Shown piece by piece: positions 1-64,000 of a DNA stretch of 64,000 nucleotides (position 1 is its first letter; the number at the start of each line of letters is the position of its first letter). Location: the NCBI GenBank assembly GCA_964477745.1, contig CAYZEI010000001.1:393-64392 (forward strand), written 5' to 3'. The stretch is from an uncultured Candidatus Saccharibacteria bacterium. Its GTDB lineage: Bacteria; Patescibacteriota; Doudnabacteria; UBA920. The notes under the pieces were generated by a model that was not told the DNA's origin, did not search any database, and worked only from the letters and a program-made list of their open reading frames with translations. The translations under genes were made by a program, and so were the position numbers.

Positions 1-1646
1 CCGCCACCCATACCACTTGGGGCAGGCTCGGCTGTCTTGGCTTCCGGCTTGTCTACCACAATTGCTTCGGTAGTTACTAATGTAGAAGCAATGGATACTG
101 CATTTTCCAAAGCTAGGCGGGTTACTTTTAACGGGTCCACAATTCCGGCTTTCATCATATCTTCCACAACACCGGTCTGCCAGTCAGAACCATCGTACTT
201 GGTAAAGTCATATCCGGCATGACTGCCCTGAGTCTGAATAAAAGTAATAATACCGGTTGGTTCTACTCCGCTGTTTTGGGCAATTTGTCTTAACGGCGCT
301 TCTAGCGCAGCGCGAACAATTTTATAGCCCATAAGTCTTGCGCCTTTTTCTTTGGCCATTTCTTTGTCCAAAATCGGCACAATTTTTACCAAGGCTGCGC
401 CACCACCGGCCACAATTCCTTCTTCCACAGCTGCTTTGGTGGCATTAAGAGCATCTTCAATTTTAAACTTTTTGGCTTTCATTTCCGTTTCCGTAAATGC
501 ACCTACTTTAATAACGCCTATTCCGCCGGCTAAGCGCGCCATACGCTCATGTAATTTTTCTTTATCAAAGTCAGATGTAGAATTTTTAATTTCCGCCTTT
601 ATTTGGCTAACGCGGTCTTCAATATTTTTCTTGTCTCCGGCTCCGTCCACAATGGTGGTATATTCTTTGGTGGCAATGACTTTTCTGGCTTTGCCTAAAT
701 CGGCAATTTCGGTTTTATCCAATTTTAAGCCCAAATCCTCGGAAATAACTGTCCCACCGGTTAACACAGCAATATCTTGCAACATTTCTTTGCGACGGTC
801 GCCAAACCCGGGGGCTTTTACGGCCAAAACATTAAATGTTCCGCGTAATTTATTAACCACAAAAGTAGTTAGTGCTTCGCCTTCCACTTCATCGGCAATT
901 ATCACCAAATCTTTTTTCCCGCTTTGGGCAACCTTTTCCAAAACCGGCAAAATATCTTGAACACTAGAAACTTTTTTATCGGTAATTAAAATATAAGTGT
1001 CTTCCCAAACGGCTTCCATTCTTTCGGTATTGGTGACCATATAAGGATTAACAAATCCTTTGTCAAAACGCATACCCTTAACCACTTCTTTTTGTAAGCC
1101 GGTGGTCTGGCCTTCTTCTACGGTAATAACACCGTCATGGCCTACTTCTTCCATGGCTTCGGAAATTAATTTTCCGACTTCTTCGTCCAAAGAAGCAATG
1201 GTGGCAACTTGCTGAACCTCTTCTTTGTTCTTAACTTCTTTCTTCATTTTGCCGAGCTCTTCAACTACAAACTTTACGGCATTATCCATGCCTTTTTTTA
1301 TTTCATTGGCTTGCGGGCTGGCCAGGGCTGCAGCCTCAAAAGCTTGTTCTATCATTTTCTGAGCCAAAACTGTTGCGGTGGTAGTTCCATCTCCGGCTGC
1401 TTCATTGGTTTTGTTGGCCACTTCCTGAATGAGCGATGCTCCGACATTTTCAAACTTGTCTTCCAATTCAATATCTTTGGCCACAGTCACACCGTCATCT
1501 GTCACCACCGGACTGCCGTAACCTTTATCTAAAATTACCGCCTTACCGGTGGGACCTAAGGTAACTTTTATTGCATTGGCCGCTTTGTCTACCCCGGCCT
1601 TAATTGCTTGCTTGGCTTCAAAGCCGTATTTGATAATTTTTGACAT
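1..1646 (-). CDS. groEL: Chaperonin GroEL (60 kDa), C-terminal end truncated by window edge
   Basis: Minus-strand translation from ATG at 1646 gives [29 protein letters not shown]..., matching the GroEL N-terminus. The window-edge end encodes GGM repeats. It lies immediately downstream of groES on the same strand. The plus-strand ORFs in the track here are antisense artefacts. Confidence 0.9.
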
Positions 1647-1762
1647 AAATTCCTTTAAAAATTCTAATCGCTAAATTCCAAACTCTAAACAAATCCAAAT
1701 ATTAAAATTTAAAAAATTATAAATTTGATATTGTTTAGGATTTAGGCATTCGGATTTAGGAT

Positions 1763-2068
1763 TTATTGTATTAATGCTAAAATGTCGCTGTCATCTTTTT
1801 CTTTTCCGACATATAAAATTTTGTAATCTACTTTTTCTCCGGCTTCATCCACTTCCACTTCTTCACCGGCGTATTTACCAAAGACAACGGTGTCCCCGAC
1901 TTTAAGTCCCAAAGTGGCAATTTCACTGCCATTACCTAATTCTACAATTTTTCCTTGTGCTTTTTTTTCTTTGTCCGCGTTAGCCGGTAAAACAATTCCG
2001 CTTTTGGTTACTTCTTCGCTAGTGAGCTGTTTTACCAGTACCCGGTTTCCCAATGGTCTGACTTTCAT
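1763..2068 (-). CDS. groES: Co-chaperonin GroES (10 kDa)
   Basis: 101 aa starting MKVRPLGNRVLVK...GIVLP..., the classic GroES pattern. Directly upstream of groEL on the same strand. Confidence 0.9.
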   Translation of the reverse strand: MKVRPLGNRVLVKQLTSEEVTKSGIVLPANADKEKKAQGKIVELGNGSEIATLGLKVGDTVVFGKYAGEEVEVDEAGEKVDYKILYVGKEKDDSDILALIQ

Positions 2069-2123
2069 AAGTATTGACTCCTTAACTTAATTTTCAATTT
2101 CTAAACCAATTATATAACTCAAT

Positions 2124-2150
2124 TTATCACTCTGTCAAGTTGAGTGATAA
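2124..2150. promoter_or_regulatory. CIRCE-like HrcA operator (TTATCACTC-N9-GAGTGATAA) upstream of groES
   Basis: Perfect 9-bp inverted repeat with a 9-bp spacer. It is one base per arm away from the canonical CIRCE TTAGCACTC-N9-GAGTGCTAA. It sits in the groES 5' region. Confidence 0.6.
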
Positions 2151-2199
2151 AGGTTACTGTAACCTGTATAAGCCCCCCTTGCCGTGATATAATAACACC

Positions 2200-2943
2200 A
2201 TGTTAAACGCTTATCAAGAAGCAAATTCCGCCATAAAATATCTGGATTTTCTTAATTCCCCAAACGGCCAGATCCAGCAAAATATTTTATGGCAGGCCAT
2301 TTCTGCCCGCTTACCCAAAAATTCAGACTCTAAAATTTTAGATGCCGGATGCGGCCCGGGCTGGTTAACCGCAAAGCTCCATAAACTTTTTCCCGGCACT
2401 CAGGCTTGTGACTCTTCCGAGCTGTTTATTAAGTTTGCCAAAAGTCACAACAAAAATATTGCCTTTACCCAAGCAGGGTTATTGGAACAGCTCCCCTACC
2501 AAACAAATTATTTTGACGCTGTAATTTTAAATATGGTCGGGCCGGATTTGGCGAATTTAGATTTGGCAATAAAAAATATTTCCATGAGTTTAAAACCAGG
2601 TGGAAAATTAATCATGACTGTACCAAACCCAAAATACTCCTTCCCGGCTGGCGTATGGAAACGAGGATTTTTTGATATTTTACTTGGTAAAAAACCAAAA
2701 CTAGTTTTTCAAACCCCGCCCCCGGCCGGACAAAAAATTCAAAGAGAATTCTCTTCGCATAGCTCAATTCAGTCCTTTTATTATACTTTGGAAAATTACC
2801 AAAAAGCGGCCCAAACAGCCGCTTTAACCCAAACACATATGGATGAAATAAGATCACTAACCGACAGCAAAAAATTTGACCTAAACTACCAACTTTATCG
2901 ATACCCGCTCTTGTTGCTTTTGGAATTTAGCAAACTCAGCTAA
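2200..2943 (+). CDS. Class I SAM-dependent methyltransferase
   Basis: Motif I-like ILDAGCGPGWLT and the overall Rossmann-fold MTase pattern. Substrate unknown. Confidence 0.7.
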   Translation: MLNAYQEANSAIKYLDFLNSPNGQIQQNILWQAISARLPKNSDSKILDAGCGPGWLTAKLHKLFPGTQACDSSELFIKFAKSHNKNIAFTQAGLLEQLPYQTNYFDAVILNMVGPDLANLDLAIKNISMSLKPGGKLIMTVPNPKYSFPAGVWKRGFFDILLGKKPKLVFQTPPPAGQKIQREFSSHSSIQSFYYTLENYQKAAQTAALTQTHMDEIRSLTDSKKFDLNYQLYRYPLLLLLEFSKLS

Positions 2944-3831
2944 CAAACTTTGCTGTTTGCTTTCAGGATGAAAAGACAGCTCGTCATCTTCCACCACAAT
3001 AAATTTTTCCGTATTAATCTGCGGTAACTGCCAATTTTTCAACACTCTGTCCAGCCATAAGCCAAACCGGTTGGCTAATAATTTTTCCAAAAAATCCTGC
3101 GCTCTACTGGCCTTCTCAATGTCGGGATGGCTTAATTTAATATTGGGGAAAAATGCCTTTAGCCATGGTTCATTGATTTTTTGAAACTGCCATAAACTGT
3201 GGGGGTAATTTAGCGGCCGCAATTTTAAATACTCGGCCGAGGTATAAAGATTTTTTAAACTGGTGATTTCTTTTGGCCCCATAACATAGTGGTTTAAACA
3301 GAACCTGTCGGTAATATGTCCGCCATAACGTCTTTTGCCCAATACTTGAAAATAGGCGGTAATAATGGTGCGTCCGAGCCACATATAATCCGGGCGCACA
3401 ATTATAAACAAATCAATGTCGGAAGATTCTTTTTGTTGTCCCATAGCCTGACTGCCGGCCAAGCCCACTCCGCGAACGAAAGGCAAATGCTTTAAGCCCG
3501 GTGTGTAACGTTTAATTAATTTTTCCCGTTTTAAACCATAATAATAATTTCGCAATCTTAAATTGACAATTTCTTTTCGAGAAGGTAAATAATAAAATCC
3601 CAAATAATTCTCCACTTGGCCTTGGCACTCATTATCAATGCAAAATAAAATTTCATCTACGCCGACTTGAAGATTCGGTAGATGATTTTCGACTAACTCC
3701 CCTTGCGGATCTGTATATTGCTTTAACTCCGCCCAATCGGCAACTAAAAATTTATGCAACTCCAAAAGCGTCAAGGGATAATCTTGCAGATCAAAAAATT
3801 TCAGAGTTGATAAAATCCGATTTTTTAACAT
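2881..3831 (-). CDS. Nucleotidyltransferase-domain protein (Pol-beta-like NTase fold), function unknown
   Basis: GVGLAGSQAMGQQKESSDIDLFIIV fits the hG[GS]-x(9-13)-Dh[DE]h NTase signature. It overlaps the MTase gene convergently by 63 bp. Confidence 0.5.
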   Translation of the reverse strand: MLKNRILSTLKFFDLQDYPLTLLELHKFLVADWAELKQYTDPQGELVENHLPNLQVGVDEILFCIDNECQGQVENYLGFYYLPSRKEIVNLRLRNYYYGLKREKLIKRYTPGLKHLPFVRGVGLAGSQAMGQQKESSDIDLFIIVRPDYMWLGRTIITAYFQVLGKRRYGGHITDRFCLNHYVMGPKEITSLKNLYTSAEYLKLRPLNYPHSLWQFQKINEPWLKAFFPNIKLSHPDIEKASRAQDFLEKLLANRFGLWLDRVLKNWQLPQINTEKFIVVEDDELSFHPESKQQSLLAEFAKFQKQQERVSIKLVV

Positions 3832-3900
3832 CTTATAGGTCTTATAGGTCTTATAGGTCTTATAGGTCTTATAGGTCTTATAGGTCTTATGTCGCCTATA
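3832..3900. repeat. Tandem 9-bp repeat (CTTATAGGT x6 perfect plus one variant) ending in a short inverted repeat, directly abutting the start codon of the NTase gene
   Basis: Read directly: 3832-3885 holds six perfect CTTATAGGT units. Then CTTATGTCG, then CCTATAAG, which is the reverse complement of CTTATAGG. Plus ORF 3807..4007 is just this repeat translated as SYRSYR.... Confidence 0.85.
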
Positions 3901-4240
3901 AGCCTAGTCTGTCTAATGTTATTTCGTCCCACTCATCAAAATCAATTTCCTTAAAGACCCGAATTTTGTGGGAAAATTCGGTTTCGGAAAATTTATATTG
4001 CGCCTGAGCAGACTGCCCGGCGCGATGGGAAAACAGTTCTTTTTTTTCTAAGACTACAGGTTTATTTTCTCTTATAACTTTAAATTTTCCGGCAGGGTTG
4101 GTAAAAATTAAAATGTCTTGTGTTCCGGAAATAACGGGCCCGTCTTGCGTGTCCATAACCAAATCTTCTTTGGACAGCGTAACAAATTTAAAATGTTTTT
4201 GGGCAGTATTTACTAAATCCTGCCATTTGTCGTCTTGCAT
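3896..4240 (-). CDS. Hypothetical protein (114 aa)
   Basis: ORF only. No recognisable motif. Confidence 0.35.
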   Translation of the reverse strand: MQDDKWQDLVNTAQKHFKFVTLSKEDLVMDTQDGPVISGTQDILIFTNPAGKFKVIRENKPVVLEKKELFSHRAGQSAQAQYKFSETEFSHKIRVFKEIDFDEWDEITLDRLGL

Positions 4241-4341
4241 ATTTTACGAAGTACGAAACTTTACGAACTTACGAATTCTGGGACTACTGTACGTGTGTCT
4301 TTCGTACGTTCGTACCTATTCGTACTTCGTAAAGTCATTAA
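4241..4341. repeat. Nested-hairpin intergenic element, family 1 (TTACGAAGTACGAA ... TTCGTACTTCGTAA), complete copy
   Basis: Outer arms TTTTACGAAGTACGAA / TTCGTACTTCGTAAA and inner arms TTTACGAACTTACGAA / TTTCGTACGTTCGTAC surround a roughly 24-nt loop. The element exactly fills the gap between the stop of 4342..4560 and the start codon of 3896..4240. Homologous copies lie at 33482..33566, 19245..19279 plus 19682..19721, and a degenerate copy near 17230..17290. Confidence 0.8.
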
Positions 4342-4560
4342 TTATTGCAACAACGCCCCGTAGCTACCGGAAATAGAACTAAAGGCTATGGGTAAAATAA
4401 ATAAAGCAGCCAGTATCGGCAACACTACCAAAACAATGGTAATGTACAAAGACCACTTCATATAATTCTTGGTCTTGCGGGTATTCTCTAAAATTTCCGC
4501 CAATACTTCCTCAGTAGATAAAGTTTTTGTTTGCACTTGCTCTGTTTGATTTATTTCCAT
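4342..4560 (-). CDS. Small membrane protein (72 aa, one C-terminal TM helix)
   Basis: Hydrophobic segment LYITIVLVVLPILAALFILPIAF. No homology assignable. Confidence 0.4.
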   Translation of the reverse strand: MEINQTEQVQTKTLSTEEVLAEILENTRKTKNYMKWSLYITIVLVVLPILAALFILPIAFSSISGSYGALLQ

Positions 4561-4582
4561 ATTATGCTTAGTAAAATATTAA

Positions 4583-5452
4583 TTATAATTCATAAACAAA
4601 ATTTAATCCTAATTCTTTTTGCAAGCCTTGTCCTCCTCCAATAAGCCATGTAAAATTTTTCCTTTGGCTTTTAGGCATATTTTCTAAAGCTCTAGCAAAT
4701 TCCTCCGGAGAAGGCCAGTTAATATTGGCTTGAGTGACGGGCTTACTCTGCTGTTCTGCGCTTACTTTAATTAAACCCTCCAATTTTTCATTTTTCTCTT
4801 TTGGAATTTCCCAATTTGCGTCAGCTAAAATTTTAAATATTTCTTCATCTAAACAGCCTTCTGGTTCTTGCATCAGCTTATTAATAAGTTCTTCATTGTC
4901 TAAAATATTTTTTAATATTAAAGCATAATTATAATCAACGGCCTCATAGCAATCTTCTCCAAAATCTAAACAAAGCGTATAGGGGTAACCTCCTCTGCTT
5001 TTGACATCAAGAAGTTTTCTTAAAATAAGATAGCTCCCCCCATTCTTTTTTTTAGCCACCCCATAAGAAATTTTATTTCCACTTCTATCCAAACCCTCCC
5101 TTGTACCAGCAATTCCTGAGTCCATGGGCTGTTCTCCTCGTCTAATACGTTCAATATAGCCTGTTCCACCATAAGCGTATAAACTAAAATCCTTCAAATT
5201 TTTCCAAAATGTTATTATCTTTTCGGCTTGAAATCCTCCAACTATTTCTGCTGGTTGTTTATTATTTATAAGTGCCTCTTCCCACTGGTAAGCCCTCTGG
5301 GCCAACACAGGATCTCCAGATGCCTTAAGCCTGTCTATATGCTCTTGGGGTGTAACAATTCGTCCAGCTTTAAAATCATCAGGATCTGTGGCAGGCAATC
5401 CCAGCTCATCCTCTGGAACATCATTAAACAAATTTTTAGGTTGTTCTTTCAT
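4583..5452 (-). CDS. Hypothetical protein (289 aa)
   Basis: Long ORF in protein-like codon phase on the gene-dense minus strand. No motif recognised. Confidence 0.45.
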   Translation of the reverse strand: MKEQPKNLFNDVPEDELGLPATDPDDFKAGRIVTPQEHIDRLKASGDPVLAQRAYQWEEALINNKQPAEIVGGFQAEKIITFWKNLKDFSLYAYGGTGYIERIRRGEQPMDSGIAGTREGLDRSGNKISYGVAKKKNGGSYLILRKLLDVKSRGGYPYTLCLDFGEDCYEAVDYNYALILKNILDNEELINKLMQEPEGCLDEEIFKILADANWEIPKEKNEKLEGLIKVSAEQQSKPVTQANINWPSPEEFARALENMPKSQRKNFTWLIGGGQGLQKELGLNFVYEL

Positions 5453-5467
5453 TTATTAATATTATTT

Positions 5468-6397
5468 TTACTTCTGGCATTTTGGGCAAAAACTGCCCGT
5501 TCTGCCACCTAATTTAAGGCTTTCTATTATTGTACCGCATTTTTTGCATTTCTGCCCGCCACGGCCGTAGACATAGTGGAATTTGCCCATTTGGCCCCAA
5601 GAGCCGTCGGTTCGCACAAAGTCCCCTACACTGGAGCCTTTAGCTTTTATGGCTATCTTTAAAACCACAAGTATATACTTAAATATATACTTTTTTTCTT
5701 GGGTAGATAATCGGGATACCGGCCTGTTTGGGCGAACACCGGAAAGAAACAATATTTCATCGGAATAAATATTTCCTATTCCCGCTACGAACCTGGGGTC
5801 CATTAACGCCAATTTAATACTTCTTTTCCCCGACACGTTTTGCGCGGCCGCGCAAAACGTGTCATAAGTAAATTTGCCACTTAATGGCTCCGGGCCGTAT
5901 TCGTTTAATTCCTTAACTTGACTGAGTTCATAGTCCCGCACAATTTTTAAATACCCAAATCGGCGCATGTCGTTAAAATAAAGGTGGGAACCGTCGGTAA
6001 ATTCAAAAACAACATGCGTGTGTTTGCCGGGCAGTTGTACCAGTGGCGCGTTAATTTTATTTAACAACCGATACTTGCCTAAAGTTTTTGCCCGCAATGC
6101 TTTATCTTCAAAAATAAATTGTCCGGTCATCTTAAGATGAACAAGCATAGAAAACGGTCCAGATAGATCAAATATTAATAATTTTGCTCTCCGTTTTACA
6201 CTTAAAACTTTTTGTCCCTGCAATAACTTTACAAACTTTATAACTTGAGAACTTTTTGCTTGTCGTCGGTTAGATACAACATCAGGCCCAACGGCAACCA
6301 TTTTTGGCGCGTTAACCTTAACCGATTTTAGTTTGCGGTTTTTTAGCTTGGCATTTAACTCACTAACTACGGTTTGGACTTCTGGAAGTTCGGGCAT
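5468..6397 (-). CDS. fpg: Formamidopyrimidine-DNA glycosylase (Fpg/MutM family)
   Basis: N-terminal MPELPEV (catalytic Pro2/Glu3) and a C-terminal CxxC-x16-CxxC zinc finger (CKKCG...CPKCQ). Confidence 0.85.
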   Translation of the reverse strand: MPELPEVQTVVSELNAKLKNRKLKSVKVNAPKMVAVGPDVVSNRRQAKSSQVIKFVKLLQGQKVLSVKRRAKLLIFDLSGPFSMLVHLKMTGQFIFEDKALRAKTLGKYRLLNKINAPLVQLPGKHTHVVFEFTDGSHLYFNDMRRFGYLKIVRDYELSQVKELNEYGPEPLSGKFTYDTFCAAAQNVSGKRSIKLALMDPRFVAGIGNIYSDEILFLSGVRPNRPVSRLSTQEKKYIFKYILVVLKIAIKAKGSSVGDFVRTDGSWGQMGKFHYVYGRGGQKCKKCGTIIESLKLGGRTGSFCPKCQK

Positions 6398-6502
6398 AAA
6401 GTAATTGCTCAGAATTGATCAAAATTTCAGCCACAAAATTATGACTAATTATGTTAATTTCATTATATCATCATAAGCCCCGGCCATGTTATAATACCTC
6501 TA

Positions 6503-8017
6503 ATGAAAAATTTCCAAAACTTTTTAAACTGTATTCCGCATAAATTCAAGCCCGAAGACGAGGCTTTAATTAAGCGTGCTTATGAATTGGGAATTAACGC
6601 TCATAAGGGCCAAAAGCGCAGAAGTGGCGCAGATTATTTTACCCATGCCTGGGAAGCGGCCATAATTTTGGGTAGCTTATTCCCCGACGCTCCCACCTTA
6701 GCCGCCACCCTACTTCATGATGTCCCGGAAGACACCACTGTAACCATAGACGAGCTGACAAAAAATTTCGGGCCTGAAATTTCCGGACTAATTGACGGCG
6801 TTACCCAATTGGGACGAGTGCGAATGAAAAACAGCAAAGATAAATTTTACGTGGAAAACTTACGTAAATTATTTATCGCCACCAGCCGAGATATTCGGGT
6901 AATTTTAATTAAACTTGCCGACCGTCTGCATAACATGCGGACCATAGAATTTATTCCGGCCGACAAACAAATTAAAGTGGCCACAGAAACTCTGGAAATT
7001 TATGCACCCATAGCTGCCCGTCTGGGTATTTCCAGCTGGAAAGACGAACTGGAAGATTTGTCTTTTAAAATTGTGTTCCCGAAAGAATTTGAAAAAACCA
7101 AAAATCTTTTGGATGCAGAGCTGTCCAGTCGGGAAGAAAGCAACAAAGAAACCCAAAAAAGTTTAACTCATATTTTGCGAACCGAGGGTATAAAGTTTGA
7201 GGAAGTAAACGGCCGGGTCAAACGTTTATATTCCCTATTTCGCAAACTCCAAAAATATGAAGGCGATATTACCAAAATCCATGATTTTATTGCCTTAAGA
7301 ATTATAACCAAATCCACTGCCGACTGCTATGCAGCCTTAGGAGTAATTCACAAACATTTTCAACCCGTGCCGGGACGGATTAAAGATTTTATCGCCAACC
7401 CCAAACCTAACGGCTACCAAAGCATCCACACAACAGTATTCGGCAAAAACGGCAAAACCATTGAAATACAAATTCGTACCGACTTAATGCACGAAGAAGC
7501 GGAACGTGGGGTCGCAGCTCATTGGTTTTATGCCGAGGAAGGTAAACCAGAAGCGGCCGGGAGAGCACAAGCCAGCTGGATAAAAGAATTACAAAGTTGG
7601 CAAGAAGAAACCAACAACCCGGAAGAATTTTTGGAAAGTTTAAAAATAGATTTTTTCCGTGACCGCATTTTTGTCTTTACTCCCAAAGGTGACATTAAAG
7701 ATTTACCCGGCGGGGCTTCGGTCATTGATTTTGCTTTTTCTGTGCATACTGACTTAGGCTACCATATGATGGGCGCCAAAATAAACGGTAAAATGAAGAG
7801 CATCTACGACCAGTTGGAAAACGAAGACGTGGTAGAAATTATTAAAAGTAAAAAGGAAGCTGTCATTTCCCGCGATTGGCTTAAAGCCGCCAAAACCCAC
7901 AGTGCGCGCAATAAAATTCGCCATTATCTAACCGAACACGACACGGGTATTTTAAAACGAATTAAGGAACTTAAACTTAAAGATTTCTCCCTACCCAGAT
8001 TCTTCCGAAAAAAATAA
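6503..8017 (+). CDS. relA: Bifunctional (p)ppGpp synthetase/hydrolase (RelA/SpoT homologue, short form)
   Basis: HD hydrolase motif (HxxxGxxRxSGxPY...H...DV.ED), a synthetase region (RIKDF..ANPKPNGYQSIHTTV) and a TGS-like segment. Confidence 0.85.
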   Translation: MKNFQNFLNCIPHKFKPEDEALIKRAYELGINAHKGQKRRSGADYFTHAWEAAIILGSLFPDAPTLAATLLHDVPEDTTVTIDELTKNFGPEISGLIDGVTQLGRVRMKNSKDKFYVENLRKLFIATSRDIRVILIKLADRLHNMRTIEFIPADKQIKVATETLEIYAPIAARLGISSWKDELEDLSFKIVFPKEFEKTKNLLDAELSSREESNKETQKSLTHILRTEGIKFEEVNGRVKRLYSLFRKLQKYEGDITKIHDFIALRIITKSTADCYAALGVIHKHFQPVPGRIKDFIANPKPNGYQSIHTTVFGKNGKTIEIQIRTDLMHEEAERGVAAHWFYAEEGKPEAAGRAQASWIKELQSWQEETNNPEEFLESLKIDFFRDRIFVFTPKGDIKDLPGGASVIDFAFSVHTDLGYHMMGAKINGKMKSIYDQLENEDVVEIIKSKKEAVISRDWLKAAKTHSARNKIRHYLTEHDTGILKRIKELKLKDFSLPRFFRKK

Positions 8018-8074
8018 CACCAACTTGACTCATCCTCGCTTTGCCCTATATACTCCCTCCTGAAAGGAGGGGTC

Positions 8075-8341
8075 ATGCCAAGCAATACCCCTGATATCTT
8101 TTTGAACTGCATGTGCGGGGGTTCGGGATTTTCTGAACTAAAGCTCCATAAGTTCCTTCAATACCACCTAAAAGCGGGATGGGAGTCGGGGCAAACCAGA
8201 GTAGCCCCCTACAGTGTGATGTTTTGCTTCACCTATGCCTGCAAGTCCTGCAACAAAAAGACCATTGTCCAAATTGAGGCACCAGAAGCAGTTCGCTCGG
8301 CGAACATCGCAGACCACGGCAAAATCAAACAGCCTGACTAG
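8075..8341 (+). CDS. Possible small Cys-containing protein (88 aa), uncertain
   Basis: ATG preceded by AGGAGGGG. Contains CMCGG and CKSCNKK. Followed by two terminator hairpins. Could equally be a non-coding leader/trailer. Confidence 0.25.
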   Translation: MPSNTPDIFLNCMCGGSGFSELKLHKFLQYHLKAGWESGQTRVAPYSVMFCFTYACKSCNKKTIVQIEAPEAVRSANIADHGKIKQPD

Positions 8342-8354
8342 GGTCGTTTCCGTG

Positions 8355-8436
8355 CGGCGGGTTTCCGAAAGGGACCCGCCTCTCTCTTTTTTAAATTAAC
8401 AAAATCCTCCCCGCTCTTTGTCGGGGAGGATTTTTC
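8355..8436. terminator. Two tandem Rho-independent terminator hairpins; the second is bidirectional
   Basis: GCGGGT...ACCCGC followed by CTCTCTCTTTTTT. Then AATCCTCCCC-loop-GGGGAGGATT flanked by an A-run and a T-run. Together they separate the relA side from the convergent ndk. Confidence 0.6.
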
Positions 8437-8463
8437 TATATACTATCTACTAAATACTGGCTA

Positions 8464-8958
8464 CTAGTAAGCAATGGTATGCTTGGTATAATCCGGCTTG
8501 TGATCATGCAATTCTTCCGCGGAAAACCAAACCGGAATTTCCACAGCTGCGTCTTCCAAATTTCCGGAGGCATGGATTAAATTATATACACCAATTTTTT
8601 TACTGTCTGCGTGATTAAAGGAAACGTGAGCGTAGTCACCTCGAATGGTGCCGGGGGCTGCGCTTTTTGGCTCAGTCGTCCCTACCATCTTGCGCACAAT
8701 TTCCACTGCTTCCACCCCTTCTAAAACAATCGCCACAATCGGACCGGAAGTTATCATCTCAATCATTAAATCGCGCACATGCTGACCGCGACGAACAGCC
8801 AAATCTTCGGTGTAATGCTTAGACGCGTGTTCTTTTTTTGGCCAAACTAATTTTAAACCGGCAATTTTCAAGCCCGCTCGTTCAAACCGAGAAATAATTT
8901 CACCAATCAAACCTCGGTTGATTGCGTCAGGTTTTAATAAGACAAGTGATCTTTCCAT
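8464..8958 (-). CDS. ndk: Nucleoside diphosphate kinase
   Basis: MERSLVLLKPDAINRGLIGEIISRFE... and the NIIHGSD-like region (NLIHASGN). Typical Ndk length plus a short C-terminal extension. Confidence 0.9.
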   Translation of the reverse strand: MERSLVLLKPDAINRGLIGEIISRFERAGLKIAGLKLVWPKKEHASKHYTEDLAVRRGQHVRDLMIEMITSGPIVAIVLEGVEAVEIVRKMVGTTEPKSAAPGTIRGDYAHVSFNHADSKKIGVYNLIHASGNLEDAAVEIPVWFSAEELHDHKPDYTKHTIAY

Positions 8959-9053
8959 AAAAGCGATCCTAATCCCCGAATAGCATCCGAATTATCCGAA
9001 TGGGCCCAATTCGGGTCATTCGTGTTTAATTCGTTGTATTCGGATCGGGTTAA

Positions 9054-9839
9054 TTATTTAATAATCTTCACTGTTTCCATAACCACCGGAGTCTTTGGTG
9101 CACCGTCGGTCGGCCCCATTTGGGGAGTAATATCAACTTTTCCGATTTTATCAACCGCATCCAAACCGGCGATAACTTTACCGAAGATTGTATATGCTGG
9201 AGGCAATTGCACGTCATCAAGCATTATAAAAAATTGGCTGGTGTTGGTGTTCGGTCCGCGGTTTGCCATGGCCAGGACACCTTTTTTATATCCGTTTTTA
9301 TACAACGCGGAGGTTGCGTTAACTTCATCGGCAAATTCCCCGCCAAAAGCAGACTGGCCACCACTTCCGGTACCGGTTGGGTCACCACCTTGAATGACAA
9401 AGCCCTTAGCAACGCGATGAAAAGTTAAACAGTCATAGTACCCGGCATTGGTTAACCTCAGGAAATTCTCCACGGTCTTGGGAGCGTCTTTGTCATAAAA
9501 TTCCACGGTAATTTTTCCAAAACCTTTTACATTCATTTCTACTTGCCTATTGGCAATACCGACTTTGTCGTTTTGTAATTTTGTTGTGTCAAACATTCTT
9601 TTGCATCCATTTAATATTTCAGGCTTTACTGCTTCGGCCACCGGAGGGGTTCCGGAAGCGGTTGGCGTTGTGGTGTTTTGTGGCACCGGACTTGGGGCAA
9701 TTGGCGATTGGGTGTCAGATTCGTCTTGCAATGATACATCATTTAATGGCCGATAATTCTGCCAATAGTAGTACCCTGCCACTCCGGTGCCTATTACCAC
9801 AATTCCCGCAATAATAACCACTAACATTTTATTTGTCAT
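9054..9839 (-). CDS. Cyclophilin-type peptidyl-prolyl cis-trans isomerase with N-terminal membrane anchor and Pro/Thr-rich linker
   Basis: FHRV..GFVIQGGDP.GTG.GG and MANRGPNTNTSQFFI match cyclophilin motifs. N-terminal TM MLVVIIAGIVVIGTGVAGYYYW. Confidence 0.85.
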   Translation of the reverse strand: MTNKMLVVIIAGIVVIGTGVAGYYYWQNYRPLNDVSLQDESDTQSPIAPSPVPQNTTTPTASGTPPVAEAVKPEILNGCKRMFDTTKLQNDKVGIANRQVEMNVKGFGKITVEFYDKDAPKTVENFLRLTNAGYYDCLTFHRVAKGFVIQGGDPTGTGSGGQSAFGGEFADEVNATSALYKNGYKKGVLAMANRGPNTNTSQFFIMLDDVQLPPAYTIFGKVIAGLDAVDKIGKVDITPQMGPTDGAPKTPVVMETVKIIK

Positions 9840-9892
9840 GATTCTCTCAGTTCCATTTTAATTTTAAATCTTCCTCCATCCCAACTATTTTA

Positions 9893-11353
9893 TCACAAAG
9901 CGGTGCGGTGTTCAACTGCTTCATGGATACGGTTATTCCAGTGATAAATTATAAGATACAAACCTAAAACTGCTCCCATAAGTAGCCAAAATCCGGCCGT
10001 AGACAAATGGAAATTTAAACTGCTAAATGGCAAGCGCGCAAACCATTCGGTAACTTTTAAAATATACTCCAACAGTAAATTCCCTATAAATGCAAACCCC
10101 GGACCCATGCCGGGCAATAAACTTAAAAACCCAAACAGCATTGTGGCCGGAACAACCGGCAAAACTAATATGTTCACCGGCAGAGCCGACAAACTTAAGC
10201 GTTCAAAATTATACAACACCAAAGGCAGTGTGGCGAAAGTTGCCGACAAGGTGGTCAGTAAAATTGTTTTAGCTCCCCATAATTCCGGCCACCTTCCTGT
10301 GGCTCTATTCAATTCCGGCATAAAATAAATTATTCCCAAAGTTGCGGCAAATGACAACTGGAACCCAATGTCCCAAAACAATATTTTTGGGTTTAGAAGC
10401 ATCATTACCCCGCCGGCAAAAAATAGCGCCGGACCTACGGAATACTGCCTGCCGATATTGGAAGAAACCAAAAGCAAAAATCCCATCACGGCCGCGCGAA
10501 TAACCGAAGCTGAAGCACCGGTAATTAACACAAAAGCAATAATTATTGCGCCGGTAAACCAAAAACTAAATCGCCTGCCCAAAAAACGTGACAATACCGC
10601 CAGGGCCATTATCATAATGGTAATATTATATCCGGATACGGCAATAATATGAGAGGTGCCGGTAATATTAAAATTTTCTATAACCTTAGCCGGCAAAGTT
10701 TTTTTTGCCCCAATTAAAATCCCGAGCAATAAACTGTTTTGTGGCTCGGCATAAACTTGCGCTAAACGTTTAACTAGTGCCGTTTTCACTTTAAACAAAT
10801 TTTCAATAACTGGATTAAGCTGATGACTCTTTAATATAAATACTTTCGGATAAGACATTTGTGCGTAAACATTATGACGCTCCAAATAACCTTTGTAGTC
10901 AAAGTCTTCAAAACTTTTTGGCTCCATTATTTTTCCTTCGGCTAGAATTTTGTCCCCGTAAAAAAATTCTTGTACTAATGAGGTGGTAATTAAAATTCGT
11001 TGGGTTTCCCCATAGGGCAAAAAATACAACAGTTGACGATTCTCCCGGATATCCGGCTCTTGCACAATAAACCCCTCAAGCTTTTGCTTTTGTCCAAACA
11101 ACTCGGAATATTGACTACCTACAGAAACAATTTGCAACCGCAAAACCCCCAGGCCTAAAGTAAATAAAAACAGCGCTAAAATTGCGCCGGTTTGATAACT
11201 CTTTAAATAACAAAATACAAATATTGCAATTACTAAGGCCAGATAAAAATAAACCTGCTCCCGCTCAATTAACAAGGCCGAAGCCGTCAGCACCCCAACG
11301 GCAAAACTAATTACTAACCCAATAAATACGCGAGACTTAGACATCGATTTCAA
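9893..11353 (-). CDS. comEC: ComEC/Rec2-family DNA-uptake channel protein (DUF4131 + competence domain, no metallo-beta-lactamase domain)
   Basis: Polytopic membrane protein. ITGTSHIIAVSGYNITIM...ASVIRAAVMGF...DIGFQLSFAAT matches the ComEC competence domain. Confidence 0.75.
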   Translation of the reverse strand: MKSMSKSRVFIGLVISFAVGVLTASALLIEREQVYFYLALVIAIFVFCYLKSYQTGAILALFLFTLGLGVLRLQIVSVGSQYSELFGQKQKLEGFIVQEPDIRENRQLLYFLPYGETQRILITTSLVQEFFYGDKILAEGKIMEPKSFEDFDYKGYLERHNVYAQMSYPKVFILKSHQLNPVIENLFKVKTALVKRLAQVYAEPQNSLLLGILIGAKKTLPAKVIENFNITGTSHIIAVSGYNITIMIMALAVLSRFLGRRFSFWFTGAIIIAFVLITGASASVIRAAVMGFLLLVSSNIGRQYSVGPALFFAGGVMMLLNPKILFWDIGFQLSFAATLGIIYFMPELNRATGRWPELWGAKTILLTTLSATFATLPLVLYNFERLSLSALPVNILVLPVVPATMLFGFLSLLPGMGPGFAFIGNLLLEYILKVTEWFARLPFSSLNFHLSTAGFWLLMGAVLGLYLIIYHWNNRIHEAVEHRTAL

Positions 11354-11558
11354 AAACTTTTATTTTTGATTTCTCTCCCCGCAATAATTGTACTCTGGAT
11401 TTGCTGACTTTAAAATGCTTAGCCAGCGCCTCTATAACAGCTTTGTTAGCCTTGCCTTCCAATGGGGGCTGGTTAACGTAAATATGCAGGCTACCTAGCA
11501 GATCTTTATCTATACGGGGCTTCTTGCTGTTTGGGTGGACAAATACGGTCGCTCTCAT
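11337..11558 (-). CDS. DUF167 / YggU-family small protein
   Basis: 73 aa with PLEGKANKAVIEALAKHFKVSKSRVQLLRGEKSKIKVFEI, the characteristic YggU pattern. Overlaps its neighbours by a few bases (operon). Confidence 0.7.
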   Translation of the reverse strand: MRATVFVHPNSKKPRIDKDLLGSLHIYVNQPPLEGKANKAVIEALAKHFKVSKSRVQLLRGEKSKIKVFEIDV

Positions 11559-11983
11559 AATTTTCCTTTATATTTCTCTAAAAAAATCGCCAGTTGAGAA
11601 TGCGCTGGAGTCGGCAAATTGGATAAGGTAAACCATCCAACTTTATCAAATTTATCCGGTTCGCCATTTTTGGCCTTGCTTGGATCCACTAAAACTTTAA
11701 AATCTAAAGCAATCCAATGAACCATCTGCCCGTTTTGTTCCCTAAAAACATCGCGATAACCTAAAAGTTCAAAATCTAAAACCTCACAACCATATTCTTC
11801 TTTAATTTCTTTTTTCAAAGTAATTTCCGCGGTGTCACCGAACTCAATTCCCCCGGCGCCAATATCCCACGCGCCATGCTCGTCCCGCGCGTGCTTACTT
11901 CTTTGATGCATTAAAAAATTCCCTTTGCCATCGTGGCAAAAGTAAACTACGCTGTTTCCAATAAAATCTATGCCTTTTTGCAT
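11555..11983 (-). CDS. NUDIX hydrolase
   Basis: Nudix box GGIEFGDTAEITLKKEIKEEYG (Gx5Ex7REuxEExGu). Confidence 0.75.
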   Translation of the reverse strand: MQKGIDFIGNSVVYFCHDGKGNFLMHQRSKHARDEHGAWDIGAGGIEFGDTAEITLKKEIKEEYGCEVLDFELLGYRDVFREQNGQMVHWIALDFKVLVDPSKAKNGEPDKFDKVGWFTLSNLPTPAHSQLAIFLEKYKGKL

Positions 11984-11991
11984 GGGCAGAT

Positions 11992-12504
11992 TTAAGATTT
12001 AGGATGTAATATGTAAGATTTAAATCCAGCGAAATTCTTAGCAATGGCTAAAGCTCCAAACAAGGCAACGGCGTAGCCTACATCCCCTACTATGGTACCG
12101 CGCAGGAAAGGGAGGCCGTTAGCGTAGGCTAACATAATGCCGGCAAAATTATGTGGGTACTCGGCGTAAAGGTAGGCGAAGTTCGTAACCAAAAAAAATA
12201 ACACTGATGTGGACAAGGAAGAAAAAATAATTTTCGCCCAACGGTTATTTGAAGTATGCTTAATCCATAAGCCAAATAAAATCCCAGCTAGGTGGGAAGC
12301 GTAGACCGCCAGCATTAACGGCCAGGCAAAAAAACCTAAAAATATATCGCTCACAAACCGTGCGGCTAAAGTAATCCCAACTGACTTTTTCCAATCCAAA
12401 TTAACAGCAGAAAACATTGCCAGCGCGGTAATTAGCCCCACATTTGGCATATGAGGTATGAAGCGAGAAATTATTGCTAATACAACTATTGCATAAATTA
12501 ACAT
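11992..12504 (-). CDS. Small polytopic membrane protein (about 5-6 TM). Possible ECF-type substrate-capture (S-component-like) transporter; speculatively linked to B12 uptake.
   Basis: 170 aa, almost entirely hydrophobic helices. Lies beside the DUF4430-like lipoprotein and cobO. Confidence 0.5.
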   Translation of the reverse strand: MLIYAIVVLAIISRFIPHMPNVGLITALAMFSAVNLDWKKSVGITLAARFVSDIFLGFFAWPLMLAVYASHLAGILFGLWIKHTSNNRWAKIIFSSLSTSVLFFLVTNFAYLYAEYPHNFAGIMLAYANGLPFLRGTIVGDVGYAVALFGALAIAKNFAGFKSYILHPKS

Positions 12505-12639
12505 AAAACTATTCGGTAATTTTAATTCTTAAAATCCAAAACCCAAATTACAAATGCCAAATAAAATCCTAATGTCCAATTTCAAAACCCCAAACTTTTA
12601 TATCCATTTAGAATTTAGATTTTACTAAGACAGACGGAG

Positions 12640-13104
12640 CTACTGAATAGCATCCAGCTTCCACTCTAACACATCCGAGTCTTTGGTAACATAGCTTCCG
12701 GCGCCGACACTAGCGGATTTACCGTTAATAAAAAATTTCCAAAAATGTTTGGTATCCGGCTTAATCCCATTTATACTTTCCACAAATTCTCCGGCCGAAC
12801 CATAACTTTTTGTTTCCACTGTATATTTGGCCTTTAAAAGTTCCAACGCGTTTTTGCCTTCTTGGCCGTTATATTTAATAGCCGTTTCAACCGGCTTAGC
12901 TTCCACTGTTTTCTCTTTTACCTCTACTTGCGTCTTCGGTTTACTACTTTCTGTTTTACTAGCTGACTCAGCTGACTGCTTACTCGCTTGTTCCAAATTT
13001 GTATCATTCGTCCCCGCATCCCTAACCGGTTCAGTCTTATTACATCCTGCCGCTAAAAATACGACAGCCAAGGCGATTAATATAATTTTTTTATAATTTT
13101 TCAT
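12640..13104 (-). CDS. Lipoprotein with DUF4430-like C-terminal domain (candidate surface cobalamin-binding protein)
   Basis: Lipoprotein signal MKNYKKIILIALAVVFLAAGC. C-terminal ...GEFVESINGIKPDTKHFWKFFINGKSASVGAGSYVTKDSDVLEWKLD resembles the DUF4430 pattern (SING....YW.Y.VNG....GA....L.DGD.I.W.Y). Confidence 0.55.
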   Translation of the reverse strand: MKNYKKIILIALAVVFLAAGCNKTEPVRDAGTNDTNLEQASKQSAESASKTESSKPKTQVEVKEKTVEAKPVETAIKYNGQEGKNALELLKAKYTVETKSYGSAGEFVESINGIKPDTKHFWKFFINGKSASVGAGSYVTKDSDVLEWKLDAIQ

Positions 13105-13136
13105 ATCTTATATCTTACATGCTAAATGTTAAATTC

Positions 13137-13880
13137 TCAATAGTCTATCCCCTTTTGCGCCAAAATGCCTTTGTAATATGGATGCTGGATCATTTTCATT
13201 TCCGTAACCAGATCGCACTGTTTTAAAATTTTCGGGTAATGATTATGTCCGGTAATTACCAAATGTTGGAGCGGGGCTTTTAACTTAATTAAATCCAAAA
13301 TATCCCGCTCTTCCAATATCCCGACCTCAAGCGCGGAAATGATTTCATCTAAAATTACCAAATCGTATTCGCCGGACAAAATTATTTCCCGGGCGCGCTC
13401 CACGCCTTTAAGTGCGGCACGAATATGAATATCTTTTTCTTTTTGGTCGCCCAAGATCCCGACAAAGCCAAGGCCAACCTGTTCGTTATCAATACGACCT
13501 ATGGGACTCTTATAAGACACATTATTAAAAAAATCAATTTCACTGGAAACCGGCCACTCACCCTCGGTAATTTTTTCCGCTGATTTATTGGCCGCTTTGA
13601 CAAACTGTAAAATAAAAACACTCTTGCCGTCCCCGGCTGCCCGCACCGCCATACCCATAGCGGCCGTGGTTTTGCCTTTGCCCGCGCCAATATAACAAAT
13701 CACCAAGCCCTTTGGCTGGTCGGAAAACTTAGTGGGGATTTTAAGTTTTTTCTTTTTTTCAGTCATGGTGATCTTACCATCCCGAGTGCATCCGAGGGAT
13801 CCCTTTCTTTCTGTAATTAAGGGGCTCTTCGCTTCGCTCTCAGTGGCATTTTTTAAGCGGCCGGCTGTTAAGCCGGCCAC
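13137..13880 (-). CDS. cobO: Cob(I)alamin adenosyltransferase (CobO/BtuR/CobA family). The true start is probably the internal ATG at 13766.
   Basis: P-loop GAGKGKTTAAMG, VILDE, ITGHNHYPKILKQCDLVTEMKMIQHPYYKGILAQKGIDY (C-terminal GIDY as in BtuR). The N-terminal 38 residues of the annotated ORF look like an over-extension. Confidence 0.8.
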   Translation of the reverse strand: MAGLTAGRLKNATESEAKSPLITERKGSLGCTRDGKITMTEKKKKLKIPTKFSDQPKGLVICYIGAGKGKTTAAMGMAVRAAGDGKSVFILQFVKAANKSAEKITEGEWPVSSEIDFFNNVSYKSPIGRIDNEQVGLGFVGILGDQKEKDIHIRAALKGVERAREIILSGEYDLVILDEIISALEVGILEERDILDLIKLKAPLQHLVITGHNHYPKILKQCDLVTEMKMIQHPYYKGILAQKGIDY

Positions 13881-13895
13881 ATAATTTAAAAAAAA

Positions 13896-14315
13896 TTACT
13901 TTATTTTTGATTTTAAATCATCACGGTCAACTTCTGAAAGGAGTACAAATATACTTTCTCTTTTTCCACCTGGTGTTTCAAAACTTAATACTACTTGTTT
14001 ATAACCACTAGGCATCAATTCTCTTCTTTGTGCAATATTGTCGGCATAATTGACTTCCACATCTTGAGGTCTGGTAAAACTTTTATTTACTATCATTTCC
14101 CAATGAGCGTTGGTCATCATTCCGTCATACCCTAAGCCACCCAAATCAACATGAACAAAATGTATATCATCTGGCTTTTGCTCGTCCCGAAAAGCAACTG
14201 GCTTATTCTGAGGAGCCTGTTCCACATTTAAGGTAACTTGCTTCAAAATTCCTTTAAAATCTTTACCTTCGCGCATCTCTTTAGAACCAAAAGGGTTTTT
14301 ATATTTATCAGCCAT
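13896..14315 (-). CDS. Hypothetical protein (139 aa) between cobO and nrdJ
   Basis: ORF in operon context. No motif recognised. Confidence 0.4.
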   Translation of the reverse strand: MADKYKNPFGSKEMREGKDFKGILKQVTLNVEQAPQNKPVAFRDEQKPDDIHFVHVDLGGLGYDGMMTNAHWEMIVNKSFTRPQDVEVNYADNIAQRRELMPSGYKQVVLSFETPGGKRESIFVLLSEVDRDDLKSKIK

Positions 14316-14478
14316 AAATATTATTAATTCTTAATATCTTTTTAACTTTATTTCTGGATCCCGGCTCTTTAGATGCTACTGCGACCGGGATGGACACACT
14401 TGGATTTGTAGTCATTCGTAGTGCCCCTAATTCGTTGCTTCGTAGTGATTCGCAGATTAGTCCCATTCATAAATTCGA

Positions 14479-17154
14479 TTATCCACATTTTGAGTAGCCA
14501 CAAGACTCGCATTTCTGACAACCTTCGGCAAACACCAACATATTAGCACAAGAAGGACAAACCGGGGCGTTGCCAAGGTTGGCAATGGAAACTTTTTGCG
14601 TTTTTTTGTAAGTTAATGTGCCGTTAGTTTTTATTTTTTCTTCGGACACGGTTTCTACAATTTTTTCTTCCATTTTAATATCGGTCTCTGTTGTCATTTG
14701 CGCATCGGCTTTGGCTCCCATCCCAGGAAAATCCAAAGTCATTTGTTTGTCCGCACGCTTAATGTGTTTATCTAAAACTTTAGCCACGGCATCCGGCAAA
14801 CTAAATATTACTCCACCGTCCGAGAAAGACACATCAGGCCCACGAATGCCTTTAATCTGCGCAATAATTTCTTCAATAGCCACATTGGAACGCAAAGCCA
14901 AAGAAATTAAACGAGTAATGGCTTCAGTTTGAGCACTGAAGAATCCGCCGGCCTTACCCATTTGGGCAAACACTTCAAACGGCCCTTGGCTGTCTTCATT
15001 TACCGTAACATACAAATTGCCGTAAGCAGTGGTCATTTTGTAGGTAATCCCCTGCATTACATCGGGACGAGTACGCGGAGCAATTTTAATTTGCACTTTA
15101 TCACCTGACACGGACATAACCTCTTTAGGCTGAGATGATTCCTGCAAAGCCACAATTCCGGCGGCCGCATCTTGCTTGGCCTGAACCTGGTCGGAAGCGT
15201 CCTTGCCCAATTTTTTATGATCTGTGGCTAAAATTTGTTCGTCTCTGCTACCGTCACGATAAATGGTTCCACCTTTGCAACCAAGATCATACATTAAAGT
15301 ATAAAGCTCCTTGGTCTGTTCAACTGTATAGTTTTGGGGCGCGTTGCAGGTTTTAGAAATTGCGGAATCAGTCCAGCGCTGCACCGCGGCCTGTACCTTT
15401 ACGTGTTCTTCCGGAGCCAAAGACATGGCAGTGGCAAAATAATCCGGCAAATCTTGACCCGGGTGTTTGTCCAGCCAGTCCTGAGCCAATTTGATTTTTT
15501 CTTCGTGCACTCCAAGACGGGATTTTCTGAAATATGTCCAAGAGAAAAACGGTTCAATCCCGGTGGAAGTTCCCACCATAGTTCCGACAGTTCCGGTTGG
15601 TGCCTGAGTCATAATCGTGACATTGCGAATACCGTATTTGGAAACCAAATCCCGAATATAGTTCGGCATTTTTTTCATAAACCCGCTTTGTAAAAACTTT
15701 TCCGCGTCAAATTTTTCAAACGCGCCTTTTTCTCTGGCCAATTCAATCGAAGTTTCGTACGCAGTTACGGCAATAAATTGATACAGTTTGTCGATAAAAT
15801 CCACAGCCTCGGCACTGCCGTATTTTATTCCTTTGTAAATCATCATCTCGGCTAAACCAATAGTGCCCATACCGACACGGCGCTCGGACATTTGCTGATT
15901 TTTATTTTCATCAAAGAAATATGGCGTGGCATCTATAACATTGTCTTGAAACCGCACGGCATACTGCACGGTAGATTTAAGTTCGTTCCACATTATTTCC
16001 CCGGTATCTTTGTTTATGTGCTTGGACAAATTCACATGACCCAAATTACATACGCCCCAGGCCGGCAGTGGTTGTTCACCACACGGGTTGGTACAAGGCA
16101 AATCCGCATAGTACCAAGAGTTGGAATAATAGTTGGCGCGGTCAATAAAATACATTCCCGGTTCCGCACTGCTCCAAGCCGAAGAAATAATGTTGTCCCA
16201 AATATCCTGGGCGCGCACGGTTTTGTGCTTAATAACTTTTCCGCCAAGTTCGCGCCACTTGTTCATGTTGCCGTCCCATTTCTCGGCATAAAGCGGATCG
16301 GATGTATCCGGGAACACCAAGTCCCACGGCTTGTCTTGTTTGACCGCTTCCATAAAGTCGTCGGTGATGCCTACGGAAATGTTGGCGTTGGTAATTTTGC
16401 CGGCTTCTTTTTTGGAATTTATAAAATCTATTACGTCCGGATGCCAGACATTTAAAATTAACATTAACGCGCCACGCCTGGAACCGCCTTGCTCAATTAG
16501 GCCTGTGACAAAACTATAGAGTGATGCCCAAGACACACTACCACTGGACCTGCCGTTTACCCCTTTAACATACGCGTAGCGCGGACGCAAAGAAGACACA
16601 TTAATTCCCACCCCGCCGCCGCGAGACATAATCTCCGCCATTTGGCCGAGGGTGTTAAAAATTCCATGACGACTGTCTTTGGGTGAAGGCACCACGTAGC
16701 AATTATAAAAAGTTAAATTCTGGCCGGTGCCCGCGCCGGTAAAAATTCTGCCGGCCGGTACATACTTCCAATCGTCCATCAGTTTTCTGAACTTGCCTTC
16801 CCATTCGGTTTTCTTTTCCGCGGTTTTTTCCACGCTGGCAATATGTTTGGCAATCCGGTCAAACATATCTTCCGGGACTAACTCAAGAGGCTTGTCCACG
16901 TGCTCAATGGTGCGGTATTCAATTTCTCCGCCACGCATGCGCACGCTGACTTCGCGAGTTTCGCGATTCACATTCTCTATGGTGCCGATTTCGCGTTGGC
17001 CGGTTTTTGGGTTAACCAAAACCACCACGGTGTCCCCCACCGTTAAAGTTTCGCGCTTTACGTCTTTAACCGCGTAACGGTCTAAGAAGATTTTTTCGCC
17101 GAGCTCAGATAGCCCGTTTACTGCCCTGGTTTGTAAGTTGACTTTGGATTGCAT
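14479..17154 (-). CDS. nrdJ: Class II (adenosylcobalamin-dependent) ribonucleotide reductase
   Basis: NPCGEQPLPAWGVCNLGHVNL active-site motif and an 891-aa RNR-like layout. C-terminal Cys4 zinc ribbon CPSC...CQKCESCG. Confidence 0.9.
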   Translation of the reverse strand: MQSKVNLQTRAVNGLSELGEKIFLDRYAVKDVKRETLTVGDTVVVLVNPKTGQREIGTIENVNRETREVSVRMRGGEIEYRTIEHVDKPLELVPEDMFDRIAKHIASVEKTAEKKTEWEGKFRKLMDDWKYVPAGRIFTGAGTGQNLTFYNCYVVPSPKDSRHGIFNTLGQMAEIMSRGGGVGINVSSLRPRYAYVKGVNGRSSGSVSWASLYSFVTGLIEQGGSRRGALMLILNVWHPDVIDFINSKKEAGKITNANISVGITDDFMEAVKQDKPWDLVFPDTSDPLYAEKWDGNMNKWRELGGKVIKHKTVRAQDIWDNIISSAWSSAEPGMYFIDRANYYSNSWYYADLPCTNPCGEQPLPAWGVCNLGHVNLSKHINKDTGEIMWNELKSTVQYAVRFQDNVIDATPYFFDENKNQQMSERRVGMGTIGLAEMMIYKGIKYGSAEAVDFIDKLYQFIAVTAYETSIELAREKGAFEKFDAEKFLQSGFMKKMPNYIRDLVSKYGIRNVTIMTQAPTGTVGTMVGTSTGIEPFFSWTYFRKSRLGVHEEKIKLAQDWLDKHPGQDLPDYFATAMSLAPEEHVKVQAAVQRWTDSAISKTCNAPQNYTVEQTKELYTLMYDLGCKGGTIYRDGSRDEQILATDHKKLGKDASDQVQAKQDAAAGIVALQESSQPKEVMSVSGDKVQIKIAPRTRPDVMQGITYKMTTAYGNLYVTVNEDSQGPFEVFAQMGKAGGFFSAQTEAITRLISLALRSNVAIEEIIAQIKGIRGPDVSFSDGGVIFSLPDAVAKVLDKHIKRADKQMTLDFPGMGAKADAQMTTETDIKMEEKIVETVSEEKIKTNGTLTYKKTQKVSIANLGNAPVCPSCANMLVFAEGCQKCESCGYSKCG

Positions 17155-17286
17155 AAATTAATTGTCCATAATTGATCAAAATTGACCATGACTGATCAGA
17201 ATTTTGTTTCAACCTTAATTGATATTATTGTTTCGTATGTTCGCCTGCCTGCCGGTAGGCAGGTATGAATTCGTACTTCGTAAAAT

Positions 17287-17733
17287 CTATAACTTCTTCA
17301 ACTCTTCTTTAAACTCGTCCACATCTTCAAACTGTCTGTATACTGCCGCGAACCTGACATATGCTACCTTGTCTGCTTTCTTTAAAGTCTTCATCACTAT
17401 CTCACCAATTTCCGAACTCTTAATTTCTCCGTCCTTAGCTTTACGCTGAATGTCTATTTCTATAGAGGAAAGGAGTTTCCGTCGCTTGTCATCAGTGCAG
17501 GGGCGTTTGTCTAATGGCAGGCGTAAAGCTCGTTCCAGCTTTTCTTTAGAGAATGTTTGCTTACTACCATCCTTTTTAACTACCGACAATCCTAGAATTT
17601 CTATTTCCTCGTAAGTACTAAAGCGGAACTCGCATTTTTCACATTCCCTCCGCCTACGAATCGCATCCCCCTCTTCTACCGGTCGACTGTCTAACACTTT
17701 AGTATCTTCAAACTGGCAATTGGGACAACGCAT
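17287..17733 (-). CDS. nrdR: Transcriptional repressor NrdR
   Basis: MRCPNCQFEDTKVLDSRPVEEGDAIRRRRECEKCEFRFSTYE (zinc ribbon) plus an ATP-cone (KVAYVRFAAVYRQFEDVDEF). Matches NrdR near-colinearly. Confidence 0.9.
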   Translation of the reverse strand: MRCPNCQFEDTKVLDSRPVEEGDAIRRRRECEKCEFRFSTYEEIEILGLSVVKKDGSKQTFSKEKLERALRLPLDKRPCTDDKRRKLLSSIEIDIQRKAKDGEIKSSEIGEIVMKTLKKADKVAYVRFAAVYRQFEDVDEFKEELKKL

Positions 17734-17977
17734 TTTATTTAGAGATTTAGTTGGTTAGAGAATTAGATGGAGTAGTAAGTTGACCAGTATAATGTACTTT
17801 TAATTTAGTATGATAATGGCTAATTAACTGTTGATTTTTCGGTTTTTGAGGGCATTTAATACGACTTGTGTGGCAAGCCCTTACATTTAACCTATTTTAA
17901 AGCCTTTGTTTTTTTATCCGTTTCAGCAAAATGGGCTTTTTGTCTTTTGGTCTTGATTTCCTGTTCCAGTGCTACCT

Positions 17978-18022
17978 ACTAGATATAGTATCTCTAGTAA
18001 TAATTGTAATACTACATATAGT
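17978..18022. promoter_or_regulatory. Candidate tandem NrdR boxes (ACTAGATATAGT and ACTACATATAGT, 33 bp apart) in the nrdR-nrdJ upstream region
   Basis: Each is one mismatch from the NrdR-box core ACTATATATAGT as I recall it. A spacing of about three helical turns is typical of NrdR box pairs. They lie in a 700-bp non-coding stretch upstream of nrdR. Confidence 0.45.
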
Positions 18023-18140
18023 TTTTTACAAGGCCTTGAATTTATTAACAATTTAATATAAAAAAATTATGCGACCTGGAGATATCCACAAAAAATAAAT
18101 AAAACATCCCCTTTTCAATATTAAGGATATTGTATCAAAT

Positions 18141-18175
18141 ACAAAAACCCCCGGGGGCACAGCCGGGGGTTTGAA
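18141..18175. terminator. GC-rich hairpin terminator (AAACCCCCGG-loop-CCGGGGGTTT) flanked by A- and T-runs
   Basis: Seen directly. Likely terminates the 18435..18869 transcript on the minus strand. Confidence 0.6.
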
Positions 18176-18434
18176 ATTATATATTTTTGCCTTTCCTGTT
18201 TTCCTTTATTGGGTCTGTTGCCAAATGTCATTTTTGCCCAAAACGAGCTTGCTTGGTAAAATTTCCAAAAAAATTTATCCGCTTACCTTTCAGGTAAACA
18301 TCAAAATTTGTTTTGCAAATTTTCCACAAGCTATCTCATTTTGTATCAAAAAGCCCATTCGTCAATAGACCCCTCCTACAAATTTCTGCCGTCTGGTTAA
18401 TGAACCGAGGGTAAAAGTATGAGGAGCTTAGAGC

Positions 18435-18869
18435 CTACCTATAAAAGATGCTAAACACTCCGTCTGCGGACGGATAGTATTTACTATAAGCGACTGAGTC
18501 GGAGGCACCGGCCACTTGGCCTTGCTCGGCTAGAGCCACTTGAGTGTTAGCTAGTCCCTGCAGGCCTGCAATTTTTAAGAGGGACGGGCCAGCCTCTTGT
18601 CCAATATACGATGCAGTGTCTGCATAGTATGCGTAGTCTTGTTGAGCCGGAGTGATTAAGTTTGTATATACAAACTCAGAATACACACTGGCCGTGGTGT
18701 CTAACACAGCGACTACGTTTGTCGGGGCAAAGACATCCGGAAACGGGTTTTCTATTCTTTCAAAGCTGGCGTTACTAACAGTAACGGCGAAAAGAAAGAA
18801 CATGGAAGTAAACGCTACTCCCAAAAGCCCTAATATTTTTTCCGGGGTTTCTTCGGTAATGATTTTCAT
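18435..18869 (-). CDS. Hypothetical membrane-anchored/secreted protein (144 aa)
   Basis: N-terminal hydrophobic helix, then an Ala/Tyr-rich domain. No family recognised. Confidence 0.45.
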   Translation of the reverse strand: MKIITEETPEKILGLLGVAFTSMFFLFAVTVSNASFERIENPFPDVFAPTNVVAVLDTTASVYSEFVYTNLITPAQQDYAYYADTASYIGQEAGPSLLKIAGLQGLANTQVALAEQGQVAGASDSVAYSKYYPSADGVFSIFYR

Positions 18870-19244
18870 AAATTTTTAAAGTTCAAAAGCTTAAAGTAGA
18901 AACTTACTTGGCTGTTTTACCCTCTCTGCGCCCAGCTATACACGGGACGAGAAGTGATTGCGCACACACTCCTTAACTAAAACAATCAAAGCAATTTAAG
19001 CTTTTCTATATTAATATTATTTAATTGTATTTTTGTTTTGTCCCGATGTCCATTCACAAATTTTGTGGGAATGGCTACCGGAACAGTTTTTGTTTCAATG
19101 AATCCATCCAAATATTATCGGGATGTATTCAATTATGTTTGATTTCTTTTGCTCCACCACCGGCGAAACAAAATCGACCTTAAGAAATCTTTAACTTATA
19201 TATTATAGCACAGCTACAGAAAAAAAGCAAGTCTTAATTTTCGA

Positions 19245-19279
19245 TTTTACGAAGTACGAAGCCATACGAACTTACGAAT
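19245..19279. repeat. Left half (outer + inner arm) of a family-1 hairpin element
   Basis: TTTTACGAAGTACGAAGCCATACGAACTTACGAAT directly abuts the stop codon of the GxxExxY gene. Confidence 0.75.
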
Positions 19280-19681
19280 CTAAGCGCTTACATTTACTAT
19301 GCGCTTATAATGTAATCCGCTTGGACCAAAATACGCCAATATCCCTAACTGCAATTTTTTTGCCACTAAATAATTATAGACCTGATCAATATGAGCTTTG
19401 GAAAATTTATCCCCTCTTTTCAACTCAACTACAACAATATTTTCAACTAAAAAATCAAAATAATTTTTTCCCACAATCTTACCTTCAAACAATATCGGGG
19501 CATACAACTGTTCTGTGTATTTTAAACCCGCCTTAGTCAACCCTACGGCAACAGCTTTTTGGTAAGTCTTTTCATATAATCCATAACCCAAACTTCCGTA
19601 CACATTTAAAAGGACACCAACGATTCTAAAGCATAGTTCGGGATAAATTAAATCCTGTCGCTTTAAAACATTTGGTGTCAT
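19280..19681 (-). CDS. GxxExxY-family protein (PD-(D/E)xK nuclease superfamily), embedded in a family-1 hairpin element
   Basis: LGYGLYEKTYQKA...GL....Q...P...G......D.LVENIVVVELK......H.DQVYNYL....LQLGILAYFG....KRIV matches the GxxExxY consensus I remember. Start and stop codons abut the two halves of the element. Confidence 0.7.
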   Translation of the reverse strand: MTPNVLKRQDLIYPELCFRIVGVLLNVYGSLGYGLYEKTYQKAVAVGLTKAGLKYTEQLYAPILFEGKIVGKNYFDFLVENIVVVELKRGDKFSKAHIDQVYNYLVAKKLQLGILAYFGPSGLHYKRIVNVSA

Positions 19682-19721
19682 TTTCGTAAGTTCGTACTTT
19701 TTTCGTACTTCGTAAAAACGA
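19682..19721. repeat. Right half (inner + outer arm) of the same family-1 element
   Basis: TTTCGTAAGTTCGTACTTTTTTCGTACTTCGTAAAAAC lies between the GxxExxY start codon and the ftsZ stop codon. Confidence 0.75.
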
Positions 19722-20909
19722 TTATTTCATTTTCTTCCGAATGAACGCCGGGATATCCAGTTCGTCTTCCGGAGTTTCATCCACACTTGGCGTTTCAATT
19801 CTGTCTATCGGTGGAGCTGGTTTTGGATTGAACATTGGCTTGCGAACTTCGGCTACCGGAATCGGATTGTTAAAAATTCTCGGCTCCGGCATTTTAACTT
19901 TCTTTGGTTCGTCATTCATTATTATAGAAGCCGGGGTCGGACGCTTACTGGATTCATCAAAGCCCGTGGCAATTACGGTAATGCGAATTTCATCGCCCAT
20001 GGTGTCGTCTATGACCGCGCCGAATTTCACTTTGGCATCAGGGTCAATGCTTCGGGTAATAACTTTGGCCGCTTCGTCTATTTCAAACATACCCAAAGAG
20101 CTACCACCGGTAATGTTAAACAGCACGCCCTTGGCGCCGTCTATGGTCATCTCTAAAAGAGGAGAATTAATAGCTGCCTTAGCGGCTTCCTGCGCGCGGT
20201 TTTCACCACTCGCTCTGCCAATACCCATAAGTGCGGTACCGGCGTCTTGCATTATGGATTTAATGTCCGCGAAGTCCGCGTTCACAATTCCGTGCGTGGT
20301 AATTAAATCTGAAATTCCGGCAATCCCCTGGCGTAAGACTTCGTCAACGGTTTTGAAAGCGTCTACCAGGGAAGTTTTTTTGTCGATGATTTGTAAAATG
20401 CGATCGTTGTGAATGGAAATAATCGCGTCGACTTTATCTTTTAAATTATCATAAGCGGTTTCGGCAACTTCTTTTCTTTTGCTACCTTCAAAAGTAAAAG
20501 GCTTGGTCACAACACCAACTGTGAGAATACCTTTGTTCTTGGCCAGCTCGGCTACAATCGGCGCTGCTCCACTACCGGTACCACCACCAAGACCGCAGGT
20601 TATAAAAACCATGTCGCCGTTTTCAATAACTTCTTCCAATTCTTCCACACTTTCTTCCGCTGCTTGCCTGCCCAATTCCGGATTCATTCCGCTTCCTAAT
20701 CCTTTAGTGGCACTTTTGCCGATATGAACTTTGCGATCGGCTTGGTTATTATGAAGAGCCTGCGCGTCGGTATTAATAGACACGAATTCCACACCCTTAA
20801 TCCCCAACTGGGTCATTCTGTTGACCGCGTTGGTTCCGGACCCGCCAATGCCAAGAACCTTAATTCTGGCAAAGGTTTCAATTTTTGGTTTGACTTCCAT
20901 TTTTTTCAT
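19722..20909 (-). CDS. ftsZ: Cell division protein FtsZ
   Basis: GGGTGSG tubulin signature, NTDAQAL, and the C-terminal peptide DIPAFIRKK (FtsA-binding tail). Confidence 0.95.
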   Translation of the reverse strand: MKKMEVKPKIETFARIKVLGIGGSGTNAVNRMTQLGIKGVEFVSINTDAQALHNNQADRKVHIGKSATKGLGSGMNPELGRQAAEESVEELEEVIENGDMVFITCGLGGGTGSGAAPIVAELAKNKGILTVGVVTKPFTFEGSKRKEVAETAYDNLKDKVDAIISIHNDRILQIIDKKTSLVDAFKTVDEVLRQGIAGISDLITTHGIVNADFADIKSIMQDAGTALMGIGRASGENRAQEAAKAAINSPLLEMTIDGAKGVLFNITGGSSLGMFEIDEAAKVITRSIDPDAKVKFGAVIDDTMGDEIRITVIATGFDESSKRPTPASIIMNDEPKKVKMPEPRIFNNPIPVAEVRKPMFNPKPAPPIDRIETPSVDETPEDELDIPAFIRKKMK

Positions 20910-21069
20910 GATTGATTACATTTAAACAATAATAGATATAAAAAATAAAATCAAGCGCTGAACAATTTTTAGACTGTTTTTCGCGTTTGATTTTTGTTTT
21001 GGGATATTTAACCGCTATTTTGGCAGTTACTTTTTGCTGTTAAAATTATAGCACACCCGTGGGTTTATG

Positions 21070-21108
21070 CAAAAATTCACCCGCTCTTTAGAATAAAGAG
21101 CGGGGTGA
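21070..21108 (-). terminator. Rho-independent terminator after the giant gene, before ftsZ
   Basis: CACCCGCTCTTTA-GAA-TAAAGAGCGGGGTG hairpin followed on the minus strand by a T-run. Confidence 0.6.
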
Positions 21109-21122
21109 ATAAGGTTTTGCAC

Positions 21123-24100
21123 CTATTTGACAGGTTTAGCGGGTTTTTTAGGATTTCCACCGCCTGCTTCTCTTTCGGCCCTGCGTTCCAACATTCTCTT
21201 ATGGGAGTCTTCCAATGCTTTTTTAATATCTTCAACTTGAGCGTCCGGAGGAATGCGTAAGAAATTTTTTGCCCCAAAGGCGGGCTTAGTCGCGCCGGCC
21301 TCAAAAGATAACAGGACTCCTTTACTTAAATCAGTATCCCGATGTGATGGATTTGTCTTATTCAGCAAACCATCTCTAATATTTTTCGGAAGTTGGTCTA
21401 ATGCAGAGTCAAATGCTTTCAATACTTTAAGCTTGTCACTGTCAGGCATTAATTTCCCGTCCATTATATAGTGCACCCGTTTTCCAGTCTTCTCCAATAG
21501 TTCCTTGCTCGCTGTGCCAAATTCAGTACCACCGGTTTCATTTGTCGATTTGGCGGTTTCTGATTTCGTCTCGACAAGCTTTTCGGATCCGGGTTTAGCA
21601 GTGGTTTCCGAAGCCCCTGGTTTCGGAGGCGCTTCAGAGCCTGGCTTAGGAGCAGCCGCTTTAGCTGCCGCTTCAATTTTTGCTTCCTCTTCCACTACAT
21701 CACCATAAAACTCCTCAACCTGATTTTGCTTTATTATATTCCCGGCAATTAAAGCTTGCTCCATTTGCCAAACAGCTTCTGCCCTCTCGGCTTTAGTAGC
21801 TTTATCCGGCTTTAAAATTTTTCCTTTATGAGCATCTCCCTCAACCACAAACCGAATAGCCTTTTTATCTATTTTTTTCAGGCCGGTATTTTGTCCGTAT
21901 AACTCAAGTAAGGCCGCGGCATATTGTGGGTTTAGGTAGCGCTTTAGAACATCACCTTTAAACTCAGGGGCTTTAGCTTCTGTGGTCTCACCGGCTGCTT
22001 TTTTGGTACCATCTTCTTGGCTTCCTCCTCCCCCACCACCAGACTCATTTCCGCCACTGCTACCTTTATCACCTGCTTTTTGGTCACCAGCTTTCTTTTT
22101 TGCTTCCTTTTCTTCTTGCTCTTTGTCTTTCTTTTCTTTATCCGCTTTTTGCTTGGCTTCTTTTTCTGCTTTTTTCTTTTGCTTCTTTTCTTCTTTTTCA
22201 TTTTCCCCGGGGCGATAGAAAACTTTTCTTTGTGGGGGAACAGTCGGCAAAGCTTGGTCATATTCAACCGGGCCTTTAACAGGCATAAAATCCTGGACGA
22301 CATCCTTTTTCCCAAAATCTATGCCCTGTCCGTTATTTTTTTCACTATTTATCCAAATATAATTTTTACTGCCATCACTTCTAGCCCCAGTTGCTTCCGC
22401 CAAGCCAAAGAACCCGGTGCCCTTTGGCCGTCCTGTGGCCGGGTCAAACAATTTGGCAATATTACTGTCTTTTGGAATTATTACTTCGTGGGTTTTGGAA
22501 TCCACATCTAAAACTATTGCGTCATGGGCATTTTTTCCGTCCGGCACAAATATCATTTTTATTTTTCCGTCCGCAAAAGCCTTTTCTAAATCCGGTTCCT
22601 GAACTTCCTGATTATGTATCATCCACGAACCGTCCTTCTCTACCGGAACTTTAAAATGAAAATTCCCACTACTATCTTTATTTATATAAAACTTCAATTC
22701 ATTGCCATTATGAGTATGTGGGGTTTCCCCAGTCGGGTTGTCGTACCAATTTTGCGTATGAATTTTTTCAATATTTCCTCCCGCAATATGGCCTTTTAAG
22801 CCTTTCATCCATTCCATTGAGGTCTGGTCACGGCTTCCGGTCACCACATGTTCCACCGCTGTTGCCCCGGCCATTACCGGATGCCCATCAAAATTACTTT
22901 GGTAGAACTTTGTACCTTTTACGCCATCTACAATCTTATCAAAAGAAGTATGGTGATTTTTAAAATAACTCCCACCCCATAACTTTTCAACCTGCTCACC
23001 ACCCAAATGTATAGCTTCCTGCGCTAAAATCCCACCGGCAAAACCCATAACCGCACCCTTTAATCCCGACACTAGCATTTCTTTTCGTTTAAAATCACCC
23101 TGTTTTTCGTTGACTTGTTTTATAACATCCAAAATGGCATTTTTTTCTTCATTGGCCATTATTTGCAAATCTTGCTCTTTAATTCCTAATTCTTTTAAGG
23201 CAATCTTTAAGTCGACTTTTGCCGAAACATTAGAACCATAACGTTTACCTTGGTCTTCATCCATACTAAACAAATCTACTTTGGTAAGCTTTTTACTTTG
23301 GTCTGCAATGGCATCTCTCTCTAATTGTAACCGCGCATAAATTTTTGCTAATTGCTGTTTCTCAGCTTCGGTGAAAGTTGTTTTGTCTTTCATAGATGCA
23401 ACTACTGCCATAGCATCTTTGAATGACATAACTACAGCATCATAACTGCGCTCACCTTTTTCACCCAAAACATCACTCCCTTTTCCGCCCAAAGTTTTTT
23501 GGCGCAATTCCTGAGCAGTATCATATTCCGTATCTTTACCGCGTTTAATCGCGCGATATACTCCCCCAACAGCTGCGCCAACTCCCAAAGGAACCCAAAA
23601 CCCGCCACCCGTTGCTACAGTGGCGCCACCAACCGCTGCCCATTTAATTGCACGCTGAACTCCTTGAGTGGCCACTGTTGTGGCGACACCCATAACAAAT
23701 GGGTTTAGTAGTATTTTGCCTAAAACCTTATTATTTTCACCCCAATTAACTGCTCTCTCAGATAAATTTAAAATGCCTTTCGGACGATTATTTACAATAT
23801 CCCTATCCTTAAAGCCCAATTGCAAATTCAAACCCCGGACACCTTCTACCTGCTTGCTTATAGCATCACGGATTGTTTCAATATTAGCTTCAGGATTCTT
23901 ATCCATAACTTCTTTAACCACCGCATCAATCTCTGATTTGTTTTCCTTATCTATAGATTCTAAAATTTCATAAAAATTGCTCGCATACAAAAGACCCTTG
24001 GTTTCATTTGTCCTGTCATTATTTGTGGTCCATTTCCCAGCCGATCTCCTGTTAATATAACCCGCAATGTTTTCTTTTACAAACAATTCTACAGCCGCAC

Positions 24101-26015
24101 GCTTATCTAATCCCTTATAGGCATCGCCGTCCCATTTATTGGTTCTATACCTATGCAACAGTTCTGAAAATCTGTCTTGAACTTCGGGATCATTATTCAT
24201 ACTGTCTCCAACCTCCCGCTGAGTGTCTACTAACTCTTTTTTATATTCCAAAACAACCTTATCCAACATTTCCAAGTATTCGCTGGATACAAGAGCTCCT
24301 GCTCCCGGCACTTCTACGCCAGATACCCGCTCAGAAATTGCCTTCATCAAATTATTATCTTTTTTAATTTCTTCTCTGGCCTCGGTAATAAGATTACGGC
24401 GGGTGGCAGCCTCTGTCATTCCCTTCCAAGCATTTTTTATAACCTTGCCAAAAAACCCGCCCTTGTGGTCAAAATGTTTTCTTAATTTTTCTTCAGCCTT
24501 TGTTTCCGCCATACGCTCAGCAATTGCGGAAATATCTATTAAGAAAAGCTTTTTGTCAGTTTTTTCTGGAGCAGGTACTTCTTTTACTGGAATTACGTCA
24601 AGTTTATTTTCCCAATCATAAGGCTTTTCATCATTTTCCAATTTATGTTTTGCTGGAGTTGGAGTTGGCTTTAAAGTAACAACAGGAGACTCTTCAGGAA
24701 TAATCTTTGTTGTAGATTCTGTGGTAGTAATAGGCGTTAGTTCTGGAGTTTTTTTAATAACCGGAGTGGATACAACTTCCGATTCCAATTCCTCTTTTGG
24801 CACCTGCTGTTCTTGTGGCAATACCAAAACCCGCCTGCTTTCCAACGCAAGCATGGCTAATTCATAATTCTGTCGCAACTCGTCCATTTTATCAAAATCT
24901 TGAGGCAACTTATTTTCTCCAACAAATCTTTCCAAAAGCATAGCCTTGTACTCTTCGTCTTTTGCAATAAGGTTGGCCTCGCGTTCGGTATAAAGATGTT
25001 GCTCCCTCTTTTGGCCTTCACCTAAGGGACTAACCGCCTCGCCGTCCTTTTTATAATTTTTTGGGTAATGAAAAGCAAAATACGGCAAGGAACTTTCTGA
25101 AAGCACCTTAACCAAATTATGATATTTGCCTAACGTTTTAGTACGGACATCCAGTTGTTCTTTTAGTTTTTTGTCGTCAATTTTTAAATATTTTTCCACC
25201 CGCTGGCGTAAAGCTTCGCCCAATTGCTGTTTTTTAAACTCTTCGTCATAACCGCCAAATACTTTCCCTTCCGCTTCGGCCTTTTTCCTGTCCGCTTCTT
25301 CCCAAGCTTCCACTTCTTTATACGCTTCTTCTTTAAGTTTATCTTTAACCGGCAACTTGTTTAACACTTCAAACCAAGCCATTTTCTTTTTGGCCTCTTC
25401 CCCACTAATATTTGCTCTAACGGATGCTAACTCATATTTTTCTTTAACTTTCCTGCTACCTTCTATACCCGCTTCTGTTCGGTGGGCTTGTCTGACCTGT
25501 TTTTCTGTTAATGCTCTTAACCTTTGGACTACTGTAATAAGCTCATCTACCGGTAAACCCTCCAACCGATGCGCATTAACTTTACCATTATTGTCCAGCA
25601 CTTCCACGGAATAGTTTTCTCCGTCTACAATTTTACTTTTCGCACCCTCCACGCTTTTTTGGATCCACTGTAGACGCGCTCTATCTTTAGCGGAAAGACT
25701 TGGTTCTGACAAAGCATTGGAAATTAAACGCAAAGAACCGTCTACGGACTCTTTAATTTCCGCTCGTTCCCGCGAAACTCTTTCGTTCTGTTCTTTAACT
25801 CTGTCAATTTCTGCCTGATTTTTTACCTTTTTTGTTTCCGGATTATCTTTTTTTACTGGCTGTTCTTTTTTTGCACCACTGTCAACAACGGGTTTACCAT
25901 TTTCCGGTTTATGTCCGCCATTGCCGTTATGCTCGGAGATTTGCTGTTCCCAGGTTTTACCGGCAAGTCTCTCGCTTGCTAATCTGACAGTGTCAAAACC
26001 ATTTTTTTTCGCCAT
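21123..26015 (-). CDS. Giant (1630 aa) K/E-rich coiled-coil protein with central glycine-zipper hydrophobic hairpin(s) and a C-terminal presumably extracytoplasmic domain; function unknown
   Basis: No signal peptide. About 790 N-terminal residues are charged and helical. Hydrophobic Gly-rich segments: ILLNPFVMGVATTVATQGV...AAVGGATVATGGGFWVPLGVGAAVGGVY and LKGAVMGFAGGILAQEAIHLGG. A KE-rich low-complexity block (EKEEKKQKKKAEKEAKQK...GGGGGGS). Pro-rich KPGSE repeats near the C-terminus. Confidence 0.7.
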   Translation of the reverse strand: MAKKNGFDTVRLASERLAGKTWEQQISEHNGNGGHKPENGKPVVDSGAKKEQPVKKDNPETKKVKNQAEIDRVKEQNERVSRERAEIKESVDGSLRLISNALSEPSLSAKDRARLQWIQKSVEGAKSKIVDGENYSVEVLDNNGKVNAHRLEGLPVDELITVVQRLRALTEKQVRQAHRTEAGIEGSRKVKEKYELASVRANISGEEAKKKMAWFEVLNKLPVKDKLKEEAYKEVEAWEEADRKKAEAEGKVFGGYDEEFKKQQLGEALRQRVEKYLKIDDKKLKEQLDVRTKTLGKYHNLVKVLSESSLPYFAFHYPKNYKKDGEAVSPLGEGQKREQHLYTEREANLIAKDEEYKAMLLERFVGENKLPQDFDKMDELRQNYELAMLALESRRVLVLPQEQQVPKEELESEVVSTPVIKKTPELTPITTTESTTKIIPEESPVVTLKPTPTPAKHKLENDEKPYDWENKLDVIPVKEVPAPEKTDKKLFLIDISAIAERMAETKAEEKLRKHFDHKGGFFGKVIKNAWKGMTEAATRRNLITEAREEIKKDNNLMKAISERVSGVEVPGAGALVSSEYLEMLDKVVLEYKKELVDTQREVGDSMNNDPEVQDRFSELLHRYRTNKWDGDAYKGLDKRAAVELFVKENIAGYINRRSAGKWTTNNDRTNETKGLLYASNFYEILESIDKENKSEIDAVVKEVMDKNPEANIETIRDAISKQVEGVRGLNLQLGFKDRDIVNNRPKGILNLSERAVNWGENNKVLGKILLNPFVMGVATTVATQGVQRAIKWAAVGGATVATGGGFWVPLGVGAAVGGVYRAIKRGKDTEYDTAQELRQKTLGGKGSDVLGEKGERSYDAVVMSFKDAMAVVASMKDKTTFTEAEKQQLAKIYARLQLERDAIADQSKKLTKVDLFSMDEDQGKRYGSNVSAKVDLKIALKELGIKEQDLQIMANEEKNAILDVIKQVNEKQGDFKRKEMLVSGLKGAVMGFAGGILAQEAIHLGGEQVEKLWGGSYFKNHHTSFDKIVDGVKGTKFYQSNFDGHPVMAGATAVEHVVTGSRDQTSMEWMKGLKGHIAGGNIEKIHTQNWYDNPTGETPHTHNGNELKFYINKDSSGNFHFKVPVEKDGSWMIHNQEVQEPDLEKAFADGKIKMIFVPDGKNAHDAIVLDVDSKTHEVIIPKDSNIAKLFDPATGRPKGTGFFGLAEATGARSDGSKNYIWINSEKNNGQGIDFGKKDVVQDFMPVKGPVEYDQALPTVPPQRKVFYRPGENEKEEKKQKKKAEKEAKQKADKEKKDKEQEEKEAKKKAGDQKAGDKGSSGGNESGGGGGGSQEDGTKKAAGETTEAKAPEFKGDVLKRYLNPQYAAALLELYGQNTGLKKIDKKAIRFVVEGDAHKGKILKPDKATKAERAEAVWQMEQALIAGNIIKQNQVEEFYGDVVEEEAKIEAAAKAAAPKPGSEAPPKPGASETTAKPGSEKLVETKSETAKSTNETGGTEFGTASKELLEKTGKRVHYIMDGKLMPDSDKLKVLKAFDSALDQLPKNIRDGLLNKTNPSHRDTDLSKGVLLSFEAGATKPAFGAKNFLRIPPDAQVEDIKKALEDSHKRMLERRAEREAGGGNPKKPAKPVK

Positions 26016-26019
26016 AGAA

Positions 26020-26349
26020 TTATTGTCCTAAATAAGCTTGTTTAAATTTCACCATCTCATCTTTAAAAATTTCGCTGATGTTTGGAATTTGCGTTCCAAC
26101 AAAAGCCATAATTTCTTCCTGGCTTGGACTGGTTGCCAGTAATTTTTCCATTTCCGGCGCAGCGGATTCCGGCAAGTGCTGAAAAATAGATTGCATTAAC
26201 CACTGTTGCAAACGGTCCGCTAGATCTTTTATCATTTGCTCTTTTAAACTTTCCGGAATGTCTTTAATTCCTTTGTCATAAAGACAAGAATCTAAAAAAG
26301 CGTACAAAGGAGGAGTTATTAAATTGTCTTGGGTATTTTGTGTGTCCAT
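26020..26349 (-). CDS. Small acidic protein (109 aa), co-operonic with the giant protein
   Basis: 4-bp gap to the giant ORF. Acidic and helical. No family recognised. Confidence 0.5.
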   Translation of the reverse strand: MDTQNTQDNLITPPLYAFLDSCLYDKGIKDIPESLKEQMIKDLADRLQQWLMQSIFQHLPESAAPEMEKLLATSPSQEEIMAFVGTQIPNISEIFKDEMVKFKQAYLGQ

Positions 26350-26370
26350 AAAAAAATTTAAATTTTGAGT

Positions 26371-28089
26371 TTAGGACAAGGCCTTAGAAATTCTGTCCAA
26401 AGCTTCGTCACTTAATGAGCCAAAAAGACCATCTTCATCACTGCCAATTTCTTCAGTTCCGAATATTTCTGCCACATATTTTAATTCTTTTTTTGCAGGC
26501 TTAACTACAACCGGCTCCGCTTCCCGAATTGGTTCTTCAGTTACAGGATCAAGTACTACTTTTGTAACTTCCGGAGCATCAACTATTTCAGGCTTTGTTT
26601 CTACAACTTTTTTAACGTGCCATAAGTCTGTTGGTAGAGGTTTGGCTCGCACATAACCTAATAGCGAATATTTTAAAACTTTCGCTTTGGTCATAGTTTC
26701 GTTTTCCGGCGCTTCCGCAAGAGGGTGGTCTTTTAAATACTCTTTTAACCCATCCATAGAAAGATTGTACAACTTCTGAAACTCCTTTAAAAATTCTTGT
26801 CTTGCGCCGACAAGAGTTTCTTTTCCCAATAAATAAAGCGCTTCAGTGCCTTTAAGCCCGGCATTTTGGGACAATTCAGATAAAATACTTTTGTATCCCA
26901 ACGCCTTTTCCAAAGATTCAAAGCGTGTCTTTAATAACTCCATAAAAGCTTTGGCCTTGGCTTGAAACTCTGGACTATTAAAATGCTCCTCGTCGGTACT
27001 CCAACGATTAATATTTCTTTCCGGCTGTGCGGGTAAAGGCGTTTGTACTAATTTTTCAAATCTTTTCTCACCAATAGCTTCAATCCATGTGTCCAAAACT
27101 GCCTTACTTTGGATTGATTCCTTAAAAGATGTTGTCTTAGTAAAATCTGGGAATTGAATTTGGGATCTATTTAAAACATCTTCAAAATCACCGCGCTCCT
27201 TTTTTTCGGAATCGGTTAAACTAATAAATTTTTTTCTTCGTAAAGCCAAATATTTTTCCACTTCAGGTTTTGACTTTTTGGTAATATTAACCAATTCTTC
27301 CACAGAAAAAGCATCTATTTCCTGCCAGTTATCAATTCTCCCATTCGGTCCCACGCCCACAACCAGATCACCTTTTTCTACGGCAAATCTAGGGTAAAAT
27401 TTTCCATTTGTCTCTACTAAAACTTGTCTGCAGGCTTCCACATATTTTTTTAACTCTTCCGGGCTTGCCACTTGTGCTACCGGAGACAAATAAATATAAT
27501 ATGGGGTCTTTTCTTTCCCCGCAATAACCGCCTTTAATTTATAAGGCAATCTGCTTTCGTCTATGGTTATTGATTCGGCCTTAAGTTCAGTTTCAGGATT
27601 TTCTGCCACTGCTGGAGCAACTACTTCCTGAACTTCAGCGCTGTCCTCGGGGATTACCGGCTCTACTTCAGGCTCGAGCATATAACCCAAGTATTCATCA
27701 CATTGGCGCTGATATTCTTCGTTATCAACTTGATGCGTTTTCCATCCTTTAACCACAGTCTTTATTTCATCATCAGACATTTCTTCCAAATAATTCTGCG
27801 GGGTAAGGGCAATGCTTTGTAAAAAATCCAACATCTCCGGTTGAGATTCTTCTATGCTAGTCGCAATGGATTTTAAATAACTGTTCAAATCAACCACACC
27901 CAGGCTTTCATCGTTGACTTCTTCAGGATGCTGACGATAATTAAATCCTACGGCAAAAGCCAAACGCGATTTTTTGGAAATACTTTTAGGCAAATCTTTA
28001 ATTTCTGAAATTTCAGGAACATCTGGAACATTAGGGGCACCTTCTAGCCCCTTTAAGTCTGATAATTTAGTATATTTAGATTCGTCCAT
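26371..28089 (-). CDS. Acidic soluble protein (572 aa), first gene of the giant-protein operon
   Basis: 21-bp gap to the next gene. No TM. E/D-rich. No family recognised. Confidence 0.6.
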   Translation of the reverse strand: MDESKYTKLSDLKGLEGAPNVPDVPEISEIKDLPKSISKKSRLAFAVGFNYRQHPEEVNDESLGVVDLNSYLKSIATSIEESQPEMLDFLQSIALTPQNYLEEMSDDEIKTVVKGWKTHQVDNEEYQRQCDEYLGYMLEPEVEPVIPEDSAEVQEVVAPAVAENPETELKAESITIDESRLPYKLKAVIAGKEKTPYYIYLSPVAQVASPEELKKYVEACRQVLVETNGKFYPRFAVEKGDLVVGVGPNGRIDNWQEIDAFSVEELVNITKKSKPEVEKYLALRRKKFISLTDSEKKERGDFEDVLNRSQIQFPDFTKTTSFKESIQSKAVLDTWIEAIGEKRFEKLVQTPLPAQPERNINRWSTDEEHFNSPEFQAKAKAFMELLKTRFESLEKALGYKSILSELSQNAGLKGTEALYLLGKETLVGARQEFLKEFQKLYNLSMDGLKEYLKDHPLAEAPENETMTKAKVLKYSLLGYVRAKPLPTDLWHVKKVVETKPEIVDAPEVTKVVLDPVTEEPIREAEPVVVKPAKKELKYVAEIFGTEEIGSDEDGLFGSLSDEALDRISKALS

Positions 28090-28154
28090 AAAGATGTCTA
28101 AATGAATATATTTTTGTTTCTTTTTTATATAATAACTTACCTTTATTAAAGCAT

Positions 28155-28198
28155 AAAAATGATAAAAAGAAAAGCGCCAGAATCATGAGATTCTGGCG
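28155..28198 (-). terminator. Rho-independent terminator (CGCCAGAATC-ATGA-GATTCTGGCG + T-run on minus strand)
   Basis: Perfect 10-bp stem. Separates the Pro-rich gene trio from the giant-protein operon. Confidence 0.65.
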
Positions 28199-28248
28199 GC
28201 AGTAGAAATAAAGCCGCTACTAGCTTCGGCGCATCTTCACGCGAACTC

Positions 28249-28980
28249 TTACGGGGTAATAACCCCGAGTACAGGCACAATCTTGTGCCCAACAGTAGCT
28301 GCCGGTCCGGAGACCGGCCACAGCCACCATGCCAAGAATGCTTCAGCGGGGCAAAAGCCGATTTTCTCGGCAGTTCCCCACTTGGACCAATCGCGGATAC
28401 CAACGGTGTACGCATACACGCAGTGGATAACCGGTAACTTGGTCCACAAAGGCCGACCCTTCTTGTCCCAAGTCAAGGTGACCTGGTACTGTCCGGTTTC
28501 CGGCCAATCGGGCGGGGGCGGAAGCTCGTTGAGCTCCACCGGCGGTTCGGCCGGTGGTAAAGTTACTTCCGGTTCCGCAGGTGGCGGAGGTGGTGGTGGC
28601 TCGGGAGCCGGTGGCGGAGGTGGTGGTGGAACAGGAACGTACTCAAGAGAATACACCTTATTCCCGCAATCATACCGCACCATTACTGAACTTCCGGAGA
28701 AGATGAACTTCTCGCCGGCTGCTTGGGGAACAAACCCCTTGCCACCAACGATATCCATCTCTACGCACGCACGCTCCTCAAGAGCGCGAATTTCTTCACC
28801 AACCGCCGGTTCGCGGTGACGGTTAAGGAAAGACGGGGTGTAATTTGAAAACTCCCCACTCTCCACCGCCGAGACGCACGCGGCCATTGTTGCAAAACGC
28901 GTTTTGCCGGTTTCCGCTCCGAAGAGCATCATCCCGGCGAAGATTGAAAGACACAAGAGTTTCAACATAGCCACCAACAA
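28249..28980 (-). CDS. Secreted poly-proline protein (243 aa) with Trp-rich C-terminal domain
   Basis: Signal peptide MLVAMLKLLCLSIFAGMMLFGA. PVPPPPPPPAPEPPPPPPPAEPE tract. Local GC well above the window average. Confidence 0.55.
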   Translation of the reverse strand: MLVAMLKLLCLSIFAGMMLFGAETGKTRFATMAACVSAVESGEFSNYTPSFLNRHREPAVGEEIRALEERACVEMDIVGGKGFVPQAAGEKFIFSGSSVMVRYDCGNKVYSLEYVPVPPPPPPPAPEPPPPPPPAEPEVTLPPAEPPVELNELPPPPDWPETGQYQVTLTWDKKGRPLWTKLPVIHCVYAYTVGIRDWSKWGTAEKIGFCPAEAFLAWWLWPVSGPAATVGHKIVPVLGVITP

Positions 28981-29195
28981 ACTTTTGGTTCACCTAATAG
29001 CTATAAGCTAAAACCAAAAAGCTAACTGGTCGCTATGTTGAAATCTACAATTTCCTCCTTATATTATTTTAGACAAATTTTGCCTAATGTTTTTTACCAA
29101 AATATTTTTAGTATAAAACATCAAACAAAATTTTTAAAAGTGGTGGTAGAAGTGCGGGCCGATTGGGTCCGCACTTCTACCTTGCTTATAAAGCG

Positions 29196-30443
29196 TTACT
29201 GGGCTTTGCAGCCCTTGGGGGGCCGTGCCCCCTCATTCAGCATTCCGAGCGACATGAGTCGCTTGAATGCTGAACACTTGTTGCTCTTGCTGTCGGTGAT
29301 GGCGGCTGCGCCAACCACCGCCAGCGTCTCGTGATCCGAGTTCTGGTTATCCCGAAGGGTAACCATCCGCTCCTCCGCGGTTGTAAGACGACTGCCCAAC
29401 TCTACCTGTCGGCTCGCCAACAAATTCTGGCGACCTTCAACCGCAACGAGCCGGTCGACGACCTGCTGGCCGAGGCCAGAAGGAGCAGGAGCCGAGTTGT
29501 TGGGTGTTGCCGACATCATTGTCGGCGGATTGATGACCGGAGCCGGTGGGGCCGGAGGAGTGCTGGGCATTGCTGCCTTCACACCCTCCATCACCGCACG
29601 CTTGATATCATCCGCCGTGAGTTGCGAAACCACAGGCCGAGGGGCCGGTGGGGCAACGTGGCGACGAACAGGAGAAGGCGCGGGTGCAGAAACGGCCGGC
29701 TTGGGAGCCGGAGTAACTGCCGGAGCAGGCGTCGGATTGACGATCTGACTCAACCAGCCCTGGATACCGTTCACCTTTCCCCAAACCCAAACCTCGTTAG
29801 CGGTCTGTGCGGTTGCCGTCTGACCCAATGCTCCGAAGAGCAAGAGGGCAAACAGTATCATGGGCAGAACGTTTCCACAATTCGCGCAAAACCGATCGAA
29901 TTGAGTCGGCTTCGGCACATTGCAATTGGGACACGGTGTCCCAGCAGGCGCAAGATGCGCCGGCGTTGGATTCCTCAAACTCGCTGCCAGATCAATGTTG
30001 ATTGGAGGTGGCGGATTGAGTTGAACCGTAACCGGAACAGTCATCTGATTTCCCGTTGCCGGATGATGACCGTTGGTACGGTTCCTTCGAACCAGCGCCA
30101 AAATCACACCGCCGACAATGAGCAAGGCCAAGAGAGCCAAGAACCACTGGCCGTATCCCCAATCCGTTGAGGGAATGGGGCTGACAGTGGCGTCCTTGTG
30201 GCTGTACTTGTTCATGACCGCCACAACCTTTTCGCCCTTTGCCATGGCCTGTTGGATCTCCTGATCCAGAGGTGTGGCAGGAGCAGTTGGGGTCGTGGTC
30301 GGAGCAAGCCCTTCAGGCTTCGGGCAGAACGTCTGCCCGCCTTCGATTTTGAAACATCCAGCGGGAACGGTCTGGGCGTTGACAGTGGTCACCAGCGCGC
30401 AGCTGGCGACGAGAACGGTGAGAGCGAACAATGTGTTACGCAT
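29196..30443 (-). CDS. Pro-rich membrane protein with cytoplasmic Cys4 zinc ribbon (416 aa from ATG 30443; the track ORF extends to 30569)
   Basis: The ATG at 30443 has AAGGAG 10 nt upstream and starts a signal peptide MRNTLFALTVLVASCALVTTVNA. TM WFLALLALLIVGGVILALV. Zinc ribbon CPNC...CANC. Second hydrophobic segment, then Pro/Ala-rich ectodomain. Confidence 0.55.
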   Translation of the reverse strand: MRNTLFALTVLVASCALVTTVNAQTVPAGCFKIEGGQTFCPKPEGLAPTTTPTAPATPLDQEIQQAMAKGEKVVAVMNKYSHKDATVSPIPSTDWGYGQWFLALLALLIVGGVILALVRRNRTNGHHPATGNQMTVPVTVQLNPPPPINIDLAASLRNPTPAHLAPAGTPCPNCNVPKPTQFDRFCANCGNVLPMILFALLLFGALGQTATAQTANEVWVWGKVNGIQGWLSQIVNPTPAPAVTPAPKPAVSAPAPSPVRRHVAPPAPRPVVSQLTADDIKRAVMEGVKAAMPSTPPAPPAPVINPPTMMSATPNNSAPAPSGLGQQVVDRLVAVEGRQNLLASRQVELGSRLTTAEERMVTLRDNQNSDHETLAVVGAAAITDSKSNKCSAFKRLMSLGMLNEGARPPKGCKAQ

Positions 30444-30974
30444 GGAAATGGACTCCTTAGATTTCCGGCGCTCGCCGGTTTTTTTGCAAGAATAGCGAGC
30501 GCCTCTTGCAGACAGTAGAGAATTAACTTCCCTATTCTCCGCAAAAGGCGTAACCATTCCTTGCAACAATCCAATTTCTCCATTCTATTCCCTATTCGCT
30601 AATCGCTATTTACTAAACTAAAAGTAACGCTTTATAACTTAAACCTCCGTTTAAGTTTTTATTAAAGAACTTGCCTATTTAATGTAGAGACAATCTCCCA
30701 TTAAGTAGACCTTATATTATACTCTTTTTTCAGTATTTTGTCAAGTCCTAATCTAAATACTAATTAACTAATAAAATGCCTTATTTAAGCCAAAAAAATC
30801 AAAAAGAGGTATCGGCGAGCAAATATGCTCAAGCGCGACACCTCTGACGAATAAATCTTGCGTTTTGTTGGGTTCGCTACCCAAGCGTAATCAGTCAATT
30901 TGGACACAACTGACTACTACTTCCTCCTACTAAATTCTTTCTTCAAAAATGCTGAATCTGGATCGTCCAAAATT

Positions 30975-32024
30975 CTACATCCCCGAAGATTCCCTCCGCT
31001 CGGCCCTTTCGGCAATCTGCTTGATATCCTCCGAAAGAGGACGAGGAACTATCGACAGCTTTCGAGGAGACTGAACCGGCCCAATTGGTTCATGAGCCTC
31101 TGGAACCGCTTTCACGATCTGCGGAGGCTTTTCCGTACTGATGCGACGCCGGCGAATCGTCTTCCGTAGGCTTTTCATTTGCCTATCGACCCATACGGGA
31201 TTAGACTGAAGGGCCAAATAGGTTAACAAAAATACCGCCAGAAATACCATAAGGGTAATAAAGCGGAGGAAGTAAGGCTTCGTCTCCGCGCGCCTTTGGG
31301 ATTCCTGCTTCGCTGGTTCTTCTTCGGTTGTCTGAGAGGGCGCCGGAGCAGGAGCAGAAGCCACCTGAGGGGCCTCGTCAACCACTTTCCCAACTAGCAT
31401 TGTTATGCCACTGGGGTCTTGATTGACTTGATCCTTTGTAGCAACCGCCAACTTCTTTTCAGTTGCCGGCGGAATTTCCAGTGGCGCTTGCTTGGCAACA
31501 ACTTTCGCTGGTACCGGAACTGTCGGAATCACCTTCACAGGCGTTGGCGCCGTAGTGGCAACCTTGGCCACTACGGGTGTTGGGGTTGCTTTTGGCGCCG
31601 GTGTTGGAGTCGTTTTTGCAACGACCTTAGCCGGAGAAGTCTTCGGCGTTGGCGCCGGAGCGACGACGACTGCCACCACTTTTTTCGTGGTTGCTGTCGA
31701 GCTCAATATTTCAACCTCACCGAACTTTGCGTTTTCAGCCGCCAAGTATTCTGCCAGGCTAACCTGGTTAATCTTGGTGCCCTTGATCAACCAAAGCTGG
31801 TCGCCCGGGTGGAAGGAGCGAACTTCGTCCTTCCCGACCTTCTCGCCAGTTGCGGTGCCTTTGCGCAACTCAGTGTAGAGTCGCGCATTGTAGCCGACCG
31901 ATTCAACTGCTTCCATTAGTCCCTGGCCAGGAGCCAGGGTAATTTGTACGTCACGGTCTGGAATGGCCTGCGCCATTGCCATAACCGTGAAAAGCAGAGC
32001 TAAAACAAACCTTGTGGGGTTCAT
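30975..32024 (-). CDS. Bitopic envelope protein: signal peptide, LysM-like N-domain (tentative), Pro/Thr/Ala/Val-rich linker, TM helix, basic cytoplasmic tail
   Basis: MNPTRFVLALLFTVMAMAQA signal. TPTPAPKATPTPVVAKVATTAPTPVKVIPTVPVPAKV linker. TM YFLRFITLMVFLAVFLLTYLAL. The LysM call is a weak pattern match only. Confidence 0.6.
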   Translation of the reverse strand: MNPTRFVLALLFTVMAMAQAIPDRDVQITLAPGQGLMEAVESVGYNARLYTELRKGTATGEKVGKDEVRSFHPGDQLWLIKGTKINQVSLAEYLAAENAKFGEVEILSSTATTKKVVAVVVAPAPTPKTSPAKVVAKTTPTPAPKATPTPVVAKVATTAPTPVKVIPTVPVPAKVVAKQAPLEIPPATEKKLAVATKDQVNQDPSGITMLVGKVVDEAPQVASAPAPAPSQTTEEEPAKQESQRRAETKPYFLRFITLMVFLAVFLLTYLALQSNPVWVDRQMKSLRKTIRRRRISTEKPPQIVKAVPEAHEPIGPVQSPRKLSIVPRPLSEDIKQIAERAERRESSGM

Positions 32025-32178
32025 ATTGCCCTCCCTTTCTCTTTTTTAACTTCAAACTTCCAAGACCCTGTGGTCTTGTATTTATTTACGTCCAACTGAC
32101 GCGAATAAATACAAGACCGCTATGAGTTTAAGAATCATTATACTAAAAAAACACCTGTTAGTCAATGCTAAATAGGCA

Positions 32179-32208
32179 ACAAAAAAACCTCTATTTTTAG
32201 AGGTTTCT
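32179..32208 (-). terminator. Rho-independent terminator after ftsA (AACCTCTA-TTTTT-TAGAGGTT + T-run on minus strand)
   Basis: Perfect 8-bp stem. An A7 run on the plus strand gives a U-tract on the minus transcript. Confidence 0.65.
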
Positions 32209-32230
32209 TAGCTTTAAAAACAAAATATTC

Positions 32231-33481
32231 CTACGGCAAAAAGGATTTAAACCATTTTCTTAATTTGGCCACGCCTTCGTTACTCATAATATTTTTTACC
32301 ATTCCGCCCAGTTCAGCCGCGGAATTTTTGGCGGAAAATTTCCCGCCCCACAAAACCAAACCAACCGCTGTGGCAAATGAGGGATCATCTACCCGGTCTA
32401 TAACTGTACTGACGTTTTGCGGTTTGCCTAAAACAGTAGGCAGGCGCAAATTCTTTTTGGCAAATTCCACCATTCCGGGCATTTTACTACCTCCACCGGT
32501 TAAGACTATTCCGGCCGGCAATTTACCGTCGCGCTGGATTTTTTTTAGCTCCGAAACCACCATTCGGAAAATTTCTTCCAAACGGGCTTCAATAATTTCT
32601 ACTACATACTGTCTGGATGTGGCCTGGTCTTCGCTTTTATCTAACTTGGATAAATCTATTTCTTCTTCTTTGGAAATTTCTCCCGGGTTACAATGCCCGT
32701 AAAGTACTTTTACTTTCTCCGCGGTTTCAATTCCACAACGCAAACCAATCGCTACGTCATTGGTAATATGCATACTACCCAAAGGTAAAACCGAAGTGTG
32801 GAGTAGATCCCCTTCTTCATAAACGGCAATGCTAGTGGTGCCGGCGCCTAAGTCTACCAAACACACGCCCAAATCTTTCTGGCGTTTGCTTAACACACTT
32901 TCGGCCGCTGCACATGGAGCCAAAACCAAATCTTCTATTTCCAAACCCGCCTGCATAACCGCACGGGTTAAATTTTTAATAAACGGCAAGCCCGCTTGGA
33001 CAATAATTGTATCTACCTCTAAACGAATCCCGCTCATACCGGCCGGATCCTTAATTCCGGTCTGTCCGTCCAACGTAAAAGTTTTGGGGAAAACATGCAA
33101 GACTTCTTTATTTTGCGGAATGGAAATGGCTTGACTGGCATCTATGCAACGGATAATATCATTTTCCGTAATTTCGCCGTCTGCTCGGGAAACGGCAATA
33201 ACGCCATGGGAAGAAACCGAGGAAATATGATTTCCACCCACCGAAACATTAGCCGCCGAGACCGGCACGCCGGTCATGCGTTCAACTTTTTCCAAAGCGG
33301 AAGAAATGGAAGAAACTGCTTCTTCAATATCTACAATAACCCCACGTCGAAGACCCGTAGAAGGCACTTCGCTGGCGCCAATAATATTAAAAGACCCGGT
33401 TTGCGAGTCCAACTTTGCCTGCACCGCGCGAACATTGGCTGTTCCAACATCTACGCCAACAATGTATTGTTCTTTAGCCAT
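32231..33481 (-). CDS. ftsA: Cell division protein FtsA
   Basis: Actin-fold ATPase motifs (VGVDVGT..., DLGAGTTSIAV, GGGS). Length and pattern match FtsA. Confidence 0.9.
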   Translation of the reverse strand: MAKEQYIVGVDVGTANVRAVQAKLDSQTGSFNIIGASEVPSTGLRRGVIVDIEEAVSSISSALEKVERMTGVPVSAANVSVGGNHISSVSSHGVIAVSRADGEITENDIIRCIDASQAISIPQNKEVLHVFPKTFTLDGQTGIKDPAGMSGIRLEVDTIIVQAGLPFIKNLTRAVMQAGLEIEDLVLAPCAAAESVLSKRQKDLGVCLVDLGAGTTSIAVYEEGDLLHTSVLPLGSMHITNDVAIGLRCGIETAEKVKVLYGHCNPGEISKEEEIDLSKLDKSEDQATSRQYVVEIIEARLEEIFRMVVSELKKIQRDGKLPAGIVLTGGGSKMPGMVEFAKKNLRLPTVLGKPQNVSTVIDRVDDPSFATAVGLVLWGGKFSAKNSAAELGGMVKNIMSNEGVAKLRKWFKSFLP

Positions 33482-33566
33482 TTTTTACGAAGTACGAATT
33501 CTTACGAACGTACGAACTTAGGGACAGAACTTTTCGTAAGTTCGTACCCTTTTCGTACTTCGTAAA
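33482..33566. repeat. Family-1 nested-hairpin element, complete copy, filling the yqeY-ftsA gap
   Basis: TTTTTACGAAGTACGAA TTC TTACGAACGTACGAA ... TTTTCGTAAGTTCGTAC CC TTTTCGTACTTCGTAAA. The arm mismatch pattern differs from copy 4241..4341. Confidence 0.8.
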
Positions 33567-34007
33567 TTACTTTAGTTTTTCTTTCAAAATTTTTGCCAAG
33601 GTACTGCCGTCGGCCGAATCTTTTAAAGTAGCCTTAAGTTTTCCCATAGCTGCGCCAAAATCTTTGGCGGTAAAATTGTTTTCTGTAATGGTTTTTTCAA
33701 TAATCGCTACCAGTTCCGCTTCCGGCATCCCGGCTGGCAAGTACTTTTCTAAAATTACGGCCTCGGCCAATTCTTTTTCTGCTAACTCGGTGCGACTGCC
33801 GGAACTAAAACTTTGAGCTGCTTCTTTGCGTCTTTTTACTTCACTGCGAATTAGCGCCAAAATATCGCTTTCCGATAAATCCTTCATTTTGGAGATCTTT
33901 TCGTTCTGGATTCTGGTTTTTAGCCCGCGCAAAACCTCTACTGCCAATTGCTCTTTAGCCTTCATGGCCACGGTTAAATCTTTTTCAATTTGAGAGAGTT
34001 CCAACAT
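33567..34007 (-). CDS. yqeY: GatB/YqeY-domain protein
   Basis: Pattern matches YqeY (AMKAKEQLAVEVLRGLKTRIQNEKI...GAAMGKLKATL.GKADGS). Adjacent to rpsU, as in Bacillus. Confidence 0.7.
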   Translation of the reverse strand: MLELSQIEKDLTVAMKAKEQLAVEVLRGLKTRIQNEKISKMKDLSESDILALIRSEVKRRKEAAQSFSSGSRTELAEKELAEAVILEKYLPAGMPEAELVAIIEKTITENNFTAKDFGAAMGKLKATLKDSADGSTLAKILKEKLK

Positions 34008-34097
34008 AGTTTGTCAGGTTATAAAGTTTGTAAAGCTCATCAAGCAATTTTACTTTTTACACTTGATGAACTTGATAACATTATAAATTTTAGCTTC
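34008..34097. repeat. Family-2 intergenic inverted-repeat element (TTATAAAGTT ... CTTGATGAACTTGATAAC)
   Basis: Fills the stop-to-start gap exactly. Copies at 34832..34929 and 36235..36332 share GTTATCAAGTTATAAAGTT / AACTTGATAAC arms. Confidence 0.75.
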
Positions 34098-34337
34098 CTA
34101 TCTTCTGCCAAAACGCTTGGGGGCGACAGGTTTGCCCATTTTTTTCAATTCTTCTTTTTGGGCTTTAATTTGACTGCGTCTGCGAGCCGCAACTTTCTGT
34201 AAATTTCTGGACTTCGGAGGTTCAAAAAATCTGGTTCTGCGGGCACGAATAAGAACACCGCTTTGTTGAATTTTGCGGTTAAAACGTCTCAGTAAGCTAT
34301 CAAACGATTCATTATCTTTTTTCTTCACTTCTACCAA
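34098..34337 (-). CDS. rpsU: 30S ribosomal protein S21; start is probably TTG at 34337, with a GGAGAG RBS, rather than the upstream ATG of the track ORF
   Basis: VEVKKKDNESFDSLLRRFNRKIQQSGVLIRARRTRFFEPPKSRNLQ matches S21. AAAGGAGAG-N7-TTG lies upstream. The N-terminal 30 aa of the track ORF are not S21-like. Confidence 0.75.
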   Translation of the reverse strand: MVEVKKKDNESFDSLLRRFNRKIQQSGVLIRARRTRFFEPPKSRNLQKVAARRRSQIKAQKEELKKMGKPVAPKRFGRR

Positions 34338-34495
34338 AGTACTCACTCTCCTTTCAAATTTAGATGGCCTTATTATAACAAAGTCCGACAAATTAAGCAA
34401 CCGGATAAAAAAAGAATTATGAATCAAGAATCACGAATTAAGTCTTTGCGACTTAAATTCCTAAATCTTAAATCATAATTCCTAAATCTTACGGG

Positions 34496-34831
34496 CTATT
34501 CCCCCATTTGCTTACCGCCCATCAGATGCAAATGTAAGTGCGGGATTACTTGGCCACCGTCTCTGCCGACATTGAATATTAACTTATAACCGGTTTCGCC
34601 CACACCATACTTAATTCCCATTTCTTTAGCCACAAAAATCATTTCCCCTACCACCGGCTCATCTTCGGCTTCCACATGGGTAATGCTCAAAATATGTTTT
34701 TTTGGAATAACCAACAAATGCACCGGGGCTTTAGGTAGAATGTCTTTAATTACCACCAACCGCTCGTTTTCAAACAAAATTTGAGCGTCAATGGTTTTAT
34801 TGATGATGTTACAAAATACGCAATCGTCCAT
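34496..34831 (-). CDS. HIT-family (histidine triad) hydrolase
   Basis: C-terminal HLHLHLMGG histidine triad. Confidence 0.8.
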   Translation of the reverse strand: MDDCVFCNIINKTIDAQILFENERLVVIKDILPKAPVHLLVIPKKHILSITHVEAEDEPVVGEMIFVAKEMGIKYGVGETGYKLIFNVGRDGGQVIPHLHLHLMGGKQMGE

Positions 34832-34929
34832 GGGAATAAGTTATAAGGTTTATAAAGTCTATCAAGTTATAAAGTTATTGCCTCCACTTGATGGACTTGA
34901 TAACTTTATAAACTTTTTACTTGCTTGGA
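34832..34929. repeat. Family-2 intergenic inverted-repeat element
   Basis: AAGTTATAAGGTTTATAAAGTCTATCAAGTTATAAAGTT ... CACTTGATGGACTTGATAACTTTATAAAC. Confidence 0.75.
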
Positions 34930-36234
34930 CTAGCGGCCAAGCCGTTTCTTCACTTCTTGTACTATCTTATCATAAGAAATGATTTCTTGCATCCCGGATT
35001 TTACATCCCGCAAAATTACCATCTCATCCATAGCTTCTTTCTGTCCCATAATCAGCGCAATTGGTGCATGGAAAGCCTCGGCGGCTTTTAGCTGGTTCTT
35101 TACTCCCATATTCCCGAAATGGTCGTAAACGGAAATTTTCTCCGTGGTTAAATCCCGGAATAACCGTAAGGAACGTTTGGCCGCCAACTCCCCCAGGGGC
35201 ACTAAAAAGACATCATTTTTCTGTTCTCTGGCAGCGGCTACCTTGTTAGCCTCTAAAATTTTTCGCAAAACCGACAAACTCCCGCTAAAACCAAAGCAAC
35301 AATGACTTTTACCGCACAAATTTTGCATTAACGATTCATGATAGCCACCCTCACCCAACACCACATTCTCCCCTTTTACTTTATATTTAATAACTAAGTT
35401 GGTCTTACTGCTACCGGTCGGTCCGGCATAAAGCGGATTTAACTGATAAGGAATTCCAAGTTCGTCCAAAGCTTCTAGAATATTGGTAAAGTGCTTGCGG
35501 GACTCTTCGGAAAGAAAATCCAACACCGCAGGAGCCTCTGACAACAGCCCTTGGCAATCTAAATTACTGCAACGAAAAACATTTAAAATTCTACCCTGCA
35601 AATGTTCGTTGCAATCATCGCAAAGCTGATATTTTTTACTGGACAAAAAGTCCTGCAGAGTACGGCTATAAGCCTCCTGGCAGTCATCTTGGCCGATATG
35701 ATTAATTTCCAATACACAATCTTCTAAACCTAAACCTTTAAGCAATTCCCAGACCCCACCGATTACTTGAGCCTCTGTTAAATGGTTAAAACTTCCGAAG
35801 ACTTCAAAACCAAATACATAATCGGAAATCGCTTTGCCTTCTAAATCTTGTTTAACAGTATAACCGCTATACTGCCATTTACTGAATGGGGAGGTTTCGT
35901 AAACTTTATGTTGATAATAGGCGCGCAACACCCCCGGTAAAAAATCCCCGCGTAAAATCACTGGTCGGCCGGCGACATCCATTTGGAAAAAAGTTTTTAA
36001 AGCACCGGGATGATTTTTGTAAAAATACTCGTAAAGTCGCAAATCTTCCAAAAGCGGAACCTCTATTCGTTCAAAACCGTAAGTGCGAGACAATTTCGCC
36101 AATCGGCGCAAAAGCAAAGACCACAATCCGTCGGCCTCTGTTGATATATCTTCAAAATCCGGCAACGCCTGAATTTTCTTTGGCACATAGCCGGCAGAAG
36201 CCTGCTCTTTGGAATTTTTTTTTGGACGACCCAT
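34930..36234 (-). CDS. hisS: Histidyl-tRNA synthetase-like class II aaRS (HisS; HisZ-like paralogue not excluded) with a Cys-rich insertion
   Basis: Class II catalytic core pattern (FERIEVPLLEDLRLYE...) and a C-terminal anticodon-binding-like domain (VFLVPLGELAAKRSLRLFRDL). Insertion CDDCNEHLQGRILNVFRCSNLDCQG. Confidence 0.65.
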   Translation of the reverse strand: MGRPKKNSKEQASAGYVPKKIQALPDFEDISTEADGLWSLLLRRLAKLSRTYGFERIEVPLLEDLRLYEYFYKNHPGALKTFFQMDVAGRPVILRGDFLPGVLRAYYQHKVYETSPFSKWQYSGYTVKQDLEGKAISDYVFGFEVFGSFNHLTEAQVIGGVWELLKGLGLEDCVLEINHIGQDDCQEAYSRTLQDFLSSKKYQLCDDCNEHLQGRILNVFRCSNLDCQGLLSEAPAVLDFLSEESRKHFTNILEALDELGIPYQLNPLYAGPTGSSKTNLVIKYKVKGENVVLGEGGYHESLMQNLCGKSHCCFGFSGSLSVLRKILEANKVAAAREQKNDVFLVPLGELAAKRSLRLFRDLTTEKISVYDHFGNMGVKNQLKAAEAFHAPIALIMGQKEAMDEMVILRDVKSGMQEIISYDKIVQEVKKRLGR

Positions 36235-36332
36235 AATATAAATAAGTTATCAAGTTATAAAGTTTTGCAAGTTATAAAGTTTCCGGTTCAACTTGATGAA
36301 CTTGATAACTTTAAAAACTTTCTACTTTTGTA
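36235..36332. repeat. Family-2 intergenic inverted-repeat element
   Basis: AAGTTATCAAGTTATAAAGTTTTGCAAGTTATAAAGTT ... TTCAACTTGATGAACTTGATAACTTTAAAAACTTT. Confidence 0.75.
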
Positions 36333-36935
36333 TTAGTAATTTGGGGCTTGGAAAAACCCGGCGGACGACAGCGGATAAACCCTGGCCCAAAGCTTACCGA
36401 CAATGTCATCGGCAGGCAAGATTCCCCACACTCGGGAATCTGAGCTGGCGGTTCGGTTGTCACCTAAAACAAAATATTCTCCGGTTCCCAAACGAACTTC
36501 TTCCGTGCGTCCAAAGGTTTCGGACTGGTTCGGCAAATAGCTTTCAGTAAGCCTGAACCCTTGAGGGTGCTCAGTGTTTATAATAGTGACAAAACCCTGC
36601 CCGATTTTTACAGTCTCCCCCGGTAAACCGATAATCCTTTTAATAAAAAATTGAGAGGTATCTTTCGGAAATTTTAATACTATTACATCCCCTCTTTGCG
36701 GCAAACCCTTAATATAAGAGAAGCGGTCGATAATTAAATAATCATGGTTTTTAAAATTCGGTTGCATAGATGAGCCGGAGACCACAAACGGCTCGGCAAC
36801 AAACATTCTAAAAGGAACTATTATAATTAGAGCAATTACCAAAATTTTTACCAAATCCCAAACAAAAGAACCTACTGTATTCATAACAGAAGGAGATTTT
36901 TGCTCAACAGGATTGTCATTTTTGTTTTGTTCCAT
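36333..36935 (-). CDS. lepB: Signal peptidase I (S26 family)
   Basis: N-terminal TM, catalytic SGSSMQP, GDNRTASSDSR box. Confidence 0.85.
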   Translation of the reverse strand: MEQNKNDNPVEQKSPSVMNTVGSFVWDLVKILVIALIIIVPFRMFVAEPFVVSGSSMQPNFKNHDYLIIDRFSYIKGLPQRGDVIVLKFPKDTSQFFIKRIIGLPGETVKIGQGFVTIINTEHPQGFRLTESYLPNQSETFGRTEEVRLGTGEYFVLGDNRTASSDSRVWGILPADDIVGKLWARVYPLSSAGFFQAPNY

Positions 36936-37197
36936 AAATTTATAAGGTTAAAGTATTGTGATTATAAAGTAGTGGGTCAAATAGTGCAAGAAAAGCAAAG
37001 CCCTTATACTTTTTGCCCCTCGACTTTGCTCGGGACATTCGACTTCGTTTCTCGTTTCAGAATAAACATTACCTCTCACACTGGTCGAAGACCATGAGCG
37101 GATCCCGATTTATCGGGAGAAGTTTAAATAGTGGACGCGACCCCGATTGCAACATCGGGATGACCTTTCTAAACCCGCCTGCCTGGACTTTGAAAAA

Positions 37198-37274
37198 TGG
37201 TGGACGCGACAGGATTCGAACCTGTGACCTTTCGAATGTGAATCGAACGCTCTAACCAGCTGAGCTACGCATCC
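37198..37274 (-). tRNA. tRNA-Val (anticodon CAC), CCA encoded
   Basis: Reverse complement GGATGCGTAGCTCAGCTGGTTAGAGCGTTCGATTCACATTCGAAAGGTCACAGGTTCGAATCCTGTCGCGTCCACCA folds as a cloverleaf. Anticodon loop UUCACAU. Confidence 0.85.
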
Positions 37275-37468
37275 AAATACCAAATTATTTTAAAACTGTA
37301 TGACCAATTCTTTTTACCCAAAGAATGGCTAATAAAATTCTCTTTTTTTCTAATCTGGTGGAAATATAACATTGTTTCCAGGCCGAATGCAAGTGTCGGG
37401 TCAGGCCTTACCTAATTGCCAGTTTTTCGGTATAATTAGCTAATTGAGATATAGAAAAAAACTGTCCT

Positions 37469-38965
37469 ATGAATGAACCCACCCCTAACAGCAAACTCCC
37501 TCATACAAGCGGAAAAAACTTTGATTCTATCAATTCAAAGCCCCACCTAAAAATTGCACCTAAAATTACGGTATCATCTTCACCACTTCCGCCGGTTTCA
37601 AAAACACCGGCTCAACTTAATTATTTAACCGCTCGGGGTAATCGGGGAAAAAAATCTTTTGTAAAAAAAGCCCTAATTATCATTGGGCTGATTATTTTGG
37701 TATTACTTGGAGCCATAACTTTACGGGCAGCAAACCTTTCCGACAAAATTTTTGTAGGGACCAAAACCACTTTTTTTGAGAAAGTTCGTGACTTTATTCG
37801 TGGTGGTGGGGACAATGCCAAACTGGAAGGTGAAGATTTAGGCCAAATTAATATTTTACTGCTCGGCATTGGAGGAGAAGGCCATGACGGACCATATCTT
37901 TCCGACACTATGATCTTGGCGGAAATCCGACCTGACCTTGGCCAAGTTTCGCTTGTCTCAATTCCGCGAGATTATTTAACCACCTTACCAAAAAATTTCG
38001 GCGACAGAAAAATTAACGCTGCCTTTGCCGAAGGCTACAACCTGCACAAAGACTGGGACGAAGGGGGTTTATGGGCCAGACAAGCGGTAGAAAAATTGTC
38101 CGGACAAAAAATTCCTTATTTTGCGGTTATTGATTTTGCCGGATTTGAAAAAGCCATTGACCAAGTTGGTGGCGTTGATATTCAAATTGACCGAACATTT
38201 ACCGACTACAGCTACCCGGACAGCAACCTTGGATATTTGGCGCCGATTACTTTTACCCAAGGACTTGAACACATGAACAGCGTTAGAGCTTTGCAGTTTT
38301 CCCGCTCTCGTCATGCAGCCGGTCCCGAAGGCTCGGATTTTTCCCGCTCCACTCGACAACAAAAAATTATATCCGCGTTTAAAGCCAAGGTGCTGAGTTT
38401 AAATTTAATTTCCAATGCAACCACAATAAATTCTTTACTGGATACTTTTGCCAATCATTTTCATACCAACATTACCCCGGGCGGGATGTTCCATTTATTT
38501 AATCTAATAAAAGAAAATAATGTTAATTCCTTTATTTCCTTAAGCCTTGACCCGTCCACCTCCTTAGTCTGTCCGAAAATTATGGAAGACACCGGAGCTT
38601 ATGTTCTCATTCCCTGTGAAGGAAAAAGCGAAATCGACATTAAAAACTTTTTCAAAAATGTTTTTTCCTTAGGGAAAATGGTGGAAGAAAAAAGTGTAAT
38701 TTGGCTGAGCAGTTCTTCCGGTAACCGCACCGCCTACCAAAAGGCCGATCAAAAACTCAAAGAAGCCGGACTAACGGTTTGGGAATTAACTTACAAAGGT
38801 GAACCGCTTGCCAAAAATATTTTCTACCAAGTTAATCCGAAAAACGCTACCGCGGAATTTATAAAATCGAACCTTTCAGCGACAGAAGTAACTCTGCCCC
38901 CACCGGGCGTAAATATTAATAAAGACAAAGTAGATGTAATAGTAATTTTGGGGGCAGATAATTAA
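37469..38965 (+). CDS. LytR-CpsA-Psr (LCP) family cell-envelope polymer transferase
   Basis: N-terminal TM. LLLGIGGEG....DTMILAEIRP....VSLVSIPRD LCP core. Confidence 0.8.
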   Translation: MNEPTPNSKLPHTSGKNFDSINSKPHLKIAPKITVSSSPLPPVSKTPAQLNYLTARGNRGKKSFVKKALIIIGLIILVLLGAITLRAANLSDKIFVGTKTTFFEKVRDFIRGGGDNAKLEGEDLGQINILLLGIGGEGHDGPYLSDTMILAEIRPDLGQVSLVSIPRDYLTTLPKNFGDRKINAAFAEGYNLHKDWDEGGLWARQAVEKLSGQKIPYFAVIDFAGFEKAIDQVGGVDIQIDRTFTDYSYPDSNLGYLAPITFTQGLEHMNSVRALQFSRSRHAAGPEGSDFSRSTRQQKIISAFKAKVLSLNLISNATTINSLLDTFANHFHTNITPGGMFHLFNLIKENNVNSFISLSLDPSTSLVCPKIMEDTGAYVLIPCEGKSEIDIKNFFKNVFSLGKMVEEKSVIWLSSSSGNRTAYQKADQKLKEAGLTVWELTYKGEPLAKNIFYQVNPKNATAEFIKSNLSATEVTLPPPGVNINKDKVDVIVILGADN

Positions 38966-39082
38966 AATCCAAAATCCAAAGACCAATTTTGATATTTGAA
39001 TTTCATTGGAAATTTGAAATTAGAAATTTGGCATTAAATTATAATCCATACTTAATAACCCAATCAACTAACCCGTATATCC

Positions 39083-40486
39083 ATGAACAAAAAAAACTCT
39101 CTCCCCTTAGTTGCCATTGTCGGCCAACCGAATGCCGGCAAATCCACCTTGCTGAATAAAATTTCCGGTCGGCAATCTGCCATTACATCGGAACTTGCCG
39201 GTACCACCCGTGACCGCCAATACATAGACACCGCCTGGAACGGCGTGGAGTTTACTTTGGTGGACACTGCGGGTCTCGCCTTGGATGGCGACCAAGCCTT
39301 AGAACTTAGCCTACTAAAACAAATTGATATTGCCGTAGAGCAAGCCGACGTGGTTATGTTCATTGCCGACGGCAAAGAACCCGTAGGCGCGGTTAACAAG
39401 CAAGCGTTAAAAAAATTCCGCAACAGCAAAAAACCCATGCTGTTGGTGGTAAACAAATTGGATTCCCCGAAAACTCGAGACGAAAAAGTCGGGCCCTTTA
39501 CCCGCCTTGGTATAAAACCAATCTTTGCCGTTTCCGCGGTTAGCGGTTTGGGTATGGGTGATATGCTGGACTTTGTCGTGGAAGCCGCAGCCAAAGCTTA
39601 CCCGCAAAAAGAAAAAGACGAAAATGCAGTTGCCGCGCCGATGCCGATTGCCGTATCCATTGTCGGTAAACCGAATGTGGGCAAGAGCAGTATTTTTAAT
39701 GCCATCTTAAAAGAAGAACGCGTGGTCGTATCCCCCATTCCCGGCACCACCCGCACAGCGATTGATAGTGAAATCCAAATTGACGGGGTAGATTATACCT
39801 TTATTGATACCGCCGGTTTAAAGAAAAAAGAACACCGCCAAGCTAGGCCGGATATTTTTGCCGGCTTTCAAACCTTTAAAGCCATTCGCCGAAGCGACAT
39901 TTGTTTTTTTGTTATTGATGCCAATGAAGAAATTACCAAACAAGATCAACGCGTGGCCAATGAGATTTTTGCCATGGACAAAGGTTGTATTATTTTGGTA
40001 AATAAAATGGATAAATATACCAAGGACAACCGCGGAAAAAAAGGCGGAAATTTTGACGACCGGAGCAAAAGCGATGACCAGTACCAAACTCTGCGCGATT
40101 ATATTTCCCACCACTTCTCCTTTTTGTGGATGTGTCCGGCGTTCTTTGTTTCCGCCACCACCGGCGAAGGTTTGGAGGAAGCGCTTTCGGCTATAAAAAA
40201 GATTTTTGAAGACCGTCATAAAGTAATTGACGACGAAACGCTAAAAACTTTCTTGGCCAAAAAAATGAAAATCAATCCGCCGAAACTGCTTCGTGACCAA
40301 AGAGAACCTAAAGTTTATGCTTTGCGCCAACTAGATACTAACCCACCGCTGTTTGAACTATACGTTAATCGCCCCGGCGCTATATCCACCCAATTCCGCA
40401 AATTTTTAGAAAACGCCATTATAAAAGACTTAGACTTCTGGGGTTCCCCAATAACCTTAAAACTCCGGGGTAAAGACAAGACGTAA
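39083..40486 (+). CDS. der: GTPase Der (EngA), tandem GTP-binding domains + KH-like domain
   Basis: Two P-loops GQPNAGKSTL and GKPNVGKSSI, each followed by DTAG and NKxD motifs. Confidence 0.9.
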   Translation: MNKKNSLPLVAIVGQPNAGKSTLLNKISGRQSAITSELAGTTRDRQYIDTAWNGVEFTLVDTAGLALDGDQALELSLLKQIDIAVEQADVVMFIADGKEPVGAVNKQALKKFRNSKKPMLLVVNKLDSPKTRDEKVGPFTRLGIKPIFAVSAVSGLGMGDMLDFVVEAAAKAYPQKEKDENAVAAPMPIAVSIVGKPNVGKSSIFNAILKEERVVVSPIPGTTRTAIDSEIQIDGVDYTFIDTAGLKKKEHRQARPDIFAGFQTFKAIRRSDICFFVIDANEEITKQDQRVANEIFAMDKGCIILVNKMDKYTKDNRGKKGGNFDDRSKSDDQYQTLRDYISHHFSFLWMCPAFFVSATTGEGLEEALSAIKKIFEDRHKVIDDETLKTFLAKKMKINPPKLLRDQREPKVYALRQLDTNPPLFELYVNRPGAISTQFRKFLENAIIKDLDFWGSPITLKLRGKDKT

Positions 40487-40565
40487 GGTAGCTGTTAGCT
40501 TATAGCTTTTGGCTTATAGGATATAACAATAGACCGCTTAGGCGGTTTTTTGTTATACTATCTGC

Positions 40566-41105
40566 ATGAAGTTAATTATCGGTCTAGGCAATCCGGGAAC
40601 GAAATATTCTGCCACTCGCCACAACGCGGGGTTTTTAGCCATAGATTATTTTTTAAAAAATATTCAGGCCATAAACTGCCAAAGCAGTTTTCAGGCGCAA
40701 ATTTGCGAATTGCATTTTGGCGCGCAAAAAGTCTTCTTTGTTAAACCGCAAACTTTTATGAACCTGTCCGGGGAAGCGGTAAGAGCTATTGGGGATTTTT
40801 ACAAAATAAATTACTCAACCGACTTGCTGGTAATTCATGACGATGTTGATTTACCGTTTGGGGAAATCAAAAATACTACCTCGTCTTCTGCCGCCGGGCA
40901 CAATGGAGTACAAAATATTATTGATTTACTGGGAACTAAAGACTTTCACCGCATCCGTCTGGGAGTGGAAAATCGCCTCGACAAAAAAATCCCGCCCACC
41001 GAAGCTTTTGTGTTGCAAAACTTTAATGCAGAAGAGATTACCAAACTTGAAGCCGAAGTACTTCCCGAAGTTAAATTGGCTATTGAAAAATTTATTGGCA
41101 AATAA
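40566..41105 (+). CDS. pth: Peptidyl-tRNA hydrolase
   Basis: MKLIIGLGNPGTKYSATRHNAGF... canonical Pth N-terminus. Confidence 0.9.
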   Translation: MKLIIGLGNPGTKYSATRHNAGFLAIDYFLKNIQAINCQSSFQAQICELHFGAQKVFFVKPQTFMNLSGEAVRAIGDFYKINYSTDLLVIHDDVDLPFGEIKNTTSSSAAGHNGVQNIIDLLGTKDFHRIRLGVENRLDKKIPPTEAFVLQNFNAEEITKLEAEVLPEVKLAIEKFIGK

Positions 41106-41132
41106 AAAACCGCACTAGTGCGGTTTTTTATT
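41104..41132 (+). terminator. Rho-independent terminator after pth (AACCGCAC-TAG-TGCGGTT + T-run)
   Basis: Seen directly. Confidence 0.65.
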
Positions 41133-41338
41133 TACATTCATTACCCTACCTGCAAGTGAAAGGTAGCAAACAATCGTCTACAAACCTTTACTTGATGTTC
41201 GAACCAGTAATAGGAGGGATGATACTAGTTCTTACGACTTGCAAATAGGGCAACAAATATAAATAGATACTTAAATATTATTATACTCCTTATTGGCCAT
41301 TTTGTCAAGGGTAAAGCCAAAAAACCCTTTAAAACCTT

Positions 41339-42436
41339 ATGTTTTTAGACGATTCCCTTTATTTGCACGGGTTAAATTTAATGCCCCAATTTGGACCGGC
41401 CCGCCTTTTGCAAATTACCAAAAATATTAAAACTTTTCAAGAAGCCTTTTTCTTAAAGAAAGATGCCTTGCTCAAGTTAGGCCTGGATGAAAAGTTAGCC
41501 GATGATTTTTTGACCCTGAGACAAAAAATTAACTTAGAACAAGAAGCCGAGCGACTAAATAAGGAACAAATTAAGCTGTTAACATTTCGGGATATTAATT
41601 ACCCCAAACTTCTGTTACAAATTCCCAAGAACCCCCCGCTCCTCTACTTTAAAGGGGCAATGACTGAACCGGAAGAATTATGCATTGCCGTAGTTGGCAC
41701 ACGCCAAATCACCGGTTACGGCCGGGTGGTCGTTCCCCAGTTAGTAGAACCACTGGTTGATGCCGGTGCCGTAATTGTCTCCGGGATGGCTTTTGGCGTA
41801 GACTCCACGGCGCATGAAATTGCGGTCAAAAAGAATCGACGGACTATTGCAGTGCTTGGTGGCGGTTTAGATGAAAAAAGTTTATACCCCAAGCATCATG
41901 CTTTACTGGCCCAGCAGATTCTTCATGCCGGCGGAGCACTCTTAAGTGAATACCCAATTGGCACGCCAAACTTTAAGCAAAACTTTGTAGCACGCAACCG
42001 AATTATTTCCGGGCTATCTGTGGCCACTTTGGTAGTAGAGTGTGATTTAAAAAGTGGCACACTAATTACAGCCAACCACGCGCTGGACCAAAACCGCACC
42101 TTGTTTGCAGTTCCCGGTCCCGTATATTCCCCGCAAAGCCAAGGACCGAATAATCTGTTAAAAATGGGTGCCAAGCCGGCAACCACCGCAGCGGATATTT
42201 TAAACGATTTAAATTTACAAACCTTGCCCGAACAAAAACAAACCTCGGCAAGCTTTGGCGATACCAAAGAAGAAACAGTACTCCTCAAACTTTTAAGTTT
42301 TGAACCAATAATTATAAACGAACTTATAAAACAATCGGGCTTAGAGGCGGGTGCAGTAATTACCGCCTTGACTTTTTTGGAAATGAAAGGGAAGATAAGG
42401 AATATGGGAGGACAACAGTACATTTTATCCCGCTAG
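41339..42436 (+). CDS. dprA: DNA-processing protein DprA (Smf)
   Basis: Rossmann-like DprA core (VVSGMAFGVDSTAHE...VLGGGLD...VVECDLKSGTLITANHALDQNRTLFAVPG). Confidence 0.85.
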   Translation: MFLDDSLYLHGLNLMPQFGPARLLQITKNIKTFQEAFFLKKDALLKLGLDEKLADDFLTLRQKINLEQEAERLNKEQIKLLTFRDINYPKLLLQIPKNPPLLYFKGAMTEPEELCIAVVGTRQITGYGRVVVPQLVEPLVDAGAVIVSGMAFGVDSTAHEIAVKKNRRTIAVLGGGLDEKSLYPKHHALLAQQILHAGGALLSEYPIGTPNFKQNFVARNRIISGLSVATLVVECDLKSGTLITANHALDQNRTLFAVPGPVYSPQSQGPNNLLKMGAKPATTAADILNDLNLQTLPEQKQTSASFGDTKEETVLLKLLSFEPIIINELIKQSGLEAGAVITALTFLEMKGKIRNMGGQQYILSR

Positions 42437-42553
42437 CGGGATAAAATAATTCCTAATATCTAATGTCTAATTTCTAATGGGTGCATCCATTAGGCATTTA
42501 TTCATTTGGGCTTGATTAGAAATTAGAAATTGAAAATTAGAAATTAATTCACT
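42437..42553. repeat. Inverted arrangement of short tandem repeats (4 x CTAATNN ... central hairpin CTAATGG-GTGCAT-CCATTAG ... 4 x ATTAGAAA/ATTGAAAA) in the dprA-capA intergenic region
   Basis: Read directly. The left array has period 7 and the right array period 8 (its complement). Family-3-like low-complexity fillers recur at 1647..1762, 12505..12639, 34428..34495 and 38966..39082. Confidence 0.7.
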
Positions 42554-43807
42554 ATGCATCGTTTAACATTAGCAAAAATTTTTATTGGTATTCTTTTTAC
42601 CCTTGGCCTTATCCTTGGGATTCTTCAGCACAATAACGATCCTTACTTTGGCTCAACCAAAACCAGCTACAACTTTGCTGCGAGCGACAAGTCTTTAAGT
42701 ACCTATTTCAAACAAGCCGAGGATCTGGCGAAAAAAACCGACACTAAAGCCAATGTGAGTTTTTTGGCGGTTGGTGATATTATGCTCAGCCGGAATGTGG
42801 CCGGGGAAATCCAAAAAGCTAAAAATATAAATTTGCCATACGAGAAGATGGCGGAAATTTTAAAATCCACAGATTTTAATTTTGGCAATTTTGAAAGCCC
42901 GTTTTATAAAATTTCCAAAAATTGCCTGGCCTCAGAAGCGGTCGGTATTATTGGCGGACACTCTCTGGTCTTTGGCTCTCCCTGTTTATATGTTAAAGGG
43001 TTAAGAGATTATAATTTTCAGATTCTTAACTTGGCAAATAATCATGCGCTTGATCAAGGACTTGTGGGCTTAAAATTTACAACCTCATTACTTTCTGACC
43101 CTAACGTCGCAATCCAACATATTGGCGTTGGAGAAAATTTGGATGATGCCTGGAAACCGGCAATTGTGGAAGCCAAGGGTATGAAGATTTGTTTTATAGG
43201 CGCATCTTACTCCTCTATAAATGATGGCGGGAAAGCCACAAATGAGTATGTGGCGCGCATTGAAGACGCTGAAAATCTTAAATCTTCAATCCTAAATCTA
43301 AAATCTAAGTGCGACTTTGTCGTGGTAACTATGCATGCGGGAACGGAATATGTACGCAAGCCGAATCAGGCGCAAATTACTTTTGCCCACGCCGCGATTG
43401 ACGCGGGGGCAGATATGATAATCGGCGCACATCCGCATTGGGTACAAACAATAGAGCGGTACGCACCAAATTGCCCCTCCCCAATTCATGGGGAGGGCGG
43501 CTCGAGTGCATCCGAGGAGCAGGAGAGTTTAAAATGTGGCGATCCAAAGTACATTTTCTACTCCTTAGGCAACTTTATTTTTGACCAAATGTGGAGCCAA
43601 GACACTCGTGAAGGCTTGACCTTAAAAATTAACCTTTCTAAAAGCATTGCCCCCAACCTGCAAGGCAATCACCAACCAGCCAAATTGGAGTCCGTGGAAT
43701 TAATTCCCATTATTATTGACAACTACTCCACTCCCCGCCCCGCAACAGAAACCGAAAGCAAAAAAATCCTGGAAAAAATTGGAGAAAAAGAAAAAATATT
43801 ATACTAA
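42554..43807 (+). CDS. CapA/PGA_cap-family metallophosphoesterase-like protein (capsule/poly-gamma-glutamate-type biosynthesis family), membrane-anchored
   Basis: N-terminal TM. LAVGDIMLSRNV..., NLANNHALD, MHAGTEY...GAHPHWVQ metallophosphatase-like motifs typical of CapA. Confidence 0.75.
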   Translation: MHRLTLAKIFIGILFTLGLILGILQHNNDPYFGSTKTSYNFAASDKSLSTYFKQAEDLAKKTDTKANVSFLAVGDIMLSRNVAGEIQKAKNINLPYEKMAEILKSTDFNFGNFESPFYKISKNCLASEAVGIIGGHSLVFGSPCLYVKGLRDYNFQILNLANNHALDQGLVGLKFTTSLLSDPNVAIQHIGVGENLDDAWKPAIVEAKGMKICFIGASYSSINDGGKATNEYVARIEDAENLKSSILNLKSKCDFVVVTMHAGTEYVRKPNQAQITFAHAAIDAGADMIIGAHPHWVQTIERYAPNCPSPIHGEGGSSASEEQESLKCGDPKYIFYSLGNFIFDQMWSQDTREGLTLKINLSKSIAPNLQGNHQPAKLESVELIPIIIDNYSTPRPATETESKKILEKIGEKEKILY

Positions 43808-43864
43808 TAAAAAATTACGGCGGTCATGGGTGTTATTCCACGACCGCCGAGCTGCCTGCGTTAT

Positions 43865-44080
43865 TCATCGAGCCGTCTTTCGCCAGCTAAAAACCCAGAA
43901 CAGGAAAGCTATCGCGCTGAACACTCCGCCGAAGAAGACGAAGTCGCCCAACGCCCTTCCTGCAAAAAAGCGCGTAGCCTCTGATGCGGTTGGGTCGAGG
44001 ACCGTGTTAACACAGGCGCGGAGTTCCCACAAAACAAAAGCGCCAAAAACTGCCGCTAACATCTTATCCCATCTGTCCAT
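43865..44080 (-). CDS. Small two-TM membrane protein (71 aa) in a GC-rich islet
   Basis: Strong RBS GGAGGTG before the ATG. Two hydrophobic helices. Local GC about 50-55% against an AT-rich background. Confidence 0.35.
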   Translation of the reverse strand: MDRWDKMLAAVFGAFVLWELRACVNTVLDPTASEATRFFAGRALGDFVFFGGVFSAIAFLFWVFSWRKTAR

Positions 44081-44110
44081 TTCATCACCTCCTTCCAGAT
44101 GAAACTTGGC

Positions 44111-44335
44111 CTAATGAGATTCGTTGCGATAAACCCGCATGAGCACCTTCAGAAGGGACAAATAGCCACCAAATGTAATCAGCAAAATAATCGGGATCGA
44201 GTATTCATCCCCCGGTTGCGGACGGGGAGAATGGAAAATACTCCATGACATTTTCCAGATGCACAGCTCCAGGATTGTCGCTACCCCTACACTCATGCCG
44301 AGAATAGCCAACGTCTCTTTCTTTGCTTTATCCAT
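44111..44335 (-). CDS. Small two-TM membrane protein (74 aa) in a GC-rich islet
   Basis: RBS AGGAGGA before the ATG. Two hydrophobic helices. Tandem with the 71-aa gene. Confidence 0.35.
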   Translation of the reverse strand: MDKAKKETLAILGMSVGVATILELCIWKMSWSIFHSPRPQPGDEYSIPIILLITFGGYLSLLKVLMRVYRNESH

Positions 44336-44462
44336 GAATCCTCCTACAAACTTTCAAGCCTTAATATATTATCTTTTTCTTACATAATTATCAACTTATG
44401 ATTTTTATGAGTAGATTTGACAATTTGAAACATCATTGCGATAATTAAATTAGGCTTAATGA

Positions 44463-45470
44463 TTGTCGAATTATTTTATGTATTTTAACGAGTGGAATAA
44501 AGAAGAAATAAATAAGTTAAAAAAACTTTACCCTATTATGCGCGTCAAAGACTTGACCAAATTCTTTCCTAAACGAAATAGGTATACAATAGCGGCCAAA
44601 GCACTTGCGTTAAAGCTGCCATCAGCAAAACTATGGCAGGATGAGCAAAACAAACAACTCCAAGAAAAATTTGCTAAATCTTCTAAAGAAGAACTACTAA
44701 AATTATTTCCCAATCGCACCTGGTTGGCAATTGTAGCTCAAGGGGAGAGATTAGGTATAGAAAGAAATAGAAACAAACCAAGGCTTAGAGTGAATGAAGA
44801 CTATTTTAAAAAATGGTCTCCAAATATGGCTTATGTTCTTGGTTTTATATTGTCAGATGGCTGTATTATTAAGGGAAGCCATAAAGGATATAGTGACGCC
44901 TTAAAATTCGGGGTGCAGTTAAAAGACATTGATATTCTGGAAAAAATCAAAAAGCAGTTATCATCAGCTCATTCTATATCAGTAGTCAGAAATGCCGCCT
45001 ATTTATCCATCTCCAGTCAAAAATTAGTAAATTGTCTCAAAACTTTAGGAATAACATATAAAAAAAGTTTAAAGGAGACTGTCCCACGCGTCCCTAAAAA
45101 ATACGTAAAAGATTTTGTTCGCGGGTTAATTGATGGCGATGGTGGAATTTCTATTGATTCTAATAACTACCCCACCTTAAGATTTTATGGAGGAATTAAT
45201 ACTGTAAACTTTGTCAGAAACTACTTTTGGAATAAATTTAAAGCACTCTCAAAGATTGGTAAAAAACAATCCAAGCTTGCACCAAAAATTTATCTCTGCT
45301 ATATTGCATATCGTACAAATACTGCAAAAAAGTTAATTGACCATTTGTATAAGGGTGCTGAAATATTTTTAGACAGGAAGTATAATCTTGCCTTACGGTG
45401 CGAACACATTCAAATTAGAAAAAGAAGTAACCCATCAGTCACTTATGAAAAAACAATTAATTATCGTTGA
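44463..45470 (+). CDS. Free-standing double-motif LAGLIDADG homing endonuclease with N-terminal tandem helix-turn-helix-like repeats
   Basis: LAGLIDADG motifs AYVLGFILSDGCI and FVRGLIDGDGGI about 100 aa apart. The N-terminus has two repeated modules (W..E....L..L.P.......L...FP.R.), each about 40 aa. Its 3' end overlaps the topA start by 26 bp. Confidence 0.8.
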   Translation: MSNYFMYFNEWNKEEINKLKKLYPIMRVKDLTKFFPKRNRYTIAAKALALKLPSAKLWQDEQNKQLQEKFAKSSKEELLKLFPNRTWLAIVAQGERLGIERNRNKPRLRVNEDYFKKWSPNMAYVLGFILSDGCIIKGSHKGYSDALKFGVQLKDIDILEKIKKQLSSAHSISVVRNAAYLSISSQKLVNCLKTLGITYKKSLKETVPRVPKKYVKDFVRGLIDGDGGISIDSNNYPTLRFYGGINTVNFVRNYFWNKFKALSKIGKKQSKLAPKIYLCYIAYRTNTAKKLIDHLYKGAEIFLDRKYNLALRCEHIQIRKRSNPSVTYEKTINYR

Positions 45471-47829
45471 GAGCCCCACAAAATCTAAAACCATCCAAAG
45501 ATTTTTAGGTTCCGAATATCAAGTCGAGGCCAGTATTGGTCATGTGCGAGATTTACCGAAAAGCAAAATTTCCATTGACGTAGAACATGACTTTGAACCA
45601 ACCTATATTATTCCGCTAAAAGCCAAGGAAACCGTAGCCAAACTGAAAAAACTGGCCAAGGACGCCTCCTCTATTATATTAGCGACTGATGAAGACCGCG
45701 AAGGAGAGGCTATTTCCTGGCATTTAGTGCAAGCTTTGGGTCTGGGAGACGAAGCGGAGATTGCCAAAGGCAAGGAAGACAAGCGCATAAAACGCATTGT
45801 TTTTCACGAAATTACCAAAACTGCCATTGAACAGGCGTTAAAGAACCCGCGCGATATAGACTTAAATTTAGTGGATGCCCAACAAGCCAGGCGCGTGTTG
45901 GACAGGTTGGTGGGTTATGAACTCTCGCCGTTTTTGTGGCGCAAAATCCGTTATGGTCTTTCCGCCGGTCGAGTACAATCGGTCGCGGTCCGTTTAGTAG
46001 TGGAACGGGAACGAGAAATTAAAAATTTCCAACAAGAAGAATATTGGAGTATAGAAGCTCAGCTTTCTAAACAGACCTCCGACAAAACTTTTACGGCTCG
46101 GTTGCAAAAAATCGGCGACAAGGTTGTAGGCAAAATGGACATTAATAAAGAAGTTGAGGCCAAAAAAATTGTTACAGATTTAGCCGGTGCCCAATACCAA
46201 ATTCAAGATATTTCTACCAAAGAAGTAAAAAGAAATCCGTCGGCTCCATTTACCACTTCTACCCTGCAACAAGAAGCGGCGCGCAAATTCGGTATGTCCG
46301 CCAAGCAAACCATGGTCATTGCTCAACAGCTGTATGAAGGCGTAAAATTGGGCGAAGAGGGTCATCAAGGTTTGATTACTTACATGAGAACCGACAGTTT
46401 AAATTTAGCGCAGTCAGCCTTACAGGCTATTAAGCAAGTAGTGAGCGCAGAATTTGGCAAAGAGTATTCACTTTCTGAACCGCGACATTTTACCAACAAA
46501 TCCAAAGGCGCGCAGGAAGCACACGAAGCTATTCGTCCAACCGATGTGTTAAGAAAACCTAGTGACATTAAAGAGCACCTAGACAAAGGTCAATACAAAG
46601 TTTACGACCTAATTTGGAAACGCACTATCGCCTGCCAAATGGCGCCGGCCGTGCTGGAACAAACTGCAGTAGACATTGTAGCAAGTAGCAAGAATCAAAT
46701 ATCAAGCGAATACATTTTCCGCGCCAACGGACAAACTATAAAATTTGACGGTTTTATTCGTGCTTACACCGAAGGACAAGACGAAAAAGCCGAAGACGAA
46801 ATCGAAGGCGTTTTGCCGGAACTGACTTTGGAAGAAATATTAAAATTACACGAACTCTTGCCGTTGCAACACTTTACCGAACCGCCGGCCAGATACTCTG
46901 ACGCCACTTTAATTAAAGCCTTAGAAGCCCATGGCGTCGGCCGTCCTTCCACTTATGCTCCAACTCTCTCCACTATTCAAGACCGAGGCTATGTAGACAA
47001 AGTAGATAAAAAATATAGCCCGACCGAAGAAGGTTTTTTGGTTAATGATATGCTGGTAGAAAATTTTCCGGAAATTGTAGATATTAATTTTACTTCCCAT
47101 ATTGAAGAAGGTTTTGACAATATTGCGGAAGGTAAAATCAAATGGGTAGAGGTCATGAAAGAATTTTACGGCCCGTTTAAAAAACATTTAATCGAAAAAG
47201 AAGCCAGTGTTCAAAAAGAAATAGAAGTTTCCACTACCCCCTGCCAGCACTGCGGTAAAATGATGTTGATAAAATACGGGCGTATGGGAAAATTCTTAGC
47301 CTGCCCGGATCCGGAAAGTAAAATTACTCAGCCAATGCCGGAGGAAGCGGCTAAAATAAAAGCCCTGGAAGAAAAAACCAAAGGGGAAATCTGCCCGATA
47401 TGCGGAAAGTTAATGCAAGTAAAACGCGGACGGTTTGGATTTTTCCTGGGTTGCCAAGACTACCCAAAATGCAAAGGAATCAGTAAAATTTGGAACAAAA
47501 CCGGCTATAAATGCCCTGCCTGTCTTGCGAAGCAAGAGGGTGAGCGAAGTCGAATCCCTAATGACCCCGCCCATTCGGCAAGCTCAGGACAATCAGATAA
47601 ACTGATTGGCGATGTAGTAGAGCGAAAATCTCGCGGTCGCGGTAAGGCCTTCTTTGGCTGTACCCGGTTCCCGGACTGTACCTTTGTAATGAACGTGAAA
47701 CCGGAAAACCAAACTGAGCTGGACGAAGCCTACAAAAATTGGAAAGCCAATCCTCCAAAGCCAAAAAAAGTTTGGAAAAAGTCCGCCAAAGGCGGATCCG
47801 CCTCAGGCGGGAAAAAAACCTCGGAATAG
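45445..47829 (+). CDS. topA: DNA topoisomerase I with C-terminal Cys4 zinc ribbons (start taken at MKKQLIIVESPTKSKTIQRFLG; the track ORF begins 57 nt upstream)
   Basis: TOPRIM N-terminus IIVESPTKSKTI, active-site region, three C-terminal CxxC...CxxC zinc ribbons. Confidence 0.9.
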   Translation: MKKQLIIVESPTKSKTIQRFLGSEYQVEASIGHVRDLPKSKISIDVEHDFEPTYIIPLKAKETVAKLKKLAKDASSIILATDEDREGEAISWHLVQALGLGDEAEIAKGKEDKRIKRIVFHEITKTAIEQALKNPRDIDLNLVDAQQARRVLDRLVGYELSPFLWRKIRYGLSAGRVQSVAVRLVVEREREIKNFQQEEYWSIEAQLSKQTSDKTFTARLQKIGDKVVGKMDINKEVEAKKIVTDLAGAQYQIQDISTKEVKRNPSAPFTTSTLQQEAARKFGMSAKQTMVIAQQLYEGVKLGEEGHQGLITYMRTDSLNLAQSALQAIKQVVSAEFGKEYSLSEPRHFTNKSKGAQEAHEAIRPTDVLRKPSDIKEHLDKGQYKVYDLIWKRTIACQMAPAVLEQTAVDIVASSKNQISSEYIFRANGQTIKFDGFIRAYTEGQDEKAEDEIEGVLPELTLEEILKLHELLPLQHFTEPPARYSDATLIKALEAHGVGRPSTYAPTLSTIQDRGYVDKVDKKYSPTEEGFLVNDMLVENFPEIVDINFTSHIEEGFDNIAEGKIKWVEVMKEFYGPFKKHLIEKEASVQKEIEVSTTPCQHCGKMMLIKYGRMGKFLACPDPESKITQPMPEEAAKIKALEEKTKGEICPICGKLMQVKRGRFGFFLGCQDYPKCKGISKIWNKTGYKCPACLAKQEGERSRIPNDPAHSASSGQSDKLIGDVVERKSRGRGKAFFGCTRFPDCTFVMNVKPENQTELDEAYKNWKANPPKPKKVWKKSAKGGSASGGKKTSE

Positions 47830-47863
47830 TCCGAGGTTTTTTAAATCTTAAATCTTATTTATT

Positions 47864-49099
47864 CTAGTCGTTCCGAGAATAAAGTTCGGCATCAAACCAG
47901 GTTAGCTTTATAGCTTTGATTATGCCGATTAACGAGGCAAAATATCGAAGGTGGGCTAAAACGCCAGCCACATAGGCAAAGTAGCCGGTAACATAAAAAT
48001 TGTTATAATCTAAAATCGCCCACTTCCCGCCCAGAGAAAGAATATATCCATGCGGTTTATTTTTATAAGGCAAGGGCGGTTTTTTATTTTTCATTAAGTA
48101 CGGTAAGGCCTGGGCCACATACTTACCTTGATCTACGGCATCTTGCGCAGTTCCGGGAACAAGTTTACCGTTTTTGGCAAATACACAAGCCGCGTCACCA
48201 ATAACCATAATATTTTCCATTGCCCCGACCTGTAAAAATTCATTTACACTAATGCGATCTTTACGGTCTTGAGCAAAAATGCCGTCATTGTTTAAAACTG
48301 AGGCCTTAACTCCGGTGGTCCAAATTAACGCATCGTAAGCTAATTTTTCTCCGGACATTAGTTCAATAAAATTTTGGTCCACTTTAGAAATTCGACTGGA
48401 GATGCGTACATGCACACCTAGCTCTTGCAGACGATTATAAGTATCATGACTTAACCGATCATCAAAACCTTCCACTAATTTACTTGATGCCTCCACCACT
48501 AAAATTTCAATCTTTTCGCGCGGGTATTGATATTTCCAGGCAAGAAAATCCAAAAACCCTTTAAGCTCCCCTGCCACTTCCGTACCCGTATAACCACCGC
48601 CGGCAATAATAAAACTTAAATTCTTTTTGTTAAAATCCATGGCCTTAGCTTGAAATGCAAACTCAATCTTATTACGAATCCGCAAAGCATCTGGCAATGT
48701 TTTTAACGGTAGCCCAAATTCCTTTGCGCCTAAAATACCATAATAGTCACTTTCGCTTCCGGAGGATAAAATTAAAAAATCATAAGGCAAAGTTCTACCT
48801 TGTAATAAAACTTTTTTTTGAGCGCTATCAATACTTAGGCACTCTCCCTGCACAAATTGAATTTTTTTACCGGCTAAAATTTCCGCAAACGGCAAAGTAA
48901 TACTTTTTTTAATTTGTTTTATGGTGGTGAGTTCTTCATCTGCCGTGGCCACTTCAAAAAGATTCGGGGTAAATAAATGGTAATCCCGTTTATCAACTAA
49001 AACAATTTGGATGCTCGGATCTTTTTGAAACTGTTTTTCCAAATCCAGAGCCGTGCGTAGCCCCCCAAAACCTCCACCAATAATTACAATTTTTGTCAT
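47864..49099 (-). CDS. ndh: Type II NADH dehydrogenase / FAD-dependent pyridine nucleotide-disulfide oxidoreductase
   Basis: Two GxGxxG dinucleotide-binding motifs (IVIIGGGFGG..., IIAGGGYTG...). Confidence 0.8.
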   Translation of the reverse strand: MTKIVIIGGGFGGLRTALDLEKQFQKDPSIQIVLVDKRDYHLFTPNLFEVATADEELTTIKQIKKSITLPFAEILAGKKIQFVQGECLSIDSAQKKVLLQGRTLPYDFLILSSGSESDYYGILGAKEFGLPLKTLPDALRIRNKIEFAFQAKAMDFNKKNLSFIIAGGGYTGTEVAGELKGFLDFLAWKYQYPREKIEILVVEASSKLVEGFDDRLSHDTYNRLQELGVHVRISSRISKVDQNFIELMSGEKLAYDALIWTTGVKASVLNNDGIFAQDRKDRISVNEFLQVGAMENIMVIGDAACVFAKNGKLVPGTAQDAVDQGKYVAQALPYLMKNKKPPLPYKNKPHGYILSLGGKWAILDYNNFYVTGYFAYVAGVLAHLRYFASLIGIIKAIKLTWFDAELYSRND

Positions 49100-49228
49100 T
49101 TTTGTTTCAAGCCAATTACTATCTAACCTAATTATATCATAAAAGAAGGCCTCCCATTTGGGAAGCCTTCTTTTATGTTTGCATACTTACAGACTTATGT
49201 ACTTACTAGCTTATGAGCTTACTTTTGC

Positions 49229-50485
49229 TTACTCGTATTGAAGGGCTTGGATCGGATCGAGTTTGGAGGCCTGGCGGGCAGGCAAAACCCCAAAAAGGAT
49301 GCCAATGGTCGCCGAGACACCAAAAGCAATCACTATGGCGTAAATTGGCACACTAAAGGCCCACTCCAGACCGCTGGCCTTGGCAATAAGTGACACTACC
49401 CAGCCTAAGCCCGCACCAAAAATAATACCGAAAACTCCGCCAATGACGGTAACTAATATTGATTCAATTAAAAATTCTGCTAATATATCCGCCGGCTTGG
49501 CGCCTAAGGCTTTTTTAAGTCCAATCTCTGAAGTCCGCTCGGTAACCACCACGTACATAATATTCATAATTCCCACACCACCGACAATTAAAGAAATAGC
49601 GGCTATGGCAATAAGTAAAATCGTAATCCCATTAAAAATGGTATTAAATGTTTCCAAAGTCTGCGCTTGAGTTTGAACCATAAAATCATCCTTAAACGGA
49701 TCGGAAATATTATGGTTCCGACGCAAAACCGCGCGTATATCTTCGGCCGTGGCATCGCCTAAATTAGTGTCGTTAATTTGTACCACGGAAAACAGTAAAT
49801 AATCTATCCCAAGAATTTTTTTCTGGGCAGTATTCAGGGGCATATATAATGTGCCGTCTTCGTCACCGCCAAGTCCCCCGCGGGAATTATAGACTCCAAT
49901 GACTTCAAAATTAATATCACCCACTCGAACAAACTTGCCTATGGGATCATTCTGTAAAAATAAATCTTCCGCTAGCTTGCTCCCCAAAATTACCACCTGG
50001 GCAGCACCCAAATTTTCTCCGGAAGTATAAAACCTACCTGCTTTGAGCGTTCCTTTATCTATATCAAACCGCTCCGGCGAAGCGCCATAGAACATAACGC
50101 TTTTGGCCACGTCCTGAAAACTAACGACTTTTAAACCAACCACCACGCCATAATCATTCCCTACGTTTGGCAAACGTTTAATATCTTCTAAATCACGATT
50201 TTTTAAAGTTGTCACAGCGACCGCACTTCCGGCTCTTCCGGTATCTGCCGAAGCCGCACCAGAGTTGGCACGGTTTTTTGTGGTTGGTGGAACTCGAGTT
50301 TCCACAAATAAAGTATTGGTCCCAAAGGCCTGAACTTGAGCATTTATTAAACTTCGAAAACCCTCTCCGGCGGAAAGCACTAAAATTACCGTGGCAATAC
50401 CGATAATAATGCCTAAAGTCGTCAGTCCGGTTCTGGCCGGATTGGCAAATAAAGCTTTGGTAGATTGTTTGAAAGCGTTTAACAT
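49229..50485 (-). CDS. ABC transporter permease, FtsX/MacB-like (4 TM + large periplasmic domain)
   Basis: N-terminal TM, large extracytoplasmic domain, C-terminal three-TM FtsX-like bundle ending ...PIQALQYE. Confidence 0.75.
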   Translation of the reverse strand: MLNAFKQSTKALFANPARTGLTTLGIIIGIATVILVLSAGEGFRSLINAQVQAFGTNTLFVETRVPPTTKNRANSGAASADTGRAGSAVAVTTLKNRDLEDIKRLPNVGNDYGVVVGLKVVSFQDVAKSVMFYGASPERFDIDKGTLKAGRFYTSGENLGAAQVVILGSKLAEDLFLQNDPIGKFVRVGDINFEVIGVYNSRGGLGGDEDGTLYMPLNTAQKKILGIDYLLFSVVQINDTNLGDATAEDIRAVLRRNHNISDPFKDDFMVQTQAQTLETFNTIFNGITILLIAIAAISLIVGGVGIMNIMYVVVTERTSEIGLKKALGAKPADILAEFLIESILVTVIGGVFGIIFGAGLGWVVSLIAKASGLEWAFSVPIYAIVIAFGVSATIGILFGVLPARQASKLDPIQALQYE

Positions 50486-50574
50486 AGATAACTATTTAGG
50501 ATTTAAGATATAAGATGTAAGATATTCAATTCAGTCTAAAATCATTAATCTTATATCTGACATCTTACTTTACA

Positions 50575-51846
50575 TTATTCGTATCTAAGGGCGTCAATCG
50601 GATTTAATTTAGAAGCTTTATATGCCGGATACGAACCAAAAATTACACCGGTTAAAATAGAAACGCCAACAGCCAGCACAACAGAGGTTATGGAAATAAC
50701 AAAAGCCCAATCATAACCCAATTTTTTCATTAGCAAGGAAACCAAATAAGCTACAACAATACCAACTACAATTCCTATTAACCCGCCTAAAGTAGTCAGA
50801 GCTCCGGCCTCCAGTAAAAATTGATTCCGCACCGCGGCATTTTTTGCACCGACCGCTTTTCGCAAACCAATTTCTCTGGTTCGTTCGGCCACGGTAACCA
50901 TCATAATATTTAAAATCCCAATCCCTCCGACCACTAAAGCAATCGCTGCCATAGCGGTTAAAAAGAGTGTTAAGGCATCGGTAATAGTACTAAGAATTTT
51001 TACCGCATCCGCAATATTTCGTACCGTAAAATCCGCATCCACATCTTTTTTTATTCGATGACGTTGCATCAATACCGACTTCACGTCTGCAAGGGTTTGG
51101 TCTACATTATCAGCGGAGTCCACTTTAACATTTATGGACTGGACATAATGAATGCCCAATAATTGTTTTTGCCCGATAGTTAAAGGTAAAAATATTTGGT
51201 CGTCCTGGTTTTGAAAAAATGCACTTCCACGAGGAGAGATGACCCCAATAACCCGCAAAGGAATTCCACCGGCTTCGGTTTGAGAAGCACTTTTTACTTT
51301 AATAACTTGACCCAACGGGTCAACACCGCTCTCGGTAAATAACTCATCGGCCACGGCCGAGCCTAAAACAACCACATTGGCATTTCCCTGTTCTTCCTGC
51401 TGGCTCATAAACCTGCCCTCTTTCATTGTAATTGAAACTACCTGCGGATAAGTATAATCCGTGCCGACAAAATTTGTGTCTATTTCTTTATTCTGCCAAA
51501 TTACTGTAGCACCGCTACGAACAGCGGAAGCTACTGCCGTAGCATGCGGAACCTGAGCGGTATCACGCAAGGCAGCTGCATCTTCTTGCACAAGTGAAGT
51601 AATGACAATACCAAATATTTGAGCGGGTGGGCCTTTTTCATTACTCTTACCCGGCTGAACCGAAAGTAAATTGGTTCCTAATTTTGTGACTTGTCCCAAA
51701 ACCAAACTTTGAGCACCGGCTCCAAGAGCAATAATAATTATTACTCCGGCAACACCAATAACAATTCCCAGAATCGTTAAAAACGATCGGCCTTTCCTGG
51801 CCAACAGGGTTCTAAATACTAATTTGATGGTACCTATAAAGTTCAT
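50575..51846 (-). CDS. ABC transporter permease, FtsX/MacB-like (second paralogue)
   Basis: Same architecture as the neighbouring permease. Ends ...PIDALRYE. Confidence 0.75.
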   Translation of the reverse strand: MNFIGTIKLVFRTLLARKGRSFLTILGIVIGVAGVIIIIALGAGAQSLVLGQVTKLGTNLLSVQPGKSNEKGPPAQIFGIVITSLVQEDAAALRDTAQVPHATAVASAVRSGATVIWQNKEIDTNFVGTDYTYPQVVSITMKEGRFMSQQEEQGNANVVVLGSAVADELFTESGVDPLGQVIKVKSASQTEAGGIPLRVIGVISPRGSAFFQNQDDQIFLPLTIGQKQLLGIHYVQSINVKVDSADNVDQTLADVKSVLMQRHRIKKDVDADFTVRNIADAVKILSTITDALTLFLTAMAAIALVVGGIGILNIMMVTVAERTREIGLRKAVGAKNAAVRNQFLLEAGALTTLGGLIGIVVGIVVAYLVSLLMKKLGYDWAFVISITSVVLAVGVSILTGVIFGSYPAYKASKLNPIDALRYE

Positions 51847-51911
51847 ATTTAGCTTATAGCTGTTAGCTTATAGCTGTTAGGCCTAAAACCTAGAAGCTAG
51901 TAGCTAAAAGC

Positions 51912-52628
51912 TTATTTAACCAATTCTTTTCCGACCGAGGCAATTGTTCTGGTAACTACTTTTTCATCGCCGACAATGTTCCCGTCTTTCACCCGGATAA
52001 TTCTTTTGGCATGATTGGCCGTATCCATTTCGTGGGTAACCAAAATAATTGTCCTGCCTTCATTGTTTAATCTTTGCAAAATTTCCATTACCGTATTTCC
52101 GCTCTTGCTGTCTAGGTTTCCGGTCGGTTCATCGGCAAAAATTACCGCCGGATTATTTACCAAAGCGCGGGCAATGGCCACACGTTGCTTCTCACCACCG
52201 GAAATTTGATTGGTATAATACTCTAACCGATGTGACAAACCGACACTGTCTAAAGCTTTCTTTGCCAACTCGTCGTGATTCTTTTTGGTGCTGTAAATTA
52301 ACGGTAACTTAACGTTATCCAACACTGAGGTACGAGCCAATAAGTTAAATGATTGAAAAACAAAACCAATTTCCTCATTGCGCAAGGTGGCCAAATAATC
52401 GTCGTCAAAATTTTTAATATCTTGACCTTTAAACTCGTATAAACCTCCGGTGGAACGATCCAGAAAACTTAAAATGTGCATCAGTGTGGACTTTCCACTC
52501 CCAGACGGACCCATAATTGCCACAAACTCCCCCGGCTCAATGCTAAAAGATAAGCCGTGCAGTACCGAAGTGACTACGTCTTCATTAATATAATCTTTAC
52601 TTAAATTTTGAACTTTGATTAAAGACAT
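51912..52628 (-). CDS. ABC transporter ATP-binding protein (MacB/LolD-type)
   Basis: Walker [10 protein letters not shown], signature [15 protein letters not shown], Walker [13 protein letters not shown]. Confidence 0.85.
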
Positions 52629-52715
52629 TTTATCATCCTAGCATGCTAACATTTTATCATTTACATATGCTAATCAGAATTATTAGCTTGTTAAAATGAT
52701 AAAATGTTTAAATGA

Positions 52716-54242
52716 TTATTGTTTTATATAAGTAACTATTTCCTGACCTAAATTCAAACCGGAAACAACTTCAACCAAACCTTCGTCTGCTTCCAGGCCG
52801 GTTTTTATTTCCACTTCAGAATATGTTTTCTTTTTGGTATCTGTAACTTTACGAGCATATTTTTTGCCGTCTTTTGAAATTACCCCACGTAACGGCATTG
52901 CCAATACGTCATCTTTTTTCTCTACTAAAATTGTCATGTTCGCGGTCATCCCAGGCTTCACCTCAGGAATATTGTCTACACTGGCTGTAACTTTATAATT
53001 TACCACACCGGATACTACGGTAGCGCCCGGGTTTACGGTTTGAACCTTACCGACAAAATGTCTGTCGGCTCCAAGAGCGTCTAATGTAATGTCTACATCT
53101 TGTCCGGTTTTTAAAGCGGCAATGTTTGCTTCACTAATATTGGCTTCCACATGAAGATTGCCGACATCTTGTAAAATCACAACCGTCTTTAAAGCCGAAG
53201 CAAGTTCTCCGACCTTAGTATCAACTGTGGTAATTGTTCCGTCTGCCGGAGCTTTAATCATTGTGTTATCGTAAGCCGATTGTGCAGCCAATACCTGACC
53301 CTGACCACTAAGAATTTGCGCCTGAGCCGCTTCTAGATCTGCCGGCCTGGCCTGAGCCTTTTTTAAATCCAAGGCTGCCTGAGCGGAAGCCACAGCATTC
53401 TGGGCTGCAGTGAGTGCGCTTCTCTGGGTCTCTAATGCGGAATTATAGGCATTAAAATAAGTTACGTAAGTTGCAGATTGAGTATTTGGGATTGTAACAG
53501 TCCACACGTTATTAGTTGGGACGCTTGTAGAAGAAAATTGAATATACAAACCCTTTACCCCGACCGGCTGTGGAGTTACATCTACAATACCATCGCCACT
53601 TTCTAATCCATTTACCTGAAATCGCAACCCATTACCGGTAGAATAAATACTAATTTTATAGACTCCAAGTTCTGTGCCGGTATAAGTTCCGGAAATGGTG
53701 GCGGTAACCGAACCGGTGTTCCCGCTGGCAGCAATTGCTGACAGGCCGGAATTCAACAAAGCTTTTCGAGCGCTTTCTACTAATACTTCCTGTTGCTTGA
53801 TTGTATTTTCCAAGGCACTTTTGGCATTATCTAAAGTTACTTGAGAAACGGTCACTTCTTCACTGCTGGCGCCGGATAAAACTTTATTATAATTTGCCTG
53901 AGCCGAAGCCAAAGCTCCACGAGCGGAGGTTAAATTAGCCAACTGATCTTTTTGATCCAAACTGGCCAGTACCTGTCCGGCTTTGACTTTATCCCCTTCT
54001 TTTACTCTGACGCTTTGAACAATACCGCTGGTTTTAAAACTTAAATTTAAATCGGTTTCGGAAACCACCTGTCCGGTGGCTAAAACGGTATATTTAATAT
54101 TCTGCTTTTTTACTGTGTCGGTTAAAATATTTGCACTGTTGTCCTTTGGCTTAAAAATTGAGTAAGCAATCGGCAAAACCACCAGTAAAATTACTACTGT
54201 CCAAATTATTTTCTTCTTTGTAAAAAATCCTTTAATATTCAT
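52716..54242 (-). CDS. Efflux periplasmic adaptor (HlyD/MacA-like membrane fusion protein)
   Basis: N-terminal TM. Coiled-coil hairpin, lipoyl-like and beta-barrel segments typical of MFPs (e.g. LASLDQKDQLANLTSARGALASAQA). Confidence 0.7.
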   Translation of the reverse strand: MNIKGFFTKKKIIWTVVILLVVLPIAYSIFKPKDNSANILTDTVKKQNIKYTVLATGQVVSETDLNLSFKTSGIVQSVRVKEGDKVKAGQVLASLDQKDQLANLTSARGALASAQANYNKVLSGASSEEVTVSQVTLDNAKSALENTIKQQEVLVESARKALLNSGLSAIAASGNTGSVTATISGTYTGTELGVYKISIYSTGNGLRFQVNGLESGDGIVDVTPQPVGVKGLYIQFSSTSVPTNNVWTVTIPNTQSATYVTYFNAYNSALETQRSALTAAQNAVASAQAALDLKKAQARPADLEAAQAQILSGQGQVLAAQSAYDNTMIKAPADGTITTVDTKVGELASALKTVVILQDVGNLHVEANISEANIAALKTGQDVDITLDALGADRHFVGKVQTVNPGATVVSGVVNYKVTASVDNIPEVKPGMTANMTILVEKKDDVLAMPLRGVISKDGKKYARKVTDTKKKTYSEVEIKTGLEADEGLVEVVSGLNLGQEIVTYIKQ

Positions 54243-54261
54243 AAATGTTATTTTAGAAAAC

Positions 54262-54561
54262 TTAATTATTTATAACTTTTGAACCAATAACTTTTTCCAT
54301 ATGTTTTTTAATTTCTTTTTTCCACTCTTTACTGTCCACACTTTCCATAATAGTATCTATAACCTCGGAAAGCTGTTCAGCCTTCATAAGTCCAAGTACT
54401 TTGCCAAACTTCCCCATAACCATTAGTTGGTCGCCGGGTTTTAGCCCCAGGTCTTTCCGGGCTTGGGCCGGAATTACCACTTGGCCACGTGCCCCCATTG
54501 TGGTGGTTCCGTACATTTTGTCATGCTTATGCATGTCTGAATTAACTAAGTATTTTACCAT
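54262..54561 (-). CDS. AbrB/MazE/SpoVT-type swapped-hairpin DNA-binding protein (putative regulator of the efflux operon)
   Basis: GTTTMGARGQVVIPAQARKDLGLKPGDQLMVMG matches the SpoVT/AbrB N-domain. It is the first gene of the adaptor-ATPase-permease string. Confidence 0.6.
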   Translation of the reverse strand: MVKYLVNSDMHKHDKMYGTTTMGARGQVVIPAQARKDLGLKPGDQLMVMGKFGKVLGLMKAEQLSEVIDTIMESVDSKEWKKEIKKHMEKVIGSKVINN

Positions 54562-54580
54562 TTGGACCTCTTTTTAAATT

Positions 54581-54609
54581 ATGTATGATAATACATACTT
54601 ATCATACAT
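54581..54609. promoter_or_regulatory. Perfect 11-bp inverted repeat ATGTATGATAA-N7-TTATCATACAT, 20-48 bp upstream of the AbrB-like gene (candidate operator)
   Basis: Read directly. It overlaps the probable promoter of the regulator/efflux operon. Confidence 0.4.
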
Positions 54610-54824
54610 GAAAATTTACAAGCTGTCAATAAAGAAAAGAGCCGGTTGCAAAAGATAGCAACCGGCTGCCGAAATAGTATTTGCCCTGTTTCGGCTCAGG
54701 GACTTAAAACCAGACTTTGTCCATTTTCGACCCCCCTTATAGAGTAACTGCATTGGCCCCCAAGAGGGCCAGGAAAATACTCCCTAGCAGGATTAAATTC
54801 CTCGCCCGCTTGGAACAGGGATGA

Positions 54825-55025
54825 CTAATAGCCAAGCTCCCGTCCTTTTGGGCTTCTGTCGATATGAACTTTTTCTGGAATTTCAGCGGGTCTTGGGTTA
54901 TCCGCATCAAATCCATAAACACTCTTCGCCACGGACTTCGAAATCGAAAATCCGCAACTGGAGCAAGTCAGCAAGTCACCCTTAACCGTGAGTCTTGTCT
55001 GGCACCCAGAATTTTTGCACTTCAT
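54825..55025 (-). CDS. Small zinc-ribbon protein (66 aa), uncertain
   Basis: C-x4-C ... C-x2-C (KNSGCQTRL...CSSCG). Flanked by terminator hairpins on both sides. Confidence 0.35.
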   Translation of the reverse strand: MKCKNSGCQTRLTVKGDLLTCSSCGFSISKSVAKSVYGFDADNPRPAEIPEKVHIDRSPKGRELGY

Positions 55026-55240
55026 GATGTCCTCCCCTGGCGTAATTAACGCTCATTTCGATTGTACACACTAGCTTGCCCGTTTTCAGGGCAAACAAAA
55101 AATCCCGAGGCTCCGTTGAGCTCGGGAATAATAAGTTGAAGTGATTTACATTTTTTTCAACTCAAAATTTCCGGTCTCAACGATCGGGGTAAAATAAAAG
55201 TACCAAAAATTTTGAGCAATTCTTTTCATATGTAAAAGTA

Positions 55241-56662
55241 TTATAGCAAACCCAATATCTTTGTCAAACCGTTTTTCCCTGCTATTTGGGTTGGGGTAAT
55301 GGCAGACAAATTGGCCAAACGGTCTGCTTGAGGTACGGCAATTTTGTATATTTCCGGCAGTTCGGTTTCCAAACTTTGAGCCAGTGTTATTTTTTGCGCC
55401 CGATTCTTTAAATCCTCATAATTCACATTATTTAAATATAAATCGAGCAATGACGACTTAGTTAAAGTGCCATTAACTTGCTCAAAAGCCAATGGGGTTT
55501 CCGCAAAATTATCTGTGACCACTTTATTTACTTGCCCAACCAGTCCGCTCTCCCCCATTTCCGTAAGCAGGGCAATAAATTTTTCTTTAGTTTCAGTAAG
55601 CCAAGTGGTCTGATTAAAACCACCTAAACAATTAAAATTGTAAGTTAGCATTACCAAAAAGCACACTAAACTGGTGGGGTAAACAGTCCTATTTCCAAGG
55701 ACTTTACTAATAATCTCTGACGTTAGATGATATTCAACTTTTAATCCTAAATCTTTAATCTTTAATCCTTTACGATGCAGAGCCACTCGCCTGTCTTCTC
55801 CGTCCACGCCCCAAAACAAAAAACTACCACGCCCTAAGCCAAAAGCACCTCTAAGCCCCAAAAAGTATTTTTCGGTTAATTGCCACCCTTCTGGAGTAAA
55901 AAATAATTTATGTAAAATGTGGTCAGGGTTTATGGCGATATCTTTAATTATAATTTGTGAAGCTATATCTTCAAGTGGTAAATAAATTAATTTTGGAGCA
56001 GATGGAAAAACTTCCTGCCACAGCATTTGGCTAATTACACAAGCCTGGTCGGAAAAATTACTTTGTCCCAATACCGGGGCCGATAAAAAGATCTTTTGAA
56101 CCAGCTGGGTTAATTTTTCTTTCTGGCTACCATTTAAAAAACTTAAATTCTTAATCTGTTGTAAAACTCTTGATACTTCCTCTAGCCCAATTTTATTTGC
56201 ACCAAACACGGTTTTTGTTTTATGACCATCGTGAAAAAAAGATAGTCTCTCTAAAAAACCGGTCTTGGGGTTAGTCAGAACTAAACAACCCGGCCAAGAA
56301 GAGTTATTTAAAGAAACACCGCTGGTGGGAAACACCGGTAAATACTCTAACTCTTTTCGTAAAGAAAAAAGTAAATTGGCATTTAAAAAGAAGGGGTGAC
56401 CAAAAATACCGTGATGGTCCACTGTGGAAACCAAAGGACAACTATGAACTTGAGACAACAATTCTTTCGCCTGATCCTGGTTCATGCTCTTTCCAACCAA
56501 ATCTTGAATTATGGAAGTCACCGACTTATGAACCGAACCGGAACCTGTTTTCCACCCCCCAACATAATCAAAAAGCGACGTCGAACCCTGCTGAGCGTAG
56601 ATTTGTGCTAAGACTTTTTGCCTGCCAAACACTGATGATTTTAAAAGATTAATATCGTTCAT
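55241..56662 (-). CDS. Hypothetical protein (473 aa)
   Basis: Long ORF with protein-like composition and its own terminator (TCCCGAG...CTCGGGA + T-run) downstream. No family recognised. Confidence 0.5.
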   Translation of the reverse strand: MNDINLLKSSVFGRQKVLAQIYAQQGSTSLFDYVGGWKTGSGSVHKSVTSIIQDLVGKSMNQDQAKELLSQVHSCPLVSTVDHHGIFGHPFFLNANLLFSLRKELEYLPVFPTSGVSLNNSSWPGCLVLTNPKTGFLERLSFFHDGHKTKTVFGANKIGLEEVSRVLQQIKNLSFLNGSQKEKLTQLVQKIFLSAPVLGQSNFSDQACVISQMLWQEVFPSAPKLIYLPLEDIASQIIIKDIAINPDHILHKLFFTPEGWQLTEKYFLGLRGAFGLGRGSFLFWGVDGEDRRVALHRKGLKIKDLGLKVEYHLTSEIISKVLGNRTVYPTSLVCFLVMLTYNFNCLGGFNQTTWLTETKEKFIALLTEMGESGLVGQVNKVVTDNFAETPLAFEQVNGTLTKSSLLDLYLNNVNYEDLKNRAQKITLAQSLETELPEIYKIAVPQADRLANLSAITPTQIAGKNGLTKILGLL

Positions 56663-56689
56663 ACCGATTGTATTATAACCTGCGTCGGA

Positions 56690-56730
56690 TAAATAAAAAA
56701 CCCCTCACGGCCCTTTAGCTGTGAGGGGTT
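56690..56730 (-). terminator. Rho-independent terminator after the pilin gene (CCCCTCAC-loop-GTGAGGGG + T-run on minus strand)
   Basis: Seen directly. Confidence 0.65.
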
Positions 56731-56742
56731 TGAATAAACAAT

Positions 56743-57243
56743 TTATCTAACGCCTCTAGGAGTCACTTTATGCATGCCTTCAGGAAAATTTCCGGTCTGC
56801 TTTCCAAGACAGAAATAATACGAATAGTCCGAATAGAGGGTATTCCCATTAATAACATAGGATATTCCGCTCGGATAGTAATAGTAAGTATTCCCAAGTA
56901 TTCCTGCAGGAGCTCCGGAATCAAAAGAGTCGTAACTGACAGTGGCACAAGTACCATCCGCAGGCAGTGGAGAAGAAGGCAAAGTCGCTGCAAAAGTTGG
57001 ACTAACCCCGCCAGGAATTCCTAAAGTCGGCGAAGATGGATATCCTTTATTATAGGAATAGTAAAGCTCCAACGCCGTATTCATTTGGGTCATATCGCCC
57101 AAACGTTTGGCGTCTCTGGCTTTTTGTCTGGCAGACAAAAAAGCAATCAAAGCAACAGAAGATAATAGAGCAATAATTGCAACCACAACCAAAAGCTCTA
57201 TTAAAGTAAAGCCGGAATTATTTTGTTGATTTTTATTTTTCAT
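56743..57243 (-). CDS. Type IV pilin / pseudopilin (class III signal peptide)
   Basis: Prepilin motif NSG/FTLIELLVVVAIIALL (G-F-T-L-I-E) with a hydrophobic N-terminal helix. Confidence 0.8.
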   Translation of the reverse strand: MKNKNQQNNSGFTLIELLVVVAIIALLSSVALIAFLSARQKARDAKRLGDMTQMNTALELYYSYNKGYPSSPTLGIPGGVSPTFAATLPSSPLPADGTCATVSYDSFDSGAPAGILGNTYYYYPSGISYVINGNTLYSDYSYYFCLGKQTGNFPEGMHKVTPRGVR

Positions 57244-57430
57244 GACTTTTTATACATTTATTATACAACTACTTGATTTAAAAAACAATGTGGATAAACT
57301 TAGGGGAAATTGGAAGCCCTTGATAAAATCTGTTAAATATTGTAGAATATCAAAGAATCCTTATAAGTTACATAGTCTTTGCTTCCTAAATCTTCCGGAT
57401 AGTAAAGGATTACATATAGGATACGATTGT

Positions 57431-57506
57431 GGGTCTGTAGCTCAGTTGGTAGAGCAGCGGCCTTTTAAGCCGTTTGTCGAGGGTTCGATCCCCTCCGGAC
57501 CCACCA
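57431..57506 (+). tRNA. tRNA-Lys (anticodon TTT), CCA encoded
   Basis: GGGTCTGTAGCTCAGTTGGTAGAGCAGCGGCCTTTTAAGCCGTTTGTCGAGGGTTCGATCCCCTCCGGACCCACCA folds as a cloverleaf with anticodon loop CUUUUAA. A terminator hairpin + T-run follows. Confidence 0.9.
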
Positions 57507-57658
57507 TAAAGAAAATGCCTCATCCTGCCTTGCGCGGATGGGGCAGTTTCTTTTATAGATGACAGCGGGGCTCGAACCCACCACGAAAAAGCACCGAATT
57601 ACTTGGGTGCTTTTTTTTAAAAGTGATATAATTAAGTCAATTAACTTTAATCAATTAT

Positions 57659-58429
57659 ATGAGCATGCATGAAATTGAGGGTCTTGTAGAAAGTTCCATA
57701 AGATTACTAGATAAATCACCCGAGGGCTCATCGTTAGATCTTCGTTCTGTATTTTGGAACTTATTTAGATACCAAGAAAAGTTTGATACAGGCGGTACTC
57801 TATTTCGGGCAATAGATATTTTAATCAAAAATCATTACGTATATGTTTTCCCTGTCACAGAACATCCTAATTATGAAAAATATAAAAGCTATTTTGACAG
57901 CCTTAAAGAACACTCATATATTCTTAGAAACCCTATAGAAGAATGGGATCGCGAAAACAATCCAGAGACTGGTTGTGAATTTTGTGATATTAAAGAAGAA
58001 TGGGGTGAAAAGTTTGCTCAAGAAAGAGGAACAACCGGCCCAAGCCTTTATATCCAAGCAGGCCTTGAATGTTGGCAAAAATTGGTAGAGCAAGGAAAGT
58101 TCACGGGCAAAGATGCGGAACCGCCCAAAAAAATGGAAATGATAGATTTGGCAACAGAAATAATTAATATTGCACTAAAAAATAACGACACAGGATTAGC
58201 TGCCTGGTGGTATAAAGTCGGTTTGCCTTATGAAATAACCTGGTCAGATTATGAGTTTGCAAGTTTGTCAAAAGATACCAGGTTGCTCGGTCTTAGAAAA
58301 ATCGCCGAGGAAAACAAGCTAATGGAAGTTGATGTATATGGTTACGACGAGGATAGTGTAGCTGATATAGATGATGGTCCAAATGAAGAAACTAATAAAT
58401 TTCTTAGATGGTGGTTTTTCTTAAGTTAA
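57659..58429 (+). CDS. Hypothetical protein (256 aa), cargo between direct repeats AACCCACCACGAAAAA
   Basis: ORF bracketed by identical 16-bp repeats at 57575..57590 and 58445..58460. No family recognised. Confidence 0.5.
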   Translation: MSMHEIEGLVESSIRLLDKSPEGSSLDLRSVFWNLFRYQEKFDTGGTLFRAIDILIKNHYVYVFPVTEHPNYEKYKSYFDSLKEHSYILRNPIEEWDRENNPETGCEFCDIKEEWGEKFAQERGTTGPSLYIQAGLECWQKLVEQGKFTGKDAEPPKKMEMIDLATEIINIALKNNDTGLAAWWYKVGLPYEITWSDYEFASLSKDTRLLGLRKIAEENKLMEVDVYGYDEDSVADIDDGPNEETNKFLRWWFFLS

Positions 58430-58483
58430 AACTGATTCTGGGAAACCCACCACGAAAAAACATTAAGTCCTAAATTATTATTT

Positions 58484-58978
58484 ATGACAAAATCAGGGAG
58501 AACTCTAAAGGTAGATTCTATATTAGAAACATTGTTCATTGATATTGAAAAGGGCAATAACGATAAAGTTATAGAGGTATTGAAAGAAAAAGGAGTAGAT
58601 GCTTTTGATAATTACAAAAGAACGGTCTTGATTAACAGCGCCTTCTACGGGAACATTTCCTTATTAAAGTGGTGCATACAAAATGGAGCAGACGTCAATT
58701 TTCAAGATCGCGGTGGATGGTCAGCATTACAATTTTCAGCGCAAGAAGGAAGGTTCGATGTTGCTGATATTCTAATTCAAAATAAGGCCAATACCAATCT
58801 TAAAGACGAAAATGGTAATAGCCCAATTATGACCGCCTTAACCAATTGGAAAGGCGGGAAAAATTTAGACATTATAAAATTGCTTGCAAAAAATGGCGCA
58901 GATATTCATCAAAAGAACAATTACGGCGTTTGTGCTAATGAGATGCTAACAGAAGACTTAAGAAAACAACTACAGTAA
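58484..58978 (+). CDS. Ankyrin-repeat protein (164 aa, about 3-4 ANK repeats)
   Basis: Repeats of the G-TPL..A...G....V..LL..GAD.N type (TVLINSAFYGNISLLKWCIQNGADVNFQD; GWSALQFSAQEGRFDVADILIQNKANTNLKD; NGNSPIMTAL...KLLAKNGADIHQKN). Confidence 0.75.
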   Translation: MTKSGRTLKVDSILETLFIDIEKGNNDKVIEVLKEKGVDAFDNYKRTVLINSAFYGNISLLKWCIQNGADVNFQDRGGWSALQFSAQEGRFDVADILIQNKANTNLKDENGNSPIMTALTNWKGGKNLDIIKLLAKNGADIHQKNNYGVCANEMLTEDLRKQLQ

Positions 58979-59052
58979 ACTTTAAATGTTCGCCTTTCAG
59001 ATAAATATTTCACGCTCAATCATTGGTGGTTTAGCCACATGAGTTAATAGCG

Positions 59053-59093
59053 CCCCCGGACCCACCATAAAACCTCCAAATATTTGGAGGTTT
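59053..59093. repeat. Direct repeat of the tRNA-Lys 3' end (CCGGACCCACCATAAA) followed by a terminator hairpin; candidate attR of an integrated islet
   Basis: 59056..59071 is identical to tRNA positions 57495..57510. Then CCTCCAAA-TA-TTTGGAGG + TTTTAT. Confidence 0.65.
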
Positions 59094-59165
59094 TATAATT
59101 TCAAGCCCCCTCTTTACAAAAAACTAAAAAAGGGCGACACTAAGGGTATTATTAACCATAACTTT

Positions 59166-59546
59166 ATGGATAAAAAAACAAAGCAAATTATCGCTTGGGT
59201 TGGTGCTATTATAATTGTTATAGCTATTGTTTGGGTCATTCGCGTAAAACAAACCAATGACAATAAAGATAGCCAGGCCAATGAACAACAAAATACCAAC
59301 ACTTCCCAGCAAGAGCAAAAAACCATAGCCCCGGCGAAAACCAATTCCGATGTGTGGGTAGGCAATCTAAAAGCCTCTGACACACCAAGCAAAGGCAACT
59401 TAATGTTAGTAACAGCCGAACGGACTATTTATATTAAAACCAATCGCGATTACAGCTCCTTGGTGGGTAAAAAAGTTCGGGTATCTTATTCCGGATCATG
59501 GCAAAATTTTGTTTTAGGGGATATTACTGTAGCCGAACAGGAATAA
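59166..59546 (+). CDS. Small membrane-anchored protein (126 aa)
   Basis: N-terminal TM IIAWVGAIIIVIAIVWVI, Q/N-rich linker, small C-terminal domain. The overlapping minus ORF looks like an antisense artefact. Confidence 0.4.
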   Translation: MDKKTKQIIAWVGAIIIVIAIVWVIRVKQTNDNKDSQANEQQNTNTSQQEQKTIAPAKTNSDVWVGNLKASDTPSKGNLMLVTAERTIYIKTNRDYSSLVGKKVRVSYSGSWQNFVLGDITVAEQE

Positions 59547-59618
59547 AAAACAAGCTTATAAGTGCTAGCTACTAGCTTATAGTTCCCAAGCTAACAGCCA
59601 TAAGCTAAAAACTAAACT

Positions 59619-60518
59619 ATGATACTAGAAACATTTAAACATTTCCCGGACTTTGAGTTATTAGATTCCGGTGAAGGGTTTCGTTTGGAACGCTGGGGCA
59701 AAGTAATTTTGCAACGTCCCGACCCACAAATTATTTGGCCAAGGTCTCTGCCTCCCGAAGAATGGCAAAAGGCCTGGGCAATTTTTCAGTCCCCTTCCGG
59801 CGGAGACAAAGGCCGATGGGAATTTAACCAAGCCATTCCAAAACTTTGGACATTAACTTTTAATGAAGTTAAGTTTTTACTAAAACTTTCCCCTTTTAAG
59901 CACACCGGGATTTTTGCCGAACAGTCAGCCAACTGGGAGTGGATGCTAGATAGATTACAGATTAAAGATGCTGGATTAAAGTCAGTTGCAAATAACATAA
60001 ATCCTAAATCTAAAATCCTAAATCTATTTGCCTACACCGGTGGGGCGACTGTTGTTTTAGCCAAAGCCGGAGCATTAGTTACACACGTAGATGCATCCAA
60101 ACCTGCCATTACCTGGGCAAATGAGAACTTTAAATTAAACAACCTACCAAAAGATTCCGTGCGTTGGATTTTGGATGATGCAGTAAAATTTGTAAATCGG
60201 GAAGTAAAACGAGGTTCGCTTTACGACGGCATAATTATGGATCCGCCCGCCTTTGGACATTCCCCGACAGGTAAAACCTGGAAATTTAACGACGATTTGC
60301 CCGGACTCTTGGAATCCTGCGTAAAACTTCTTTCACCAAATGCAAAGTTTTTACTCATCAATGGTTACGCCACCAACTCTTCGTCCCTGGCTTTAAATAA
60401 CTTACTGGAAGATGCGGGGAAAAATTTGGGTGGTAAAATTGAATGTGGAGAGTTATGTTTGAAACAAAAATCCGGCCGAATGATTTCTACCGGAATATTC
60501 GCCAGGTGGAGCAAATGA
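59619..60518 (+). CDS. SAM-dependent RNA methyltransferase, RlmI/RlmK-like C-terminal MTase domain
   Basis: LNLFAYTGGATVVLAKAGA.VTHVDASK (motif I) and IIMDPPAFG (motif IV DPPxF), typical of the YccW/RlmI family. Confidence 0.65.
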   Translation: MILETFKHFPDFELLDSGEGFRLERWGKVILQRPDPQIIWPRSLPPEEWQKAWAIFQSPSGGDKGRWEFNQAIPKLWTLTFNEVKFLLKLSPFKHTGIFAEQSANWEWMLDRLQIKDAGLKSVANNINPKSKILNLFAYTGGATVVLAKAGALVTHVDASKPAITWANENFKLNNLPKDSVRWILDDAVKFVNREVKRGSLYDGIIMDPPAFGHSPTGKTWKFNDDLPGLLESCVKLLSPNAKFLLINGYATNSSSLALNNLLEDAGKNLGGKIECGELCLKQKSGRMISTGIFARWSK

Positions 60519-60593
60519 ATTGACCAAAATTGACCATAATTTAAAATTGACAAAAATAGACTGCAAACTGCAGTCTATTTTTGTTAATTATGG

Positions 60594-60977
60594 TCAATTC
60601 TTAGCCGGTTCCAAATAACTCAACACCTTATTATACAAATCATCCAAAGTCATGCTCCCTTTAATTAGATACTCCTTTACCCCCTGAGAAAGCAACATTT
60701 GCTTTAATTCCGGCTTATCTAAATTTGTCAGGACAATTACCGGGACATCTTGCAATTGAGGAAGGCTGTGCATGTAATCCAATACTCCCGAGGATCCATC
60801 ATCCTTTGTCAACAACAAATCCAACACGACTATTTCCGGAATAATTTTAGCTAAAACTTTTTTTGCTTCTTCTGAATTAGTGGCCGTATAAACATCTGTT
60901 TCCCAAGTAGCAAAACGTTTTTGCAAGGTATTTAAAATTAACGGGTCATCATCAACCATTAAAATTGTATGCTTCAT
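60594..60977 (-). CDS. Stand-alone response-regulator receiver domain protein (CheY-like)
   Basis: ILMVDDDP...VVLDLLL...PVIVLTN...K receiver motifs. No output domain. Confidence 0.8.
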   Translation of the reverse strand: MKHTILMVDDDPLILNTLQKRFATWETDVYTATNSEEAKKVLAKIIPEIVVLDLLLTKDDGSSGVLDYMHSLPQLQDVPVIVLTNLDKPELKQMLLSQGVKEYLIKGSMTLDDLYNKVLSYLEPAKN

Positions 60978-61026
60978 ATACTAGATAATAGCTACTAGCT
61001 TTTGGCTTGTAGCTTGTAATTAATTT

Positions 61027-61392
61027 TTAAGCTAGTGACTGGGTCATCTTATTTAACATTTTCATGACTTCCAGTAATAAACCATCTACTTTTTCAAACT
61101 CTACAATTCCAGCATGCTTTAAGCGTTTGGCGATTTCTATTTGGGTTTCCAGCTCTGCACCAGAAGCAAAGGCAATGATCAAAAATTGTCTAAAATCTTT
61201 TCTGCTATTTCTGGTTCTTCCTTCGGCAATATTTGATGGAATAGAAACTGCACTTCTTCTTGTTTGTGAGGTTAAACCATATATTTCAGATTTTGGATAC
61301 TTGTTTGTTAACAAATAAACTTCGGTCACTAGTTCCATTGACCGCTGCCAAACCACCAGCTCCTTATACGATGTAATGATTCCGTGGGTCAT
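61027..61392 (-). CDS. Four-helix-bundle protein (TIGR02436; so-called 23S rRNA intervening-sequence protein family)
   Basis: SYKELVVWQRSMELVTEVY..T..YPKSEIYGLTSQTRRSAVSIPSNIAEGRTRNSRKDFRQFLIIAFASGAELETQ matches the family consensus closely. Confidence 0.8.
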   Translation of the reverse strand: MTHGIITSYKELVVWQRSMELVTEVYLLTNKYPKSEIYGLTSQTRRSAVSIPSNIAEGRTRNSRKDFRQFLIIAFASGAELETQIEIAKRLKHAGIVEFEKVDGLLLEVMKMLNKMTQSLA

Positions 61393-61429
61393 TAAGCTAT
61401 AAGTTATTACCTAACATCTATAAGCTAGG

Positions 61430-61975
61430 CTAAAGTTCATTACGATCGGCAATTGACCGACCTAAAATAATTAAGAATATTAAAGGTAAAATTAGCCAAA
61501 TAAAACTACTGGAGCTAGATAAAAATACCAGGGTAACCAGCGGTGAAAAACTCTTGCCGGAAACTGCCAAATACCCTAAGACCGTGTTAATTAACAACCC
61601 AATTTGCAATACTGCAAACACCAATACAAATGGAATAGAACCAAAATGTCGTCCATCCACGGAGGTGCGAAAGGCATAGCGGGACAGTAATACAAACAGA
61701 ATAACAAGAATAATTAAAAAGCTTACCAGCTGTTGTAAGGAAGCAAGGGAGCTGGGTAATTTTTGGTTTATTGCATTACTTAACCACGGTGCCTGTAAAA
61801 CCAAAAGTTTGGCAATATACAAACTCATAAGCAAACTAATAATCCGTCCCCTGCCGGCGGAAAATGCATAAAACACCGAGGCAACGCCCCAAAATAAAAT
61901 AATAAACAAGTCCCAACTTGGCGTGTGCCAATTGAAACTTTGAATTAATTGATTTGCATCAGCGGCAGATAACAT
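61430..61975 (-). CDS. Four-TM membrane protein, possibly CvpA-like
   Basis: 181 aa. Hydrophobic helices with a CvpA-like size and topology. Weak call. Confidence 0.45.
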   Translation of the reverse strand: MLSAADANQLIQSFNWHTPSWDLFIILFWGVASVFYAFSAGRGRIISLLMSLYIAKLLVLQAPWLSNAINQKLPSSLASLQQLVSFLIILVILFVLLSRYAFRTSVDGRHFGSIPFVLVFAVLQIGLLINTVLGYLAVSGKSFSPLVTLVFLSSSSSFIWLILPLIFLIILGRSIADRNEL

Positions 61976-62129
61976 TTATTTTGTATTGATTTCTAACGTG
62001 TAATTTTAATTATTATAGCATAAAACTGCTAAAAAAGCATTCCGTAAAAAAAGCGAGGTGCCAAAGTCGAACGCGTGTGCGTCTTTCTCTGGCACCTGTT
62101 GAGAGAAGCCCTCTGTTGGGAGGCCGTCT

Positions 62130-62405
62130 CTACGTGGTATGTTTCTTGATGGCTTCATCGTCCTCAGGACCCTTGTAAATCTTCCAGGAAACGCCCGGGA
62201 ACAATGCCACCATCTGGTTAGAGAGTTCTTCAAAAACCCTCCATCCCTCACCGGCAACAATGAGCTTAGTCTTGCCTTGCTTGATAAAAGAATCACACGT
62301 CCCGGGGACTATGGGACGAACTTTTGTGTCGAAGATGTGTCCTTCCCACTTTGTCCAACCTGGGGGGAGATCAAACACAATTGCTGTTTCGTATCTCGCC
62401 AACAT
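62130..62405 (-). CDS. Small hypothetical protein (91 aa) in a GC-enriched patch with its own RBS and terminator
   Basis: AAGGAGG 5 nt upstream of the ATG. Downstream hairpin AGGTGCCA...TGGCACCT + T-run. The overlapping ORFs 62006..62296 and 62139..62426 are rejected as alternatives. Confidence 0.4.
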   Translation of the reverse strand: MLARYETAIVFDLPPGWTKWEGHIFDTKVRPIVPGTCDSFIKQGKTKLIVAGEGWRVFEELSNQMVALFPGVSWKIYKGPEDDEAIKKHTT

Positions 62406-62558
62406 CGGGAACCTCCTTATTCATAACTCTATTCGAACCTACTTACAGCAAATTATAAGGTTAATAGCCGGCTTAGTCAACAGTTAGTTCATTGAGTTTG
62501 GAAGAGGTGTCCCCTCTTCCAAACTGATTTTATGTTATAATATTATTTTTTCAATCCC

Positions 62559-62601
62559 AAAAGAGCACTTTTTGACGGCCGTCAAAAAGTGCTCTTTTTT
62601 T
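62559..62601. terminator. Strong bidirectional terminator: perfect 21-bp palindrome AAAAGAGCACTTTTTGACGGC|GCCGTCAAAAAGTGCTCTTTT
   Basis: Read directly. Immediately downstream of dnaJ on the minus strand. Preceded by a second hairpin TTTGGAAGAGG-TGTCC-CCTCTTCCAAA. Confidence 0.7.
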
Positions 62602-62612
62602 AAACTATGAAT

Positions 62613-63779
62613 TTATGATTTAAAACTGTCTTTTATACTATCCCATAAGCTTTCGTCTATATGAACCACTTCGCCTCGCTCTTCAGCTATTTCTTTAAGT
62701 AGGTCTTTTTCTTTTTTGGAAAGTTTTTTTGGAATTACCACATGAGTGGTTATCATTAAATCTCCCCGACGGTTATGCTCGTTTATGTAAGGCACGCCTT
62801 TCCCTTTTATGCGGAATACTGTACCACTTTGTGTGCCGGCCGGAATTTTTAGTTCAATATCTCCGTCTAAAGTTTTCACTATTATTTTTGCGCCCAAAGC
62901 CGCTTGAGTAAAACTAATTGGCAACTCTTTAAGCAAGGTTACGCCGTCGCGGGAAAAATTTTTGGCCTGGCTGACACTGACAACCAAATACAAATCTCCG
63001 GCACTGGATCCTCGGTAGCCCGCTTCTCCTTCCCCGCTAATCCGAATTCTCTGACCATTATCTATCCCGGCCGGAATTTTTACGGAAATAGTTTTTTGCT
63101 GACGTAACACTCCATTACCACTGCAAGTCTTGCAAGGATTTTCCGGAATTTTTCCCATACCATTACAACGGTCACAGGCAATGGAAGAGGCTACCTGGCC
63201 AAAAATAGTGCGCCTGGTGGTGCGAATCTGCCCCTGGCCGTGGCACTTTGGACAAGTAACTATCTTACTACCCGAAGCTGCTCCATTACCTCCACAAGTT
63301 TTACAGGTATCTTGTTTTTCTAAAGTAACATTTTTTTCTACGCCAAAAACTGCTTCTTCAAAAGTTATGGCAATGCGCATTTCTAAATCTATCCCCCGAT
63401 TACGCCTACTTGCCTGCTGTTGTCCACCACCAAAAATATCGCCAAAAATATCGCCCAAGTCTGAACCAAAATCAAAGCCCGAGGCCTGACCGCCTTGGTT
63501 ACCGAAACCGCTAAAGTCAAACCCGCTAAAAGGATTACCTTGTCCACCACCACCAAAACCGCCGGCTTGCTCAAAATTTGAACCGTACTGGTCATAGCGC
63601 CCGCGCTTGTTCTGGTCGGATAAGACTTGGTAGGCTTCGTTAACTTCTTTAAATTTTTCGGTGTTGCCGTTGCCTTTATCCGGATGAAATTCGTGAGCTT
63701 TTTTTCGAAAAGCTTTTTTAATTTCGTCGGCCGAAGCGGACTTTGCGACACCTAAAGTTTCGTAGTAATCTTTGTTCAT
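62613..63779 (-). CDS. dnaJ: Molecular chaperone DnaJ
   Basis: J-domain DYYETLGV...HPDK, G/F-rich linker, four CxxCxGxG zinc-finger repeats. Confidence 0.9.
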
Positions 63780-63848
63780 GAAAACGTTTTAACATTCTAT
63801 CATTCTAACAAAATAACAAATGCTAGTATTATCATTCTGTCTTAAACC

Positions 63849-64000
63849 CAATCTTCTGCTCCGGCACCGTTGTCGAAGAAATAGTGCCGAATTGTTTTTC
63901 AAAACGACTGACATTGTCCTGCAGTGCTACAATTAATCGCTTGGCATGCGCCGGAGAAACAATGACCCGCGCCACTAAGCTACCGGATGGTGGGGTTATA
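63849..64000 (-). CDS. 3' end of an upstream gene running off the window (C-terminus ...STTVPEQKIGFKTE), identity unknown
   Basis: Open minus-strand frame to the window edge, stop at 63849. Too short and unrecognisable to name (dnaK, grpE or hrcA are possible by context only). Confidence 0.3.

Follow-up and report, generated by a model that had tools for sequence, protein, structure and literature searches.

A probable integrase-less scar of tRNA-targeted integration, carrying two cargo genes, at a tRNA-Lys site in Candidatus Doudnabacteria

Integrative elements and islands that enter tRNA genes by means of a tyrosine integrase, within the sublocation reaching from the T-loop to the 3' end, have the tRNA gene as one border and a repeat of its 3' end as the other. 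Integrase-less cis-mobilisable remnants (CIMEs), described in the Streptococcus ICESt literature, lie next to integrative elements and accrete in tandem. In polymorphic toxin systems, immunity domains frequently occur as fusions with ANK or TPR repeats, and the partners of Tox-GH-E include Imm-ank and Imm-SuFu (Zhang et al. 2012, PMC3482391). No account of tRNA-linked islands in Patescibacteria came up in a full-text literature search, and the mobile elements of Candidatus Doudnabacteria are poorly described. Here we analysed a tRNA-Lys(UUU) locus in a 64-kb stretch of DNA (the window) and compared it with related loci (L numbers). We propose that positions ~57507-59052 are probably the decayed, integrase-less remnant of at least one integrative element that entered the 3' end of the tRNA gene via tyrosine-integrase site-specific recombination (Table 1).

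Table 1. Features of the tRNA-Lys locus, in window coordinates.
Feature	Position	Strand	Basis or remark
tRNA-Lys(UUU) gene, intact, encoded CCA	57431..57506	+	ARAGORN, anticodon ttt; attB-side integration target
Outer repeat copy 1 (attL core)	57492..57510	+	CCTCCGGACCCACCATAAA
T1, terminator hairpin now serving the tRNA; putative start of inserted DNA	~57507..57556	+	Fold, terminator scan
X remnant, inverted tRNA T-arm-like (GGGGCTCGAACCC); holds second ACCCACCA copy	57556..57585	+	Inverted repeat I3, homology
Inner repeat copy 1	57575..57593	+	AACCCACCACGAAAAAGCA; also in L027 ~1975-1992
T2, bidirectional terminator-like hairpin (A-run, stem, T-run)	~57585..57618	.	Inverted repeat I17
Promoter and 5' leader of 256-aa gene	57619..57658	+	Extended -10 element TGATATAAT at 57624-57632
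256-aa cargo gene, uncharacterised family	57659..58429	+	ORF; GC slightly low
TGGTGGTTT-N27-ACCCACCA, first occurrence	58409..58452	+	TGGTGG = codons of the 256-aa family's invariant C-terminal Trp-Trp
Inner repeat copy 2	58444..58462	+	AACCCACCACGAAAAAACA; in 54-nt spacer between cargo genes; no terminator after
164-aa ankyrin-repeat cargo gene	58484..58978	+	Ank_2, E 2.9e-21
Right arm, remnant of the right end (P arm) of the tyrosine-integrase element family	58995..59052	+	Alignment to relatives
Outer repeat copy 2 (attR)	59053..59071	+	Displaced, shortened tRNA-Lys 3' fragment CCCCCGGACCCACCATAAA
T4, 30-nt perfect palindrome and terminator	59067..59096	.	Inverted repeat I1
Ancestral downstream flank: p126 upstream region and gene of p126 membrane-anchored protein	59097..59546	+	Syntenic, 23 related loci

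The tRNA gene is full length (74 bits with the Rfam tRNA model) and 100% identical to its copies in L027 and L011. As the initial annotation had noticed, its 3' end is duplicated: the window contains exactly two copies of CCGGACCCACCATAAA, at 57495-57510 and 59056-59071, as an exact match of 16 nt that extends to 19 nt at 95% identity (one mismatch) from 57492 and 59053, the two copies being 1561 bp apart. In 200 Markov simulations, the expected number of exact 16-mer direct repeats lying within 3 kb was 0.125 per window. Each copy was also said to have a hairpin of its own, and both folds were confirmed, with -25.2 kcal/mol (z -5.6) for T1, which the terminator scan flagged, and -16.6 kcal/mol (z -5.5) for T4. 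The same arrangement is present in four independent assemblies (L001-L004, 99.9-100% identity). T1 is identical in L027 and absent in L011, whose tRNA leads directly into a T4-like hairpin; a hairpin of this type precedes p126 in both L011 and L029. The distal repeat of the window stands right before T4 and the p126 flank, which follow the tRNA in relatives, and T4 is probably the tRNA's original terminator. The view that the outer repeat acts like an attL/attR pair is supported.

The gene order around the site is conserved in Doudnabacteria relatives as p508, p473, pilin, tRNA-Lys, a variable segment, p126, methyltransferase, response regulator and p181. The gap between tRNA-Lys and p126 is empty in L013 and L015. 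It holds a GIY-YIG gene in L016, L018 and L038 (in L016 with a 14-nt tRNA-3' repeat), a lipoprotein gene and a 17-nt repeat in L027, this lipoprotein having no detectable relationship to p126, and a riboflavin operon in L011. Comparison of the locus across relatives shows that empty and filled sites both exist, and neither the 256-aa nor the ankyrin gene was found by tblastn in any of the 37 related loci. L017, L037 and L057 carry a tyrosine integrase element that ends in an arm of the window's type, followed by a displaced tRNA-Lys 3' fragment. The order in L017 and L057 is PF00589 tyrosine integrase (E 2.8e-30), 90-aa ORF, arm, tRNA-Lys 3' fragment, terminator and downstream genes, and L057 has three tandem tRNA fragments beside a complete integrase. 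The filled allele L037 and the empty allele L038 are 100% identical from GTTCGATCC... in the T-loop onward and unrelated upstream. With empty sites, other cargoes flanked by their own tRNA-3' repeats and integrase-bearing elements all seen among relatives, the earlier description of this tRNA-Lys gene as an integration hotspot is well founded.

The right arm of the window (58995-59067) aligns with those of L017, L037, L039 and L027 (L027 2690-2750), the identity of 59004-59073 to L039 50-126 being 78%, and in L017 and L037 its counterpart has the integrase/90-aa ORF on one side and the tRNA fragment on the other. The integrase itself is missing, as initially annotated: a tblastn search with two Doudnabacteria integrases found no homologue in the 64-kb window (E<=10), the ORF list holds no recombinase between the outer repeats, and neither island nor window contains an excisionase or other mobility gene. 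Since there is no integrase, and since the displaced tRNA fragment is only 16-19 nt long compared with 21-24 nt in relatives, the scar would appear to be old. The p126 upstream region is 91% identical to that of L027. In L027 and L057 attR is succeeded by the 'm' module, which the window lacks. Viral contigs scanned with the arm, T1 and the L017 integrase gave no match. No empty-site allele of the window's own species was found; the near-identical contigs L001-L010 are all interrupted either within the tRNA or at the 30-nt palindrome, as is usual in metagenome assemblies, and they are therefore uninformative on empty alleles.

In the proposed course of events, integration would have restored the 3' end of the tRNA with DNA of the element, bringing the new terminator T1, and would have pushed the original 3' end together with T4 rightward; the empty site before integration would read ...CCGGACCCACCATAAAACCTCCAAAT. 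A later deletion would then have removed the integrase and most of the element, and the displaced fragment would have eroded from the 21-24 nt of the family to 16-19 nt. What may be left is a left module (T1, the inverted T-arm-like remnant, T2 and an extended -10 promoter of p126 type), a two-gene unit of the 256-aa and ankyrin genes with no terminator between them and T4 after, and an arm remnant of ~60 nt. The inner repeat most likely represents a later exchange or secondary recombination at a ACCCACCA-containing site during acquisition of the present cargo, and this is the least certain step of the proposal.

Within the left module, X is an 81% reverse complement of the tRNA T-arm at 57473-57493 (21 nt). 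It has a diverged homologue at L011 4956-5015, and oppositely oriented homologues at L011 9024-9075 and L029 ~1830-1875. A minus-strand pseudo-tRNA at 57556-57615, suggested by the 81% match over 21 nt and by the resemblance of the L011 and L029 sequences to decayed tRNA-Lys, was unconfirmed. At E<=10, Rfam detected neither a further tRNA nor any known RNA family in 57000-59700, its matches to Phe_leader and small-RNA families being driven by terminator hairpins. T2 (fold ~ -19.7 kcal/mol) is identical in L027. The region 57603-57674 matches L040 632-709 at 75.6% (blastn, E 1.8e-7), and the motif TGCTATAATTAAGG..AATTAAC also stands upstream of p126 in L015, L017, L018 and L040; going by these alignments, the promoter of the 256-aa gene is a homologue of the one that stands before p126 in more distant relatives. 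Since T2 and the promoter part resemble the ordinary tRNA-Lys/p126 intergenic region of these relatives, the island is a mosaic. No attL of an integrase-bearing relative was recovered, and T1-X-T2 is therefore only putatively element DNA.

This mosaic character also bears on a possible alternative, which we hold to be clearly less probable than the remnant itself, namely that the cargo was swapped by homologous or homology-facilitated recombination. The scar and arm would then be old and common to L027, and the cargo would have come later by DNA uptake and recombination inside the conserved frame, bounded by the tRNA and T1-X-T2 to the left and by the arm and p126 to the right, with no integrase in that step. 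The p126-type promoter in front of the 256-aa gene speaks for this, as does the frame that the window has in common with L027, where the 110-nt module T1-X-T2 (57507-57615) is 95.5% identical and precedes a different gene and where arm and attR are alignable, the cargo being unrelated. Nucleotide homology to the nearest cargo homologues, moreover, stops at the ORF ends. Such a swap would, however, leave the exact inner repeat of 16-19 nt unexplained, and the high identity of T1-X-T2, set against 73-86% for the flanks and 73% for flanking intergenic DNA, fits a recent spread of the element end just as well as a recombination anchor.

The initial annotation read the two repeat pairs as successive, nested integrations. 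The footprint of integration at tRNA-Lys stands, but the nesting is insecure, given that the four ACCCACCA sites are arrayed as a tandem series and that the left inner copy lies in a module shared with L027. As a scheme of events, an element with the ankyrin gene would have entered at the tRNA, and a second one of ~869 bp, with T2, the promoter and the 256-aa gene, would then have inserted into the secondary site AACCCACCACGAAAAA; we consider this rather unlikely. The inner pair does exist, as an exact 16-nt match at 57575-57590 and 58444-58459 (the latter had been placed one position too far right, at 58445-58460) or as 19 nt at 95% with one mismatch, and it brackets T2, the promoter and the 256-aa gene. 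Also in favour of nesting, all four repeat sites contain ACCCACCA, which occurs 6 times in the window against 1.4 expected, with 4 copies on the + strand within 57499-59067, and tandem arrays of tRNA fragments occur in L057. In L027, however, the left copy and T2 are contiguous before the lipoprotein gene with no second AACCCACCACGAAAAA, so T2 goes with the left copy rather than the 256-aa gene. Since the left copy is common to L027 it is older than the present cargo, and since its 110-nt module there precedes another gene, the inner pair is not explained simply by insertion of the 256-aa gene. The remnant that contains the left copy is, in addition, present in diverged form in L011, and nothing arm-like precedes the right copy except the coding TGGTGGTTT. 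The third ACCCACCA copy (58445) has no terminator downstream.

A pattern missed by the initial annotation is TGGTGGTTT-N27-ACCCACCA, found twice with identical spacing, at 58409-58452 and 59024-59067, where 0 are expected; the flanks and 27-nt middles of the two occurrences are unrelated.

The remaining explanations are very improbable. An ancestral arrangement lost in relatives, with repeats arising by chance or slippage, would accord with the failure to find a same-species empty allele, but both genes are missing from the 37 related loci, other lineages have different cargo with tRNA-3' repeats of their own, filled and empty alleles exist, and repeats as long as these are expected only 0.125 times per window. 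We give as little credence to integron-like cassettes, each closed by TGGTGGTTT-N27-ACCCACCA as an attC-like imperfect hairpin: there is one occurrence after each cargo gene, with the same spacing, and TGGTGG is able to pair with CCACCA, but the hairpins are no stabler than shuffled sequence (z -1.5, copy 3), the left arm of copy 3 encodes a conserved Trp-Trp-Phe-Phe, the homologous arm of L027 (TTGGAAGATT) is unable to pair, the spacing is 31 nt in L039, and no IntI-type integrase was seen. An integron gene cassette was thus rejected, its hairpin being neither stable beyond shuffles nor conserved in L027 or L039, and so was an IS or MITE, since the inner edges of neither repeat pair are matched by an inverted repeat and 16-19 nt is longer than typical target-site duplications.

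Both cargo ORFs exist as first described. Their GC is slightly low at 0.354-0.366 (0.416 for the window), which is within the range of neighbouring genes (response regulator, 0.367). The 256-aa protein has no match in Pfam, NCBIfam, PHROG or PADLOC; it had been called an orphan, a label that does not hold, since its family comprises 347 representatives at E<=1e-3, with members fused to ANK+PDZ, TPR or DKNYY. Its AlphaFold2 model (pLDDT 88.5) has no fold match in the PDB. The ankyrin gene, preceded by ACATTAAGTCC..., encodes a 164-aa protein with only generic ankyrin matches in PADLOC, PHROGs, NCBIfam and Pfam. The nearest homologues of the two genes are not adjacent to each other. In L052 and L055, ankyrin homologues (79% and 62% identity) are located close to tRNA-Ser genes, and one at 44% (P0013, in L058) stands after an eCIS_core+GH-E toxin gene and before a SUFU-like gene. 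At the window's ankyrin locus there is no toxin gene, neither cargo protein matches the Imm family models in Pfam, and no signal peptide is visible in the ankyrin sequence. A secreted effector of the Dot/Icm Ank type found no support, the NCBIfam T4SS_Ank models scoring 20-40 bits against cut-offs of 450-1400.

The idea that the ankyrin protein is a host-interaction effector is speculation, and since the 44%-identical homologue is found in a toxin-immunity layout, immunity is at least as plausible. The best lead, by analogy, is that the two cargo proteins may act together as protein-binding factors. Judging from the gene context of that one homologue and from the domain-fusion analogy, they may be orphan immunity proteins that counter polymorphic toxins and not secreted effectors. 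The uncharacterised 256-aa family, with its 347 representatives, confident model and no solved-fold match, is flagged here as one that may belong to toxin-immunity biology. The filled and empty alleles and the integrase-bearing relatives document tRNA-Lys as a recurrent site of integration and gene exchange in Candidatus Doudnabacteria.

As to mechanism, the locus is of an ordinary kind, a standard tRNA-linked islet scar, and it opens no long-standing question. It has the borders of a tRNA-targeted island and, as in such islands, the tRNA 3' end would be rebuilt from element DNA with its own terminator and the site is variable between related genomes. In relatives a PF00589 integrase adjoins the displaced fragment, and the identity block of 21-24 nt starts in the T-loop. 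The window copy differs in having no integrase, in its size of only 1.56 kb with two genes and in a fragment of 16-19 nt; in the integrase-bearing relatives, furthermore, the integrase is at the attR side.

The CIME-type remnants offer a second comparison, since here too small segments lacking an integrase are set apart by several att-like sites in direct orientation, and L057 has three fragments beside its integrase. Unlike in those systems, mobilisation in trans would be hypothetical for this locus, and its attR is shorter, through erosion, than the 21-24 nt block of active relatives. On the right, its internal sites read CGAAAAA where the tRNA core has TAAA. It is conceivable, though we think it improbable, that the conserved frame (the 110-nt T1, X and T2, the p126-type promoter and a right arm of ~100 nt) marks a family of integrase-less cassettes, mobilised in trans by an L017-type tRNA-Lys integrase and swapping ready-to-express cargo among Doudnabacteria, the cargo here being a two-gene orphan-immunity module. 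If this were so, the site would act as an expression dock, already equipped with a promoter, for defence genes that an episymbiont lineage with a reduced genome acquires horizontally. In its gene content the window resembles the toxin-less polyimmunity loci (PMC3482391), which likewise consist of small co-directional genes for protein-binding modules with no toxin gene, and the 256-aa family shares with them the fusion to ANK or TPR.

There is a genuine integration scar between tRNA-Lys and the gene for a membrane-anchored protein (p126), and the site is a genuine hotspot. Integration by a tyrosine integrase into the tRNA-Lys 3' end, with later decay and cargo turnover, explains the scar well. 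Two scans anchored on the downstream methyltransferase, of species-representative genomes and metagenome contigs, yielded 37 related loci (L-numbers), the named ones mostly from Candidatus Doudnabacteria (Patescibacteria), with the conserved order p508, p473, pilin-like protein, tRNA-Lys, a variable segment, p126, methyltransferase, response regulator and p181. The gap is empty in L013 and L015; in L016, L018 and L038 it contains a gene for a GIY-YIG nuclease, after which L016 repeats 14 nt of the tRNA 3' part. L027, the closest relative (methyltransferase 87% identical), has a lipoprotein gene and then CCCCTCCGGACCCACCA, a 17-nt repeat, and L011 has a four-gene riboflavin operon inside a 73-nt inverted repeat. 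Neither cargo gene of the window had a tblastn match in any of the 37 loci. With the gap empty or differently filled among these relatives, it is a true integration hotspot, as the initial annotation proposed.

The L011 operon, from an 83%-related genome, is complete (ribD, ribBA, ribH, ribE) and probably includes an FMN riboswitch region; its inverted repeat is composed of the terminator hairpin and of X, a remnant that resembles an inverted tRNA T-arm. L011 also has a perfect tandem duplication just upstream of p126, and in L028, an independent assembly, the spacing from the p126 upstream region to p126 matches L011, consistent with the same 221-nt duplication. Seven relatives (L012, L014, L019, L021, L035, L036, L042) have tRNA-Lys and the methyltransferase gene on opposite strands, and in L014 tRNA-Lys(ttt) is present as a tandem pair, which together suggests inversion and duplication at the site, possibly by way of inverted T-arm copies.

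Features of the tRNA-Lys island, of the remaining window and of relatives
Feature	Sequence	Position	Strand	Remarks
tRNA-Lys(UUU)	window	57431-57506	+	ARAGORN; Rfam 74 bits
Outer repeat CCGGACCCACCATAAA	window	57495-57510; 59056-59071		exact; extends to 19 nt (one mismatch; starts 57492 and 59053)
T1 hairpin	window	57507-57556		strong; -25.2 kcal/mol
Inner repeat AACCCACCACGAAAAA	window	57575-57590; 58444-58459		19 nt with one mismatch when extended
T2 hairpin	window	~57586-57616		strong
T2 to 256-aa start codon	window	57603-57674		extended -10 motif (TGnTATAAT)
256-aa ORF	window	57659-58429
TGGTGGTTT-N27-ACCCACCA	window	58409-58452; 59024-59067		identical spacing
Ankyrin ORF	window	58484-58978
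Arm and tRNA fragment	window	59004-59073
T4 hairpin	window	59067-59096		strong; 30-nt perfect palindrome
PF05635 gene	window	61027-61392	-	E 2.9e-36
434-aa ORF	window	34930-36234		repeat span 34061-36310
Direct repeat ACTTGATGAACTTGATAAC	window	34061; 36291
Direct repeat TATCAAGTTATAAAGTT	window	34860; 36248
Short intergenic repeats	window	3831-3890; 51849-51880; 59550-59612		9-nt tandem array (TCTTATAGG, 5-6 copies) and related TTAGCTTATAGC-type
tRNA 3' end-like string CGGTTCAATCCCGGTGGAAGTTCCCACCA	window	15550-15578	+
Riboflavin operon	L011	5067-8519
Inverted repeat	L011	4925-4997; 9024-9096		73 nt, 89%
Tandem duplication	L011	9169-9610		221 nt
Structured module	L027; L057	2766-2960; 4766-4900
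Integrase-bearing element	L017	1-9300

The arrangement in the window is not a chimera, since four independent assemblies reproduce it at 99.9-100% identity. The terminal sequence of tRNA-Lys recurs exactly beyond the cargo, where 0.125 exact 16-mer repeats within 3 kb would be expected per window. The inner pair also exists, its second copy one nucleotide away from the position first assigned to it (58445-58460), and both ORFs are as originally described. ACCCACCA has four plus-strand copies within 1.6 kb, with no hairpin 3' of the third.

Integrase-bearing relatives show the mechanism. L017 encodes a tyrosine integrase (PF00589, E 2.8e-30) and a 90-aa ORF; behind them lie, in order, a non-coding arm of ~150 nt, a fragment of the tRNA-Lys 3' end (GTCCGATCCCCGCCGGACCCACCA), a terminator and then p126, with no intact tRNA in the 9.3 kb upstream. 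L057, whose integrase is 87% identical, has the same layout with three successive tRNA-3' fragments. L037 and L038 are 100% identical over >240 nt from GTTCGATCCCCTCCCATCCCACCA onward and unrelated upstream; since the tRNA is intact in L038, and L037 has the arm together with a 90-aa ORF homologue, they are empty (L038) and filled (L037) alleles whose junction falls within the T-loop. The arm and fragment of the window are 78% identical to those of L039, the methyltransferases being only 69% identical at the protein level, and the arm region can also be aligned with the arms of L017, L037 and L027. This homology identifies the border as the right end of this element family. Small deletions appear to have cut the usual 21-24 nt of the tRNA fragment to 16-19 nt. 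T4 is homologous to the hairpin directly 3' of tRNA-Lys in L011 and to that before p126 in L011 and L029, and lies where the tRNA's original terminator would be expected. At E<=10, the 64-kb window yielded no homologue of either L017 integrase.

The integrase-bearing tRNA-Lys elements of L017, L056 and L057 carry a histidine kinase/response regulator pair, an ArsR-like regulator and a permease, with a heavy-metal P-type ATPase additionally in L056; the set resembles cargo for metal resistance in Doudnabacteria. In L027 and L057 the displaced tRNA fragment is followed by a structured module, absent from the window, which begins CTTCTTCGCCAAGGCTACGAAGTGCA, has the distal inverted partner CGAAGAAGTG and may be a small repeat element.

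At the left end, T1, X and T2 make up the 110 nt 3' of the tRNA. L027 shares this module, ahead of its lipoprotein gene, at 95.5% identity, compared with 73% for the pilin-tRNA spacer and 79-86% for neighbouring genes. X is recognisable but diverged in L011, and in L011 and L029 it occurs in reverse orientation ahead of T4-like hairpins. Rfam did not call X as a tRNA; the reversed copies look like a decayed tRNA-Lys, retaining a hairpin whose loop contains TTTT, the motif GGTTCGA and a terminal ...ACCA. The DNA that runs from T2 up to where the 256-aa gene starts is homologous to the promoter and leader of p126 in L040 (75.6%, E 1.8e-7), sharing its extended -10 motif with the p126 upstream regions of L015, L017, L018 and L040, so that the island is a mosaic reusing a p126-type promoter.

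This left module bears on the nested insertions initially proposed, of which the two repeat pairs stand and the nesting is not established. The inner pair is real and is probably a trace of secondary recombination or cargo exchange at a ACCCACCA-containing site. Insertion of the 256-aa gene with a simple 16-nt duplication does not fit, since the left copy lies inside a module that is shared with L027 and predates the present cargo, and T2 goes with this copy, not with the gene. The TGGTGGTTT-N27-ACCCACCA motif following each cargo gene is probably not a conserved hairpin or attC-like site: TGGTGG in its first copy codes for the Trp-Trp that is invariant at the C terminus of the 256-aa family, a 66%-identical homologue in L023 has the same codons and lacks ACCCACCA, the two copies have unrelated flanks and 27-nt middles, the counterpart in the L027 arm is incapable of pairing and that in L039 has a 31-nt spacing, and the fold is no better than that of shuffled sequence.

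The 256-aa protein matched nothing in Pfam, NCBIfam, PHROGs or PADLOC, yet it is not the orphan it was taken for, since a profile search recovered 347 cluster representatives at E<=1e-3. Its AlphaFold2 model is confident (pLDDT 88.5, pTM 0.86), but no solved structure matched it significantly. At the C terminus of longer family members there are ankyrin repeats and PDZ (P0039), TPR repeats or DKNYY domains. The ankyrin fusion mirrors the gene adjacency in the window and hints that the two products may act together, although the closest homologues of each cargo gene do not adjoin the other's family. For the ankyrin protein, tRNA-Ser genes with partial tRNA copies nearby lie 2.4 kb and 0.9 kb upstream of the homologues of 79% and 62% identity, and one of 60% is preceded by a gene for a small TPR protein. 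The homologue of 44% identity comes immediately after a 1407-aa eCIS_core+GH-E toxin gene and ahead of a SUFU-like gene. In Zhang et al. 2012 (PMC3482391), Imm-ank and Imm-SuFu are given as partners of Tox-GH-E, and polyimmunity loci that lack a toxin are described along with immunity domains joined to ANK or TPR repeats. From this context, a putative orphan-immunity role is at least as plausible as the host-effector role first suggested, which is not established, neither a secretion signal nor an effector-family match having been found.

Elsewhere in the window, the response regulator and p181 are separated by a gene whose product is a 23S rRNA intervening-sequence protein/bAvd-like four-helix bundle; since these two genes adjoin in almost all relatives, it is a second small insertion nearby. 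In L027 a 510-aa ORF is inserted between methyltransferase and response regulator. The 434-aa ORF is bracketed by exact direct repeats of 17-19 nt, and short intergenic repeats occur at three places. The tRNA 3' end-like string within an 891-aa minus-strand ORF is probably due to chance. The scar at tRNA-Lys itself is a fresh example of an already known type of feature, in a lineage that has been little studied.
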